DNA from: Trichosphaerium sp. ATCC 40318
Taxonomy: Eukaryota; Protista; Tubulinea
Reading direction: 5' to 3'
NCBI GenBank assembly: GCA_038496445.1
Contig: JALMLS010000538.1
Span: forward strand, 124,001 to 188,000
DNA: 64,000 nt
Each line of letters begins with the position of its first letter. Position 1 is the first letter of the stretch. The notes beneath the pieces were generated by a model, which worked only from the letters and a program-made list of their open reading frames with translations, was not told the origin of the DNA and did no database searches. The translations under genes were made by a program, and so were the position numbers. Shown one piece after another: positions 1-64,000 of this stretch.

Positions 1-722
1 AAAAATCTTTATAATTTATCCTTAACGCTACAGCAAACCGATAGCAACATAGCTGCGCTCATCGATTTACACAACCTTCTAGAAAGTGCCAATTTCAAAG
101 AGTTTTGGGCTAAACGCGCGTCAACTGAAGCCAGTGGTGTGATTGATGGTGTTAAAGGGTTTGATGACGCAATTAGAAGCTGTACGATTTTGTAATTTTA
201 ATTTTTCACAAAATCTAACTACTGTCAGTTATTGTAAACGTACTCGCACGTACATACAAAACAGTACCTGTCCAAGCTATTTTAGATCAAACAAGTCTCC
301 AGGTACATTAAATTACTAAACAACTCGTAAATACTCTCTGTCACTCATCTTGTGTTGTCAAAATGAGATTAGATGTCATCATGTTGACACTGAGCGTTTT
401 AATAATTTTTGATTTACTATTTTTCTTTTTTTGACACTTTGACGCTTACTCTTTCTCTTAGAGAGATGCTCTTGAAGCTATGGCAAAAACAAATAGCTGG
501 CAAATTGAAAGAGATGTTATTACATTCCCACAAGAAGTTACTGAACAAAACAAAGCGCCAGTCATCCCTCCTTTCGAGAGTACGTTTTATTCACTTTTAT
601 TATTTTTCGAAATTTAACAATTGACTTGCATTCGTTTTCTTTGCTTTTTTGAACGTAGAAATATGGCAGTAGACCTCCAATATATTATTTTGGACTATAC
701 TAGTCGTTATTCCTCCTTGTAA
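1..722 (+). CDS. EIF3K: Translation initiation factor eIF3 subunit K, 3' part (5' end outside window; spliced)
   Basis: Spliced translation LHNLLESANFKEFWAK...GVKGFDDAIRS/FIVNVLARTYKTV...NSWQIERDVITFP resembles the eIF3k PCI region (LE.C.F..FW...GFED.VR.FI..V...TY). Confidence 0.75.
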
Positions 723-1030
723 CGTCGAAAATAACCGAGAAAAATAATATATTCAAAAAATGATGAAATTACACGCTTACGTACAACCTTAGGCCTCGCT
801 AAATTATTGGATATCCGTTAAAACAATATTAAAAGATCTCTTATGCAGCTTGTATCGCTTTTAAAAAAAGTTAACATTGTAAATTTTTTGATCGATACTC
901 GTTGTGTCAAAACACTTGTGAATAAAGTGCTACTACGTAATATGAAGTGCCTTTTTAAACTGCCCTCTTTGATTACGAGGTCAGGTGGTTTTTAACCATT
1001 TTTGGAACCTATTCCTTAACTTCGCTCACA

Positions 1031-3138
1031 ATGCAACGAAAGATGAGTGTGACAAGCTTCCTAGTTGTGTTGATTCTAGTCGGAGCTGTTACAGCGTTAG
1101 ATAATGGTGTTGGTCGGTTACCGCCAATGGGTACGTTTTTTTTGAATTAACGACACCGCTTGTGTTGGTTAATGCATTAACGCGTAGCGTAATAGTTTTG
1201 TGAGTGCTAAGTTTGGTTTAGGTTGGAATACTTGGTACGCACGCTGTACTCAGCGAAGGAACGCTGTAAACGCGTTTCGTGGCGTTTTGACCGAAAAGTA
1301 AACTAGGCCTTTAACGTCCAACATTATAGGTGTACTGACGGTCCATGCTTTCGGGACTACTGTAATGACGCTGAGATTCGCTCAATTGCTGATACAATGG
1401 CTTCAAACGGGATGAAAGAACTGGGTTACGAATACGTAAACTTGGACGATTGTACGTCCCTTTCATGGTGTTAAAACCTTGGCTATTAATCTGATAAACA
1501 ATCTTAGGTTGGGCGCTGTAAGTTGCACAGTTTTTTCCAACAACCTCGTAAAGGTTGCTTTTGTTTGTTGCTCACAGCAATAAATAGTGAACGTGATGTC
1601 AAAGGAAATATTGTCGCTGATCCAGATCGTTTTCCACATGGCATGAAAGCAGTAGCTTCGTATGTACACTCCAAGGTACAAATATTTTTCTTCTTTAATT
1701 GTCACAAGCACGTGTACCTTTCTGTACCAACAGTTGTGCCACTTTTTTTTTCTTTTGCATCAATGTGGATACTTATTCTTTTCTTAACTTATCTTTACAG
1801 GGATTGAAGTTTGGTTTGTATACATGCGCTGGTCACTATACTTGTAGTTCAGGAGGTAGGCCACATCAAATTCCGGGAAGTTATGGTCACTACGCTGTAA
1901 GTATCAGAAATGTTTTGTGGTTTTTTTTGTTGTTTCCTCTGAACGCATTATACTAACTCTGCTCCTTTAGCAAGATGCTGAGAGTTATGCTAGTTGGGGT
2001 ATTGATTATGTTAAAATGGGTATGCAGTTTAGTACTTTTATCTGTATATTTTGTTTACTCTCTGAAGATTGGTGTTACACAAAAGGAATGCAACCTGAGG
2101 TTCAGTATCCGCTAATGACAAAAGGTTTGAATGAAACAGGTCGTCCAATCTTCTTTTTGGTACGAACTTGTAATCTATTGACAGTAGTACATAAGTACTT
2201 ACCAATCTATTAAGATGTGCGAATGGGGTGTCAATGAGCCTTGGAAGGTGCGTTGCAAACTATTTTTCGTGCTACCAACAGATGCTTATTTCCTTTAGTG
2301 GGCTAACGATGTCGCTAATATGTGGAGATCAACTGTAGATCATCATGATAATTGGAATAGCACACAACGTGTTATAGAAGATATGGTCGGATTATCAAAG
2401 TACTCAATGCAACAAGAGTTGTATAACTAGTGTATTAAATTGACTTTCTTTACTTACTAAAATAGGCGCTGGTCATTTCAATTATATGGATTTCCTAATG
2501 ACAGGCGGTCAAGGATGTAAGAATAATAAAGGACATTGTCCTGGACAGACAAATGAAGAATACACCACAGAGTTCAGTTTCTGGGCTTTTCTAAACAGTG
2601 GTATGATAATTGCAACTGATATAAGGTACAGTCTTGCTCGTTTGAGAACCATTTCATTTTATTGTATTGATCCTTCTTCAAGAGAAATGACACCTCACAT
2701 GCGTACGTTGATTTACAATAAAGAAGTCATAGCAATCAATCAAGATGAGGTACAAAGACCAACACTTGATTGTCATGTTCTATTCTTAATTTATTCTAGC
2801 TTCTTGATCAAGGAGATCGTGTATCAGATACTGCATGTCCTCATCTTCCAAAAGGAACGTGCCAGATATGGACACGTAAACTAGTTGGTAATATTGATGC
2901 AGCTCTACTATACAACAGAGATAGCAAACCTCAGGATATTACATTAAACTTCTGTTCTATTTTTGGTATGTAATCAAAATAGGTACTTTTTTTGTTTCGT
3001 AACACTTGCTTAGGTAAATGTAGCAAGGGTACTGCCGTACGAGATGTATGGGCTGATAAGAACACAAAAGCTACAAAAACATATACCGCTACTGTACCTA
3101 GTCACGGTGTTGTTTTATTGAAAGTGCTCTCAAAATAA
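1031..3138 (+). CDS. Alpha-galactosidase / alpha-N-acetylgalactosaminidase, glycoside hydrolase family 27 (secreted, many introns)
   Basis: Signal peptide then [83 protein letters not shown]: canonical GH27 motifs. Confidence 0.95.
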
Positions 3139-3336
3139 GCAATAAAGTGATTTGCAATAATAAATTTGTTTTCACTTTAAGTGTCCATGGGCACTTACGA
3201 AATTATTCCAAGTTAATCCCTTGAATATGCACATAGTTAACTACATAATATGTTCACGTTGAACAAGAATCAGCAACTACGTATCTATGATTCCATTTTT
3301 ATTGTTTTTTTTTTTGAAGAAATTAAATAATATGTC

Positions 3337-4819
3337 TTATGTTAATGTACTTTGAGGCAAGTTGACGTAGTTCCTAGGATGCTTCTTTAAATACTTTGCT
3401 AATGGAACAACTGTTTCTCTATAAAGTTTTCCTTCAAGAAACGCTTTAACTGGACGGAATACCCATGTTTCATTAAGGCGATAAAAACATCCAATAAATA
3501 GCGCTAAGTAAAAAACCATTAATAAACAGTATCACATACGTACATATGTGATGCATTTCTGAAAAATTCCAATTACCTGTTGTGTTGTAACGGCATAATG
3601 AAGTATAGAAAGCAAGTGGTCTATTCGTAGTTTTTTCTCTTCAAAAAAGTCAGTTTGTTTTTGTGGATCGAAAAAAACAGTCTTAAAATATGCCCTACCG
3701 TAGCCTTAAATAAGCTGTATCAATACCAGAAAATGTACCACCATCATAACATGTTAATACAACAGCTAGAAGATGAACTTCTTTTGGTACTTTATCAAGT
3801 TCTAACGTTATTTCTTCTTTGTCTTCATGCTCATCCTAAAAAAATACATTTGTTTAGATTGTTGGTTTTTAAAGACTATTTTAATCTTGCTTGCAAACTT
3901 ATTATCGTCTCCTGAATGAATGATAGCTCCTTTAAGTGCTCTCAAGTTACTGAAATGGACAGCTTCCTTGAGCTTCACCTTATCATCTAAAACCAAACAA
4001 GACGCATCAACATCAACTGAAATGTTCGAATCTGTTTGCTCGTTCCAACCGATACCAAGTCTTACTTTTTGCACTGGTAGCTCATATGTCTGGTCAGTGC
4101 GAAGTGGCGGAGTCTAATGTAGAATTAGCAAGTCAGTCAAAGCGCCTTGATAGATTGAACGCACAGAAAACTTGATTGTTGCACTTATTCTAATTTCACC
4201 ACGTAGTTTTTGCTTTAGGTTCGTTTTGTACAATTTGAACCATCCTGATATCTCATCGCCACTAATAGCATCAAATAATGGGATAACAGCTGTACCACTA
4301 ATGTAAACAAAGAATCAGAAAAACGTTTCAAAATCACGTGACCAACTAAACTTGTTTTTTTTAATAGTTTGAACGCACATGTAGTCGTTTGAGTTTAATC
4401 GGTCATAGTCGTATACACTTAGTTCCAATTTGTCGATAAGACCTTCGAATGGTCTAAAAGAATAGATGTTATGATGCTTCAATGTATTATATCGCGCTTA
4501 CAGCCCAAATCGCTCGTTCCAAGTCGGACACAATGTTTTTTTAATCACTTTTGTTTTGTATCGATCATATTTTTGTTTCTTGAAGAAAGGGCTCTTTCTT
4601 ATTTTAACGTAAGGATCGCTACTAGGGTTGTTAGTAACCGAGTCACTTTTTTATTTGTATTATTAAAGTGGATATCTGGATATTTCTTACCTTTTGCCGT
4701 TTATATCCATAGCAGGGAGGTCTTTGGCTTCGAAGACTTGTTTTTATTATTATTGTGTATCGTTGTTTTTATTTTTTATTATACGTACTGTTAATCTGTA
4801 GCGTGCCTGATATCGACAT
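3337..4819 (-). CDS. C2 domain + TerD (tellurium/stress-response) domain protein (spliced)
   Basis: N-terminal IFEAKDLPAMDINGKSDPYVKI...KTKVIKKTLCPTWNERF (C2). C-terminal VRLGIGWN...VDVDASCLVLD...VHFSNLRALKGAIIHSGDD...EEITLELDKVP...WVFRPV (TerD). Confidence 0.85.
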
Positions 4820-5069
4820 TTTTGTGGAGGCAAAAGATGCAGTTAGTTACCAGAACAAAATTATGTAACATTGTTTTGTTAAGTGGTATCGATTTGCACT
4901 GCCAAGTCAAGACTATAGATCTGGACATCCCAGCAAGTGATTGAACCACTTGACTGCAACGGACAGTAGTCACACTCGATTATTGGAAACTTCATAAGCC
5001 TCCCGCTTTTCCCTATTGGCCAGCACGTGATAATGACGTTTAATAAACTGTTTTGTAGACTTTCTCTGT

Positions 5070-7204
5070 TTATTTTGATGGGAGCACTTTGTTTGGATTA
5101 AGAATTCCATTTGGATCAAAAACTGTCTTCATGCTACGCATTACATCTACAGCTATATCTGATTTTGAGTAGTGTATCTTATCTGCTTTCATCTGACCTA
5201 ATCCATGCTCTGCACTAACACTTCCCTTGTGTTCAGCTAAAACAAAGACAATCAACGACCAACAAACATAGCGCAACAAAAAAGAAAAAAAAGAAAAAGA
5301 TGCAACTAGTACCCGTATACTCGTAAACATATGGTTCTATTAATTTGAATACTTCCTCATCGTGTTTTGGTGTTAATATATTAAGATGCAGATTACCTAA
5401 ATACAAAATTGTAAACACGTGTTCACGTGGACAAAACCAAGAAAGAAAAGAGAAAAAAAGTTACCATCTCCAACATGTCCGTAACCAAATACTTTAGCTT
5501 TATCTCCAAGCCTTGTTGCCATTTTTTCGCACATATCATACATGTTACCTTATACATGTTACTCAATATATTTACAATCAGTCAGACTCACCTGGAAGCG
5601 AAATGTCATATTTATAAACACAACCAGATCGTCTCAAAGATTCTGTAATATTTTCACGCAAATACCAAAGAGCTTCCACCTAACGGACATTAATTTGATG
5701 AAACATTGTTTATGATAATGTTTTGTACCTGAGAAGCGTCTTGAGCAAGTATACCATCCTCGATAATATCGTCATTTGTAACATCATCAAAGAAAGCCTC
5801 AAGTTTCTACGATGAAAAAAATTAGCAAAAAAGGTTTTTTTTATTTTTTATTGTACGTGTCTGTCGTGATCTTCATTTGAACCTTGAGTTTCTACAAGAA
5901 CATACAATGGATATCTTTCTTCAAGAGGGTCTTTTGCATTTTCTTCTACTTTTAATACCAAGTCCATGCTTGCGCCATCAATTAATTCAAGAGCAGAAAT
6001 TATTTCTCCAAGTTTCTTTTTCGCTTCCATTACAAGCTGCACAGAAACAAATCAGCTCTCATTTAGGGTGTTCTACGAGGTACCTTTTCAACAGCTTTGA
6101 AGTCTTTACAACCAACAACAGCCACATTGACGCTCTAAGGAATAAAACGTTAAAATACGTGCTCAATTAAACTAGGAACGTACGTTTGAGTAAGGTGCAC
6201 ATGCGATAGCTGCCTTTGTAATAATGCCTAGAGTACCCTCGCTACCGATAAAGAGTTGCTTCAAATCATAACCAGTGTTATCTTTCTTTAAAACGTTCAG
6301 AGTATCCAACACTCTGCCGTCTGGTAGAACCTTGAATATTGCTAAGAAAGACCATTTTTTTCGATTTGAAAAACTTTCGCCGTACAACTTCTAGCCCAAG
6401 TACAGATCCATGTAAACTTCCATATCGAAGTAATCTAATACCTCCAGCATTTGTAGCTATGTTACCACCGATCATACAGCTAACTACGATCAAAAACATC
6501 CATCTAAGTAAAAAACCGCCAAAAAACAGAAAATCTACTTTTTCCTACCTTCCACGTGCGCCAAGATCTAAAGGAACGACGTATCCTTGATCACGCACGT
6601 GATCATCTAGTGCAGCTAAAATAACCCCGCTATCACATACACAAGCACCAGACATCTCAGAAAACGAATGTATCTAAAAAAGATGTCGTTAAAACTCGTT
6701 TTTTTGCTTTTTTACGCTTACTTTATTCATACGGCGTAGATTTATGACGATTTCATCACGTATAGGTATTGAACCACCTACTAAGCCTGTATTTCCGCTT
6801 TGAGGAACAACAGCAAGCCTAAAAAAATTAAACAAAGGATATAATGGTTGTTTGACGTTGTATTAGTACTTTTCTGAGTTGCAGAATGCCAGAATCTTTG
6901 AAACTTGCTCCGTTGTTTTTGGTAAAAGTGCTAACGATGAGCAACCCTTGTATTTACCCATCCAATCGCTATTAAATGGTACCAGGTCATTCTCGTCTTC
7001 AATGACACCGTTCTTATCAAGAATTGTCTTAAAGTGTTCTACATGCTCCCTTGTAAGCTGTTACACGCGTCAGTACAACTTTAGAGGGAATGTGCGAACC
7101 TTAGAGTGTGATTGTACTGGTGTGCTGTAAGGTCTTGATTGTACGCGTGACACTTCAGTACGCGTTTGAAATGAGCGTAACGCAAGGCTTGTTCTGGATA
7201 ACAT
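5070..7204 (-). CDS. D2HGDH: D-2-hydroxyglutarate dehydrogenase, FAD-linked oxidase, mitochondrial (spliced)
   Basis: Arg/Ser-rich presequence [12 protein letters not shown]; [104 protein letters not shown]. Confidence 0.93.
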
Positions 7205-7343
7205 GACTGTGAAAGAAATGGTCTTGTACTTAAGTTAGAGTGTACGAAAAATACGTTACGACTCAGTTGGTGGCAGTTGTACAGCGTCTGTAGTACAGTG
7301 CGGATAAACTAATAAATCCGCGTGTTGCTATTCCTGATCTAAT

Positions 7344-9521
7344 ATGTCTGAACCCGAAGAAGAGCAGACGTACTCCCTTGAGGAGGCTTTAAACGCCGTT
7401 GGGTTTGGCAGATTTCAAATACAACTACTCATCGGTAAAAGTCGTTAATACTAATTCTATTCGCTCAAATGAGCCGTAGTTTGTGGCGTGGGATATACTG
7501 CGGCAACAATGGAGTTAATTTTAATATCGTATTTATTGCCTCAACTGCGAAAGGAATGGGGTGATTTAACAGCGTTTGAGTCGGCGTTTTTGGGTACCCG
7601 TCACTCTTTTTGACACATTTTTGTGTGGAATTAACGTACGGAACAGCATCGGCTTCTTTTGCTGGTACACTTATTGGAAGCGTATTTTGGGGTTGGCTGG
7701 CTGATAAAATCGGGCGTAAAATCAGTTTCACGACAACAGTAAGGCCAAAAAGTCTTCGCTAAATTTTACTTTTAGAAAACCAATAGTTTTTTTTTAACCT
7801 TCGCCAACCTCTCTGAATAGGTATTTCTTTCTGGATCTTTTGGTCTTGCAAGTGCCTTTGCACCGAGCTTTTTATGGCACGTTTGTTTTAATGCACGTGA
7901 TTGTGTTAATAATCCAAAAATAGGATCATCTTCTTTAGATTTATGGTTGGTTTTGCTCTTGGTGGTAATCTATCAGTTGACTTTGTATTATTTTTAGGTA
8001 GTAGCCTATCCGTTTCTTTTCGCATTTTAGTATTCTTATTTCATATTAGAGTTTGTACCTACAATAGGTAGAGGGTTTTATGTATCTCTGATAACACTGT
8101 TTGGAGTATTCGGAGTAAGAACTTTCTTATAATTTTCTTAAGTTTGATGATCTTTTTGACATTTTTTCAGATACTATTACTTGCTGGTATTGCATGGATC
8201 GTTATACCTAGGCTAGGTTGGCGGTAATAATCCTGAAATATAATATTCCTTTAGTCTTATTCTTACCAACTTGTTGTAGGTATTTTCTTGCTATCTGTTC
8301 AATACCAAGCGTTATTGTATTATTCTTTAGGTAAGGAAGAACAACTTCTTGTCGTTTTCAAGAAACTGAACTTACTTTTAGGGCGTGGATGCCTGAATCT
8401 CCTCGTTACTTATGTGTTAGTGGAGAATATGATGAAGCTGAAAGAGTTCTTCAATTGGTATCTAGAGTAAATAACAAACAACTTCCTCAAGGCAAGTTAT
8501 CAAGATTTCAAGAAACTGTTTCACAAAAAAGGTGAGTGTACGTATTTCTACATCAATGATAACAATTCGTATAGAGGAAGCTTCAGAGATTTAGTTACAC
8601 CAAAATTGAGATTGACATCTATTATTATTTGGGAACTTTGGTTTTGTCTTGTGTTTGGTTACTATGGTACATCAAAAAGAAAAAGAATTTCGTGATAAAC
8701 CAACTAATATCTTTCAATAGGTATTACAATATGGCTTCCTGAGTACCTTGAAAATAAAGGCCTAGGATCAGATATTTATCTAAACTTTTTACTGATTGGT
8801 ATTGCGGAGCTTCCTGGTACAGTTCAATGAATGGGAGTTTTGATTTGTAACTTTGGTTTGATAGGTGTTGCTCTCACAGCATTTCTTGTTGATCGAGTAG
8901 GAAGAAGAAGATGTCTGGCTGCATGTATGATAGGATCAGGTGTATGCACGTTATTCTTTGGATTTGCGACGTCAGCTATAGCTGTAAAAATAGTGACATG
9001 TGCCATTTATTTTTTTGTTGTTGGTACGACTTTCACGGTTTTTTCTGTTTTTTTTTTTGACCATTCTTGTTCAGGTGCATGGGCTATAATTTATTTATAT
9101 ACTCCTGAAGTATATCCAACATATTTGAGATCTACTGCATCTGGTGTAACATCAATTTTCTCAACATGTGCCGGCATTATATCTCCTATCATTGGGTACT
9201 GTTATAGTTGATTTTTCTCTTCTTGGTATCAATATTCTTCTCACAATTTATCAGTGGCGCTTTGCTTGGTAGTAAGAGTCAAAGTAATCGGGTTTGGATA
9301 GTACTTGGATGTTACACTACAGCATTCCTGGTTGGCGGTATAAGCGCTTTGTTTCTACCAATGGAGGTACAGACCTTGTTCTTTTCGTTTAATAAAAGTT
9401 GGTGCTAACTGATTTGTAGACTAATAAAACTGCATTACAAGATATTAATACAGTTAATAACAATGACAATGATGACGACACAAGAGATTCGCTTATATTA
9501 CATAAAAACAGTTCAGTTTGA
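7344..9521 (+). CDS. MFS transporter, SVOP / organic cation transporter-like (spliced)
   Basis: [62 protein letters not shown]; multiple hydrophobic segments. Confidence 0.92.
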
Positions 9522-9600
9522 TTCATCACAGAAACACTTCTTGCTATTTGTTTATTTTTTTGTTTCTACAGTTTTTCAGTTGGCCTCTTTTTCGCATTGT

Positions 9601-10636
9601 CTATTTCAAAGAAACTAATACAACTGATATATCACCACTAGTATTAGAATTCTCTACTAGCGATTGTGCTATTTTTTCAATACTTGTGCTTTGAATAATT
9701 TGACAAACTCGTTCTTCACTTAAGCAATCCCATAAACCATCTGAAGCTAATATCAAAAATGCGTCGTGTGATTGTAAAGTGTACTATTAAACAGTATTAG
9801 AACATTCATAATGAATGTCATTAAAGTACGTACCTCGAAGATATCAGGAGTAGACGAAAGTACTTTGTAAGGGTACTTCCAAGCATAGTCGCCTATACTT
9901 CTTGACACAGCTAAAAACTCTGATCCATCGTTTGATGCTACTCTATAAGCACCATCTTCCCATAATTCTACTTTTCCTCCAGCCTTCTCGACCCTATCAC
10001 GCAGTTATAAGCAACACTTATCTCCGTTGCTAGTAGTACCTCTGCCTTTCTACTTTCGATGACGGTCTATGATCAACTGTAAGAGCTGTAGGTCGAAACT
10101 TCCCATCCACTTTAGAAACAATCTATCAAAGACAATCAGGTACAAAAAATGCGTAACCGTGTGTCACGTGATTAACACGTGAACGAAAAAGACTTACAAT
10201 TGCTCTTGAATCGCCAAGGTTTGAAACGATAAGTTTTTCTTTCATACTGAGTACAACTAAAGCAGTGGTACCATCTTGCCATCGTGCATTCTTAGCATCT
10301 TCAAGAAACTCATGTTCTAAATGCTGAAAAGCATTCAAAATCGTCTTGTCGTCTATTTTCTGAGATTTCTTCGTTGCATCGAATATTGATTCATGTAGAA
10401 ACCGTGATGCGTACGCTGCAGCGCGTTTACCACCGTGTCCTAGTCGTTTTTAATTAGTTTACATTCTAAATGCTTATACAACGCTACTTACCATCAAATA
10501 CAGCGTAATACGCATGTAAACCATAGTTTTTTATGAATGGAGGTAGTTCTGAGTTCTGTAGGATTTTAACTACATCTTCCTGTCCATGACGCTTTCCTGC
10601 CCTCTCGTATACCCATACGTCTTGTGGATGTTCCAT
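9601..10636 (-). CDS. Protein phosphatase 2C (PPM family; spliced)
   Basis: GKRHGQED, YAVFDGHGG, DGTTALVV, VSNLGDSRAI, TVDHRP, LAVSRSIGD, FLILASDGLW. Confidence 0.92.
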
Positions 10637-10759
10637 TATGAAAATTATGACATCTCTAAGCTATCGCCCGGACAAACTAGCACAGCGTTCTCTGAACACT
10701 ACCAACATTGACAACTTAAGACCATCTTTTAAGTCAGATCCGGATATCTGGTACAAACG

Positions 10760-10850
10760 CAAGTTGGGCCAATGACGTCTTATTAGGAAAATACACTGTG
10801 TGGTGCTAATATCAGAATAGCACGTGCTCATTGACTAATTGGGCGATTTT
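10760..10850. promoter_or_regulatory. Putative bidirectional promoter core between PP2C and Zn2Cys6 genes (CCAAT box, TGACGT, CACGTG)
   Basis: GGGCCAATGACGTC at ~10767, CACGTG at 10821 and ATTGG at ~10838. A similar ATTGG-CACGTG-TGACGT cluster lies at ~5015-5040, upstream of the C2-TerD gene. Confidence 0.4.
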
Positions 10851-11016
10851 ACATTTTTTAACTTGACGTTTGGGTTTTCAATTTTTTGTTGTTGATTAAC
10901 TGGCACTAGAACAACCGAACCAGTCGGCCAGTTGGAATAATTAATTGGATTTCACTTTGTGTGTAAAGCGAACAATAGTAATTAAATCTCCACTCGCGAG
11001 TATCCTCTAGTGTAGA

Positions 11017-13274
11017 ATGAGCGTGGAACGCCCAAAGAAAAAAAGACGTTTGGTGGAAAGAAAACGAGGTAGACTTTCTTGTATTGCTTGTCGTAACGCG
11101 CATTCAAAATGCGATGAAGGAAAGCCTTGTGGACGCTGTACTAAAAAGAATATTGAATGCGTTTACACCAAACCAGCTAGAAGAGGACCCGTTTCAAGTA
11201 CGCGCTAAAAATAAGACTGTTTCTTACATCCCTAATAATCTTTGCTTACAGATAAGATACAAAATGCGAAGTTAAAAGATCTTCAAGCACAACTCGCTTT
11301 ACAATCACGTGAGCTTGAACATTGGAAAAAGCAGTACTCCAAGCTTACAACAAACCAGGTATTGTGTTTCTTTTTGTTTGAGAAAAACCGGACCGTTTTG
11401 TTTTGTGGTTCACATTTGTTGTAAGGCCTGCATCGAGCGTTAAGCTATTTGTGCTGCTGCTATTTAACACCATTCTAATAATTGTACAGAGTGCTCTATG
11501 GAATCTGTGTTTGGACTTGAACATCTCATCGTGTGTTACAACATGGATAATGACTTACAAGAAATTATACCAACCAAAGTTTGTATGACCAAACGTCGTT
11601 GTATTGAAAGTTCTAAGTTATTGTCAAGGGCGTACCACTGCGTCACTGGAACTCAACGAACATCATATCCACTATACAAAACTGTCAAAGTAACAAAAAC
11701 TGTTCTTTGTTCACGTGCCATGTATATCAGGTTTAATGTTCTTTTTGTAGCTTGGTCTGCTGATCCAAATATATTTGAAGTCGTTTGTATCATTGCCACA
11801 GGAGCACGTCATGTTTTCCCAAGAGCATCTGACAAACTATTCGAAATATGTGAGCAAATTTATTTAAACCTTGATGATATGATTCACCCTTGTATAGCCA
11901 GTATGTCGTATGATACTCCTTGTAAATAACTTACATACGTATAGCTGGTTTAGTTCTTCTTGGGAAAGATACTGGATTTTTTTCAGGAAAGCCAGAAGTA
12001 TCTGAATACACAATAAAAGGCCAAAGTACGTTTCGTCAGTTTTCTCGATAGCAGACTTCTCGCTTATTGTTTTTTAGCTATGCTCTCTACACTTGTCAAA
12101 GATCCCTTATTTTCGTCAATGGAACATCTTCAAGTAGTAGAACGAGGATGTAAGTTATTTTCTCATCACGTGTTTACCGACAGGTACGCTTTAAGAATAA
12201 CAATTATCTTGTTTATAATTTTACTTTGTAGGGCAAATGCGCTTCAACGTATGAAACCAATAAGCGACGAACTTCGTAGACTTATATCACAGCCTACTAA
12301 ACCAAGTTTGGCGCTTGCAACCCAAGTAGTTTGGTGTTCTCTAGGAAAGGTACATATTTTTTTTCTTAACAACTTTCTTTGCTTAAGTTGTGTTCAAGAT
12401 GTGGCTTACCATTTCAAAACAAATATCATCAAAAGGAATAGAATTCCAGCTAACTAGTATAGTACGCATCAGCTCAACCTTTAGTTGGTTTTCACCAGTC
12501 TTACTAACGATACCTTGAACTAACTTCGATTAAGTCTGAAGACCAGTTTGCAGCTTTTGTACATGAACACTCTATAATAAACAAGGTTGGGCTCGAAGTG
12601 ATAGATAAACAAGAGAACGAGGAATTGTATGTGAGATTCCAAGTATTATGCGCTGGTGTTTCTGCGTTTATTTACTTTGCTGGAGGTCACACTGTTGAGG
12701 TACTTAAGGTAGGTATAGTATTGCTTAAGAAAAATAGCTAACAGACTTTACCAAGAGGAGTAAAGCCTTGTTTTATCAGCCACATCATAACTACCCTGAT
12801 TCATGCCCTCACTACAAGCACATACTACACGACTTTGGAGTCATTTCAATTCATAATCGGGACGTACCGTTCCTGAAAGAGGTAAGGACAATAGTAAACA
12901 CTTTTGTTTTTGAAGTTTACAACATGGTTAGATTATGGTTTTATTACATAGTGGATTTGACGAGTGTAAGCATTTGATAACGTACGATTAAATCTATGAC
13001 TTATTTACTAAATTACGTATTTAGATCTTTGTTTGTAATGGCAGATGACCACGGATTAGATTATGACAAAAAAAGCCTTATGAAAATATTTGGTATGGAT
13101 CAAGTGACGACAGACATTGATTGTTCTTTGGATATTAACTTTGAGAAAATACTTGATACATTGCCGCCATCAGAGAACCTTAATGAATTCCCAGAATTAG
13201 ACTTGTTTCCCAATGAGGACGAGCTAGAATTGGAGTTTTTAGATTTTCCGTTTGATGATAATTACAACATGTGA
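11017..13274 (+). CDS. Zn(II)2Cys6 (GAL4-type) binuclear-cluster transcription factor (spliced)
   Basis: CIACRNAHSKCDEGKPCGRCTKKNIECVY = C-x2-C-x6-C-x5-C-x2-C-x6-C, preceded by NLS-like RPKKKRR, followed by a coiled coil, and ending in an acidic tail (activation-domain-like). Confidence 0.88.
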
Positions 13275-13453
13275 CAGACTGAATTTCCGTTGGTACAGGA
13301 GGTGATGAAACAATTATTATAAGAGGATACAGAAGAGGTAGTAGTGATATAAATACTGTTGATGGAGGGCAGGGCAATGCCAAGTAAACTCAACAAGAAA
13401 AAGAAAAAGAGGAAACTGAAAAATAAACTTTTACCTTGTCACGTGATTTATTG

Positions 13454-14061
13454 TCATAAACATCTAAATTGCAACACAAGGTGAATGGTAGAATTATTTC
13501 TTATTTTGTATGATGCAAGTGTTCTATCATCTTCAAGTGCTCGACCTCCAAATATGAGACGCTGCTCATTCGGAGGTATACCTTCCATGTCAAATATACG
13601 TTCTTTCAAGTCTAACACTTTTAAAGTCGGCTCAATAGTTACATATAAAGTGCACCCAGTAAGTGTTTGTATTTTCACTCGTGTACCTAACATATCGTGT
13701 TAGTTGGTGAAACGGTAAATTGGCAGTACCATAGGTGGAGAGATTGCTATACTTTTGCCACCTGTTGGTTTTTAGACTAGTTGCAGTAAATAAAAGAAAA
13801 AACAACCGATTTAGTACCTTGGAGTAACAGGTGCATCACGTGACTTCTGAGTACTCATATTCCCTACCAACCATCTCATGGATATCTTTCGTGTGTTTCT
13901 AGCATTCTTTAGTGTATTTGAGGAAGATTATAGTACGTACTGTAAACGCATTGTTGGTACTATTGTAAACAACCCTAAAACATATTCTGCAAGGGAACCT
14001 TTAAAACAAAGTGTCATTGGTTTCACGCACCTGAACTTAATTTGGTTTTATCACTTTGCAT
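13454..14061 (-). CDS. Ubiquitin-like domain protein (Ub/NEDD8 fold at C-terminus, no di-glycine; 5' exons uncertain)
   Basis: [74 protein letters not shown]. Upstream exons inferred from splice signals only. Confidence 0.75.
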
Positions 14062-15275
14062 TGTAACTCGTTAAGGACCTCAAGAAGTTTGGTTTGAGGT
14101 GATGTCGCGTTCACTATAACCGTATCGGAAAACTCAAAATTTTCGACCTTGGTTTTTTTCTGGAGGGTTGTTGGAGCCTATTTTTACCACCTTTTTTGGC
14201 CATTAGGAACGCGGACGAATATTCAATGATTGTGAAAAAGCGTTTAGTTTATTTCAGTGACTTTGCAAAGTATTTCAATTCACTGCAGTTTTTCTGTTTT
14301 GACGAAATTTTTGCGGTTCTGTACACCACCTTAAGAACTTTCTTGGTTTTTATTTTAAAGACATTTATTTTGAAAATACAGTTTGTACATAATGGCTAGC
14401 TATATGATTAAATCGGAGCTACGTTAACCTGAAGGTGTTTCGCTTCAAGGAAAAATCACGTGGTAGCCCAAACCATATACGCCTTTGATTTATTGATTAA
14501 ATCAGTTCTGGACATGGCTGGGTAACGGATTGTCGCGATATTATTTGTGTTCCACGATTAAAAAATGGACAAATATCTAAATAGTTTAACAGCCGAGATA
14601 GTCTTGTCAAAGCAGGTTAATACGTTCCAAACAGCTCTAGGTCATACAGTTTTGTACATTATACAATCACAACTACGAGGAAGAATCTTGGGTGAGGTCC
14701 AAAGTAGGTTTTGATATGAGTAATATTCAAGGTATACTGCACTCCTTTTCTTTTAAAATGAAACGAATACTGCATTCCAGTGAACGACTTGTCGCCGTTT
14801 GTGCAGAGTCTTTAAATTTAAAGTACTGGCACCAATACAATGAACGGCATAATGAATAGGTCGAAGGTCATTTAGCGAATTGCCAGCAACAACGAAGATT
14901 ACTCCCCTTTTTTTTGAATAGGGTACATGTATCTCTCTGGAGCAAATATTACCTCGTAGAATCTTTCTGGTAATTCTGAGTACATTATGGGCGTTACCTA
15001 TGTTCACGTCGTATACCAAAATAATCACAGTTATGTATTGTTCTAAGAACGGCGTTTATGAAGCAAGGAAGGCCTAGTCTACTTTCAAAAGCGATATGAT
15101 TATTATTATCTTATTTTAGATACTTATTAAGGTACAAATTTGACGCTACTGATACTGCTAAAGTATCTAAGGTAAGGCTCCTTGCTGACAAATTATGAGA
15201 ACGATGAAATTCACGGCAAGGTTGTCAGTATTTCAAACAAAAGTGCAATAATCTGTCTGAGGTAACCAGTTTTAT

Positions 15276-18200
15276 TCAATATTTCCATGCTCTTATTGTT
15301 TCTTCAATATCATCCATTTGTTTCTTTAATCCAACCTCCCATCTTCCTGCGCTTGCTTGTAATGCTTCTGATATTGCTTGGAAAGCTGCCATTATGCTAG
15401 CTTCTGAATCAATATCTTTCATGAATGAGTCACTAATCGATTGCCAAATTTGTGGCTTGATTCTTAACCCATGCTTGGATGCCACTGTCAACACTGGTAA
15501 AAGAAATTCTGCCAGCTGTTTATCTCGTGTTCTATCGTACGCCTAAAGGCAATAGAAAAGTCAGAGTTTGCGCTTACCAGCAAAAGAGAAAGACACAAAA
15601 CGTACATTAGCTAGATTTGTGAGGCAGTGTTTCAGTTGACCAAGTTCACGTGATATGCTGTCATTAGGTAATAGCTCAATGCTATGGAACGGTCAGGACT
15701 TCATATACAAGTTATAGAGTTATATCTTACTTATCGTTTGATAGCCATGCGCCTTGAGGTTTGTAGCAACTTGTTTGAAGCATTTGAAGGAATGTGTAAA
15801 GATTCAAAGACTTTTCCATTGTTGTTGATCCACTCAATGGAAGCAATCTTAATCCTCTTGATTCCCACGCTTTCGCTTCTTCTTCTGTTACAGAATCTGA
15901 GTCCCAAATAACAGCATAAGCAGGTCTTCTAGCACTCTACATACTCTCGATTAATTCAAATCAAAAAAACACAAAAAACCTGATGTTTACCTCTAACAAG
16001 GAAGATACTTCGTCCATTATCACCTGAAAATTTTTGTCTCGCAATGAATACCCAATGAATAAAAATGTTCTATTTAGCAAAAGACCTTTCAACAGGGCTG
16101 AAATTGCTGGTCTCTTTGCGAAGTAATCTTCGTAGTCCTGAGCACCTCTTAGAAATGTACTCTTCAAAAAAAAATCCAATACCTTAGCTCCGAAAACTGA
16201 TGTTTCTGGCGCATGCACGTGTCCATGTATCTTCAAAATGTTAGTCTGTGTTCCAACAGGCATTCTTGCGACATCTAAGCGAAAGAAAGATAAGTAAAAC
16301 TGTATGTGAAGCAACTTATTAATACCTTCTGCTGAATTTATAGAAAATACTACACGCTTTATGCCTCTGTGAGCGCGCTCCAACAGGTCATCGTAGTTTG
16401 TAGTCACAATAGCTCTTAAAGGTAGTGTTGCTATAAGATAGTGCACAAGCGATGGAAGAGGCGCAGAATCCTCAGAATACCTAAGAATGGGCTAAGTTAA
16501 AACCAACGCAACATTTTATCATCTCAAAGTACCCAAGTGCATTCTGGAGTTCAGCACCGAACTTATCACCAAGCTCATTTCGTAGCGCATCAGCATACTG
16601 CAGCATACCTTAACAGAGATTTAATTTATAAACGTGTTTGTTCACATGTTGTACCATCGACATTGTCGGCAAAGCTTTCTCTCATGATGTAAGAGTTCTT
16701 TCCCATCGTTTCAAGCAACTGAGTCCAGTTCGGAAGCCCTTTGAAGCTGTTAGTACAAGCAGTTTTTAAAGATAATTAGTACCTGAAGAAGTGCTTATTC
16801 CTGCTCCAGCAAAGAGTACAAGTCTCTCAGAACTCAAATCTTGCATTAAAGTATGAATATGTCCAAGTGCTTTGTTGTTACTAAACACTCTGAAAGATCC
16901 ACTCTTAAACTGCGGTGACACATGACCTAGAGAAGCAACGCTCAATCTATGGATTACACCAGAGTATGACGTCAACACAGGAAGGATATGAGGATATAAT
17001 CTAGCTCCTAGGAAGGTAACATTAAATCAAAAAAGGAGCAAAGATTCTTAAATACCTTGTATCATTTCTTGTATTTGTGTTCGAATAATATCCTGTCTAC
17101 TATGAGTCGTGCCTCTACCTATACCAAAGAATGGAAATACAACAGTATTCACCTTGTCAGTTGGTACTTAAAAAAAGAGAAAAAAGTCAGTAATACATCA
17201 CAAAAGTAACATTCGTACAGTTTGCTCTGAGCTCTCTGTAAACATTTTTTAGCAGCTCCAAAACTGTTTGCGCTGTCACATGCCCAGACCATTCTCCTTT
17301 AAAACTGTAAACAACTTAAGAAATACCAAGATTCTTACCTCCTGGTATACATAGAACAACATCTGGTACACTTTCTGGACTATCAGGGCAGTTTTTACGA
17401 ATTTCTTCTTTAGAAATAAACTTTGCTAAAAAAACGTCAATGTCAAATTGTTTTATTTCTTAAACATCACAGAAAATACTTACCAAAACCTTGAGGAAGT
17501 CCTCCACTTTTCACAATGTCATACGCTATTTCTCAGTGTTACTTAAAAGATCAAACGAAAAAAACTACGCACACTCTCCACATCGGCCAGCTCGTCCACC
17601 GCGACCACCACGACCACCTCGTCCACCGCGGCCAACACGACCACCGCGGCCAACACGACCTCCGCGACCTCTTGTACCACGAACAGGCCTTCCACCACGT
17701 CCACTATAGTTTCTTCCTGGTCTTGAAACATTGAACTTTGTACGTAGGTAGCTAGCCATAAAAAAGTTAGAAAGAGCAAGGAGAAAGCATTGAGAATATC
17801 TACATACTGTCGGAAATCTGTTCCAAGGACACCTTCCAAGCTATCAGCTAGAAATCCTGATCCTAAGAAGCAACCACACGAGTATAATAGTACATCTGTC
17901 TTAATACAAGCCATATTTGCTCGTAAAGCAATTGGCATTTGAGATGTTAAGTGCGATGGTATTTTTTCGTTAAGAGATGAATCACTTGGCATAACTGACG
18001 TTTTAGTACGTTCGTATGATAGCTGATTACTCTCTACGCTTTGTTGAGGTGCGAAGGATGATGATCTAGCGAGAGGTAAATCGTTTGAAAAGACTGTCTT
18101 CTGTGTACCCATAACTAGTGGTTATTCTTGTTCGCTTGCGTTGTGGAGGGGATTCTCGGATATTGTAGGATGGTTCTGAGCTCTTGGATACATTACCGCC

Positions 18201-18596
18201 ATTTGCTTGTTTTATAGCAGCTCTAGCGCGTCGTAACTTAGCTCTGCGTCTATTACGCTTTTGTCCTTTGGTCAATGTTTTCGCTTGTGCCTTTACATAA
18301 CGTCAAAACGTGCTACTTAGTCTATTCTCCACATACGTCAAGTGGTACAGTCTCAATACGTATTTTCATGTCGTTCTGCGCGAGAAATGTATCTTCAATA
18401 CGCACATCATTGTGATACGCTCTGATAGCCTTATATACGTTATTATATGCGTTTACATAACCTGGGTTTGTACTTTCTCACGTAAAACGTCTTGCGCACG
18501 CGTTAACAAGTGCTGTACGTGTACGTCACTGTATTTAAACCCTAAAGCGTGCCAATTATTTGTAGATGGGTTACTACTAACATAAACCGTTGCCAT
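15276..18596 (-). CDS. Macro-like domain (with inserted RGG box) + SIR2_2-type NADase domain protein (multi-exon)
   Basis: SIR2: LVLFAGAGISTSSGLPNWTQLL, IVTTNYDDLLERA, ILKIHGH, DYEDY, RTFLFIGYSLRDKNF. Macro-like: IALRANMACIKTDVLLYSC...GSGFLADSLEGVLG, DVVLCIPG, TVVFPFFGIGRG. Exons join in frame through GT..AG introns; 5'-most exons less certain. Confidence 0.85.
17580..17705 (-). repeat. GC-rich low-complexity tract encoding an RGG/RG box
   Basis: Minus-strand frame SGRGGRPVRGTRGRGGRVGRGGRVGRGGRGGRGGRGGRAGR; CCACCGCGGCCAACACGA occurs twice in tandem. Confidence 0.85.
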
Positions 18597-19366
18597 TTTG
18601 CTTTATTGGTTAATGGCTCACGCCTGATATAAAGTGGTTGGTGTGGTGAATAGTGATTCAGAAAAAATTAGACATAACGGAAAACTCTTCGAGAATTTAG
18701 TGACGTACAAACATGTCAAAGGCCATTTGGGGTAATCTAAACGAGTTGTTTTCCGCTTGACTACCTCAGCACTAGTTAATAGAGCATTGGGCATCTAGTG
18801 AAGGACACAAGTCTGAAGACGAATTTTCTTTGTTTCGTCAAAAAAAAGTCAGATGGTTAATAGAACACGTGGTCGACCTGCTCATCATAAACTTAAATTT
18901 CGGTTGTATTTTAATAGTGTCCGCCGTGTATATGGTACTTCTACACACGCAGAACAGTGCTGTGTACTTTTTAAGTTGCAAAAGTATCCGAAAGCATTAT
19001 AATTTTGTCGGCAATTCGGACACTATAAAGTGATAACGAACATGTACACGATGTCAAAAAGGTAAGAAGAGTGCCTTTTCACATAGGACTAGAACTCAGT
19101 TATCTTCTCTCTTGCTGGGACTTATTGCATAGTTAACTTATTGGCGTTCTGTTCGTAGTAGTTGCAAAAGCTGCTAAGTAAGAAACCAGGCTCACTTTTG
19201 CCATTTCTAAAAATATGTTGTCCTTGTTAATTGTTGAAAGACTACAACCACTTGATAATCCAATAATACGTAAATCGTTCAGAGAATTACAAAATAACAT
19301 AAAATGACTAACGGTTTTTGAGGTTAAAGTAGTTTAATTTTTATAGTTAGTACAAGTGTAACACAA

Positions 19367-21928
19367 ATGGGCAATAAACCGTCCATGGACGGTACGTTTA
19401 AGCCTGGTTTAATCCAAAGAGTGAAATTAGCTCAAAAACTCTCAAAACGCTATTGTAGCCTCTAATACGCGCTATAGAATCAAACGCACCTCCTATTCTT
19501 AATTTACCGGTAGAAATATTATCACAAGTGCTACAGGTACGCCTCAACGCAATTAGCAGCGAAAACAATAACTTTTAACTAATTACAATGAGTCTTACTG
19601 TAAAAATAGGATTGTGACGCATCTAGCCTTGGTAATATAGCTCAAACTTCATCTGCGTTCAAAAGATGCGTGGAAGATGAGCACCTATGGAAGATGAACT
19701 GTCAAAACCATTTTGGAATGATAAACGCACCAATGTCACAATTTCATAGGACATGGAAGGAAATATATCAAATGAAATACACAGGCAAGCGAACAAAACA
19801 ATTTCTAAAAAAACGTGTTGTTTTTTAACAAAAAATTGAGTTTAGGTGAATACGTACCTATGGTATTTTCAAGGAGACCACTAAAACAGCAGCTTGGTAT
19901 AGTAGCACTGACACTAGTATTTTTCCCTTTCATTATGATTTACCTGACGCCCAGGATTTGCAGGTTCGTTGTTGATAGCAAACTGAATTGTTAAGAAAAT
20001 TCATCTTTTTGGTTCTTTTTGTGGACAAGTCCGTCTTACTTTACTTAGGGCACTCGTTAGACATACTATTTTGGGTAGTAAATTGGTTCTTAGCTATATT
20101 TTGAGGCCTACAGGGAGATGTACGGTTCAAGAAGTTCGGCATTTTCTAAATATCCATTTAGTTTTCGCAAATCTCATGTACTGGGGTTTTGTCTATCCTA
20201 CAGAACAGACCTTCAAGTTTATAGCATATGCTTTCGACTACAGTTGCACCGCTCTAGTCAACAATGTGATTACACCGATTGGTGATGCCGCTGTGTGGAC
20301 ATTTGACATGGTTCTTTTCCCATCAGCTGTTTTCGTGTATGACTATATTATATACCCAGTGGTCTTTACAGCAACAGAGACACTAAAATTTGCCACATAC
20401 ACTGTACCAAATTGGACATATAACAATGTTATAAAACCGACAGCAAAGTTTACATATGACTATATCCTTAGACCTACAGCTATCGGCGCTTACAACACTG
20501 CTAAGTTTATTACGCACACAGCACCTATTTGGACTTATTACAATATTATCGATCCGACACAGAAGTTCACTTATAACTACATATTGAAGCCCTCAGCTAT
20601 CGCTGCTTATGAGACTCTTAAGCTTATTACGTATACAGCACCTTTATGGATACACAACAACTGTATCGCTCCAGTAGCAAACGCTTTAAGGATTGGTTGG
20701 ATAACTGCTTGGATTAATGTTATATCCCCTGTAGTTAATGGTATAAGAAAGTTGCTAGAGTTTACTATTATAACAGCACCATTATGGATTTGGAATAAGA
20801 TTATCAAAGAACCACTTCGCTTTATCTTTGTGACAGCACCTGTTTGGATTTTTGATAATATTATTATAAGATCTGTTGATATTATTGGTAATGTCTTAGA
20901 AGCCATTGCAAGAGGGTATGTTTAATAAGATATTATATTGTTGTGCGCTTAGTCTAATGTATTTTTAGATTCTTTCGTTATGTTGTGCACCCGTTATTCA
21001 TCTTTTTGGTTCATAGGTTGTTGGTACGTTCTGAGGGTTTTTTTCTTCTTTTTTTCTTCTTTTTATATATCAGCTTCTTCTTGGCTTATATTGTCTTTTT
21101 TTTGTTTAGAATATAATAAGTGCTGTTGTCTTTACAATACGTCTTGTTGTTGATGTTTTGGGATTCACTTGGAAGAATATTATTGTGCCAATACTTCGTA
21201 CAATGTACATCGGTTTACTTGCTATTATTTGGGTCTTTAAGCTATCTGTTTCTTTCCTTTATGATAATATCTTGACACCTATTGGGCACTCCATATTGTA
21301 CGATTATTATCTAAATACTTCTTTAAATTGTAATCCACGTGCTTGTTATTAACACTTTGGTTTTTTAGGCGAACCTACAGAGTTATCGTTGGTGTGTTCA
21401 AGTTTGCTATGAGGCAATTGTTTATATTCTTCAGAACACTGTATCGATTCACTATGGTAAATATACTAAGACCAACGGGTAGATCTTTAAGGCACGTACT
21501 GTTACCTTGGATTACCAATTTTAACTTTTGCTTTAGTGCTATTTATTCTGCTATAGCTTCGTTTATTGTTTCAGTTGCAACGCAGATTACATCAATTGTT
21601 AAAGCACTTGGTAGATTCTTATTGGTTAATATACTCTCTCCAGCTGCTTCTGTCATTTCATCTATTGCTACAGCAATATTAAACCTTGTGAAACAGTTTG
21701 TGGCGGACATACTAGTACCATCTGGTAAAGCAGTAATGGATGTCTTAAAGTACTTACAATACTATAGTTTTTTTACTAGCTCATTTACTTACTATTTGTT
21801 TTAGAGAAATATTTAACACTGTCAAGGATACAAGTACCGCTGTAGCTAATATAATAAAGGATTTGCTTATAGCTATATTCAACGTTCTTCGAGATACGTG
21901 GACAGCTATAAAAAACTCTCTAGGTTGA
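19367..21928 (+). CDS. N-myristoylated F-box protein with long hydrophobic/amphipathic repeat region (spliced)
   Basis: MGNKPS start; F-box ILNLPVEILSQVLQDCDASSLGNIAQTSSAFKRCVEDEHLWK; then several hundred residues of Pro-punctuated aromatic helices including ~3 copies of a 39-aa repeat. Confidence 0.8.
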
Positions 21929-22238
21929 TTGTAGTGTATAAATTAATAAATGTAAAGCATCCACCATTTTGTGTTTTAGTGTTTAATCAATGGTTGCGGT
22001 ACGTACCATCTACCACCATGCCCATGACCACCAAAAGGGCTAAACCCAAAAATACCTTATTTTTTTGACAGCCATGCCATTTGGCCTCTTTTGAAAAGGT
22101 TCAATGTCCACAAATTCTTGTTTAGAACTTAGAACTTGAACCAATTTCGGACGACTGTTAATAGGGTTATTCTGTTTTTTGCAGCTATTACTTAACTCTA
22201 CGTATAGTTACCTTAAGTGTGTCGTTTGACAAAAATAG

Positions 22239-23311
22239 ATGGGTTCAGCTGCAACAAGAGAACATCCAACAATAGCATCTACGCCATCTGACGTAAATGC
22301 GATAGATGGATCACCAATTAAAGTTCTTTCAAAAGAAATGTGTCGTTTCGTTTGTAAACATGTTTTACAGCTATCCAAACGCGATTTTATAAGCGTTAGA
22401 TCCACTTGCAAGCACTTTTGGTCGATTTGCAGGTAAATACTAGTTATCCGTTACAAAAACGCCGTTTTTCCTTTCAAACTAGTTCACTGTTACTATAACT
22501 GCGGTAGAATAACTGTCTTTTAAATAGCTTGATTCCTATGCCTATTTCGATGAAATGTTGCATCATTGGAGAAGATGGTAACGGAAAATCTACTTTACTG
22601 AAGAGACTTGAACTTTTCGAGAAATTCAAGTTTGATCAAGTATCAGTACCTTCTGTACGTTTTCGCACCCTGTCAATACGCCTATCTTAATATCCATATG
22701 TACGTGCAAGCATTAACCCTTCTTAGGTCGTCGAACCCTTCAGTAGAATGTACAAATTCAGACATCCAAATGTCGAAGCGGTAAGTCTGTTCGATTATCT
22801 TGGCTTTAATTGACTGGGTTCTTCACTAGACAATAACTTTGGTTGACAGTGCTGGTGCAAATGAATATACAAGACTTAGGCAAGAGCTTTATAGGGACGT
22901 TGACTTCTTTGTGTTTACGTTTGACTTGTGTAATTCAAAGTCGTTCGACATGATAACTAAAAAGGTACTTGTAATATGTTCTTTTTTTCTTGGAAACTTT
23001 GATACTCAAGAACGCTTTTTAGTGGATGAAGGAGATTAACGCTTTTGGAAAGAAGCATAAGAAGACTTACGGAAAATTGCTTGTAGGGCTTAAACGTGAT
23101 CTATGGGAGGACGATACAATCAGAAAGTATGTTGTTGAAGTTTTTGCTCGTATGTATTTACTTTTGAAGGCCTTCTCCGATGACTGAAGATGCTGTCTAT
23201 GAACTGAGATCTATGTGGAGATCAAATGTGATTCTTGTGTCAGCAAAAACAGGTAGAAACGCAACGAATATTATTGCCAGAGCAACTGAGATATACTACA
23301 ACTTGGCATGA
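22239..23311 (+). CDS. F-box-like domain + Rho-family small GTPase fusion (spliced)
   Basis: IKVLSKEMCRFVCKHVLQLSKRDFISVRSTCKHFWSIC (F-box-like), then MKCCIIGEDGNGKSTLL, LVDSAGANEYTRLRQELYRDVDFFVFTFDL, LLVGLKRDL, VSAKTG. Confidence 0.8.
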
Positions 23312-24021
23312 AAAAAAAAAAGAACAAACTTGTATATTGCAATGTAGATTAACAAAAGAATACACTGTACTTAGATATTACCGTCTTCCATTGATACGAG
23401 GCCTTCACCTGTTTAACAAAATCAAAGCATCTATATCACTATGTAGACAAAGTAGCAATAGTAATGAAAGTTGTGTTAAGTTTAGCATGGTGAGCAATGA
23501 GATACCAAAAACGTTTTATTTTAAGTTTACTAGTATTTTTTTGACAGTTTGATCAATGCTTCAGTATAATAATAGCCACCATAAGACAACGAAACAGCAG
23601 GTGACGTTTTAGGGTCTGCCAAATATGCTTCAGAAGACAAAGAAGACAACATTGCGTTTGCTGCATTAATGTATGTTACTGAAAGTGTGGCGTTGACGTA
23701 TCTAAGAAGTAAGTTACTAAGAAGTTTAACAGTAGTATTGAACGTATTGTACGAGAAATTACATTATCCCAAAGCACCTATTGCGGCAAATTCGAATTGG
23801 ATAGGGAATGATTCTTATCAATTGATACTCCTCCCCTTAAACATCTCTTAAACAACAAGGTCAATTTTTCTTTGGTAAGCAGTAACGATCATTGAATCAT
23901 TCTTGAACACTTTTGGTTGTACAGAGATTGGATTTATTTTTTTTTCTTGTTATTTACATTTTCAACTATGTTTTACATTACTTTTTTTTTCTTTGTTTTT
24001 TCTTTTCTTTTTACATAAAAA

Positions 24022-25938
24022 TCACACTCGCGTCCGTGGTCGTTTTGAAGGCCTTCCATTATTTTCACTATATCCACTAAAAGGTACAAAAGAAGCAGAC
24101 CTAACAAATCCAGATATATCCTTTTGATCCAACTGATCACTTAAAAAATTATTATCAGAGCTGCTGCCTTGTAAACTCCTTTTAACACCTTGCTTCAAAG
24201 GAGAAGTAAAAATATTATCATGACCTGATCCTAGCATATCTTGGAATATCTTAGCATCATTAGATAACTCCCATCCCCTCGACAGATCCTTACGAGGCGA
24301 TAAAAATGATAAACTATCAGAACGTTTCAAAGGGGAAAATAATGAATCTTTTGTAGGTGATAGAAGCCAAGAATTACCAGATGGAGGTACACCCAATAGA
24401 GCAGAAAAAGACATCTCTCCAAGTATAGGTAATTCAGCAGCAGTGGAAGCATCAGATTTTATAATTTCATTCGCGTCAGGTTTAGGTAATGGACCTAGAA
24501 AAAAGGAACTCGTCAGAAGTTAATAAAAAGAGCTCCGAACTTACTTTGTCTCTTTTCCTTCGGCGAGACTTGAACAGGTTCATACGAGTCTAATGGTAGT
24601 GCACAGTGAGCATCCTGTGAGATTTCAGGTAGAGGCAACGGAAGAGAAACATCACCCATCTATACAGAGTAAGAAAGCGGTGAAGGCTTCTAAAAACTGA
24701 AAAAAAAAAAGTACCAAGAACTCAGAGTCTTTGCGGATGGCATCACGAGCCACGTTATCATAGAATAATTTACAAATAGGTGGATAACCAAGCTGATGAT
24801 ACACTTGTAGCATTGTAGTATTATTATCATCAACAGTCCATCCATGATGATCAGTTGGCTTCCAAGGATAAATACGAATTTTTTGACCTTCTAATTCAAA
24901 GTTAACTCAAAGATCTACCTTCAAAAAAAGATGCTTACTAGCTCCTAGAATAGGCCACTTCTTGTGTAAATGAAAGGCTAGCTTTGCTATAGTCTTATTT
25001 GGTTTTATACTCATCCTAACGTACAATAAGCGCCAACCACAAACATAAACTCCTCGAAGACTTTTCTTCTTTTCAAAAAAAAAACGTGCAAACAAAACGT
25101 GTTTTACAACCGTCACCCCAAAAAAAAAACCAAAACAAATCACGACGTACTGTAATCGTGGGTTCCAACCAGCGCTAGATAACATTGTTCCAACATCATC
25201 AGTCATTGGCAACAAGTGTATTGTGATTTTATTTGGTGTTGGAAATCTTTGATTTTTAAGCATATCAAGTTCTTTGCGATGACTAAAAATCGCGTGTGAG
25301 CGTAATCGTAGGGAAAATCACAGAAAAAAAATAAAAAAAGAACGTACGAAAGAATCCGCTCTCTCAAAGTCCTAGCAAACTCTGTGCATGCTGCGCCACG
25401 CTCATCAAGATTCTGGTTATATCGCATCTCTCCATAGCAAATAAGAGCGTTTATAGCGGCAATTGGAACCTAAAATAAAATTATTATTAAAAAAGGAACT
25501 GAAAACACGTTAATTTCGCATACAAACGCTCTGGCGCGCTGTAAACTCACCTTTATATCCCACGTAAAATCAATTAGATTTAGTAGATGTGCAATTCGAC
25601 TCATTTGACGATAATAGTAGCTTCTTACCTTTATACAAGCGGTTAGGTAGTTTTAGAATATATTTACGTACTTGGTTTACAGGTCTACCAACTTTCTCAG
25701 CAATTTTGTGCCAATTACACTGTTGAAGGGTGTTTTGTTTGTTTTGAGCTGTATGAGCCATTAATCCTTCTATAACCGCCTATTTTACAAAAATTTATAC
25801 AATTGTACACAAAGCGGATAAAAAGCGACGTTCACGTACTCTGTGTTCTCCATAACACCACTTCTTACTGCTAGAGCGTTTTGGAGAGTTTATTGTTGGG
25901 CTGGGTAAAGCAACACTATTTGACCACTCAGGTTGCAT
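24022..25938 (-). CDS. Cramped / TSL-kinase-interacting protein 1 (TKI1)-like SANT-domain chromatin protein (spliced; 3' end uncertain)
   Basis: SANT-like KKWCYGEH...NWHKIAEKVGRPVNQVRKY; KITIHLLPMTDDVGTMLSSAGWNPRLQ-MSIKPNKTIAKLAFHLHKKW; IRIYPW...GWT...QVYHQLGYPPICKLFY, matching the Cramped/TKI1 conserved block; Ser/Pro-rich tail. Confidence 0.7.
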
Positions 25939-26148
25939 CACAAGCATTACTTTGCCTATACTCTCTTTATCCCGCGCAACGGTAGTGTGAAATACTGCCG
26001 CCAATTTCTAGAAAAAGTATTCTATGAGAGTGAATAGTGGCGCACAGCTCCGTTGCTGGTGTTGTAGTAAAACGCGCGAAATATCACCTCAGGCTTAACG
26101 ATAACCTGAGTTAAGTGCGAGAAACGAATATTTTGATGACGTAAGCGA

Positions 26149-28400
26149 ATGACTCTTCGATTCGCTTTGATTCTTGCTTTATGCACTTGTTTCGCGTTTT
26201 CAGCGTCTACAAATAACCTGTACGAGGCTAATGACGAAAAATACAACTTCGACCTCACTAGAGTAACTGTCGCAGACGTGCGTCGCTTCGTGTGTAATTT
26301 AACCGAATGTTTACTGTCGATTTAGTGGGAAGGCTCAATTCGTGACGTTGTTCAAACAGAGACTGAATTTGAGCGCCTCGATCTTATTTTGAAGGTTAAG
26401 ATTAATTTTAAATTACATGTGACTAAATGTTGTCTTAGGATAAACCAGTACAATGTTACATACCTGTCGCGACTAAGGAAGCAGACAAAACCAATGTAAG
26501 CTGTCGCAAAATAAAATAACGCCTGAAACTAATCATACCGAAGGAAGACACAGATGTAAAACACAACACCACATTCTACCTCGATAAAATGACAAATTGT
26601 GTCTATTCAGTACGTTTTCAACCAACTTTTTTAAAAGCATCAATAGTTATTCTACACGCTAAACTCGTCTTCAGTGGGAAGGATGGTGGTCTTACGAGTT
26701 TTGCTGGGGTAAACACGTCATGCAATTTCATCAAGAAGAGGATAAGGCCAGAGGCGATACGTTTTACCTAGGTACATCAATCTAGAGCGTTTGACGCATT
26801 TTTGAACACGTATTGTCGTCAGAAAAGTAACAAGTTTGTAAGGCTTTGGAAACACTTCAACAGAGGTTGTAGAGACTAAAAAGTATGTATCTGTAACCTA
26901 CCGTAACGGTACACTATGTGAACTGTCTAATACGGAGCGTCAGATTGAATTAAGGTGAGAACTTAACAGATTACTTTTGAAGAAAAAAAAGAAGAAAGTT
27001 TTCTTTAACTTTTTTTAAGGTTTTCCTGTGCTTCTGATGGGTTTGTGTCAATAAGGTAAGTTGTTGATAATTAGTTTGTAACTGATTCGTATTATAGAGA
27101 ACTGAGAGAACCAGAAACATGTCACTATGTCATGGATATTTTAACGCCATACATTTGCAAGCACCCAAAATATAGATTGAAGGTATGATTTTTGGTTTTT
27201 TTCGTTTACTACTTTCGTAAGACGCTTATATCCCATAGAAAGTTGTTACAAAGAATATTAAGTGTTATGAGATTATACCCAATCCTGAAGTTGCGGTATC
27301 AGAGCGCGAACAGCCGCGTTTCAAAGACGAACCGGTTGTAACGGTAATTGGTTTTTTTCTCTGAAAAAAAAGTAGAATTTCTAAACAAGCATAGGCACAT
27401 TTTGAGCCTGTAGGGACTGCTCATGTTTCAGGTGGTGAGGGTTCTAATACTCATTTCACAGCAGGTATAGTTTAAATATACATACACCACTAATGAAGCG
27501 TATAAGGTGACTTCCTTCAAGTTCGTCAGTCAGATAACCCAAACGGAAAATGGAAAAGTTTAATACAGGTAACACTTTTTTTAGACAATGACTCTTCATC
27601 TAGTATGTCGCTATTCGATATCTTGTTAATTTTTTATATCTAGTTTGATATTACAGATATGTTGTACCTTAGAATCAAGTCAGCCACATTGGTGTTACTA
27701 CCACACAAAGGTACGAATTTAATTTTTCTTCTGCTGGGTTTTGTTGTGTTCTGTTCTCTTACCTTGATAGTGAATGAGAAATTCAATAAGGATCCCAATG
27801 CATTGCTTAGTGTAAAGGTTATACCCTCTTCATGGAGTGAATCAGACGTCACATGGCTTAGTAGACCTGTACGACAGAAATACGAAAAAACTTATTCTCA
27901 TTCTATTTAAAGAAAAAAGGAGTACAAGTCGCCATTTATAGACCTGCTCAAGAACAACCAATGCGTTTAGATGTGACATCATCATTATTATCTGAAATTA
28001 TACGTACTGAAGAAGATGCAGAAACAAAAGCTTTGTTTTCAATATCAATAGCAACAGCGCCAACCACTGGTAAATATATTTTTGTTTTTTACATATTTTT
28101 TATTTCTATTCTCACGTGTTCATAGTTCATCAGGGTCTAGTTAAATTTTGTTCTCGAGATTCTCATTACCGCCACTGTGTACCTAAATTAGAAGTTGAGT
28201 ATTGGGATGATGACTATGTCAATCCTGTTGATGAAGAAGGTGAAGAAACATCGCCAGACGATGTAGTAACGTCAACAGATGAAACATCGCTAGACGACGC
28301 AGTAACATCAACAGATGAAACATCGCCAGACGATGTAGTAGCAGCAACAGATGAAACATCGCCAGACGACGCAGTAACATCAACAGATGAAGAAGTATAA
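26149..28400 (+). CDS. OS-9/Yos9-like ER lectin (MRH domain) fused to DNRLRE/CBM96-like beta-sandwich and acidic repeat tail (spliced)
   Basis: Signal peptide; WEGWWSYEFCWGKHVMQFHQ, YRNGTLCELSNTERQIELRFSC, ELREPETCHY...TPYICKHP (MRH); then KSLIQFDI...IKSATLVL...SSWSESDVTWLSRP...LDVT...FCSRD...PKLEVEY (DNRLRE-type). Confidence 0.8.
28245..28388 (+). repeat. Coding tandem repeat, 4 x 36 bp (ETSPDDVVTSTD)
   Basis: GAAACATCGCCAGACGATGTAGTAACGTCAACAGAT and three near-identical copies head to tail with no spacers. Confidence 0.95.
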
Positions 28401-28459
28401 ATTTTTTTTGTTCATACTTTTGTAAATAAACTTTTAGATCTACTATAGATTGCATGAGC

Positions 28460-28754
28460 ACATGTCGACTTTCATTTAAAACTGGGACATTGTTTGGACA
28501 AGAGCATAAAATTATGAGGTTTCCAGGCCTACAATCTCTTTTTCCCTTTTGTTACGCTAAGAAATGGTACGTAATCAGCTGTTTTACAGACTTAGCCGAC
28601 CAAATCGTCCCTCAGAAAACTCATAATTTTATGCTCTTGTCCAAACTTTTCTTTTTAGGCTGCATTTGCTTTGTAGTTATCTGTGGGCGTAAGGTATTCA
28701 TTACAAAAGTTCTTAGCCCAAACGACCTCAGTTTTAAATGAATGTTTTGCATGT
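28460..28754. mobile_element. Foldback / MITE-like element with nested inverted repeats
   Basis: Perfect 27-bp inverted repeat 28492-28518 / 28620-28646 nested inside a perfect 14-bp inverted repeat 28471-28484 / 28729-28742; no coding potential evident. Confidence 0.55.
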
Positions 28755-29341
28755 AAAACAAATCAGCATTGATTTCTAATTATAGCTCACATATCAATAC
28801 CAGCAATGCTCAAAACGTGTGCAATAAGAGCCTATGTAGGGTTCCGGGATAGGTTTCTGCGAATCTTGACTTTTGCGAAAATATCACGCAAAGCTGAACC
28901 AGATTTTGTTGTGTTTGACCGGACAGTTGTGTTTTCAGAGTTTAAGAAACACAATTGTGTTGTATGTATATTAGGGCGTAGTTTGGTGCTTGCTTACAAA
29001 TGCTGGAGGCATTTCTAACTAAAAAAAGAATCCCACAATTTTTTTATTGTTGAAAAGATGGTAGATTTAAGTTGCAGCTCAGTTTGTGTCTGTCAGATCC
29101 ATTAGTATATCTTACTATTTTCGAATTATAAAGTGGTGCTAGTCATCACATGGATCTTTTTGTTTTTCTATGTACAACAAACAAACTCACAATAAAAAAT
29201 CGTTACTAGTCATAATATTATCTAAATGCGTCGCTTTTGGTATTGCTGTAGCAGAAAACGTGAGAACACCTTTCATCGCACGTGATTAAATATTAAGTCA
29301 TGCTCATTCGAATAAACCAGTACTGTATCCTACAGTATAGC

Positions 29342-30920
29342 ATGAATAAGCTGTATTTTTATTGTTTGGCTTTAATGGCCTTGGCGGCTGTCGGTTTTGC
29401 TTTCGATATATCGAAACAGCTCGATTTCGTTCAAACTCAAGCCGAAACGACGTGGAAGGTATGTTTAGACTTAAATTATCTTTTTTGTCGTTTTTTACAC
29501 TGTAATAAGGGCCTACCTTCGTTAACGCGGTATCCCGATGCGACTGAGCCTGTTGGAGATGACTGGCAATGGCACTATGTCAGCGGTAATGTCACATGAA
29601 TATTGCTTGTAACTTTCTGACGCATGTCTTTTAGCGGGAGGCTGGACATGCGGTTTCTATGCTTCAATGCTTTGGAAGCTTTCAGAAGTATACAAAAACA
29701 GCGCGTGGTCTAGTAGAGCAGCTTCACTCATAGAAGGAATAAGAAAAATAGAAAATGACACGGGAACACATGGTAACTTTTTATTGCCCTAGAAATTGAC
29801 TTACTTATTTCTCTGTTTTAAGACGTTGGGTTTATGGTCTTTTACACATTTGGGTAAGTGCGATAGAGTACTATGTTAGAAATATAATTAGTGTGTAGTC
29901 ATGGGTACCTCTTGACTCAAAACGAGGATTATAAGAAGGTAACCTTGACAGCAGCAAAGTCATTGTCAACTAGATACAATAAAGTTGTTGGATGTATTGA
30001 ATCATGGAATGCACCTAAAGGTAGATATCACGTGACTTTTTACCAACAAGGTTTTTCACACGTTTATTAAAGGTCACTTTTATGTTATCATCGATAATAT
30101 GATGAACTTGGAGCTTCTTTGGTGGGCAGCAGCTAATGGTACTTTTTTGAACAATAAAAAACACTAATGTACTGTTTATAAGGTGGTGAGTCTGTATTTC
30201 ATGACATGGCAGTCAGTCATGCTGATAATATGATACGTGATTGTATTAAACCAGATGGATCTTCATATCACCTCGTCGATTATGATCCAGATACAGGAAA
30301 AGTCATCAAAAAGTCCAATACACCTCAAGGCATGCGATACTATTATTTTCTTCAAAAATTCTGACTTGTTTTTTGTAGGCAAGACCGGAGGTGTATGGGC
30401 TCGTGGTGAAGGTAAGACAGTTTAGATATATTTCAACTAATATAAACTAAAGCTTGGGCCATTTATGGATTTACAATTGCATACAAATACACGAAATTCG
30501 AACGTTATCTCGATACTGCTATCAAATGTGCAAACTACTTTATCTCACATCTTCCACCTGATCATGTTCCATACTGGGATTTCTTCGCTCCTCATAACGA
30601 ATCACGTGATTCATCTGCTGCCGCGATAGCTGCTTCAGGATTAATAGATCTCTCACAGTACGTTCAATACCGCTATTAATATTCTTAGTAACTTACTTCT
30701 TAGATACGTCAACGCCACACTTTCAGCAACATACATGAATGCAGCAAACGCAATGTTGTCTTCTTTGTCTTCTGAAGCATATTTGGCAGACCCTAAAACG
30801 TCACCTGCTGTTCTTCTACATGCTACAGGATCTTATCCATCCAATAGCGATATTGATGTTTCGTTGTCTTATGGTGGCTATTATTATACTGAAGCATTGA
30901 TCAAACTGTCAAAAAAATAA
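29342..30920 (+). CDS. Unsaturated glucuronyl hydrolase, glycoside hydrolase family 88 (secreted; spliced)
   Basis: Signal peptide; WTCGFY, THDVGF, IIDNMMNLELLWWA, GSSYHLVDYD, WARGEAWAIYGF, VPYWDF, RDSSAAAIAASG, YYYTEAL. Confidence 0.92.
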
Positions 30921-31268
30921 TGTGCTATTGATACCACATTAACTAGATTCTGTTTTTTAGCATCAAGTGCAAATCCAACTGCTAGGTGTACCAAATAAAA
31001 AACATTACTCGTTCTCAACACGTGATTATTAAAACCGAATCACCAAAAAAGCAAGTATTACTCCTTTGTCACAACTAAATTTTAAGATTCCGCTTGAAAA
31101 TCAAACACGTGACATGGAGTTCTCTACATTTTTAAGAAATGAACTGCGTACTGGATAAAAAAGAATAATGGAGGTGGTTTAATTTAATATTGAGTATTGA
31201 GTGTTTATAAAGCAAAAAAAGACAGTTTATTAATTTTGAAGCATTCTTCGCCATTTGCTTGTGACCTT

Positions 31269-33663
31269 TTATTCGCTGAAATATTCCTGTATCCAGGAGC
31301 CAATAATCTTATCTTCTTGAATTCTTTTTGATTGTAAGTAAACAAAAGGGGATGAATCTTAAAAAGAAGTTTTGACAACATGCGTACCTAGCTTCTGTTA
31401 CATAAATAGGATCATTTGGGTTTGGACCACGTAGATCCAAGTGGTGACCAGCCTCAGGTATCATTATAGATATAAGAGTAGGAGATAAATCTTCCAAAAC
31501 CCCTTGAGTATGTAGAGGGTCAAGCATGCCATTAGAGAAGATAATATGACTTGTGCTTTTCAAAACATCAAATCCACCAACTTTATAAATAAACAAGTTA
31601 AAACCGGATGGTTGGAATTGGTTCTCGAAATTTCTTGTCGGTGAACGCTAACATACACTGTATAAGAGGCCATTCAGGTACTAGAGTGACACCATAAAGT
31701 TTCATACAATTATCTACATCAAGAGATGCATTCCAAGGAGTCAAAGGGAACATTCCTCTAAAAGGAAACATCAGAAAAAACAAGTTAACAGATATTATTT
31801 AAATGTTTTTTGGAGTACCGATATCCGTGAGGTAGGTACACTTCTGTACACGCAAGGTAAGGCCATGCAACGTTTTTAAATATTCCAGGAACATCACTAC
31901 GTCGAATTAGGTCTTGGGTAAGTCAAGATAAACGAAAATGAAAACTATTCTCAAATCTAGCTGTTAGCTCTTCTATTGTATACTCACTTGATAGGGTCGT
32001 AGCATGTTTTATCTCCAGTGGTATTATATATCGTGCCTAGACCATCACCTAATCCATCGAACTATTGACAGAGGTGTAAGTTGCTTAAGGTTGTTGAAAT
32101 ATTTCCTGGATACAAAAATAGTTGTTTTTCTCTGCTTACAGGGAAGTCGTATTTTGATATTCTGTTACATGTAACATTTACAGGCCATGCTGGTAATTGA
32201 ACACCACCATAATCAGTAGCGTAAGGGTAATCAAGTTCTGCTTGTAGAGCAAGACCTTCCATTGCCCATGTATAAACCTGGAAAACAACAATAAGAACAG
32301 TACATTGTTGGTTTTTTTTCGCGTTGATTCTTGTTTTTTCGTGTTAACCATCCTCTCACAAACTGCACGGAAGAAACACTCTTAAAATTTCTATAGAAAA
32401 CGCTTGAAAGTCTACGCTGTGGGTACCTCGAGCGCAGCTTCTTCTGTTGGTAATGGATTACATAGTTTCATTGTTTTTTGTATAGCTAAGCGACCTTCTG
32501 GTGTTTTTGTATTTGTTATCAGTGTTGTTAACGCTGTAAATATATTTATTTCGCATCCGCCTAGAGCCTCTTCATATGTTTTTGTACATGCATCAGCGAA
32601 AGCAAACGGTGTAACGTCTAACAAGCAGTTTGAGAACAACAGTTCTTGGTGAAAGATGTACCTGTTCCTGCGAATGCAAAAGGCGCAGAAGCGGCCAATC
32701 CACCAAGGCTGAGTTGAGGATATTTGATCCTGTTTGAATAAAACTGTTAGGACCAGAGGTTGTTATGGAAATAACAGTAAAATAAATTTTGAATGAAACT
32801 GTATGTACCTGAACCAAGTTGTTAACATGCCTCCGTATGAACCACCAAAAAGTATGACCGGGCAATTAGAAGCGCCCTCGATAGTATTTTTTAAGTTGGT
32901 TATAAGAACAGCGTAATCGGCAAGTGCTTGATCTAAACAAGACATTGTCAACAAAAAAAAGTTCAAGACACAGTTTTCAAAAGCAATAGTGGTTCACTCT
33001 CATTGTGCAATATTTCGAGCGCAAGTCGAGTGATTCAGGGCACGTTTATACCAGTGAAGGATGCTCTGGTATTGCAAAAAAGCACATGCCTACTGATAAA
33101 TAGCCAATATTTCCACGTGCGAACGACTCGTTACCAAAAGGTAAACTCTCTCCAAAGTATCTATGCTCAGCAAAAACCAAGAGTCCTCCATACTTTGGCG
33201 CTAGAATCTTGAGAAAAAAATTGTAAGTAAAGCACAAGAAGTGATGACATTTGAGGCAAGTGTTGATTATAAAAGCAAAGTTCGTTATCCTTTTTCAACT
33301 AATGTTCACGTGCCTGGGTAAATAAACCACTGCCGCTGTAATAGTCAGTAACGGGAGATTCATTTCCTGTGTAAAAGAATATAGGACCTTTACAACCTTT
33401 TGGGTACGCTAGAATAATATAATTAGGAAGTAGACAAGCGTCACAACATACTTTTAGTTCCCCAGAATGCGTCTGCTACTAGATATCGCTGTTTGTATGT
33501 TTCTTTCAGTTCTTGGTTGAAATGATCTTTATAGCGATGAGCGAGTAAGTTATTCAGTGTTTAGTGTACCTATGGGTTGGGTAAAGTAGTATGTTTTATA
33601 AGGCGGTGCGGGAGAGCAAAGCGCTATCGAGACGAAGCATAAAACGAGAGCGAGTATGTGCAT
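31269..33663 (-). CDS. PRCP: Lysosomal Pro-X carboxypeptidase / DPP2-like serine peptidase S28 (spliced)
   Basis: [71 protein letters not shown]. Confidence 0.9.
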
Positions 33664-34236
33664 AGTGCCTCCAGTGTTTAAAAGTTGCTGCGCACGTGCC
33701 TTTTTGACTACGACTGACCGTTTGCTCTAGCATAGGCGCCTTGATACTTGCAATCGTTAACGCTTTATCTGGATTACTTTTAATAACACACAACAATACA
33801 GTAAGACAAAAAGACTACTACCCAGCGCAGATATGACTTTACGTTTAGCCGAAAGTTCGCTCTTTTTTTGATTTACCACTAGTTCCCAAATGTGCCGAAA
33901 AATCGAACGGTTGATCTATTACTAACCAAAATTGAGTGTGACTGTGAACGTATACATGAACTGGCCTAAAAACTTCAGTAGTGGGCGAACTTATGACCGG
34001 CTCATAATAAGATTGATAAAATCCCTCAAAAAGAACTGTAGCACATTTTTTACCTGTATCATTTCTCAAATACGACTTACTAATGTTACAAACTGGGTGG
34101 GTTGTTACACCTTTCTAACTTGCAAAATTACTACAAAGAACAAACCAGAAAAAAGTATCACCGAAAACTCGCACATTTTTAGCCGAGACGCTTCATTTTC
34201 TACAACCACCAACAAGAAACAAATCAAAGAAACAAT

Positions 34237-35764
34237 ATGTCAACAACTAAAGCTACAGTATGTGTTACAGGAGCCACAGGTACCTTTACAAATTGGAATA
34301 CGTTGTGACATTGTGAAGGGTTCATTGCTTCATGGGTAATCAAGCAACTTCTTGAGAAGGGCTACAAGGTTAAAGGATCATGCAGAGACCCTACAAACCA
34401 ACGTAAAGTCAAGCATCTAAAAGAAATGAAAGGAGGAGAGCTTGAGCTATTTAAAGCTGACTTACTTACTCCTGGAGCTTTTGACGATGCCATACAAGGT
34501 AATCAATGATAAAGAGCGAGTCTGTTAGCTTATTCTCGGCGTAGGATGTGACTATGTTATTCATATGGCTTCACCATTGACCATAGATGTGAAAGATCCT
34601 CAGAAAGAGCTTGTCGTACGTCAATTAGAAAAGTATTATCGGTGGTTATGTCTAAAACCGCGAAGGACCCAGCTGTGAATGGTACACTCAATGTGATGAA
34701 AGCAGTTAGCCTCGCTAAAACTGTCAAGAGAGTTGTTCTAACATCCTCAATGGCACGTGATATTATTACATTTAGTGAAACTAATGTTTGTCTTCAGGCT
34801 GCCATTACAGATGAGCCAATTAAGAAATACACAGAAGCAGACTGGAATACAAAGGTATGTGAATTTTTGCCGCATTCGTTTTGAAGCGTTACTGATTCCT
34901 TTAGTCCTCACTTACAAGAAACCCGTATTACCTCAGCAAAGTTGAAGCTGAGAGAGCTGCTTGGAGGTATTCTCAGGACAACGATATTGATTTAGTTGTT
35001 ATAAATGTACGCCTTGTAAAATTGTTTTTTCAGTCTCTTAGATAACACTTTTTGTAGCCTTTTTTCGTTATTGGTCCTGCGCTTAACACCTCTTTGAATG
35101 AGAGTAATAAGCTGTTTGGAAATATCATGACTGGTAGAATGCCAGCAATCCTGCACATAGGCACGTGTTTGTCAACGTTCTCAATTGGTTTGTTTCATTA
35201 AGCTCATAACGGAGTAGGATGGGGACTAGTAGATGTTAGAGATGTCGCAAAGGCTCATATCCTTGCAATGGAGAAAAAAGATGCTAATGGTAGATACTTG
35301 ACTTGCAATGAAACTGTTGCAATGAAAGATGTACGTCAACACTTGCATTGTTGTTGGAATTGCTTTGGCTTATTATATACTCCCAGATCGTTCAGCTTTT
35401 CAAGGCCAATTATCCACAGTTCAAGAAGCTTCCATCTATGAACTTAGACTGTAAAGTTGGTGCTTCGTTCACTAAGTTCATGGCTAAGTTTGAAAAGAAA
35501 GGAATGAGAGATTACCTCGAAACTAATGTTGGTGAGTGTTGCTTAGCCTGGTCAAATAAACATAACTTAACACCTTTCTCAAGGCAAATTTCCAGAGTAC
35601 GATAATAGCAAAGTCAAGCGTCTTGGCTTGGAGTTCAGGGAAATTAATGAAACCCTTCTTGGTATGTATGTGCTTCAAGCTTTTAATAATGCTGTGTAGA
35701 TACTGTAGCCGATTTGATAAGCCACGGGCACATCAGTGCAAGCAGTTCAAAAAAGAAAAAATGA
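34237..35764 (+). CDS. NAD(P)-dependent epimerase/dehydratase, dihydroflavonol-4-reductase / cinnamoyl-CoA reductase-like (spliced)
   Basis: [70 protein letters not shown]. Confidence 0.92.
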
Positions 35765-36028
35765 AGCAATACCTAAGACTAAAAATCAAGTTCAGAATCT
35801 ATTGTTAGTAACCTTCTTTTGGGAATAAACAAACTACTTTTGCTATTCGGTTTCATTGCACTAATTTAGTAAGTTACTGTTTCTATCGTGTACAATTATA
35901 ATTCGATTGGTCTGACAGTGCTGTGTATACCACTTGTTAGAGCTTTCGGCAATGAAATGTTTTCTACAAGTCCTTGTATAGTCACGTGAATGATATTTTG
36001 ATGTAGCCTTCAATGTAACATACTGACA

Positions 36029-36763
36029 TTATTCCAACTGTACTTTCTTGCCATCAACATAATAACACTCCTCCTTTAACCCGCCTAGGTAGTGCCAACT
36101 CTTGTATTCTGCATGATATTGACCATCAATATAACTACATTGCTCTTTTAAACTACCGTCTTGACGCCACTGCTTGTACTCTCCATGATAGCGACCATTT
36201 ACATAGCTACATTCTATATGTAATAACCCATTATTATGCCAACGCATACAACTGCCGTGACATTTGCCTGAAACGTAATTACACTGCATGGACAATTGAC
36301 CATTGAAATACCACTCCTTATGCTCTCCAATACGCTTACCCATGATATAATTACATTGTTGTTTTAACTGGCCGTTGACATGCCACGTTTTGTATTCACC
36401 TTCATACTTGCCTTTGATAAAATTACATAACTTTACCAGGTGGTTGCACTCCCATTCTTTGTACTCTCCTTCAAGTACACTATTTGCATAATTGCACTCT
36501 CTCCACAATTTACCTTTATACCAACGCTTCCGTACTCCATGTTTCCTACCATGTTTCCAGTACTGTTGAAGAGTTAAGCTTCCATCTTTCCTAGTTTGCC
36601 ATTTCCCGTGTTTTTTAAGCTCACCATCATACCTTGTTATCATTGCAGCATATCTTGATAGAAGGGGCCATTGTACATACGCTTTAATGTCTAAATCTAT
36701 TATATCTAGCTGAATCTCTACAGGAAGGCTTAATAGATAACATTGCTCCGATTGTGAGGTCAT
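36029..36763 (-). CDS. F-box-like N-terminus + MORN-variant (YwqK-type) repeat protein, intronless
   Basis: LLSLPVEIQLDII...WPLLSR, then ~8 repeats of GEYKxWxxNGQLxxQCNYxxG. Confidence 0.85.
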   Translation of the reverse strand: MTSQSEQCYLLSLPVEIQLDIIDLDIKAYVQWPLLSRYAAMITRYDGELKKHGKWQTRKDGSLTLQQYWKHGRKHGVRKRWYKGKLWRECNYANSVLEGEYKEWECNHLVKLCNFIKGKYEGEYKTWHVNGQLKQQCNYIMGKRIGEHKEWYFNGQLSMQCNYVSGKCHGSCMRWHNNGLLHIECSYVNGRYHGEYKQWRQDGSLKEQCSYIDGQYHAEYKSWHYLGGLKEECYYVDGKKVQLE

Positions 36764-37110
36764 TGTAGGGATACTGTTTTTCACGTAAGCTTTCTACTAA
36801 AATTCCATAAAAAAACCACTGAAATCGGGTTGCGTTTGTGTTACTTAAGTGACTACAAAGATTCGTAACGAAACAGTTAATCAGGTACAGTCTCTACGGC
36901 CACCTCTAGCAGAAGGTGTTTGTAGTCAAACCATTTTCTTTACCAGAATTAGCTCATTTTGGAATTCATTTTTGTTGATTTTGTGAACAAACGCTCTTTA
37001 TTTTAACATTGGGGATATATTTAAAGATTTAATTGTAATGACTAACTTGGTAATAAAAACATAGAAAAATACAAGAAAGAGAAAAGGGTACAAATACCGA
37101 AAAGCTGCAG

Positions 37111-37785
37111 TTATGAATTGATCATGTGTTTCTTGTATAATCTCTCTACTGTATTAGTAAAACCATATTTTGGATTAATACCATTTGATACAAGAACACC
37201 ATTATCATAAACACCAAAAAAATAACCTGAACCATTAGGATACCATGACTTGAACTCACCATCACATTTACCATTTTTTATACTGCCCATAATATTTTTT
37301 TGACCATTCCTGTACCATGAACAAAAAGAATCACTTAGCCTCCCTTCCCTTGTATTAAACTCCCAATACTTTGAACCATCTTTACGAAAAGTCCTGTAAG
37401 TGACATCATCAATACTTCCATTAATAGAGGTACAAAGAAGAGAGCAAGTCGTTCCATTTGAAATTTCTCTTGTATTTTTTGGACGACGACTTAATTTGTT
37501 CTTGATTGGATAGTACTCCTTGTATTCTATTAAGTGTCCGTTGTTGAATGTAGCTATTGAATAGTGTGTTGATGTTGTAGACAAGCCGTAGTTGTAATGT
37601 TTTGCTGAAAGGAATTTACCATGTTTGTTCATTTTATCATCAAAACGAGTTGTTACAGCTGTTTTTCTGCATAGTAGCGGCCATTTTATGTAGGATTCAA
37701 TATCAACGTCTTTTATTGCCAACTGGAGCTCTATAGGTAAATCAAGAAGGTGTTTATGTTTAATTTCCGTTATATTTGTGTCCAT
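37111..37785 (-). CDS. F-box-like N-terminus + MORN-variant repeat protein, intronless (diverged paralog)
   Basis: LLDLPIELQLAIKDVDIESYIKWPLLCRK...RFDDKMNKHGK; WYRNGQK, GEFKSWYPNG. Confidence 0.8.
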   Translation of the reverse strand: MDTNITEIKHKHLLDLPIELQLAIKDVDIESYIKWPLLCRKTAVTTRFDDKMNKHGKFLSAKHYNYGLSTTSTHYSIATFNNGHLIEYKEYYPIKNKLSRRPKNTREISNGTTCSLLCTSINGSIDDVTYRTFRKDGSKYWEFNTREGRLSDSFCSWYRNGQKNIMGSIKNGKCDGEFKSWYPNGSGYFFGVYDNGVLVSNGINPKYGFTNTVERLYKKHMINS

Positions 37786-38175
37786 GGTTTATTTTCAGCT
37801 AAGACCTTCGAGAAAAAAAAAAGTCAATAATAATCTATTGTTTAAGCCTCCTAGAAGATTGTGATACGCGGAAGGTTTCATGTGACTGCTTTAGATTACC
37901 ACCTTATGTATGCCTGTTGACCAATTGTCTTTTTAAATGACTTTGGTACAGTTAGGCAAAGCGTTTGATAAGGCTGAGGAGTAGTAAACACTATACAATG
38001 CTACTTTGGCAAGTGTAGTGCATCACACTATTTTGTCGCTTAACCGTTTTTAGCTAGTGCATTGATTAATTTTGTTTTCAAGCTTGTTTTGTCGTTCCAG
38101 GTACGAAAGGAGGTAAAACAGTTCACATAAATCAATTTTATTTGACATCTACAATTGTTTGTACTTTTTTACGAT

Positions 38176-40166
38176 CTACTGTTGTTCTTGTAGACTCCTT
38201 GCAACTTGTTCCATTTTCTTCATGGCTCTTATCAAATTACCACCTAATATTTTTATAATATCTTCCTTTGAATATCCTTTTTTTAATAGGGCCTCAAACA
38301 AGAAAGGATAACGTGATACATCCTTCAACCTGCGAAAAAATTCATGAGTTTTAAGAAAAAAGAAAGAAAAGTTTTTGAGGTTGTTTGTGTATGACGCACC
38401 CTGTAGGTAAGCTTGTACTTGGTGTGCCATCGTAGTCGCCACCAATGCCAATGTGATCTGGTCCAATAAGATTCTTAATATGATCAATATGCTTTACAAC
38501 GTCATCAATTGTTGCTGTTCCATTTGCTACCAAAAACGAGCTTACAAAGGTAACCTAATAGTGATTTTAACATAAATAAAACGATTGAGAACGTACCATC
38601 ACTAGACCACCATTTTCTGGCAGTAATTTTAGAACATCATCAGGTACATTACGAGGATTATTGTTGACAGCCTTTGCTAAAAAAAAGTTAGAACAGCTGG
38701 AGAAAAGTGGACATTGATGTCAAGGCAATTGCTCATAAAAACGAGAATCTTAATACGCTATCAGTTATGTAGTTAAACCTAAAGCTTGAACAGAAACATT
38801 TTCAAGTTTTGATAGTTTATGGCCAACATTAAAGGAGAACAAAGTCCGAAACCAAAAGAAAGAAAGAAAAAAAGATGTAAACTAGGTACCTGAACTGTGG
38901 CTAAAAATAACTGGCGCTGCAGTAACGTTAAGTGCATCACGCATTGTTTGGGGTGCGACATGACTAAGCTACAGTTAGATACGACTATTTTGCTAGAAAC
39001 ACTACACCTCAAGTCAACAAACATGCCCATCTTGTTCATTTCTCGCACAACTTGTTCTCCGAATGTAGTCAAACCAATTACATTTGGATAATCATCTTCA
39101 AAATTATTTGCAGCTTGAGCCCAGAATGTATTACAGTTATGTGTTAGAGTCATATATCTAACACCAGAACCATAGAAGTGACGTAGGTTATTTAAGATGG
39201 TCTCCTCATTCGTTGAATTACCAAGCTGATGTCCTCCTTCAATACCTTTCGCGATTATAGTTAGCATTGACTTTCAACTAACAACTCCCTTTCGTACCCA
39301 TAAATGAAGGTAAGCGCTTTGGGAATACCCTCTCTATATCAGAGGCATTATAGGTACATTCCATAGCAGTTGGGTTAGCCTTGCATAACCCCTGAACGAC
39401 GCCAATTTGCATGTCAGTTCTGTTTACAGCATGAGGTGTTCCACAAGGAATAAAAACAGACCAAAATTGAGCTCCAAGTTTACCAATATGTATACGCGGT
39501 ATATCTGTCTGAAGTTGTGGTTGTGATACCTAAAATAAACGATTTAAATTGAAACGTTTTTACGACACAACGTAGTGTAATCGAGTCAACAAAAACGTAA
39601 AACATTTGAACATTGTTTTTTGGATTTTTTTTCCATATTTGGAAGTCTCCAAAAAAACTTATCCCACGTACTGCAAAATTCATTTTAGATATGTTATCCT
39701 TAACATGCTTATAGTATTGCCATGGGATATCATTATGACCATCAATTAGAGGATGCTCTGACTAACAAAAACGTCAAAAAATGGAAACAACAAAAAAAAC
39801 TGTATTGAGATCGGAGGTTGTATTGAGAGTTCCAAATGCACTCACCATGATTTTCTGAGCTTGTTGAAAGAAAGTAGGCTTCGTCGGAGCTTTCGGCCGA
39901 TAAAAAACAACAACACTTACTAAGTAAGCAACGGCTATTGCAATTCGTTAACAATAGAGTACATAGGCGGTTGAAATGTGTTTTTGTTCCCATTTGTTGA
40001 TCGTTTATGGTTTAAGACGTTGCAAACCACGCTTAACGATGTGTTATTGCGTATTTCGCGTACCTGCAAGTACAACAACGCCAATTGCTACGCCTAATAA
40101 TATTTTTCTCGTTGGACTATGCCTACGGTTAAAGTGCTCACGCGACTTTGGTAAAAGAGGTTGCAT
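38176..40166 (-). CDS. Membrane dipeptidase (peptidase M19), type II membrane anchor (spliced)
   Basis: N-terminal TM segment; [80 protein letters not shown]. Confidence 0.92.
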
Positions 40167-40556
40167 AGTCGTTTTCTTTTCGTTTTTTCACAACTTTCGA
40201 ATATTATCGCCGACTTAACACTCATTTTTGTTTAAGTCCAATTTCGATTGACCATTAACGTTATATGACGTCTACTCGTTCACTCTGCAACGTTACAAGT
40301 CAGTTTTTGCTTTCAGGTCGCCAAATCTATCTAACTATAAGCGATACATTGTTTTCGTTACACACGTGCGTACCTACCTTATTTCACGTGCGCTCTCTGT
40401 GCGGTAATTATCTCTACAATACGGGTTAGGCAACTACATCTAGTCTGTTTAATTATTTATTAATAAGTGGTTGTTCGCGAAAGTTAAAGCCAAACAAAAA
40501 AATTTCAAAAAAAGGATGAAAAGCTTTATTAAATGAGCAAGGTCGATTAGATTGTT

Positions 40557-41954
40557 CTACAAGAGAAAGAAAGCAGAAAAGAACAATAGTGCGATACTAG
40601 CAATGATAGTAACAGAACCAGATCCAGAACCAGATCCTCCACTTGGAGCTTCAGTCGGTGCGACAGTTGGGTCAGGAGTAGGCTCCGAGGGACCAGACGT
40701 GACGGGACCGGCAGCAGTTGGACTACTTTCTTCAACAGAAACTTCAATGCGTGGTAGAACGTTTGTAACAGCTGTCAGCATCTGATAGTTTCCAGGTCCA
40801 GTAATATTCACTAACGTTTCAATTAGCAACCCATACTCAAAGGATTGAAATAACCAAAAGCTGGAAGAAAAAAAATGTCGTACTAATGGCAGCAGATAGT
40901 GGTTTCAAGAAGAAAGGTGTGTCCGGGTTTCTATCAGGGTTTGGCTCAATGGTTATTACAGCCATGTAGTCCTCACACAAACTATCAAAAAAATTAGTCG
41001 CTGATTCGTTGATTATCAAACACAAAATAAGAAAAAGGAAAAAATCACGTGATTTTTTTTTGTTTTTTTTTTTTCTCGTACTCCTTAGTTACAGTCATTA
41101 CGTAATCTTGACCTGGGTACATAGGCGCCGAATCTGGGCCAGCGTATGGGCCAGCACCATCAGAATCAGGGCCTGCAGGATCAGTAAAAGTACCAGTAGA
41201 CATTGGCATTGGGTTCTGTGGATCACTGATATCTACTACCCAACCTTCGTATTGCCATCCAGTTGGAGGTGTTGGTAGATTTAATGATGCGCTAGGGCCG
41301 GTGGCATTAAAGAACCATATACCATTGCATTCATCTGTAGTATCATTTCCTGATGTAGGCGTAGCTAAGAAAAAAGTACCAGCGAGATCGGCAAAAGGAT
41401 CAGCACCTAAGAAAAAAGGTTAATGAAGGCTTAGTGATTAAAACGGCTGGTTTCGAAACAAAAGTCCGGACGGATAATTTAGATAGTTATTTGTAAAAAT
41501 AGGCTTTCTTTCTAGCGGAGAAAGTACCCCATATGCTGTCTGCAGATAGTATCGTCTTTTGTTCAGAAAATACACCTGATACTACTTTTGAAGTGCTTGG
41601 AGTGGTAGGCATTGTACCCTGTTCCTCAATTGTGATACTAGTAAATTAGTAAGTAATTACAATCAAAGAAGGTTTTTGAAGTTTGTTGGATTGAGGTACT
41701 ATGAGGGTCACGTACAAGAACTCTGTATTGTCTGGTATCATTGTGGCGCCTTGGAAATTAAAATCAAACGTTACTGACATCGGCGTATCCGCAGTAATAT
41801 TGAGCTGACCAACAGCAACTGTTATACCCACGTTTGCCCAACCGAAGTATACTTCATTGTCGGCGAGAGCGCCCAGACGTGTTATGAATGATAACTCAAC
41901 GCTTAGGCAATAAGCGCTAGCAATAATGGCCAAGGAGATTAGTATTATCTTCAT
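40557..41954 (-). CDS. Secreted, probably GPI-anchored cell-surface protein with Pro/Thr/Ser-rich stalk (spliced)
   Basis: Signal peptide MKIILISLAIIASAYC; C-terminal PSEPTPDPTVAPTEAPSGGSGSGSGS followed by hydrophobic tail VTIIASIALLFFSAFFLL*. Confidence 0.75.
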
Positions 41955-42779
41955 TTCTTTTCTTTACTGCGGAGAAGGTGTTCCCAAGTGAAATGAAGTG
42001 TAAATTTTTGTACATTTTGAAAAACAAGACAACCACATAAAGGAAGAATGCGGAGATAGTCGTGTACCTCCATTTTTCTTATTTTATATATTTAGACAGC
42101 TGTTTGTTGCCGAGGTTAAAATTAAATACACGTGGGATAAAATACTTACGAAAAGTTGTTCTGGTGATTCTCATTCGACTACTACGCACGTGGGTTAGAA
42201 ATAGTTCTATTGTGGTAAGTTTTTTTTTGCTTGAACGAACCCATAGTCCTTTAGGTAGAAAATACTTGCCCATTATGTAAACGGATGTTGGGAAAGATAT
42301 CCAAGACTCAATTGTGGGGTAAATGTACACTGAACCCAATAGTCCCGTAACTATTGTTGGCCATCAAAAGCCAGGCTTATAGTTTGTTGCTAATTTCAAA
42401 TTTTGGTTCTTGGGTTCGCCAGATTGTGGATCATTAAGCAGTAATATTACTCTTGTAACTGGTTATGATATTGTAAAAGTACTGGGAAGTTATGACAATG
42501 AGTTTTATTTTCGTAATGTACAAATGAGCCTTTTGGTTTGATTGAAGCAAAATTGTTTTGGACTTTTCTCTGGTTTAGGAATTTCCTATTTACCTCTTTG
42601 CTTTTCGTTTTCCTACAATTAAAATAAGTGCAATGCACAAACAAACTCTCCAGTCACTAACAGTTGCATGGACGGAACTTAAAATGTAAAAAGTTGAAAA
42701 AATCCATGAAATTCAAATAACAAAAAAGTCTTGGATATTTCACATCAAATTGCACTTCGTGTTGAATTTCATTTGTTCT

Positions 42780-43877
42780 TCAATGAGTACTAATAACCCA
42801 GGAGTATAGATATACAGTATTTTTAAAAAACTTGATCCACAGTATTGCATACAAACCAAACAAAAAAAAAAAGTTCATTTTCAAAAAAAAACGTACTTGT
42901 AGCTTTACGCCGTTTCTTAGCCATAACCTTTGCGATTGCAGGTCTATTTCTTTTTGCCATAAAGCTCTGTTGTTTATACTGCTTCTTTTGTAGTCTTGCG
43001 ATTGTAATACCCTTCTCAGCTGCTTTATCCAACTTTTGGTTAAAGGCCTCTTCTTGTTCTTTCTTTTTTTGTAATTGCTGCTTCGTGAGCTTTCTCTTCT
43101 TCCTTGTTGGTAGTATTTCTGTAGCTAAACCAACAGGTACTGTCTGTACATCAACTTCAACATTATTCAGGCCACCAACGTTGTAAGCAACTTGGGTATC
43201 TTCTTTTTTACCGTAACGGTCCCAACAGTATTGAGAGCACGTATGGAACGGATTATCTATGTTCTTGCACTGCGGGCATTGTCCAACTGCAAAGAACTTT
43301 TTTAGTATTTGGTTTTTTTTATGCTCTCTAAAACCACTTGATTGTATTCACTGGCTCGTGGTGCTTCTAAAGAGAAGAAAAATGGAATTTTTTCCGACAT
43401 AGGAAGGAAATTAGGTGTAAAACGTACGAATATTATTATCGCCAGGTGCGCGATCACCGTCAATGAGTGTACGTTGGAATGCTTTGATTTCTGCGTTTGC
43501 TTCACGTAGAGATTTTAACTTGATTTTTAGTTAGCTTCATACGCATATAAGACGCGTACTTCACGCTTTTGTGATATTTTCGCAATACGAAATTTTTCCT
43601 GGGCTTCTTTCTCTCCCTGTATTGCTCGTTTGCGTTTACGCCTGCTAAAACCGCTTACATAATCCCTGTTGTGGTTGTTAGGATATCATAGGAGCGATTA
43701 CATTTGGTTTTACCTTCTTGATTCTTCGTTAAATTCAACTTTGCTTGTGTTCGTCTGTAATGGCTTATTGAAAGCAGAAAAGTACTTTTCATTATTGTCA
43801 ACACCTTTTGAGTACTTTGTGTCGAATTGCGCTCCACGCTTTCCGCGCTTATTACTAAACTTCTTGAACATAGCCAT
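42780..43877 (-). CDS. NOL12: Nucleolar protein 12 / Rrp17 (Nop25 family) with internal Cys/His motif (spliced; 3' end uncertain)
   Basis: KVEFNEESRRDYVSGFSRRKRKRAIQGEKEAQEK matches the Nop25 motif F...R..YL.GF.KRK..R; Lys-rich tail; internal CPQCKNIDNPFHTCSQYC. Confidence 0.7.
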
Positions 43878-44064
43878 GGTTGGTGTACGGCTACTGTAGC
43901 TAAAAAAAACAAGTAGAAAGACTGTTCGCGACTTACCCGCATGTGAGCTTTTTTCTCAGCTTTACAGGTCAAATTTCCGGCATAACTTTTTGCAAAGCTG
44001 TGCCAAAAGAACAGGCCAGGTTTCTTCTATTTCCAACGTTTGATTAGTAATGTGGGCATTTACA

Positions 44065-47000
44065 ATGCTCTCACGTGCTACTTTTCTAGTGATTATTATT
44101 TCATTGCTAGCGCAATCAAAAGCCTCCAAGTACGCTCGGAGCCCGAGATAACGGGTCTACCCATTTACGATTTACGTTACCTAATTTGTATGTAGACGCC
44201 CTAAACATGTTTGTATACATGATCATACAGTAGAGCAATACAAACACGAACAATTTATGTATGTCACGTGATAACAATCCAAAAAAATCCCTAAAACTAA
44301 TACATTACAGAGCTCCGCAACGGTATGATTTAAGAAGCCAAAAGCGCCAACAAGGTGGGCCTTACACTCAACCTTATCGTATTAAGTACATGGCTATGTG
44401 GGATGACGCATCACAGGACGACCACACTTGTAAAACGGCAGGTGCGAACACTTGAAGTCAAATCCTCTTCATTGAACATGTTTTTTTGTCAAGGTTCTAC
44501 TGTTATGGTTCAAGAAGGTACCGGACTAGTCCCGTACACTTGTCAGGAAGACGATATTATGACAGCGCAGAAATCCAATTTCTTATTGGATATCCTTGTA
44601 AATGAATCCGCTATATTCTACAATGAAGCTCTAAACGTTATTCCAATATCAGGTATCCAAAAAAAAAAATTACATCTTTCTTACAATACTTTACAGGCAA
44701 CTTGATGCTTCGCACTAACCCACAAACTTGCGGTAATAGGATATATTATTTAAGCATACTATACTAACACTTTGAATTTCTTAGGTGGTATTCCAATCCC
44801 TGATAGCTTCAGAAACCCAGGTGTTAGCGATGCTGACTTTGTTTTATTTGTAAGATTGTTTTTCTTTTCTTGACAAGCTAACAACTTGGCCGATAGATTC
44901 GGGCTCACCCAATCCCATGCGCTACTCAATCATGCACTCTAGCGTTTGCGTACGCTCCAAACAAACAAAAACCTTTTGTTTACTTTTTATTTCCAGAACA
45001 ACTTGTGGATATGATATAAGTCCTGTTGGTGGTGCAGGGTACGCTAACTGTTTTACAACAAAAGTTGGGTGAAATCTCCCATTTCCTCCAGAAACTTGAG
45101 AGAGGATTTTTGCGTCGTTTTTACGTTCACTAATTACTATATTTAGAGGAAGAGGAAGGTAAAGTCCGATTCTAAAAAAAAAAACTTTTGTAGTTGAAAG
45201 TGTTCACGTGCTCTCTACAGGCCTTTGATAGGATTTGTAAATTTTAATCCAAAGTCTCTTTCTCTTGATGAATCACAACGCGCAGGCCAAGTAGGACTCG
45301 CTAAACATGAGATAGCGCATGCTATTGGTACTTGAAAACAGCAGTTTAAAAAAAACAGGTTTTTTTTTCTGATATTTGCTTTAGGATTTAGTAGAGATGT
45401 GTTTGAGAATAGCCAAGGGTTACAGACGTACAATACTCAAATGGATATATGGGAGCACGTTCCCGCCGATCAAATTACAAAAACGGAAACTGTGGCTTCA
45501 GGTAAACACGTGCACTATGAATAGTCTTTATTTATAAACACCGTTCTGCTTTTTTTTGGCTCAAAACTCGTTTAGGAAAGAGTACGAAGTCAGTTACTAA
45601 GATAATAACACCAACGGTTGTTTCTTTTGTAAGAGACCATTTTGATTGTCCAACGCTTGATGGTGTACGAACTGGTTTTGAACAAGAAAAGAAATATGTT
45701 TATTAATTTGTTTACAGGCTGAACTTGAGGATGGTGGAGGTTCTGGTACAGCCTTATCTCATTGGGTATGTTAAAGTGTATGTTATAATCTATAAAAATA
45801 ACTCGTTCTTGTTATAGGAGAAAAGGTTATTCTTTTCAGAGTACATGACAGGAACAGCTGTGCGACTTTAGAGATTGTTTCCTAGACTGTAAAAGATTAC
45901 TTATTAAATGTTCTTAGGAACGATTCCCTGTGAAATCTTTGCTTACTCTGGGTGCTCTACAAGATACAGGCTGGTATCAAGCAAAACCAGAAGCTGCAGA
46001 AACTCTTGGATGGGGCGCAGGCGCTGTACGCATAGCAATAAAATACAAACTATTAAGGCACCAAAAAGACTGACTGTCACTGTTAGGGTTGCAATTTTGC
46101 GACTGGGGATTGTGGGTTATGGGATGATCATGGTACTGGTACTGTTAATGGATTCAAGTGTACATCAAATAGCGCTTTTTCAACAACTGGAAGATGTACA
46201 GCAGATCAAATAGGATATGGACCTTGCAACATAGGACAGATATCAAACTTGCCTGAGGAATATCAACACTTTAATGATCCACAACTAGGAGGTCAGAATG
46301 ATCTCGCTGATTATTGTGCTTTCTACCACCCTTCTCAGTTCTGTGCTACAGGTATGTATTTCATATAACCGATTAAAAGCCCTCAAGAACCTCCAGATTT
46401 TCGCCTTTTTTTCTGTTTGACATCTGTCAAGTCGTACTGATCGGAAGTGATGAATCTGAGACCTTTTCTCCAATTTTTTTATGCGCAATACTCACGTGTG
46501 TTTGATTAGATGATGGTAGTCGTTTTGAAATTGCAGATTCAGGACAAGCTCGGTGTGAGTCTTGTAGATGCTTTCAGAGTAGTTTGGCTTCAACTGTACT
46601 TAATATAGCTATTCCACAAAACTCTGAACCAAGGTGCTATAACATAACATGTGTGAGTAGCACACAACTCAGAGTCATGGGTAAGGACGTTCAAATGGTG
46701 TTCTAAATTAATCATTTGAATCTAGTGAACCTCGTGTGGTATGATTGTATACAAGGAGCAAACATAAAGGTAATTCAGTTTTTAAAGTGCTTTTTTTGAC
46801 TTTTTTTCGTTTAGCCTTTGGGATATGGAGGTAACTTGCTTTGCGCTTCTGGTTCAATCAAAAGGCTTTGTGCCGCTCAAACAACTACTGATACGGAATG
46901 GCCTACTTTTGCGAGTATCACACCACAGTCCGGACCTCCAGAAACACGTGTCAATATAACAGGTAAAAACAAAAAAACATACTTTATCTCTTTTTTCATT

Positions 47001-47651
47001 TCACTCTTCAACCACAATCTATGCCTGGAGATTAGTCAAAATAATCGCAACCATGAGAGTGTTATTAATGTATTAATTGTTTAATATCTCTAACTGACGC
47101 CAAGGAACGAATTTTAACAAAACTGATATGATGGAAGTATATATCAACCACGCTCAAATGACTGATGTTGTTGTACATTCTGATACTCTATTATCAGCAA
47201 CGCTACCAACTCATGACTCTTTTGTATCTGTAACACGTTTATTCGGCAATCAAAGAGATTACGTTTTCGTTAGAGATGCACAAACGCGAACAGCTTTCAT
47301 AGACGATGCTTTTAAGGTAACACTTCCATCAACTCCTTTTCTTTCCTTATTAATGGCGTCTAGGTTGATATAAAGTTTGGAAAGGAATATTTTGAAGCTG
47401 TTGGTCAATGGGCACGTGATAACCCAGGTGCTTTCGCTGGTACGCTCGCAAGAGACTCAAGACTTTAAAACCAAACTTTTTTGATGTTGTTCCATTTTTT
47501 TTCTTACACGTGTTCACGTCAAGGTATTGTTATTGGTATTACTTTGCCTATAATTTTGGTAATTCTATTGATTGTATGGTGTTGTGTAAGAGCGAATAAG
47601 AGGAAGAAGGAGAAGAAAAGACGTCAAGAGGAATTAGAAGCATACAATTGA
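44065..47651 (+). CDS. Leishmanolysin/GP63-like metallopeptidase M8 with IPT/TIG domain and C-terminal TM helix (about 20 introns)
   Basis: Signal peptide, CIHDH, DADFVLF, GRPLIGFVNFNP, HEIAHAIGFS (HExxH), ELEDGGGSGTALSHWEKR...EYMTG, LQDTGWY; ITPQSGPPETRVNITG (IPT); TM followed by basic tail. Confidence 0.92.
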
Positions 47652-47919
47652 GAACTGAACAAAAAAAAACAAAAAAGAAAAACAATAAAAATCATTTCTG
47701 TTAGTGTTTGTCACATGTTGAATTACGCCACTCCACGTCAAAATCTACGCCTCAATAGACACAACACCTTTTGAGTAATTCGTCATGAACAGTCCACTTC
47801 CGTTTTGTCAAAACTCGAAAACAGAAAAGCGCTTCCATAAGCCTTGTAAACGTTTTCTAGCGGGTATACTGGCGTAGTACGCTCACCGGGTAAATAAAGC
47901 GGAAGTAAATGCCAAGCGA

Positions 47920-48891
47920 ATGCTCAAATCGCTCAGCACTGTGTTTCAAGCTTGTCGGGTATTTCTCTAGCCAATACCAAGAAGCCCGCCTTTGCTGAAA
48001 AGGTTACCAAAATCCGAAAACCGAGAAAAAGCCCAAATCTCGTTTGGTGGACATTATACTGACCAGAATGTCAGGGAAGCGTAACCTCGTACCTAAACCG
48101 TTCAAAGTGATGCCTTTAGCAGTCCCTGAGATAGTGTCAATGGTTTTAAAAAAAGCGGCGTACGAAGATATTGCTAGAGCAACACCAGTGTGCCATATGT
48201 GGTGTGATGAAGGGCGTAGAGTGATGTACGGTAGAAGATGTTCCATTTTAAATTTTAAATTGACTGACACGCGTCAAAAGGCATTCTAGAGAGTACTACA
48301 AATCTACTGATACCATCGACGTTGATGATTTGAACGCTTTACTCAAAATGATAGAGCATCGGATAAAAACGCTTAAAGTACGACTGTCCTCGTCCCTCTT
48401 GGCCTTACGTGCCTTTAGGAACGCAAAGAAGAGTTTGCTACTGCGCTCATCAAAAAGCGGCGAGAATCACCAGAGTACGCGTCAATGGATCCGCGTACTA
48501 AATTTCAACAGTGGCTTGAGCATGCAGAGAGAAAAGAAATGGGTAAGCCCGCATGGCAAAGCCACAATTTTCATTGAAATGTTGACTTTTGTTTGTACTT
48601 CTCGATTCTAACAAAGTTTCACTAGATTATACTGATCTTAGAGGTACTGCACCAGAATTTAAAGAATGGGTCATGGATAGAGAGTTTAGAAGAGGTTCCA
48701 CACACGATATGCATTGGGTGATAGACGAAATTGTAGATTCAAATTTGCCTGAAGAAACCAAACACAGTACTACATATAAGAAAATTGCGATTGTTCTTAC
48801 TTTTTTTTGCAGCTATAGTAGAGGAAATCATTAATATGGGTATGACACACTACGTCAACGACTGGTAGAACAAGTAATCAGTAGGTTTTAA
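47920..48891 (+). CDS. F-box-like domain protein (spliced; start uncertain)
   Basis: PLAVPEIVSMVLKKAAYEDIARATPVCHMWCDEG F-box-like motif; downstream exons join through GT..AG introns. Confidence 0.6.
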
Positions 48892-49123
48892 TGGTAGTAA
48901 TTGTATACAATGAAGACCAAAGCGAAAACCAAAATGGGAAAATACAATTAAAAAAATCAGTTTCTCAAAACCGTTCTCATTCGTAACATCCAAGTTTTCG
49001 AACAAAGCAATAGCAATAATAGTTAAACACCTTATTGAGGTCTTGAGTATACATCAGTCTGCGTGAATTTAAGTCATTGTTGGCTGGTTTAAGTCTATAC
49101 TTGAACTTGTTGTAAAAAGTGAG

Positions 49124-51132
49124 ATGCTGACCTCTCTTATCATTGCTCTGCTTTTCTTGGCAGGATCGACCACATGTCGCCAACCAACATATCAATCCAT
49201 GAAAGGCCATCAAGTTGTTTCTTTCACTATTGATAACGAAGAACAACTAGAAATGCTACGCGCATTGGAGGAAACCAACCAAGTGCGTAAACTAATTTTC
49301 CATAAAGAAAATTACTCAACAATGTCTAATCCGTTAAGATTGACGTATGGACACGTGATTCTAATCTAGGCATCGGCCCTAACGACGTCAGGATACCATC
49401 TGTATGAGAATACGTTAAATGTTTATTAAAACGCCAAATAGGACTCTGTGGCACTTGACAAGCTACGTAGTATGGGTATAACCCCACACGTGGTTGTACA
49501 AGATGTAAACACTCTTTTGGAAAAGGAGATGGCTAGTTTTACACGCAACAGTACGAGCTAGACGCTAATGAATAGTGACCTTAACACACTTTCAGTATCT
49601 TTCGATGATAGCAAAAATGATTGGTTTACTGAGTACCACAGATATGAAGAGATCGTACAGAGGTATCAACTGTATCATAGTCATGTTCTCATCGTTTTAA
49701 GGCTTCAATTTCTTGAGGCAAAGTACCCAACTTGGGTGACGTTTGTACCATCTATAGGTCCTACTTTTGAAGGAGAAGTACGGTTTATTAGTTATTAACG
49801 TTGCTTATTATCACTAGGGTATACGTGCTTTAAAAATAAGTACTGGAGGGACTGGAAAAAACAACTTCTTGAGCAACGTAATTGAAAGAAAAAAAAATAG
49901 GTTTCTGCAGTGTCAGTTTTTTCACTATCCTTTAGGGATGTATTCACGCGCGCGAATGGATATCTCCTGCTACCATCATGTTTATCATTGAAACATTTGT
50001 ACGAAAACATAAATCACGTGATAATAGACGCGCATCCTAACTTGGACGTAAAGCTAGAAAAATTAGCTGAAAATGATCCAGAAGCGATAAGTATACTTGA
50101 CAAAGTAAACTTACTGTTCGTACCCGTTTTGAATGTTGACGGTGAGCTTATTTTTTTGAAATGTCACAAATTTTGCGTCTTTTTTTTTTTTGATTGGTGT
50201 TTAGGATACAAATATACTTGGGACACTAACAGAATGTGGCGTAAATCGAGGAACATAAACGTAGGTTCAACTGCAAGAGGTGTTGATTTGAACAGAAACT
50301 TTGGTGAGTAATCTATTTTTAACTACCACTTTCTTCTTGTTACTAAAGAAAATCAGATAATAACTGGGGTGGTCCTGGTAGCTCTCCTAATCCAAGTTCT
50401 GATACATACCGTGGTGCTAGTGCTGCATCTGAGCCTGAGACAAACGCGCTTGTTAACTTTTATAATGATAACGTACATCCTTGTTTCAAACTACCTTGTC
50501 TCACTAAACAAATAGCAACCCGTTTCAATGACCATTGATTGGCATAGTTACAGTCAGTACATTCTTAGACCATGGGCATGGGTACGATAAACACTTACTT
50601 TTCTATCTTAGTATTCTATAGACTAGAACACCTTCAGATTGTGAGGAAAAATGCGCTTCAGTTTCAAATGAAGTACGTACAATTTATAAAACCGATTGCG
50701 TTTTCCACAAGAGAAAATCACGTGTTGGGGAAAAAAAACGTGATACTTTGACAGCCTAGGAACTCGCCGTGATTCGCGTACTAGTTGTCAAATACTTACT
50801 GCCTTTTTTATAAGATGGCAGCAGTTATACGTGCTGAGTCTGGTAAAGTATACAACGCTGGTATTTGGTACACCCTTTTGTATCCTTCCAGTGGTACAGT
50901 ACAAGACTATTGCTATGCCGAGAGTACTTCACCTTCATCTGATGCAGTTGGATACACTGTGGAGCTAAGACCAACGTCAAGCAACCCAGGTACGTATATT
51001 TTTTCTTCCATTTTGTTTTGCTCTGTTTCCTGATGTGTTGGATTAGGATTTGTTCTTCCTGCAAGCGAGATTATTCCAACGGGTGAAGAGAACTACGAAG
51101 GTTTTATTGTAGCTGCAAAGGCTGCTGCATAA
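49124..51132 (+). CDS. Zinc carboxypeptidase, M14A family, with prodomain (spliced)
   Basis: Signal peptide; WFTEYHRYEEI, GIHAREWISPA, VPVLNVDG, NRMWRKSR, GVDLNRNF, SEPET, DWHSYSQ, YTVELRP, GFVLPASEIIPTGEE. Confidence 0.93.
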
Positions 51133-51387
51133 ATAATCAACAATAAACTTTTCTAAAACGCAATCCTTGCAAGGTTTTAGTAATGTTTATTTAAATTTAG
51201 TTACATTAGTACTTTAGTAGATCCTCACGGACTTAATATTACATATGGTTGTCTTGGTATCTTATAAACTGGACGCGTTCTGACTGTGTGAATCCAAGCT
51301 CTTTCATGAGCTTACCTGTGATATCCTGCAACCGAACTAGGAAAACACTAGTTGTTTCAAAAAATCTTGTTTTGTCCACTGCCTTTT

Positions 51388-51812
51388 ATATGAGTATGGC
51401 GTTATCACAATCAGGTCATGTTTATTTGAGTAAAATTCGGTCCTTTTATGATACCTTTACCCTAACCAAGAGTCCCACACGTGAGGTTCATGTCCAAAAG
51501 AAAATGCTAGTCCTGACTTGATGAGAGTAAACATGATAAAGAACAATAGCAATATCAGTGGCCTCTGAGACGCTCGGAACACGTGAAATTGTGTTAGGTT
51601 TCAAGAATAATGATTTATGAGTACGTTTGTCTCTTGTTGTTCCCAAAGGAATACGTGCCCTGTTGATGCCACTGCTCCACTTATAAAACTGTTGGATTGA
51701 ATTTTGAACATTTTGAACCACAAATTGTCTCGTTGAATGAATGTCTCAATCCATTGGTTGCATTGTCTCCTTGAGTAAACATGACCTGATTATGATAATG
51801 CCATACTCATAT
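51388..51812. repeat. 37-bp inverted repeat (51388-51424 / 51776-51812): inverted duplicate of one RCC1 blade
   Basis: 35/37 identical; plus-strand copy reads YMSMALSQSGHVY, minus-strand copy HMSMALS*SGHVY. Confidence 0.85.
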
Positions 51813-52110
51813 GTTAGGCGGTTACTTGAGTGATTTTTTTGAGTTGGAACACGTGTTGGAAGTGCCCCGGACCAATTCGCCCATTAAATTACGACCCATG
51901 AATAAACAATACCATTTGCGTCTAGCGTGCGCTGTGATTGCGTCAGCAGCAATACTGACGATATTTAAAGGTGATTTATTGATGTGGCGATAGCATTCTG
52001 TTTTTCGTCTGTATTACCCAATTGTCTGTATTGTTTCGTCCCCTCGTGTAAACAAGCCATCGTCATGCGATTACCATCGAATGTTCTAAACCAGCGGCCA
52101 AACGGCTACC
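51600..52110 (-). pseudogene. Degenerate RCC1-repeat gene fragment (stops and frameshifts, no introns seen)
   Basis: Across frameshifts: LAAGLEHSMVIA*..LVYTRGRNN..QLG; VSIAA..NHS..LDANGIVYSW-GRN..GEL; KITQVTA*HMSMALS*SGHVYS; GAVASTGHVFPW. These are consecutive RCC1 blades with in-frame TAA/TGA. Confidence 0.7.
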
Positions 52111-52330
52111 ATACTATAAATTAACATCCCTTGCCTTGCGGTTGGGCCACTCGCGGGAGAAATGAAGAATAAGACCTTGACGGCAAGAAAAAACTTATTC
52201 GTATCACGTGAGAAGAGATAAGGCGGTTCTAAATGAAGAACATTTTGGTTTTTTATAAATTGTGGCTTAATGGTTATTGCGTGTAGTCACTTAACTCAAA
52301 GTAACTACGTGCCTGTTTTAGTCTACCAGA

Positions 52331-53059
52331 ATGTTCAAGTCTCCCGACACTATCCTATCTAAGGTATTAGAATCATTCTAATCATGAACGAAGTATCTTA
52401 TAATGAGTGAATAGGAATTTACTTTACAAGATGATTGCTATCTACTACACCTTCCAGTTGAGCTTCAGCTTACAATTATCGATTTGGGCTTGTCAGTGTA
52501 TTTATGTTGGCCACTTCTTTCAAAGCAAGCTGCAACTGCAATAAGGTTTGATGCTGAGTTAAAGAAGCACGGGAAATGGCAAAAAACACTCAATAACAAA
52601 CTTGTAGAGCAAGAGTATTGGTATCATGGTCTACAACACGGAGAATGTACTCATTGGTACTCTACTGGGCAATTGCATAAGCAATATACTTATAGCAATG
52701 GTGAGATAGAAGGAGAACACAATGTGTGGTACAAAAGTGGTCAACTGTGCGAGCAGTGTAATTACGTCAAGGGAAACCTAGAAGGAGAACGTAAAGAATG
52801 GTATAGAAATAGTCGACTGTATAGCCAAGGGTACTTCATGCATGGCTTGCGAGAAGGAGAATACAGGATGTGGTATGGAACTGGGCAGTTGTGGTGCCAG
52901 GGTAATTACGTCAAGGAAAAAAAAGAAGGAGTACACAGGGAATGGTATAGAGATGGTGGACTGTCTAGCCGGTGTAGCTACGTTAATGGTATGACTCACG
53001 ATTATTGGAAGTGGTGTAAAGATGTCCAATCAAAGGGCCAAGTTGTCAATAAAGTTTGA
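52331..53059 (+). CDS. F-box-like N-terminus + MORN-variant repeat protein (one 5' intron, 52364-52414)
   Basis: MFKSPDTILSK / EFTLQDDCYLLHLPVELQLTIIDL...WPLLSK...RFDAELKKHGKWQ; repeats GE.xxWYxxGQL; clear paralog of 36029-36763. Confidence 0.8.
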
Positions 53060-53456
53060 GGTAACGTGCGTTACAATACACCTATTCCAAAACGGATCAT
53101 TTAACAGCGTATGTCCTAAAAGCTACAATAGCCTAAACTTTGTACAAATAAAGGAGATATTGGTTGTGGTAAAAATAAAACTGTCAAGTAATCAAAAAAA
53201 AAAAAAAGTTGCTACAGTCAGTGACACCGTAAACAACAACGCACATGCGTGTCTTTGTTATTTTGAATTTAATTGCTAGCGCAAGCCACAACATTTAAGT
53301 TTGTCCGAGCGCTATTTTCAAGGTTAACAAGAGGCTTGACATACACATTAATCCGACACAAAACGGTATTTTCTGTTCAAGTCTCACGTGGAAATTTAAG
53401 GTCACCTTAAAATTTAGTGTAAGACCCTGCCAGTACAGCACATACGCCAAAATAAA

Positions 53457-54200
53457 ATGTCCAGTGGTCTGGTTAAGCTTAATATAGGCGGTAAGAAGTT
53501 TGTTACAACAGAAAAGACAATAGCTTCGCGAGGAGACAATATTTTAACAAACCTTTTGAAAAAAAAGAAGGAGGACTTGACGTTAGACGAAGAAGGCTCT
53601 ATATTTATAGACAGATCTCCGGAAGATTTTGCAGTCATACTAAGATATTTAAGAACCGGTGTAGTCCATGTACCTCCTAATCTATCTAAACCTGCTCTCC
53701 GAGACGAATTTAAGTTCTTTCAAATCAAAACCGACTACTTCTTTCTTGGAGAACTCAGCGACGCGCTATGGGAGTGTACGACGTACCAGATGGCTAAAAA
53801 ATGGCTTGATCAGGACGTATGGCCTGTTATGCTTAAAACAGCAACGAATCACGTGAACAGTAAGACGATAACACGTGCCGTACAAAGCCCTTACGCCTTT
53901 ACTAAACCGAGTGTTGTTACTGGAAATTTCAGTCTCGACAAATGCCATGCTATGGCTCTTCCTTCACGTGATCAATTACCAAGCATACTCGCTGCAATGA
54001 AGCAATGGTTATACAGGACGCGTGGGATGGACTGTACTTTCGTATACGATCAAAAATACAGCCCTGGACGCTTCACCTTTATGTTCGATATTAGTCAGTT
54101 CTACATGAAACAAGACCCTCTATCGCTCGTTCATGATCAATCTTCACAAGCATTAAGAGTAAAGCAAACGCCTTACATCAAAGACAGAAAGGAGATCTAA
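53457..54200 (+). CDS. BTB/POZ (KCTD/T1-type) domain protein, intronless
   Basis: LVKLNIGGKKFVTTEKTI...DEEGSIFIDRSPEDFAVILRYLRTG...LRDEFKFFQI. Confidence 0.9.
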   Translation: MSSGLVKLNIGGKKFVTTEKTIASRGDNILTNLLKKKKEDLTLDEEGSIFIDRSPEDFAVILRYLRTGVVHVPPNLSKPALRDEFKFFQIKTDYFFLGELSDALWECTTYQMAKKWLDQDVWPVMLKTATNHVNSKTITRAVQSPYAFTKPSVVTGNFSLDKCHAMALPSRDQLPSILAAMKQWLYRTRGMDCTFVYDQKYSPGRFTFMFDISQFYMKQDPLSLVHDQSSQALRVKQTPYIKDRKEI

Positions 54201-54512
54201 ATAAAGAACCACGACAAGAGCATCAGGCACCAAAGCGTTGTATAATAATAAAAAAACTCTATTCTAATATGAAAACTACACTTTGATTAAGCTCACGTGC
54301 CAGGAAACGGTTTTTTTGTCAAACAAAATTGAATTCTTGTCAACAACAAGCTGCGAAATACTAAGATAAAAAGTACAAAAACAACAGCGCGAGCAATCCA
54401 ACCTAAGGTTTTTTTTGGAACAATTGCGAATGACTTGATTTGATGTCGCTGTCTTTTATTTTGGTCAAGCTTCGTTCTCAATAGAGAAGCAGCTGGTTAT
54501 CCTTTAAACAAA

Positions 54513-55721
54513 ATGAGCCTAAAGCTTCCAAGTCCTAACAACCCAAACGACAAGACTTGTGGTTTTTGGAGCCTTCCCAACGAAACATGTATAGAAATAC
54601 TCTCCAACGTTTCTCACAAAGATATTTTGGCGTTAGCAACAACTTGCGGCAGTATGAACGCTATTTGTAACTCAAACTTTATTTGGAGCAAGATGTACTC
54701 CAAAACGTTTCCATTATCCTTCTGGTTCCATAAAAATCAGAAAACCAAAGTGACAGAGCCAGAATCATGGAAGGAAGCAACTAAAGAGGGTTTTAAAATG
54801 AGAAAAAAGTTTTTCGTTGAACACAGAACAACGACTTTCAAAACAGAGCCTATAGCCTTTCCAGGTGTAGGCGGCTGGGTCAATGACTTAAGAATAGATC
54901 CATACAACAAGAGCAGGGTTTTGCTTTGTGGTGGACTTACAGCAACACAAAACAAAAAAGGCTTTTTGATGTTCCAAGAAAATTCCTCAGCAACTTACTT
55001 TACACATCCAAACTTCTGCTTGGGTAGATCATGTGCTGTTGGAAAGGATATAGTAGTAGCTGGTATAACAGAGGGAATCATTATTTGGAATAAAGACGGA
55101 AAAGTATCCTCATTTACTGAGCTTGGTAAAAAACAGCATCCGAGAGGAATATGCTTTGTTGATGATAAATCTCTTGCCTATGGAATTTCAGACAGTGTTG
55201 GTACAATGCATACATATAACCTTGACAATGTAAAGATATTTGATATACCTACATTACGTGTAAGAACTGAATTCGAGGGGCATAAATCAGGTATATATTC
55301 AGTACGAACATCAGTAAGTGGAAGCCTTATTGTATCATCAAACTCAAAAACAACAAAAGTTTGGGATGAAAGGTCAGGACCAAAGGCAGTGTTAACACTC
55401 AAAGATTTATCAAATGTAAGCTCACTTATAGATAATATAGTAGGCGGGGCGGGTGTTTTTCATGTAAGCATAGTAGACATTAGAATGCCTGACAAGCCTT
55501 TTTTCAGAAGAAAAACTGAACGAAATTACTATTCAAAGTCAGTTCAAATCGATGCTATGAAGCTTGTTTATGGTAGTGGTCCAAATGGTGTAAGTATTTT
55601 TGACTTAGCAGATCCTTGGCATAATCGCGGTTTTATTAAAGGAAATTGTTATAAGCTGGATACAACACTTGAAAAGATTGTTACACTTCATGAAAAGAAG
55701 CTGGGTTTTGTTGAAATATAA
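54513..55721 (+). CDS. F-box + WD40-repeat protein, intronless
   Basis: SLPNETCIEILSNVSHKDILALATTCGSMNAICNSNFIWSKMY (F-box); FEGHKSGIYSV...TKVWD, VKIFD, SIFD (WD40). Confidence 0.88.
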   Translation: MSLKLPSPNNPNDKTCGFWSLPNETCIEILSNVSHKDILALATTCGSMNAICNSNFIWSKMYSKTFPLSFWFHKNQKTKVTEPESWKEATKEGFKMRKKFFVEHRTTTFKTEPIAFPGVGGWVNDLRIDPYNKSRVLLCGGLTATQNKKGFLMFQENSSATYFTHPNFCLGRSCAVGKDIVVAGITEGIIIWNKDGKVSSFTELGKKQHPRGICFVDDKSLAYGISDSVGTMHTYNLDNVKIFDIPTLRVRTEFEGHKSGIYSVRTSVSGSLIVSSNSKTTKVWDERSGPKAVLTLKDLSNVSSLIDNIVGGAGVFHVSIVDIRMPDKPFFRRKTERNYYSKSVQIDAMKLVYGSGPNGVSIFDLADPWHNRGFIKGNCYKLDTTLEKIVTLHEKKLGFVEI

Positions 55722-56099
55722 TGAAGCAACAACCTCAAAAAAAGTGATCAAAGATTTGGTCACCAGCAGGAGAACAAAAGAAGTATTGTCGTTTTAGACT
55801 AGAGGTATTTTGTAATGTATTTAAAAATGAAGTTATCTGTTATCTGTTGTTGTTTTTAAAACTCATACATAGTATGGTTAGCTGAACTTATGAAACAACT
55901 GGTTTGTGTTGAAAGGTACAAACCCAAAGACAGAATGGGACCTCATTACTACTTGATTATACGCTTAGAAGTGGCTTAAAGTAAATTCAACAAGTGCTCA
56001 ATGACAAGTCTTAAAGTATAAGCAGTTGCACTTGGTGAGTTAATGGCACGTGCTCAATATTAGAATAAACACTGGTTTATGATTGTTTATTGACAACCC

Positions 56100-57847
56100 T
56101 TATTTAAGGATACAATCAACACATCTTACAATGACACTTTGACTATCTTTATCAGTATTTTGAAAACCTCCTAACCAGACTTGAATGAAATTAGTACCAA
56201 CATCCAAAAAGTTTACAGAAGTAACACGTGAAATAAAGTCGTTTGAAATTAGAGTAGTCATAACATCTTGAGTAAAAGAAAGGGCCAAGCTTGGATTTTT
56301 ATACTCCTTGAGATGACGCATAAACAAGAATACAGCGTTACCTACAAAGAACATTAAACCACCTCAAGTTAGGTACAACAAAGACACTACAAGGATCTAA
56401 ACTAGATACGCAAGAAGTGCGAGAAAAAGAAGAAAAACACAATTCATTTTGTTCAACTTTGAAAAAATACTTGGCATCTTACCGTTATAAATACCAGTAT
56501 CATATCCATTGAGAACACCGTCATGAACATCCTGCCAGTCCTCTTCGCCATCTACTAATTTAAACACACGGAATTGAGGATTGCATGTATCAGGAAACTG
56601 CTTGAAAGGCCGAATAGCTCCACCAATGTACAACGAATTATTTACACGTGCAATAGAGGGTCTATTGAACGTAAACAATTATTATCTTATACTTGAATAA
56701 ATGTGTACCTGAACAACCAATCTAAAGGCTCGGGCTGATTAGCACAGTTGGCTATACCACGAGGAATGCTTTCCCATTTATTTGCAGCAACATTTCGCTT
56801 GATAAGTCCAACTGAAGGAACATGGGTACCGTCGTCTTCTATACCAAAAGTAAACTCGCCCATGAAGTATATATCTCCATTGGAATCATCAAAGCTCGCA
56901 TCATAAACCCTTGGTGGAAATTAGTACCACCAAGAAATTTAACAAGAGAAATAAGTAAAACCAAAAAAGGCAAGTGCAACACGTGCTACGAATGATTTTT
57001 GTCTAAAAAAGGTATTTGGTCCTAAAATGACTTACCAGTGGACTTCACCAAAATTGTGGAGAGCAGAAACATCACAAGTACTTCTAACACCTTTTCCAAT
57101 ACTCGACCAATGTTTTCCATCCCATCTAGCGGTGTAACATCAGCAAAAGCAAACAAGAATCCTTTCTTTCGCCTTTTTTTTTTTTTCGTACACGCCGATT
57201 GAGCTGGCATCTCCCAAACCGAATCTTCCCACAGAAAGAATACTTCCATTGCCCATTGGGAAGGCTCGGAACATCCACGCATCGTCTGTTGCTCCCCAGC
57301 AAGGAACATTATTCTGTAAAACATCCAAACCGTCTCCCATTGATGTATACCCTTCTTTAGCGCTCCACTGAGCAGCGCCCATTGTATTAGGCACATGGTT
57401 ACCAGCGTAGGCGAACCAACCGCCCAGGAATAAGCTACCTTTACACAAAAGGCTATTAGCGCTACCAGGTAAGGAGCTAAACGTACCGTTGTTCTTTGGA
57501 TTTTGTAAAACAAGCGATGCTTGTTGTCTTGGCTCTGCTACGCCAATGCCACCGTCTAGCCCTTTAAGCGTCGACCAAGTGTTCTTTATATCGTTGTAGA
57601 GTGCCAAACCTGATGCTGGTATCGTTTGGCGATTACCGTTATCGTCTGTCCATGAAACAAAAGAAAACTGACCAGAAACAACTACATTAGGCGCTTGCTG
57701 CCCGTTTATGGTAGTGGCGGAGCCAATGAACATTCCCAATCCATTTACTACTGTACCTTCGAAAATGCCTATAGTCTCATATGTGTGTCTACAAATTACG
57801 CACGAAAGCGTTAGAATGAGTAACAACCCAACACGTGGTTTTATCAT
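56100..57847 (-). CDS. Secreted beta-propeller protein, Rax2 / galactose-oxidase-like repeats (spliced)
   Basis: Signal peptide; repeated blades VVSGQF...LALYN...WSTL..G, LFLGGWF..AG...AAQW...SMGDGL, SVGRF...WSSIGKGV, IYFMGEF, LYIGG, FFVGN, VWLGGF. Confidence 0.7.
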
Positions 57848-58706
57848 GACAAATTCTACTTTTTGTAGAGAACCAAGCTGACTTTTTTTGAAAAGGTTTG
57901 GGCTACTACTTCAGTAACTCTGAATGCCTCGTGTAGAAATATGAATACTACGAATAACACTCTACCTTTTATTGTATTTACGTGCTCAAGAATGTCTGGG
58001 TTGTTAAAGAGTGAACTATTGGATTTGAAATACTTTGAAAAAAAGAGGGTGTTTGGCATTTCTCAATGACACTTCCTAAAGTGTTTGCTCCTGTGATTGC
58101 TGGTACGCTCCCTTCCACTTCCATATCAAGTTACCACTATTACTTACAAGTATATAGTAATAAACACAGGCGTTGCTCTGGACATCTTTAAGAAGGTTGG
58201 TGATCGCAAGCTGCATTTGGGTTATTCTGTGATTTTTGCACTATCCTTGTTGGGTTCATTAAGCTTGGACCTCGTAATAATGGTATGGCTGTACTACCCG
58301 ACTATGAGTCGGACGTTGATGTGAATACGGATCATATTTAGGATGATGGAACAGCTATTGCTCTGCGCTTACTGATTCTGCCAGCAGCGATTCAATGTAA
58401 AATAAGTAACAACAAACTGCCGCGGTAATAAAACCGACAGTTCTACCATTCTGACAACACGATAAAACTCATGACGGAGTCCAGGTTTAGATCACTTTTT
58501 ACTGTTGAAAAATAGAGAAGAATTGTTTTGTCTGGTGAATGCATTTCGTAGAAATTGACAACTGCAAAAACGCGGAAAAAATTGCAAAATCAAAAGAAAA
58601 AGTCCACGTGACTTGTCAAAAAAAAGAAGAAACGTTACGATCAACTGAAGTCAAACGAACTATGAATTATCCCAAGGTTTCATCTCATACTCAAAGCATA
58701 ATTGTA

Positions 58707-60427
58707 ATGGCTGAATTTACAATTCACGGTTTGTCAAAGCAATTAAGTTGTTTTTCTAAGAAATAGCTATAGACCTTCCTGTTGAGATCTACGATCGTAT
58801 TTTTAGCGAAGCAGTGGGTTCTTCGTCCACTTTAGCTGGTTTATTACCATTGCGGCTTGTTTCACGTAAATTTGAATGGGCGGTATCATCAATGCGCTTG
58901 TGGCAGGTATGACATAATTATTATCAACTTGCAGCTTCAAAATACAATCGTCAGTAATTCACTTAAACATGTCAACAAAAATTAACGACCTATTTTTACA
59001 GGACTTGACGAACAAATACGAGTGGAAACATAAAATAACCTTCCGAGGCAGCGTCAAAAAAATGATCGGACACAAGCAATTGGTAAGCACTTAATAGTAG
59101 AATCCCAACAAATTCTTTCTTTTTATTAAGTACTGACATCAATGATAAAAGATCTATGCACTTGTTCATGACCACGAAGATACTGCCAATACTTGTAAAA
59201 TACACGTGATAGATACAGAAAAATCATGTATTGTTAAGACAATCCCTCTTGACTTTTTATATGTCACCATGTTCGAACGCAATGATTTATTGGATGATGA
59301 CTTGCATTTAAGTATGACTAGTCTATTTTTTTTAATGTTACTTATGACAGTTGGTATTTATTATCAGGAACAAACCAATCTCCTTTATGACATTGACTTG
59401 GATACTGGAAAGATACATAAATTTATTGTTCAGCATCAAAGTTATCCGTTAAAGGTAAGTTTTTTTTTGTTTTTTTTTTTTGAATGTGTACTCTGACTTC
59501 ATTTTTTTTTAGCATGCTATCATGTCTAAATCGGGTGCAATTACTTTGTATTACAGTAATTTACCCTATTTACCCTATTATGGTACTATGCATGTTATAA
59601 ATTTTCAAGATCCACAACAACGCAGTGTCCATTTGGCAAGGCAATTACAAAATAGTGGTACTTGTATAGGTGTTGGTACATTGGCAAATAATTCTGTGGC
59701 GGTTGTATTATCTCTTTGCACTTTATGCTTGGAATCACCAACACAAGTTTTCAAAAAAGCAAAGAAGTGTAGACATGCAGAACCAGCTTTAGCTGGGATT
59801 GCAACACCAGAAGGAGATGTGTTGTTATTTTATAACGATAATACTAAGATATCAAAGTTGTACGAAAACTTCGATAAGGTATTCTATCATTCGGGTTTCT
59901 TTCCTTCTTTTGACCTTTTTTCATATGGAGTGCTTCTCTGACAAAAAGACAACGAACTGTTTGACCATATAGTTAATGATGAACTGTCGAAATTCTTTTT
60001 TCTTGGAACTCTATTATTTTTTGTTTCGTGATTTTTCAATTGCTATTTTTGGTCTTTGATTGCTTCATGTTGATAACGAAAAATTTGCCAAAATATACAG
60101 CTAGCACTGGTTACGCTATTATTTTCTCTTTTCTCACTTTTGGATTTCTAGTATGTCACAATAGCGATTCAAGGAAACGATAATATAAAGGGAAAATATT
60201 CAGCAGCTGTAGTGCTAAAAAACAATCTTTTCGCTTGTTTTGGAGAAGCAACTTATAAAAAGGTAACCGGGCAAGTAAAGCATCAAGAACGTCATACAAC
60301 ACATCTTTATCAAATGGAATCAGTTGGCAGCTTTTATGAGAGTGCAACTGAAACGCTAAAGAATCATAAACAAGACATGGAAGTGTTACGGAATCTTTTT
60401 GGAGATGACAGTGACGACGATTACTAA
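58707..60427 (+). CDS. F-box domain protein (spliced; internal exons partly uncertain)
   Basis: DLPVEIYDRIFSEAV...LLPLRLVSRKFEWAVSSMRLW F-box; downstream exons at ~59150-59880 and 60160-60427 ending in DDSDDDY*. Confidence 0.65.
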
Positions 60428-60620
60428 ATTAATGTAAACTAAAAGACCTATTCGCCTTACACCTAAGTGCATATTATCTCGTTGTAATGGAAACAACACA
60501 TTGCGGCAAGAGAGTCTGAGTTTCATATTTATTGCATTTTGAAAAATCAGAAGCGGTTTTTGTATTGTTTGACCATTCGAATTGTTCATCAGTTAGGGCA
60601 GCTAGAATAAATTTACATAT

Positions 60621-61727
60621 CCCTAGGAGGAACACAAATTTTTTGGTGAAGGGACACAAAAATATTTCATTCATAAATTAACGTCAAATGGATAAGTCAT
60701 AGTGTAACTCAATAATATGAAAGTATACACTATGTACTATAACAGAATGCAGTGGTAAATCATAACATAGTAAGGGTAGCCAATTACACACATAGGAAAA
60801 AAACTTAAAATTTTTGGGGTGTAATTTTCGTCTCTGCTTCACATACTATATGAAGCTCTTATACTCCCCTTCTCGTTATATTTGCTATTTAAGATCGATT
60901 AAAACAAAATTACAAGGTGTAGTGCAATAATAAAATAGTAAGTTCATGCCTAATCTAAACCCAAAAAACGTCAAAAATGCACTTTTACTTCAAGTATTAT
61001 GAGCTTACAAAACAACCTTTTCCAATGCCTGTTTATATCATCTAAAAACACATATATCTGCTGTGTAAAACAATATTGATAGCTGAAAGGAAAAGTTTGC
61101 TGAGGTGCTATATCCATGCGAAAAGTGTATTTTGCTGCCAAATTTCAAAAAACATACTGACGTGACATGCCTTTCAAAAGCTGTATTTTTCTTTGTCATA
61201 GGTACTAAAGAGGTATTACTATATAGAACAATTTTGTTTTTTACAAACTGTTTTTTTGGTAGGGTTTTCTGAATCATCTAAATACAGCACATAAAAAGTC
61301 AACTTTTTTTTGAAATTTGGGCTAATTACTCTGTTTCAATGCATGCTCTTGCTTGGTTTTTTTATTTTCCTGTATTACACATAATCAGCAAGGACGTTAA
61401 GCATGGTTTTGAAAAAAGTGTTCACGGATTTTTTCCCCTTTTGTCCCCTATACATGCTAACCCTGCCAAAACTGTTTGAACAGATATATAGTGTGCTTGC
61501 TGATAATTTTTAGGTCTAAAATATCTTTTTGCTCATAGTAATGCTATTTTTACTTATTTGGAAAGACGTTTTATTTTTTATGTATCGCTCACCCTCTGCT
61601 GTTTTTTTACCATGAGGATATGTATTGTTGTGCTATATATTGCTGTCATGGTCAAGAGTGCATTTATTGTACAATTCGTGGACCTAAATTGTGTCCGCCC
61701 ACTAAAAAAAATGTGTCCCTCCATGGG
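60621..61727. mobile_element. Non-autonomous DNA transposon (1107 bp) with imperfect TIRs, CCC...GGG termini and ATAT flanks
   Basis: 60617-60659 vs reverse complement of 61689-61731: gapless 34/43 identity; ATAT directly on both sides (60617-60620, 61728-61731); AT-rich interior with no credible ORF. Confidence 0.7.
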
Positions 61728-61750
61728 ATATCGCTTTTTTGCATGAGTTT

Positions 61751-62264
61751 TTAACAACATAAACGAACTTCCTTGTTAGAATTAGAAATGGTAAAACTAG
61801 CAAGAACGTACATATGCATTGCAGCCCAAAATCCAGTGAACGCGCATCCAATATCATCACACCAATTCTTACACATTATCGCAAGCGTGTAGGGACCTTC
61901 CCATGGAGTGACAAATTGGTGTTCTCCTTGGTTTACAGCAAACAAGATTCCATTTATTTTACCTTCGACTGGCTCATACATTGGTTGAACTGGAACCTAC
62001 ACCAATACACTAAGCTTAAATCAACACACTACGTAGCTAATAAGTACAAAAGTAGAGGAATACCATGTCATATTACCACGAATAGCTGTGTAATAACTAC
62101 TGTAGTGAGTGCTAAAAGCTATTAAACGCCACCAAATAATTTAAAGACGACAGACTTAGCTACAGTAGTAGAGAAGATGTTATTGTAAATTTGATAAATT
62201 CATTGTAAGCAAGTAAAACCAGCATGAAGATAACAAAGGGCATCAATCGGACAACGACAGACAT
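61751..62264 (-). CDS. Possible small spliced Cys-containing protein (model unresolved)
   Basis: Exon-like GEHQFVTPWEGPYTLAIMCKNWCDDIGCAFTGFWAAMH bounded by AG/GT; 5' exons could not be joined confidently. Confidence 0.3.
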
Positions 62265-62494
62265 GTATTTTAATTCAAGCCTTTTTTGTGTTTACATGCC
62301 TTTCTCTATGTTCAGGTAGAACGCACCATGTTCTATTAAGCACACGGAATACTTGCAACAGGATTAGAATATATTCCGTTCCTGTATAATCACGTGACAA
62401 TTGGTATCTTGCTTCAGCACATTTACGAAATAGAAACTGGTATGAGGGAATTGTTTATTCTTTGCAAATGAGGCGTGAGGTATTAGTTTTTGCT

Positions 62495-64000
62495 TTAGTC
62501 AACAATGAGTATGGAACAGGAGTCATTAGCGCTCACAGCAAAGTAGTAAGAGTCGAACTTTTCACCTAGATCTTTAGGAGGTGTTTTGACCTGCTTTCCT
62601 CCTATCAAGAAAGAAACCTTTTTGTGTTCCATATCTATTGTTACTGTAACAATATCGCCCTTGTTAAACCCTTCTCCCCTGTAGCATTTCGTAGTTATCA
62701 TTTTATTTTGAATTACTTCACCAGATAAAGAGATACCAACACCATTGCTATTTACTTCACTACCCAACCTGCTTTGCAGGGAGAACTTTTCGCAAGGTAC
62801 AATCCCTAGTCTAAGTGACTGTGAGACGTCAAGGACCCTGTTGGAAAGGATTATTAGAATCGTCATCATCTCAAATGACACGTACTTGAAGGCAACACTT
62901 TTTTTGCCTTTGGACACTGAAGGTTCGAGAAGAGCAACACCTGGTACTAGTCAGTTACTTGTAAGGTTGAAATTGTCTTCGAAAAACAAGGAAGGCGTAC
63001 ATTCACGTCCTTTTTTCATAGTTGCAATGTTACCAAGTACATTCAAACTCCAAACCTGAAAATACTTAAATTGGTATCACATGATAATTTCTTTGTTCTA
63101 AAAATTTTTGTAGTACTTTGTTCTTGTTCTTGCTATCCGCGCTGAATCTTGGTAAATCAGCTTTAAGAACCAAATTTACTGGGTCACATTCTTTTATGTT
63201 CAACCGTAAAGTGAGCTGTTGAGCGTTAACAGACGCAATCTCACAGGTGACCAAGTTATTCATCTAGGCAGATGGTGAATTTAACGACATATCCCACAAC
63301 CCCACTTTGCTCCACAAACAAGAAAATTAGCGTACTTTATTAGATCCTTTCTTTAGCTGGGCTGTGTAAAGCGATGAGATGTTTGTGTTAACTGTTTGGG
63401 TAACCACGTACCTAGAAGGAATCCAAGAGTAGGCATCATTCCATTCGATAGTTCTGATATCTTGTCGTCATCTATCAAGTCCAGAGTGTACTTGGAGGCC
63501 GTTATACGCACATAAGCTTCTGGTACAAAGCGCTTTACAATGAATTCAATGCCATCTACGGTGAATATGAGGTCCATTTGTTGCGTTGTGTTGAGAGTTT
63601 GAAAAAAATGCTGCATGAATTGCTGCCAACTTTTCAGAAAAATTCGGAGTGTAATAGCCGAATACGCTTCAATTCTCTTCGTTGAAAAAGTAACTAATTA
63701 TTGGCTCGTTGTGTAAGAGTCTTCTAGATCTAGACTAGCATCTAAGTATGTCAATACGATGTTTTTACCTCACAAAACAGGTTGAAACATTGCTGCATCC
63801 AATCTTTTCCGGCACGTAATATAAACGACACAATTAGGCTTTTCTGTCTGCAGTTTGCTCAGTGAGTTATGTATGCTTCCACGAATTTGTTCAGTTCTTA
63901 GAGAAACAAAAGAGTTGAATGATGTTGGCATTGAACATTGTATTTTATTGGTACCAATACCATCTGTGATCTGTTGGCTTACATCCAAAGTTAGAAACCG
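62495..64000 (-). CDS. Protein with C-terminal SPRY/B30.2 domain (5' end outside window; spliced)
   Basis: SKGKKSVAFK...LRLGIV...RLG...GEGFNKGDIVTVTIDMEHKKVSFLIGGK...YYFAVS is typical of SPRY. Confidence 0.75.

What the first reader, a model, noticed from the sequence alone, without database searches (positions are those of the whole stretch)
15276..18596. Eukaryotic Macro-SIR2 protein with an intact antiphage-type NADase: candidate innate-immunity sensor-effector
Seen: joining the exons gives a basic disordered N-terminus, a Macro-like domain (ANMACIKTDVLLYSC, VVLCIPG, VVFPFFGIGRG), a SIR2 domain with GAGIS-GLPNW, TTNYD, KIHG and FIGYSLRD, and a helical tail. It lacks the Cys4 zinc ribbon and the TQNID motif of deacetylase sirtuins. 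Known: TTNYD/KxHG/GYS marks the SIR2_2 clade of NAD+-depleting effectors in bacterial defence (ThsA, DSR, SIR2-HerA, SIR2-pAgo) and animal FAM118 proteins; Macro domains bind ADP-ribose derivatives and serve as the signal sensor in type II Thoeris. This is distinct from the SirTM class of macro-linked sirtuins. Inference: a fully intronised, single-chain ADPR-signal- or RNA-gated NADase that could trigger NAD+ collapse during viral or bacterial infection of a protist.
Basis: partly seen in the sequence, partly recalled or inferred. Interest (0 to 1): 0.9.

Follow-up and report, generated by a model that had tools for sequence, protein, structure and literature searches.

The report
Amoeba Macro-SIR2 NADase-type gene
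An amoeba-like protist carries a real, spliced and transcribed gene that fuses an ADP-ribose-binding Macro domain to a bacterial-defence-type SIR2 NAD-cleaving domain; such fusions have already been reported in eukaryotes, so this is a well-documented new member and not a new kind of system.

Summary
The gene is real. It has 15 exons on the minus strand, and all 14 introns are GT..AG and 42-63 nt long. Spliced RNA contigs confirm ten of the introns. The product is 709 aa: an S/T-rich leader, a divergent Macro domain with an RGG box in a surface loop, a SIR2_2 domain, and a helical C-terminal domain.

- **SIR2_2:** Pfam E 8.8e-21, with ThsA as the best PADLOC match. All family-invariant residues are present, including N424 and H464. 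There is no zinc ribbon.
- **Macro:** Pfam does not detect it. The protein aligns end to end (E 1e-149) with 619-aa Asgard-archaeal proteins. The N-domain profile of that family hits YmdB and macroH2A macro domains (E 7e-13), and the AF2 model matches macro folds.
- **Fusion:** Exon 7 alone encodes both the end of the Macro domain and the SIR2 GAGIS motif, so the fusion is not an artefact of joining two genes.
- **Correction:** The start is most likely ATG 18112.
- **Prior art:** Bonhomme et al. (bioRxiv 2024) already describe a eukaryotic ThsA-like SIRim clade fused to Macro in 83 species.

NADase activity, ligand gating and an immune role remain inferred. No TIR partner was found next to any of nine prokaryotic homologues. 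The scan also noted a second Macro-SIR2 gene elsewhere in this genome (s1-404357).

The parts
17808..18112 (-). Exon 1. ATG at 18112. aa 1-58 form an S/T/Q-rich leader. aa 59-101 are the first Macro strands and helix (ANMACIKTDVLLYSCGCFLGSGF).
   Evidence: Gene model. RNA contigs cover 17856-18006 and 17808-17866. Homology to the Asgard protein begins at aa 59.
17573..17751 (-). Exon 2: the RGG/RG box (aa 102-161), inserted in a basic surface loop of the Macro domain.
   Evidence: The exon 1-2 junction (intron 17752-17807) is in RNA contig X4 record 8. The insertion is absent from all relatives. The 3' junction (intron 17526-17572) is inferred only from reading frame and homology.
17484..17525 (-). 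Exon 3: Macro domain (YDIVKSGGLPQGF).
   Evidence: Aligns with the Asgard sequence GGGLYQGF. The exon 3-4 junction is shown by the loose end of X2 record 6.
17339..17425 (-). Exon 4: Macro domain (…VVLCIPGG).
   Evidence: Intron 17297-17338 is confirmed by an RNA joint.
17219..17296 (-). Exon 5: Macro helix (EWSGHVTAQTVLELLKNVYRELRAN).
   Evidence: RNA contig covers 17250-17295. The following intron, 17167-17218, is inferred.
17056..17166 (-). Exon 6: Macro strand plus Gly loop (VVFPFFGIGRG) and the following helix.
   Evidence: RNA contig X1 record 2 joins it to exon 7. Family-invariant Pro and Gly residues are kept.
16783..17007 (-). Exon 7: the last Macro strand and helix, the linker, and the start of SIR2 (GAGIS). 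The domain fusion lies within this one exon.
   Evidence: Gene model. RNA contigs X1 record 2 and X2 record 5. Alignment to relatives.
16655..16738 (-). Exon 8: SIR2_2 (GLPNW…).
   Evidence: Intron 16739-16782 is confirmed by an RNA joint. Intron 16609-16654 is confirmed by a loose end.
16533..16608 (-). Exon 9: SIR2_2 small-subdomain helix.
   Evidence: Frame and homology only.
16326..16480 (-). Exon 10: SIR2_2 with TTNYD (N424, D426).
   Evidence: Pfam SIR2_2. Invariant columns are kept. ThsA alignment.
16183..16274 (-). Exon 11: SIR2_2 with KIHGH (H464).
   Evidence: RNA contig covers 16182-16239. Invariant K, H and G are kept.
15991..16137 (-). Exon 12: SIR2_2 with FIGYSLRD.
   Evidence: Introns 16138-16182 and 15937-15990 are confirmed by RNA joints.
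15731..15936 (-). Exon 13: end of SIR2_2 and start of the helical C-terminal domain.
   Evidence: RNA contig X1 record 1.
15606..15681 (-). Exon 14: helical C-terminal domain.
   Evidence: RNA joints on both sides.
15276..15542 (-). Exon 15: helical C-terminal domain and the TGA stop (15276-15278).
   Evidence: The RNA contig reaches 15269. Aligns to the end of the Asgard protein.
18066..18596 (-). Upstream 3-exon ORF, out of frame with the gene. It is probably a separate small gene or an upstream ORF, not part of the Macro-SIR2 protein.
   Evidence: Frames and the intron-c test. RNA contig 18094-18293 is unspliced. No Pfam hit.

Best explanation
This is a transcribed, 15-exon gene of an amoeba-like protist. 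It encodes a three-domain protein: a divergent Macro domain, a ThsA/DSR-type SIR2_2 domain, and a helical C-terminal domain.

Proposed mechanism:
1. The Macro domain lacks the MacroD catalytic Asn and Asp, so it probably binds a ligand and does not hydrolyse it. I propose it senses an ADP-ribose-containing ligand.
2. Ligand binding would switch on the SIR2 domain, probably through oligomerisation, as happens in ThsA, DSR2 and FAM118B.
3. The active SIR2 domain would cleave NAD+ to ADPR and nicotinamide, depleting NAD+ during infection or stress.
4. The lineage-specific RGG box in a Macro surface loop may add RNA or condensate binding, or control by arginine methylation.

Shown here: gene structure, transcription and splicing, domain identities, and intact catalytic-site residues.
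Inferred: NADase activity, the identity of the ligand, the activation step, and the immune role.
For: - SIR2_2 Pfam hit at E 8.8e-21.
- ThsA is the best PADLOC match.
- The fold of the orthologue's SIR2 domain matches the DSR2, ThsA and KomC NADases, with TM 0.8 and rmsd 2.5-3 Å over about 275 residues.
- Every invariant column of a 46-member family alignment is kept in the window protein, including the N and D of TTNYD, the H of KIHG, and GY…D.
- The protein aligns end to end with 619-aa Asgard proteins, E 1e-146 to 1e-149.
- The N-domain profile hits macro domains in the PDB, E 7e-13 for YmdB.
- The AF2 model (pLDDT 89.7) matches macro folds with Foldseek probability 1.0.
- In the YmdB alignment the catalytic 'NAAN' and 'GGGVD' positions are S/T and non-Asp in this family.
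- Full-length AF2 gives pTM 0.91, a compact three-domain unit.
- Spliced RNA contigs, plus the single exon 7 that spans the domain boundary, put both domains on one mRNA.
- Eukaryotic SIRim-Macro fusions have been interpreted as immune in the literature.
Against: - No biochemical data exist for any member of this family.
- None of nine prokaryotic neighbourhoods holds a TIR or other signal-generating partner. Only one looks like a defence island. The source of any ligand is therefore unknown, and the immune context is weak.
- The near-invariant adenine-contact Asp of the Macro domain (97% in the family) is Asn66 here. This could weaken or alter ligand binding.
- The Macro domain falls below Pfam thresholds and has no match to PADLOC defence Macro models.
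- I have no expression data under infection.
Confidence: 0.5

Rival explanations
1. The SIR2 domain is a protein or nucleic-acid ADP-ribosyltransferase, and the fused Macro domain reads or limits its own product. This is writer-reader logic like the SirTM-macrodomain pairs, not bulk NAD+ depletion.
For: Macro domains are classical readers and erasers of ADP-ribosylation. The best sequence hits of the N-domain profile are O-acetyl-ADPR deacetylase YmdB, macroH2A1.1 and the PARP14 macros. Some sirtuins work as ADP-ribosyltransferases (PMC12700824). The prokaryotic genes stand alone in non-defence neighbourhoods.
Against: The SIR2 domain belongs to the SIR2_2/ThsA-DSR clade, whose characterised members are NADases, not to SirTM. 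The Macro domain lacks the MacroD hydrolase residues.
Confidence: 0.15
2. It is a housekeeping or stress regulator of NAD+/ADPR metabolism, for example product-inhibited or product-activated NAD+ turnover with ADPR feeding back through the Macro domain. It would have no dedicated immune role.
For: Eight of nine prokaryotic contexts are ordinary metabolic or transport neighbourhoods, with no mobile-element or defence genes. The gene is expressed in ordinary RNA data sets.
Against: All characterised relatives of this SIR2 clade act in defence or immunity (ThsA, DSR1/2, KomC, FAM118B). One homologue lies beside an integrase and a SLFN-AAA-TPR gene. A constitutively active NADase would be toxic.
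Confidence: 0.2
3. The protein is catalytically or functionally decayed. It would be a scaffold or a gene drifting after horizontal transfer, with a Macro domain no longer able to bind ligand (Asp to Asn, plus the RGG expansion).
For: Asn66 replaces the 97%-conserved Asp. R206 of the family is Leu, and the conserved D488 is Gln. The terminal branch is long, 1.19.
Against: The 709-codon ORF is intact across 15 exons with all splice sites canonical. It is transcribed and correctly spliced. All 14 invariant family columns are kept.
Confidence: 0.07

Closest known systems
Eukaryotic SIRim 'clade C' (SIRim + Macro fusions), Bonhomme et al., bioRxiv 10.1101/2024.09.18.613514
   Same: A eukaryotic protein with a SIR2_2/SIRim domain of ThsA-like affinity fused to a Macro domain. 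That paper proposes an immune role on the basis of architecture alone.
   Different: I could not place this gene on their tree. This protein has an RGG box inside the Macro domain, a conserved helical C-terminal domain, and its nearest relatives are in Asgard MAGs and Uabimicrobium. I did not find these details in the parts of that paper I read.
ThsA, type I Thoeris effector (SIR2-SLOG), e.g. PDB 6LHX, 7UXT, 8WC0, 8BTO
   Same: The SIR2 domain is the best PADLOC match: E 3e-18 on the window piece and 1e-44 to 1e-50 on relatives. TTNYD, KxHG and GYS are shared, and there is no zinc ribbon.
   Different: There is no SLOG/STALD sensor domain. Instead there is an N-terminal Macro domain and a C-terminal helical domain. 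No ThsB/TIR gene lies next to any of nine prokaryotic homologues. In the window I saw none in ORF listings read by eye for 9-27 kb.
DSR2 (defence-associated sirtuin 2), e.g. PDB 8WYB, 8K9A
   Same: It is the best structural match for the SIR2 domain of the orthologue (TM 0.81-0.84, rmsd 2.5-2.9 Å). It is an NADase.
   Different: DSR2 is about 1000 aa, with a large HEAT-like sensor that binds phage tail tube protein. It has no Macro domain.
Type II Thoeris effector (TM-Macro ThsA)
   Same: It uses a Macro domain as the sensor for an ADPR-derived signal (His-ADPR).
   Different: That effector has transmembrane helices and no SIR2 domain. The N-domain here shows no detectable similarity to any PADLOC Macro model.
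FAM118A/B (SIRanc/SIRal), vertebrate SIR2_2 proteins
   Same: They are eukaryotic SIR2_2 sirtuins related to antiphage sirtuins, with NAD processing dependent on oligomerisation (PMC12700824).
   Different: FAM118 proteins have no Macro domain and belong to a different eukaryotic clade (clade A in Bonhomme et al.). Placement relative to them was not tested here.
SirTM (macrodomain-linked sirtuins of fungi and bacteria)
   Same: A sirtuin is functionally linked with a macrodomain.
   Different: SirTM is a separate sirtuin subfamily that ADP-ribosylates proteins (PMC12700824). The window protein hits PF13289 SIR2_2 and ThsA/DSR models instead.

Membership tests
SIR2_2 (PF13289) / SIRim | Pfam PF13289 hit above the gathering score | tested here: met
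   74.9 bits against a cutoff of 24.5, E 8.8e-21, on window:15964-16491:-.
SIR2_2 (PF13289) / SIRim | Catalytic Asn (TTNYD) and His (KxHG) present | tested here: met
   N424, D426 and H464 are kept. All 14 invariant columns of the 46-member family alignment are identical in the window protein. The ThsA alignment agrees.
SIR2_2 (PF13289) / SIRim | Absence of the Cys4 zinc module of canonical sirtuins | tested here: met
   No Cys between aa 202 and 583 and no CxxC anywhere. No PF02146 hit.
Macro domain (PF01661 / MacroD-like fold) | Pfam Macro hit above threshold | tested here: not met
   No hit on the window exons. Only 3 of 40 family N-domains reach even E 0.01.
Macro domain (PF01661 / MacroD-like fold) | Profile-level sequence homology to solved macro domains across the whole domain | tested here: met
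   The family profile A1 hits YmdB at E 7.3e-13 (profile positions 1-176 of 187), and also macroH2A1.1, PARP14, Af1521 and MacroD2. The window protein aligns to this family throughout.
Macro domain (PF01661 / MacroD-like fold) | Macro fold | tested here: met
   The AF2 model of the orthologue P0152:1-215 has pLDDT 89.7. Its top Foldseek hits are all macro domains, with probability 1.0 and target-normalised TM 0.68-0.77. This was tested on the 37%-identical orthologue, not on the window protein itself.
Macro domain (PF01661 / MacroD-like fold) | ADP-ribose-contacting residues: the adenine-binding Asp and the Gly-rich loops | tested here: inconclusive
   The Gly loops and the invariant Pro are kept (G86, P242, G247). 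The 97%-conserved Asp is Asn66. Binding cannot be tested with these tools.
ThsA (type I Thoeris effector) | SLOG/STALD cADPR-sensing domain C-terminal to SIR2 | tested here: not met
   PADLOC ThsA hits on relatives cover only profile positions 4-235 of 478. There is no STALD Pfam hit. The C-terminal domain is all-helical.
ThsA (type I Thoeris effector) | Adjacent ThsB/TIR gene | tested here: not met
   No TIR family appears in nine prokaryotic neighbourhoods. No TIR-like ORF was seen in the ORF listings for window 9-27 kb. The window check was by eye, not by a systematic Pfam scan.
Type II Thoeris effector (TM-Macro) | Transmembrane helices plus a Thoeris-type Macro domain | tested here: not met
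   No PADLOC Macro or ThsA2 hit for 40 N-domains even at E 1. The orthologue's AF2 secondary structure shows a compact soluble fold. I ran no transmembrane predictor.
Eukaryotic SIRim clade C (Bonhomme et al.) | A eukaryotic SIRim of ThsA-like affinity fused to Macro | tested here: met
   Introns and spliced RNA show it is eukaryotic. ThsA is the best match. The Macro domain is shown.
Eukaryotic SIRim clade C (Bonhomme et al.) | Placement inside their clade C on their SIRim tree | not testable with these tools
SirTM | Membership of the SirTM sirtuin subfamily | not tested
   The only evidence is indirect: Pfam and PADLOC assign the domain to SIR2_2/ThsA-DSR. No SirTM sequences were compared.

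The most novel reading that the evidence does not exclude
The RGG box, inserted precisely in a surface loop of the sensor Macro domain, could make this a nucleic-acid- or condensate-coupled NADase. RNA binding or arginine methylation at the RGG loop would then gate ligand sensing and NAD+ collapse. No such mode of control has been described for any SIR2_2 effector. A second possibility is that the tight 100/100 subfamily shared only by amoebae, Asgard archaea and the phagocytic planctomycete Uabimicrobium reflects either an Asgard-derived immune gene kept in Amoebozoa or gene exchange among phagocytic lineages.
Probability: 0.12. Interest if true: 0.7.

Novelty: new member of a known kind. Interest (0 to 1): 0.42.

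Why it matters
Eukaryotic relatives of bacterial NAD-depleting defence enzymes are an active topic (FAM118B/SIRanc, SARM1-type logic). The Macro-fused clade has only been catalogued and never tested. This locus offers a clean, RNA-supported gene model from an amoeba that may be culturable. It has intact catalytic residues, prokaryotic orthologues that model with high AF2 confidence, and a natural variant (the RGG insertion and the Asp-to-Asn change in the Macro pocket). Together these could be used to ask what ligand such sensors read when no TIR partner is present. The finding does not establish a new kind of system.

Tried and rejected
- **Pfam on individual Macro exons and on the upstream ORF exons:** no hits. 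Exon pieces are too short and the domain too divergent.
- **Reaching the window's own annotated protein:** The search for homologous proteins with the orthologues P0152 and P0168 returned no window-encoded protein. The spliced protein could not be passed to the structure or library tools. Fold and profile tests were therefore done on the 35-37%-identical Asgard orthologue and the family alignment, and transferred to the window protein by alignment.
- **The protein-atlas search on the SIR2 piece:** it only repeated the SIR2_2 assignment.
- **Thoeris-like TIR partner:** none in nine prokaryotic contexts. I dropped the idea of a conserved two-gene system.
it can be built as a self-consistent ORF. 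It was disfavoured because of the atypical 82-nt, 45%-GC intron, which is retained in RNA.
- **Fungal origin:** I briefly considered this because of a Zn2Cys6-like ORF at 11017-11208. I dropped it because the eukaryotic homologues are amoebozoan and other agents' notes call the genome amoeba-like (not checked by me).
- **Direction of transfer between Asgard, Uabimicrobium and amoebae:** the subfamily backbone is a polytomy. Eukaryote monophyly is neither supported nor rejected, p-AU 0.52.
- **Literature search for 'Macro-SIR2' phrases:** nothing beyond Bonhomme et al..
Full report
**Gene structure**

The region holds a minus-strand, intron-rich gene. I built a model by hand and checked it by script. 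It has 15 exons running from ATG 18112 to the TGA at 15276-15278, and it encodes 709 codons. All 14 introns are GT..AG and 42-63 nt long. Intron GC is 24-40% and exon GC is 36-59%.

**RNA evidence**

Three of the four public runs laid on 15100-18800 gave contigs that match at 99% or more. Those contigs lack exactly the predicted introns, so they derive from spliced RNA.

- Eight joints are listed with CT..AC ends on the + strand. The skipped stretches are 15542-15604, 15682-15730, 15937-15990, 16137-16181, 16738-16781, 17007-17054, 17296-17337 and 17752-17807. Several are marked 'cut +1', which puts them on the GT..AG boundaries of my model.
- Two loose ends match the sequence expected across introns 16609-16654 and 17426-17483.
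- Four introns rest on reading frame and homology only: 17526-17572, 17167-17218, 16481-16532 and 16275-16325.

**One transcript, one fusion**

X1 record 2 joins exon 6, which carries the Macro strand VVFPFFGIGRG, to exon 7. X2 record 5 joins exon 7 to exon 8.

Exon 7 (16783-17007) itself encodes the last Macro strand and helix (aa 268-296), the linker, and the SIR2 Rossmann motif GAGIS (aa 335-339).

**N-terminus**

That upstream ORF has 3 exons. Read unspliced, it stops at 18066-18068, and it is in another frame from the Macro-SIR2 ORF.

The two can be joined in frame only by removing an 82-nt segment, 18115-18196. That segment is longer and more GC-rich (45%) than any of the 14 other introns. 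The only RNA contig covering the place (X2 record 7, 18094-18293) reads straight through it.

Homology to every relative starts at aa 59 of the ATG-18112 ORF, which corresponds to residue 4 of the Asgard proteins. I therefore take ATG 18112 as the start. The extended form is not strictly excluded. The upstream ORF has no Pfam hit, and how it relates to this mRNA is unexplained.

**SIR2 domain**

- A 176-aa stop-free piece gives Pfam SIR2_2 at E 8.8e-21.
- Its best PADLOC match is ThsA.
- Its PDB sequence hits are ThsA, DSR2 and KomC.
- I aligned 46 relatives (A2) and added the window protein. It keeps all 14 invariant columns: T422, T423, N424, D426, L428, E430, K462, H464, G465, F505, G507, Y508, D512 and G646. 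It also keeps nearly all columns conserved at 90% or more.
- There is no Cys in the SIR2 region.
- The AF2 model of the orthologue (pLDDT 88.4, pTM 0.91) superposes on the DSR2 SIR2 domain at TM 0.81-0.84 and rmsd 2.5-2.9 Å. It also matches ThsA and KomC.

**Macro domain**

Pfam finds nothing on the window exons, and almost nothing on 40 family N-domains. This explains why the relatives are annotated only as 'SIR2 family protein'. The evidence comes from less direct tests.

- An exhaustive search with the SIR2 piece found 1635 relatives. Many are about 570-630 aa long with the SIR2 domain starting near residue 300.
- The spliced window protein aligns over aa 59-704 with the 619-aa proteins P0001, P0151 and P0152 from Hermodarchaeota and Promethearchaeota MAGs. 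E values are 1e-146 to 1e-149 and identity is 35-37%. It also aligns over nearly its whole length with a protein close to that of Uabimicrobium (P0003) and with a Flabellula baltica transcript. The Candidatus Uabimicrobium amorphum protein itself (P0169) joins the same subfamily.
- A profile of 40 N-domains (A1) hits E. coli YmdB at E 7.3e-13 across the whole domain, followed by macroH2A1.1, PARP14, Af1521 and MacroD2.
- AF2 of P0152:1-215 has pLDDT 89.7. Foldseek returns only macro domains at the top, with probability 1.0.

The second refutation criterion, an N-terminal region with no Macro fold, fails for the family. By alignment it also fails for this protein. I could not fold the window protein itself.

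In the YmdB alignment the MacroD 'NAAN' Asn and the 'GGGVD' Asp are replaced in this family. That suggests a binding domain and not a hydrolase; this is inference. The window protein differs from the family at the 97%-conserved first Asp, which is Asn66. All close relatives keep Asp.

**RGG box**

Exon 2 encodes about 50 residues that are 42% Gly and 31% Arg. Its junction with exon 1 is seen in RNA.

In relatives the same position is a short basic loop. It falls in the lower-confidence stretch of the orthologue model (residues 61-70, mean pLDDT 75-81). The insertion is unique to this gene among the sequences I compared.

**Relatives and context**

- Nine prokaryotic neighbourhoods show a stand-alone gene with no TIR neighbour. 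The surroundings vary. Only one lies beside an integrase and a SLFN-AAA-TPR gene.
- A careful tree gives a 100/100 subfamily. It holds the window protein, amoebozoan transcripts (Flabellula, Difflugia and one unnamed EukProt entry), Asgard MAG proteins, Uabimicrobium proteins and a few metagenomic fragments.
- The backbone of that subfamily is unresolved. Eukaryote monophyly is not rejected, p-AU 0.52. I cannot name a donor.
- Other agents' notes call this genome amoeba-like. That agrees with where the eukaryotic homologues come from, but I did not verify it independently.

**Prior knowledge**

Bonhomme et al. (bioRxiv 10.1101/2024.09.18.613514) report five eukaryotic SIRim clades. Clade C covers 83 species and branches with ThsA-like bacterial proteins. 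[quoted passage not shown]

The FAM118 paper (PMC12700824) sets out the SIR2_2 subfamily and separates it from SirTM.

The architecture is therefore known in eukaryotes. I found no functional test of the Macro-fused clade in the papers I read.

**Verdict**

The Thoeris analogy is weakened by the lack of any TIR partner and by the divergent Macro pocket.

This is a new member of a known kind, with one lineage-specific twist, the RGG box. Interest is moderate.

Noticed in passing
window 18066-18596 (-): A three-exon ORF of about 146 aa with a strongly basic C-terminal third lies immediately upstream. It begins MATVYVSS… and then continues KGQKRNRRRAKLRRARAA…. It overlaps the ATG of the Macro-SIR2 ORF by 47 nt in another frame. 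It has no Pfam hit. It could be a separate small gene, a long upstream ORF, or an alternative 5' exon set.
   Followed up: partly
window 17580-17703: Run X2 gives a depth spike (28.6) over the RGG-coding repeat, with loose ends at 17636 and 17671 that run into unrelated sequence. Transcripts of other RGG-box genes evidently cross-map here.
   Followed up: no
window 11017-11208 (+): An ORF with a Zn2Cys6-type (GAL4-like) cysteine pattern, CIACRNAHSKCDEGKPCGRCTKKNIEC. This is an unusual transcription-factor class outside fungi. I identified it by eye only.
   Followed up: no
window 53457-55721 (+): A BTB_2 domain ORF (53457-54200) and an F-box + WD40 ORF (54513-55721) sit side by side (Pfam). 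A MORN-repeat ORF is at 36029-36784.
   Followed up: partly
window 13454-13693 (-): A ubiquitin-like ORF (…[39 protein letters not shown]). I identified it by eye only.
   Followed up: no
L001 8001-9860; L003 8001-9794: The closest full-length relatives of this amoeba gene are intron-less genes on ordinary prokaryotic contigs. The contigs come from Asgard (Promethearchaeota/Hermodarchaeota) MAGs and from the phagocytosis-like planctomycete Candidatus Uabimicrobium. This is an unusual three-way distribution, and its history is unresolved.
   Followed up: partly
L006 2315-4569; L007 2-2256: In one bacterial lineage the Macro-SIR2 gene overlaps by 4 nt a 125-aa gene with a weak DUF7669 hit. It lies next to a phage-type integrase and a SLFN_AlbA_2-AAA-TPR gene. 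This is the only defence-island-like context among the nine I examined.
   Followed up: no
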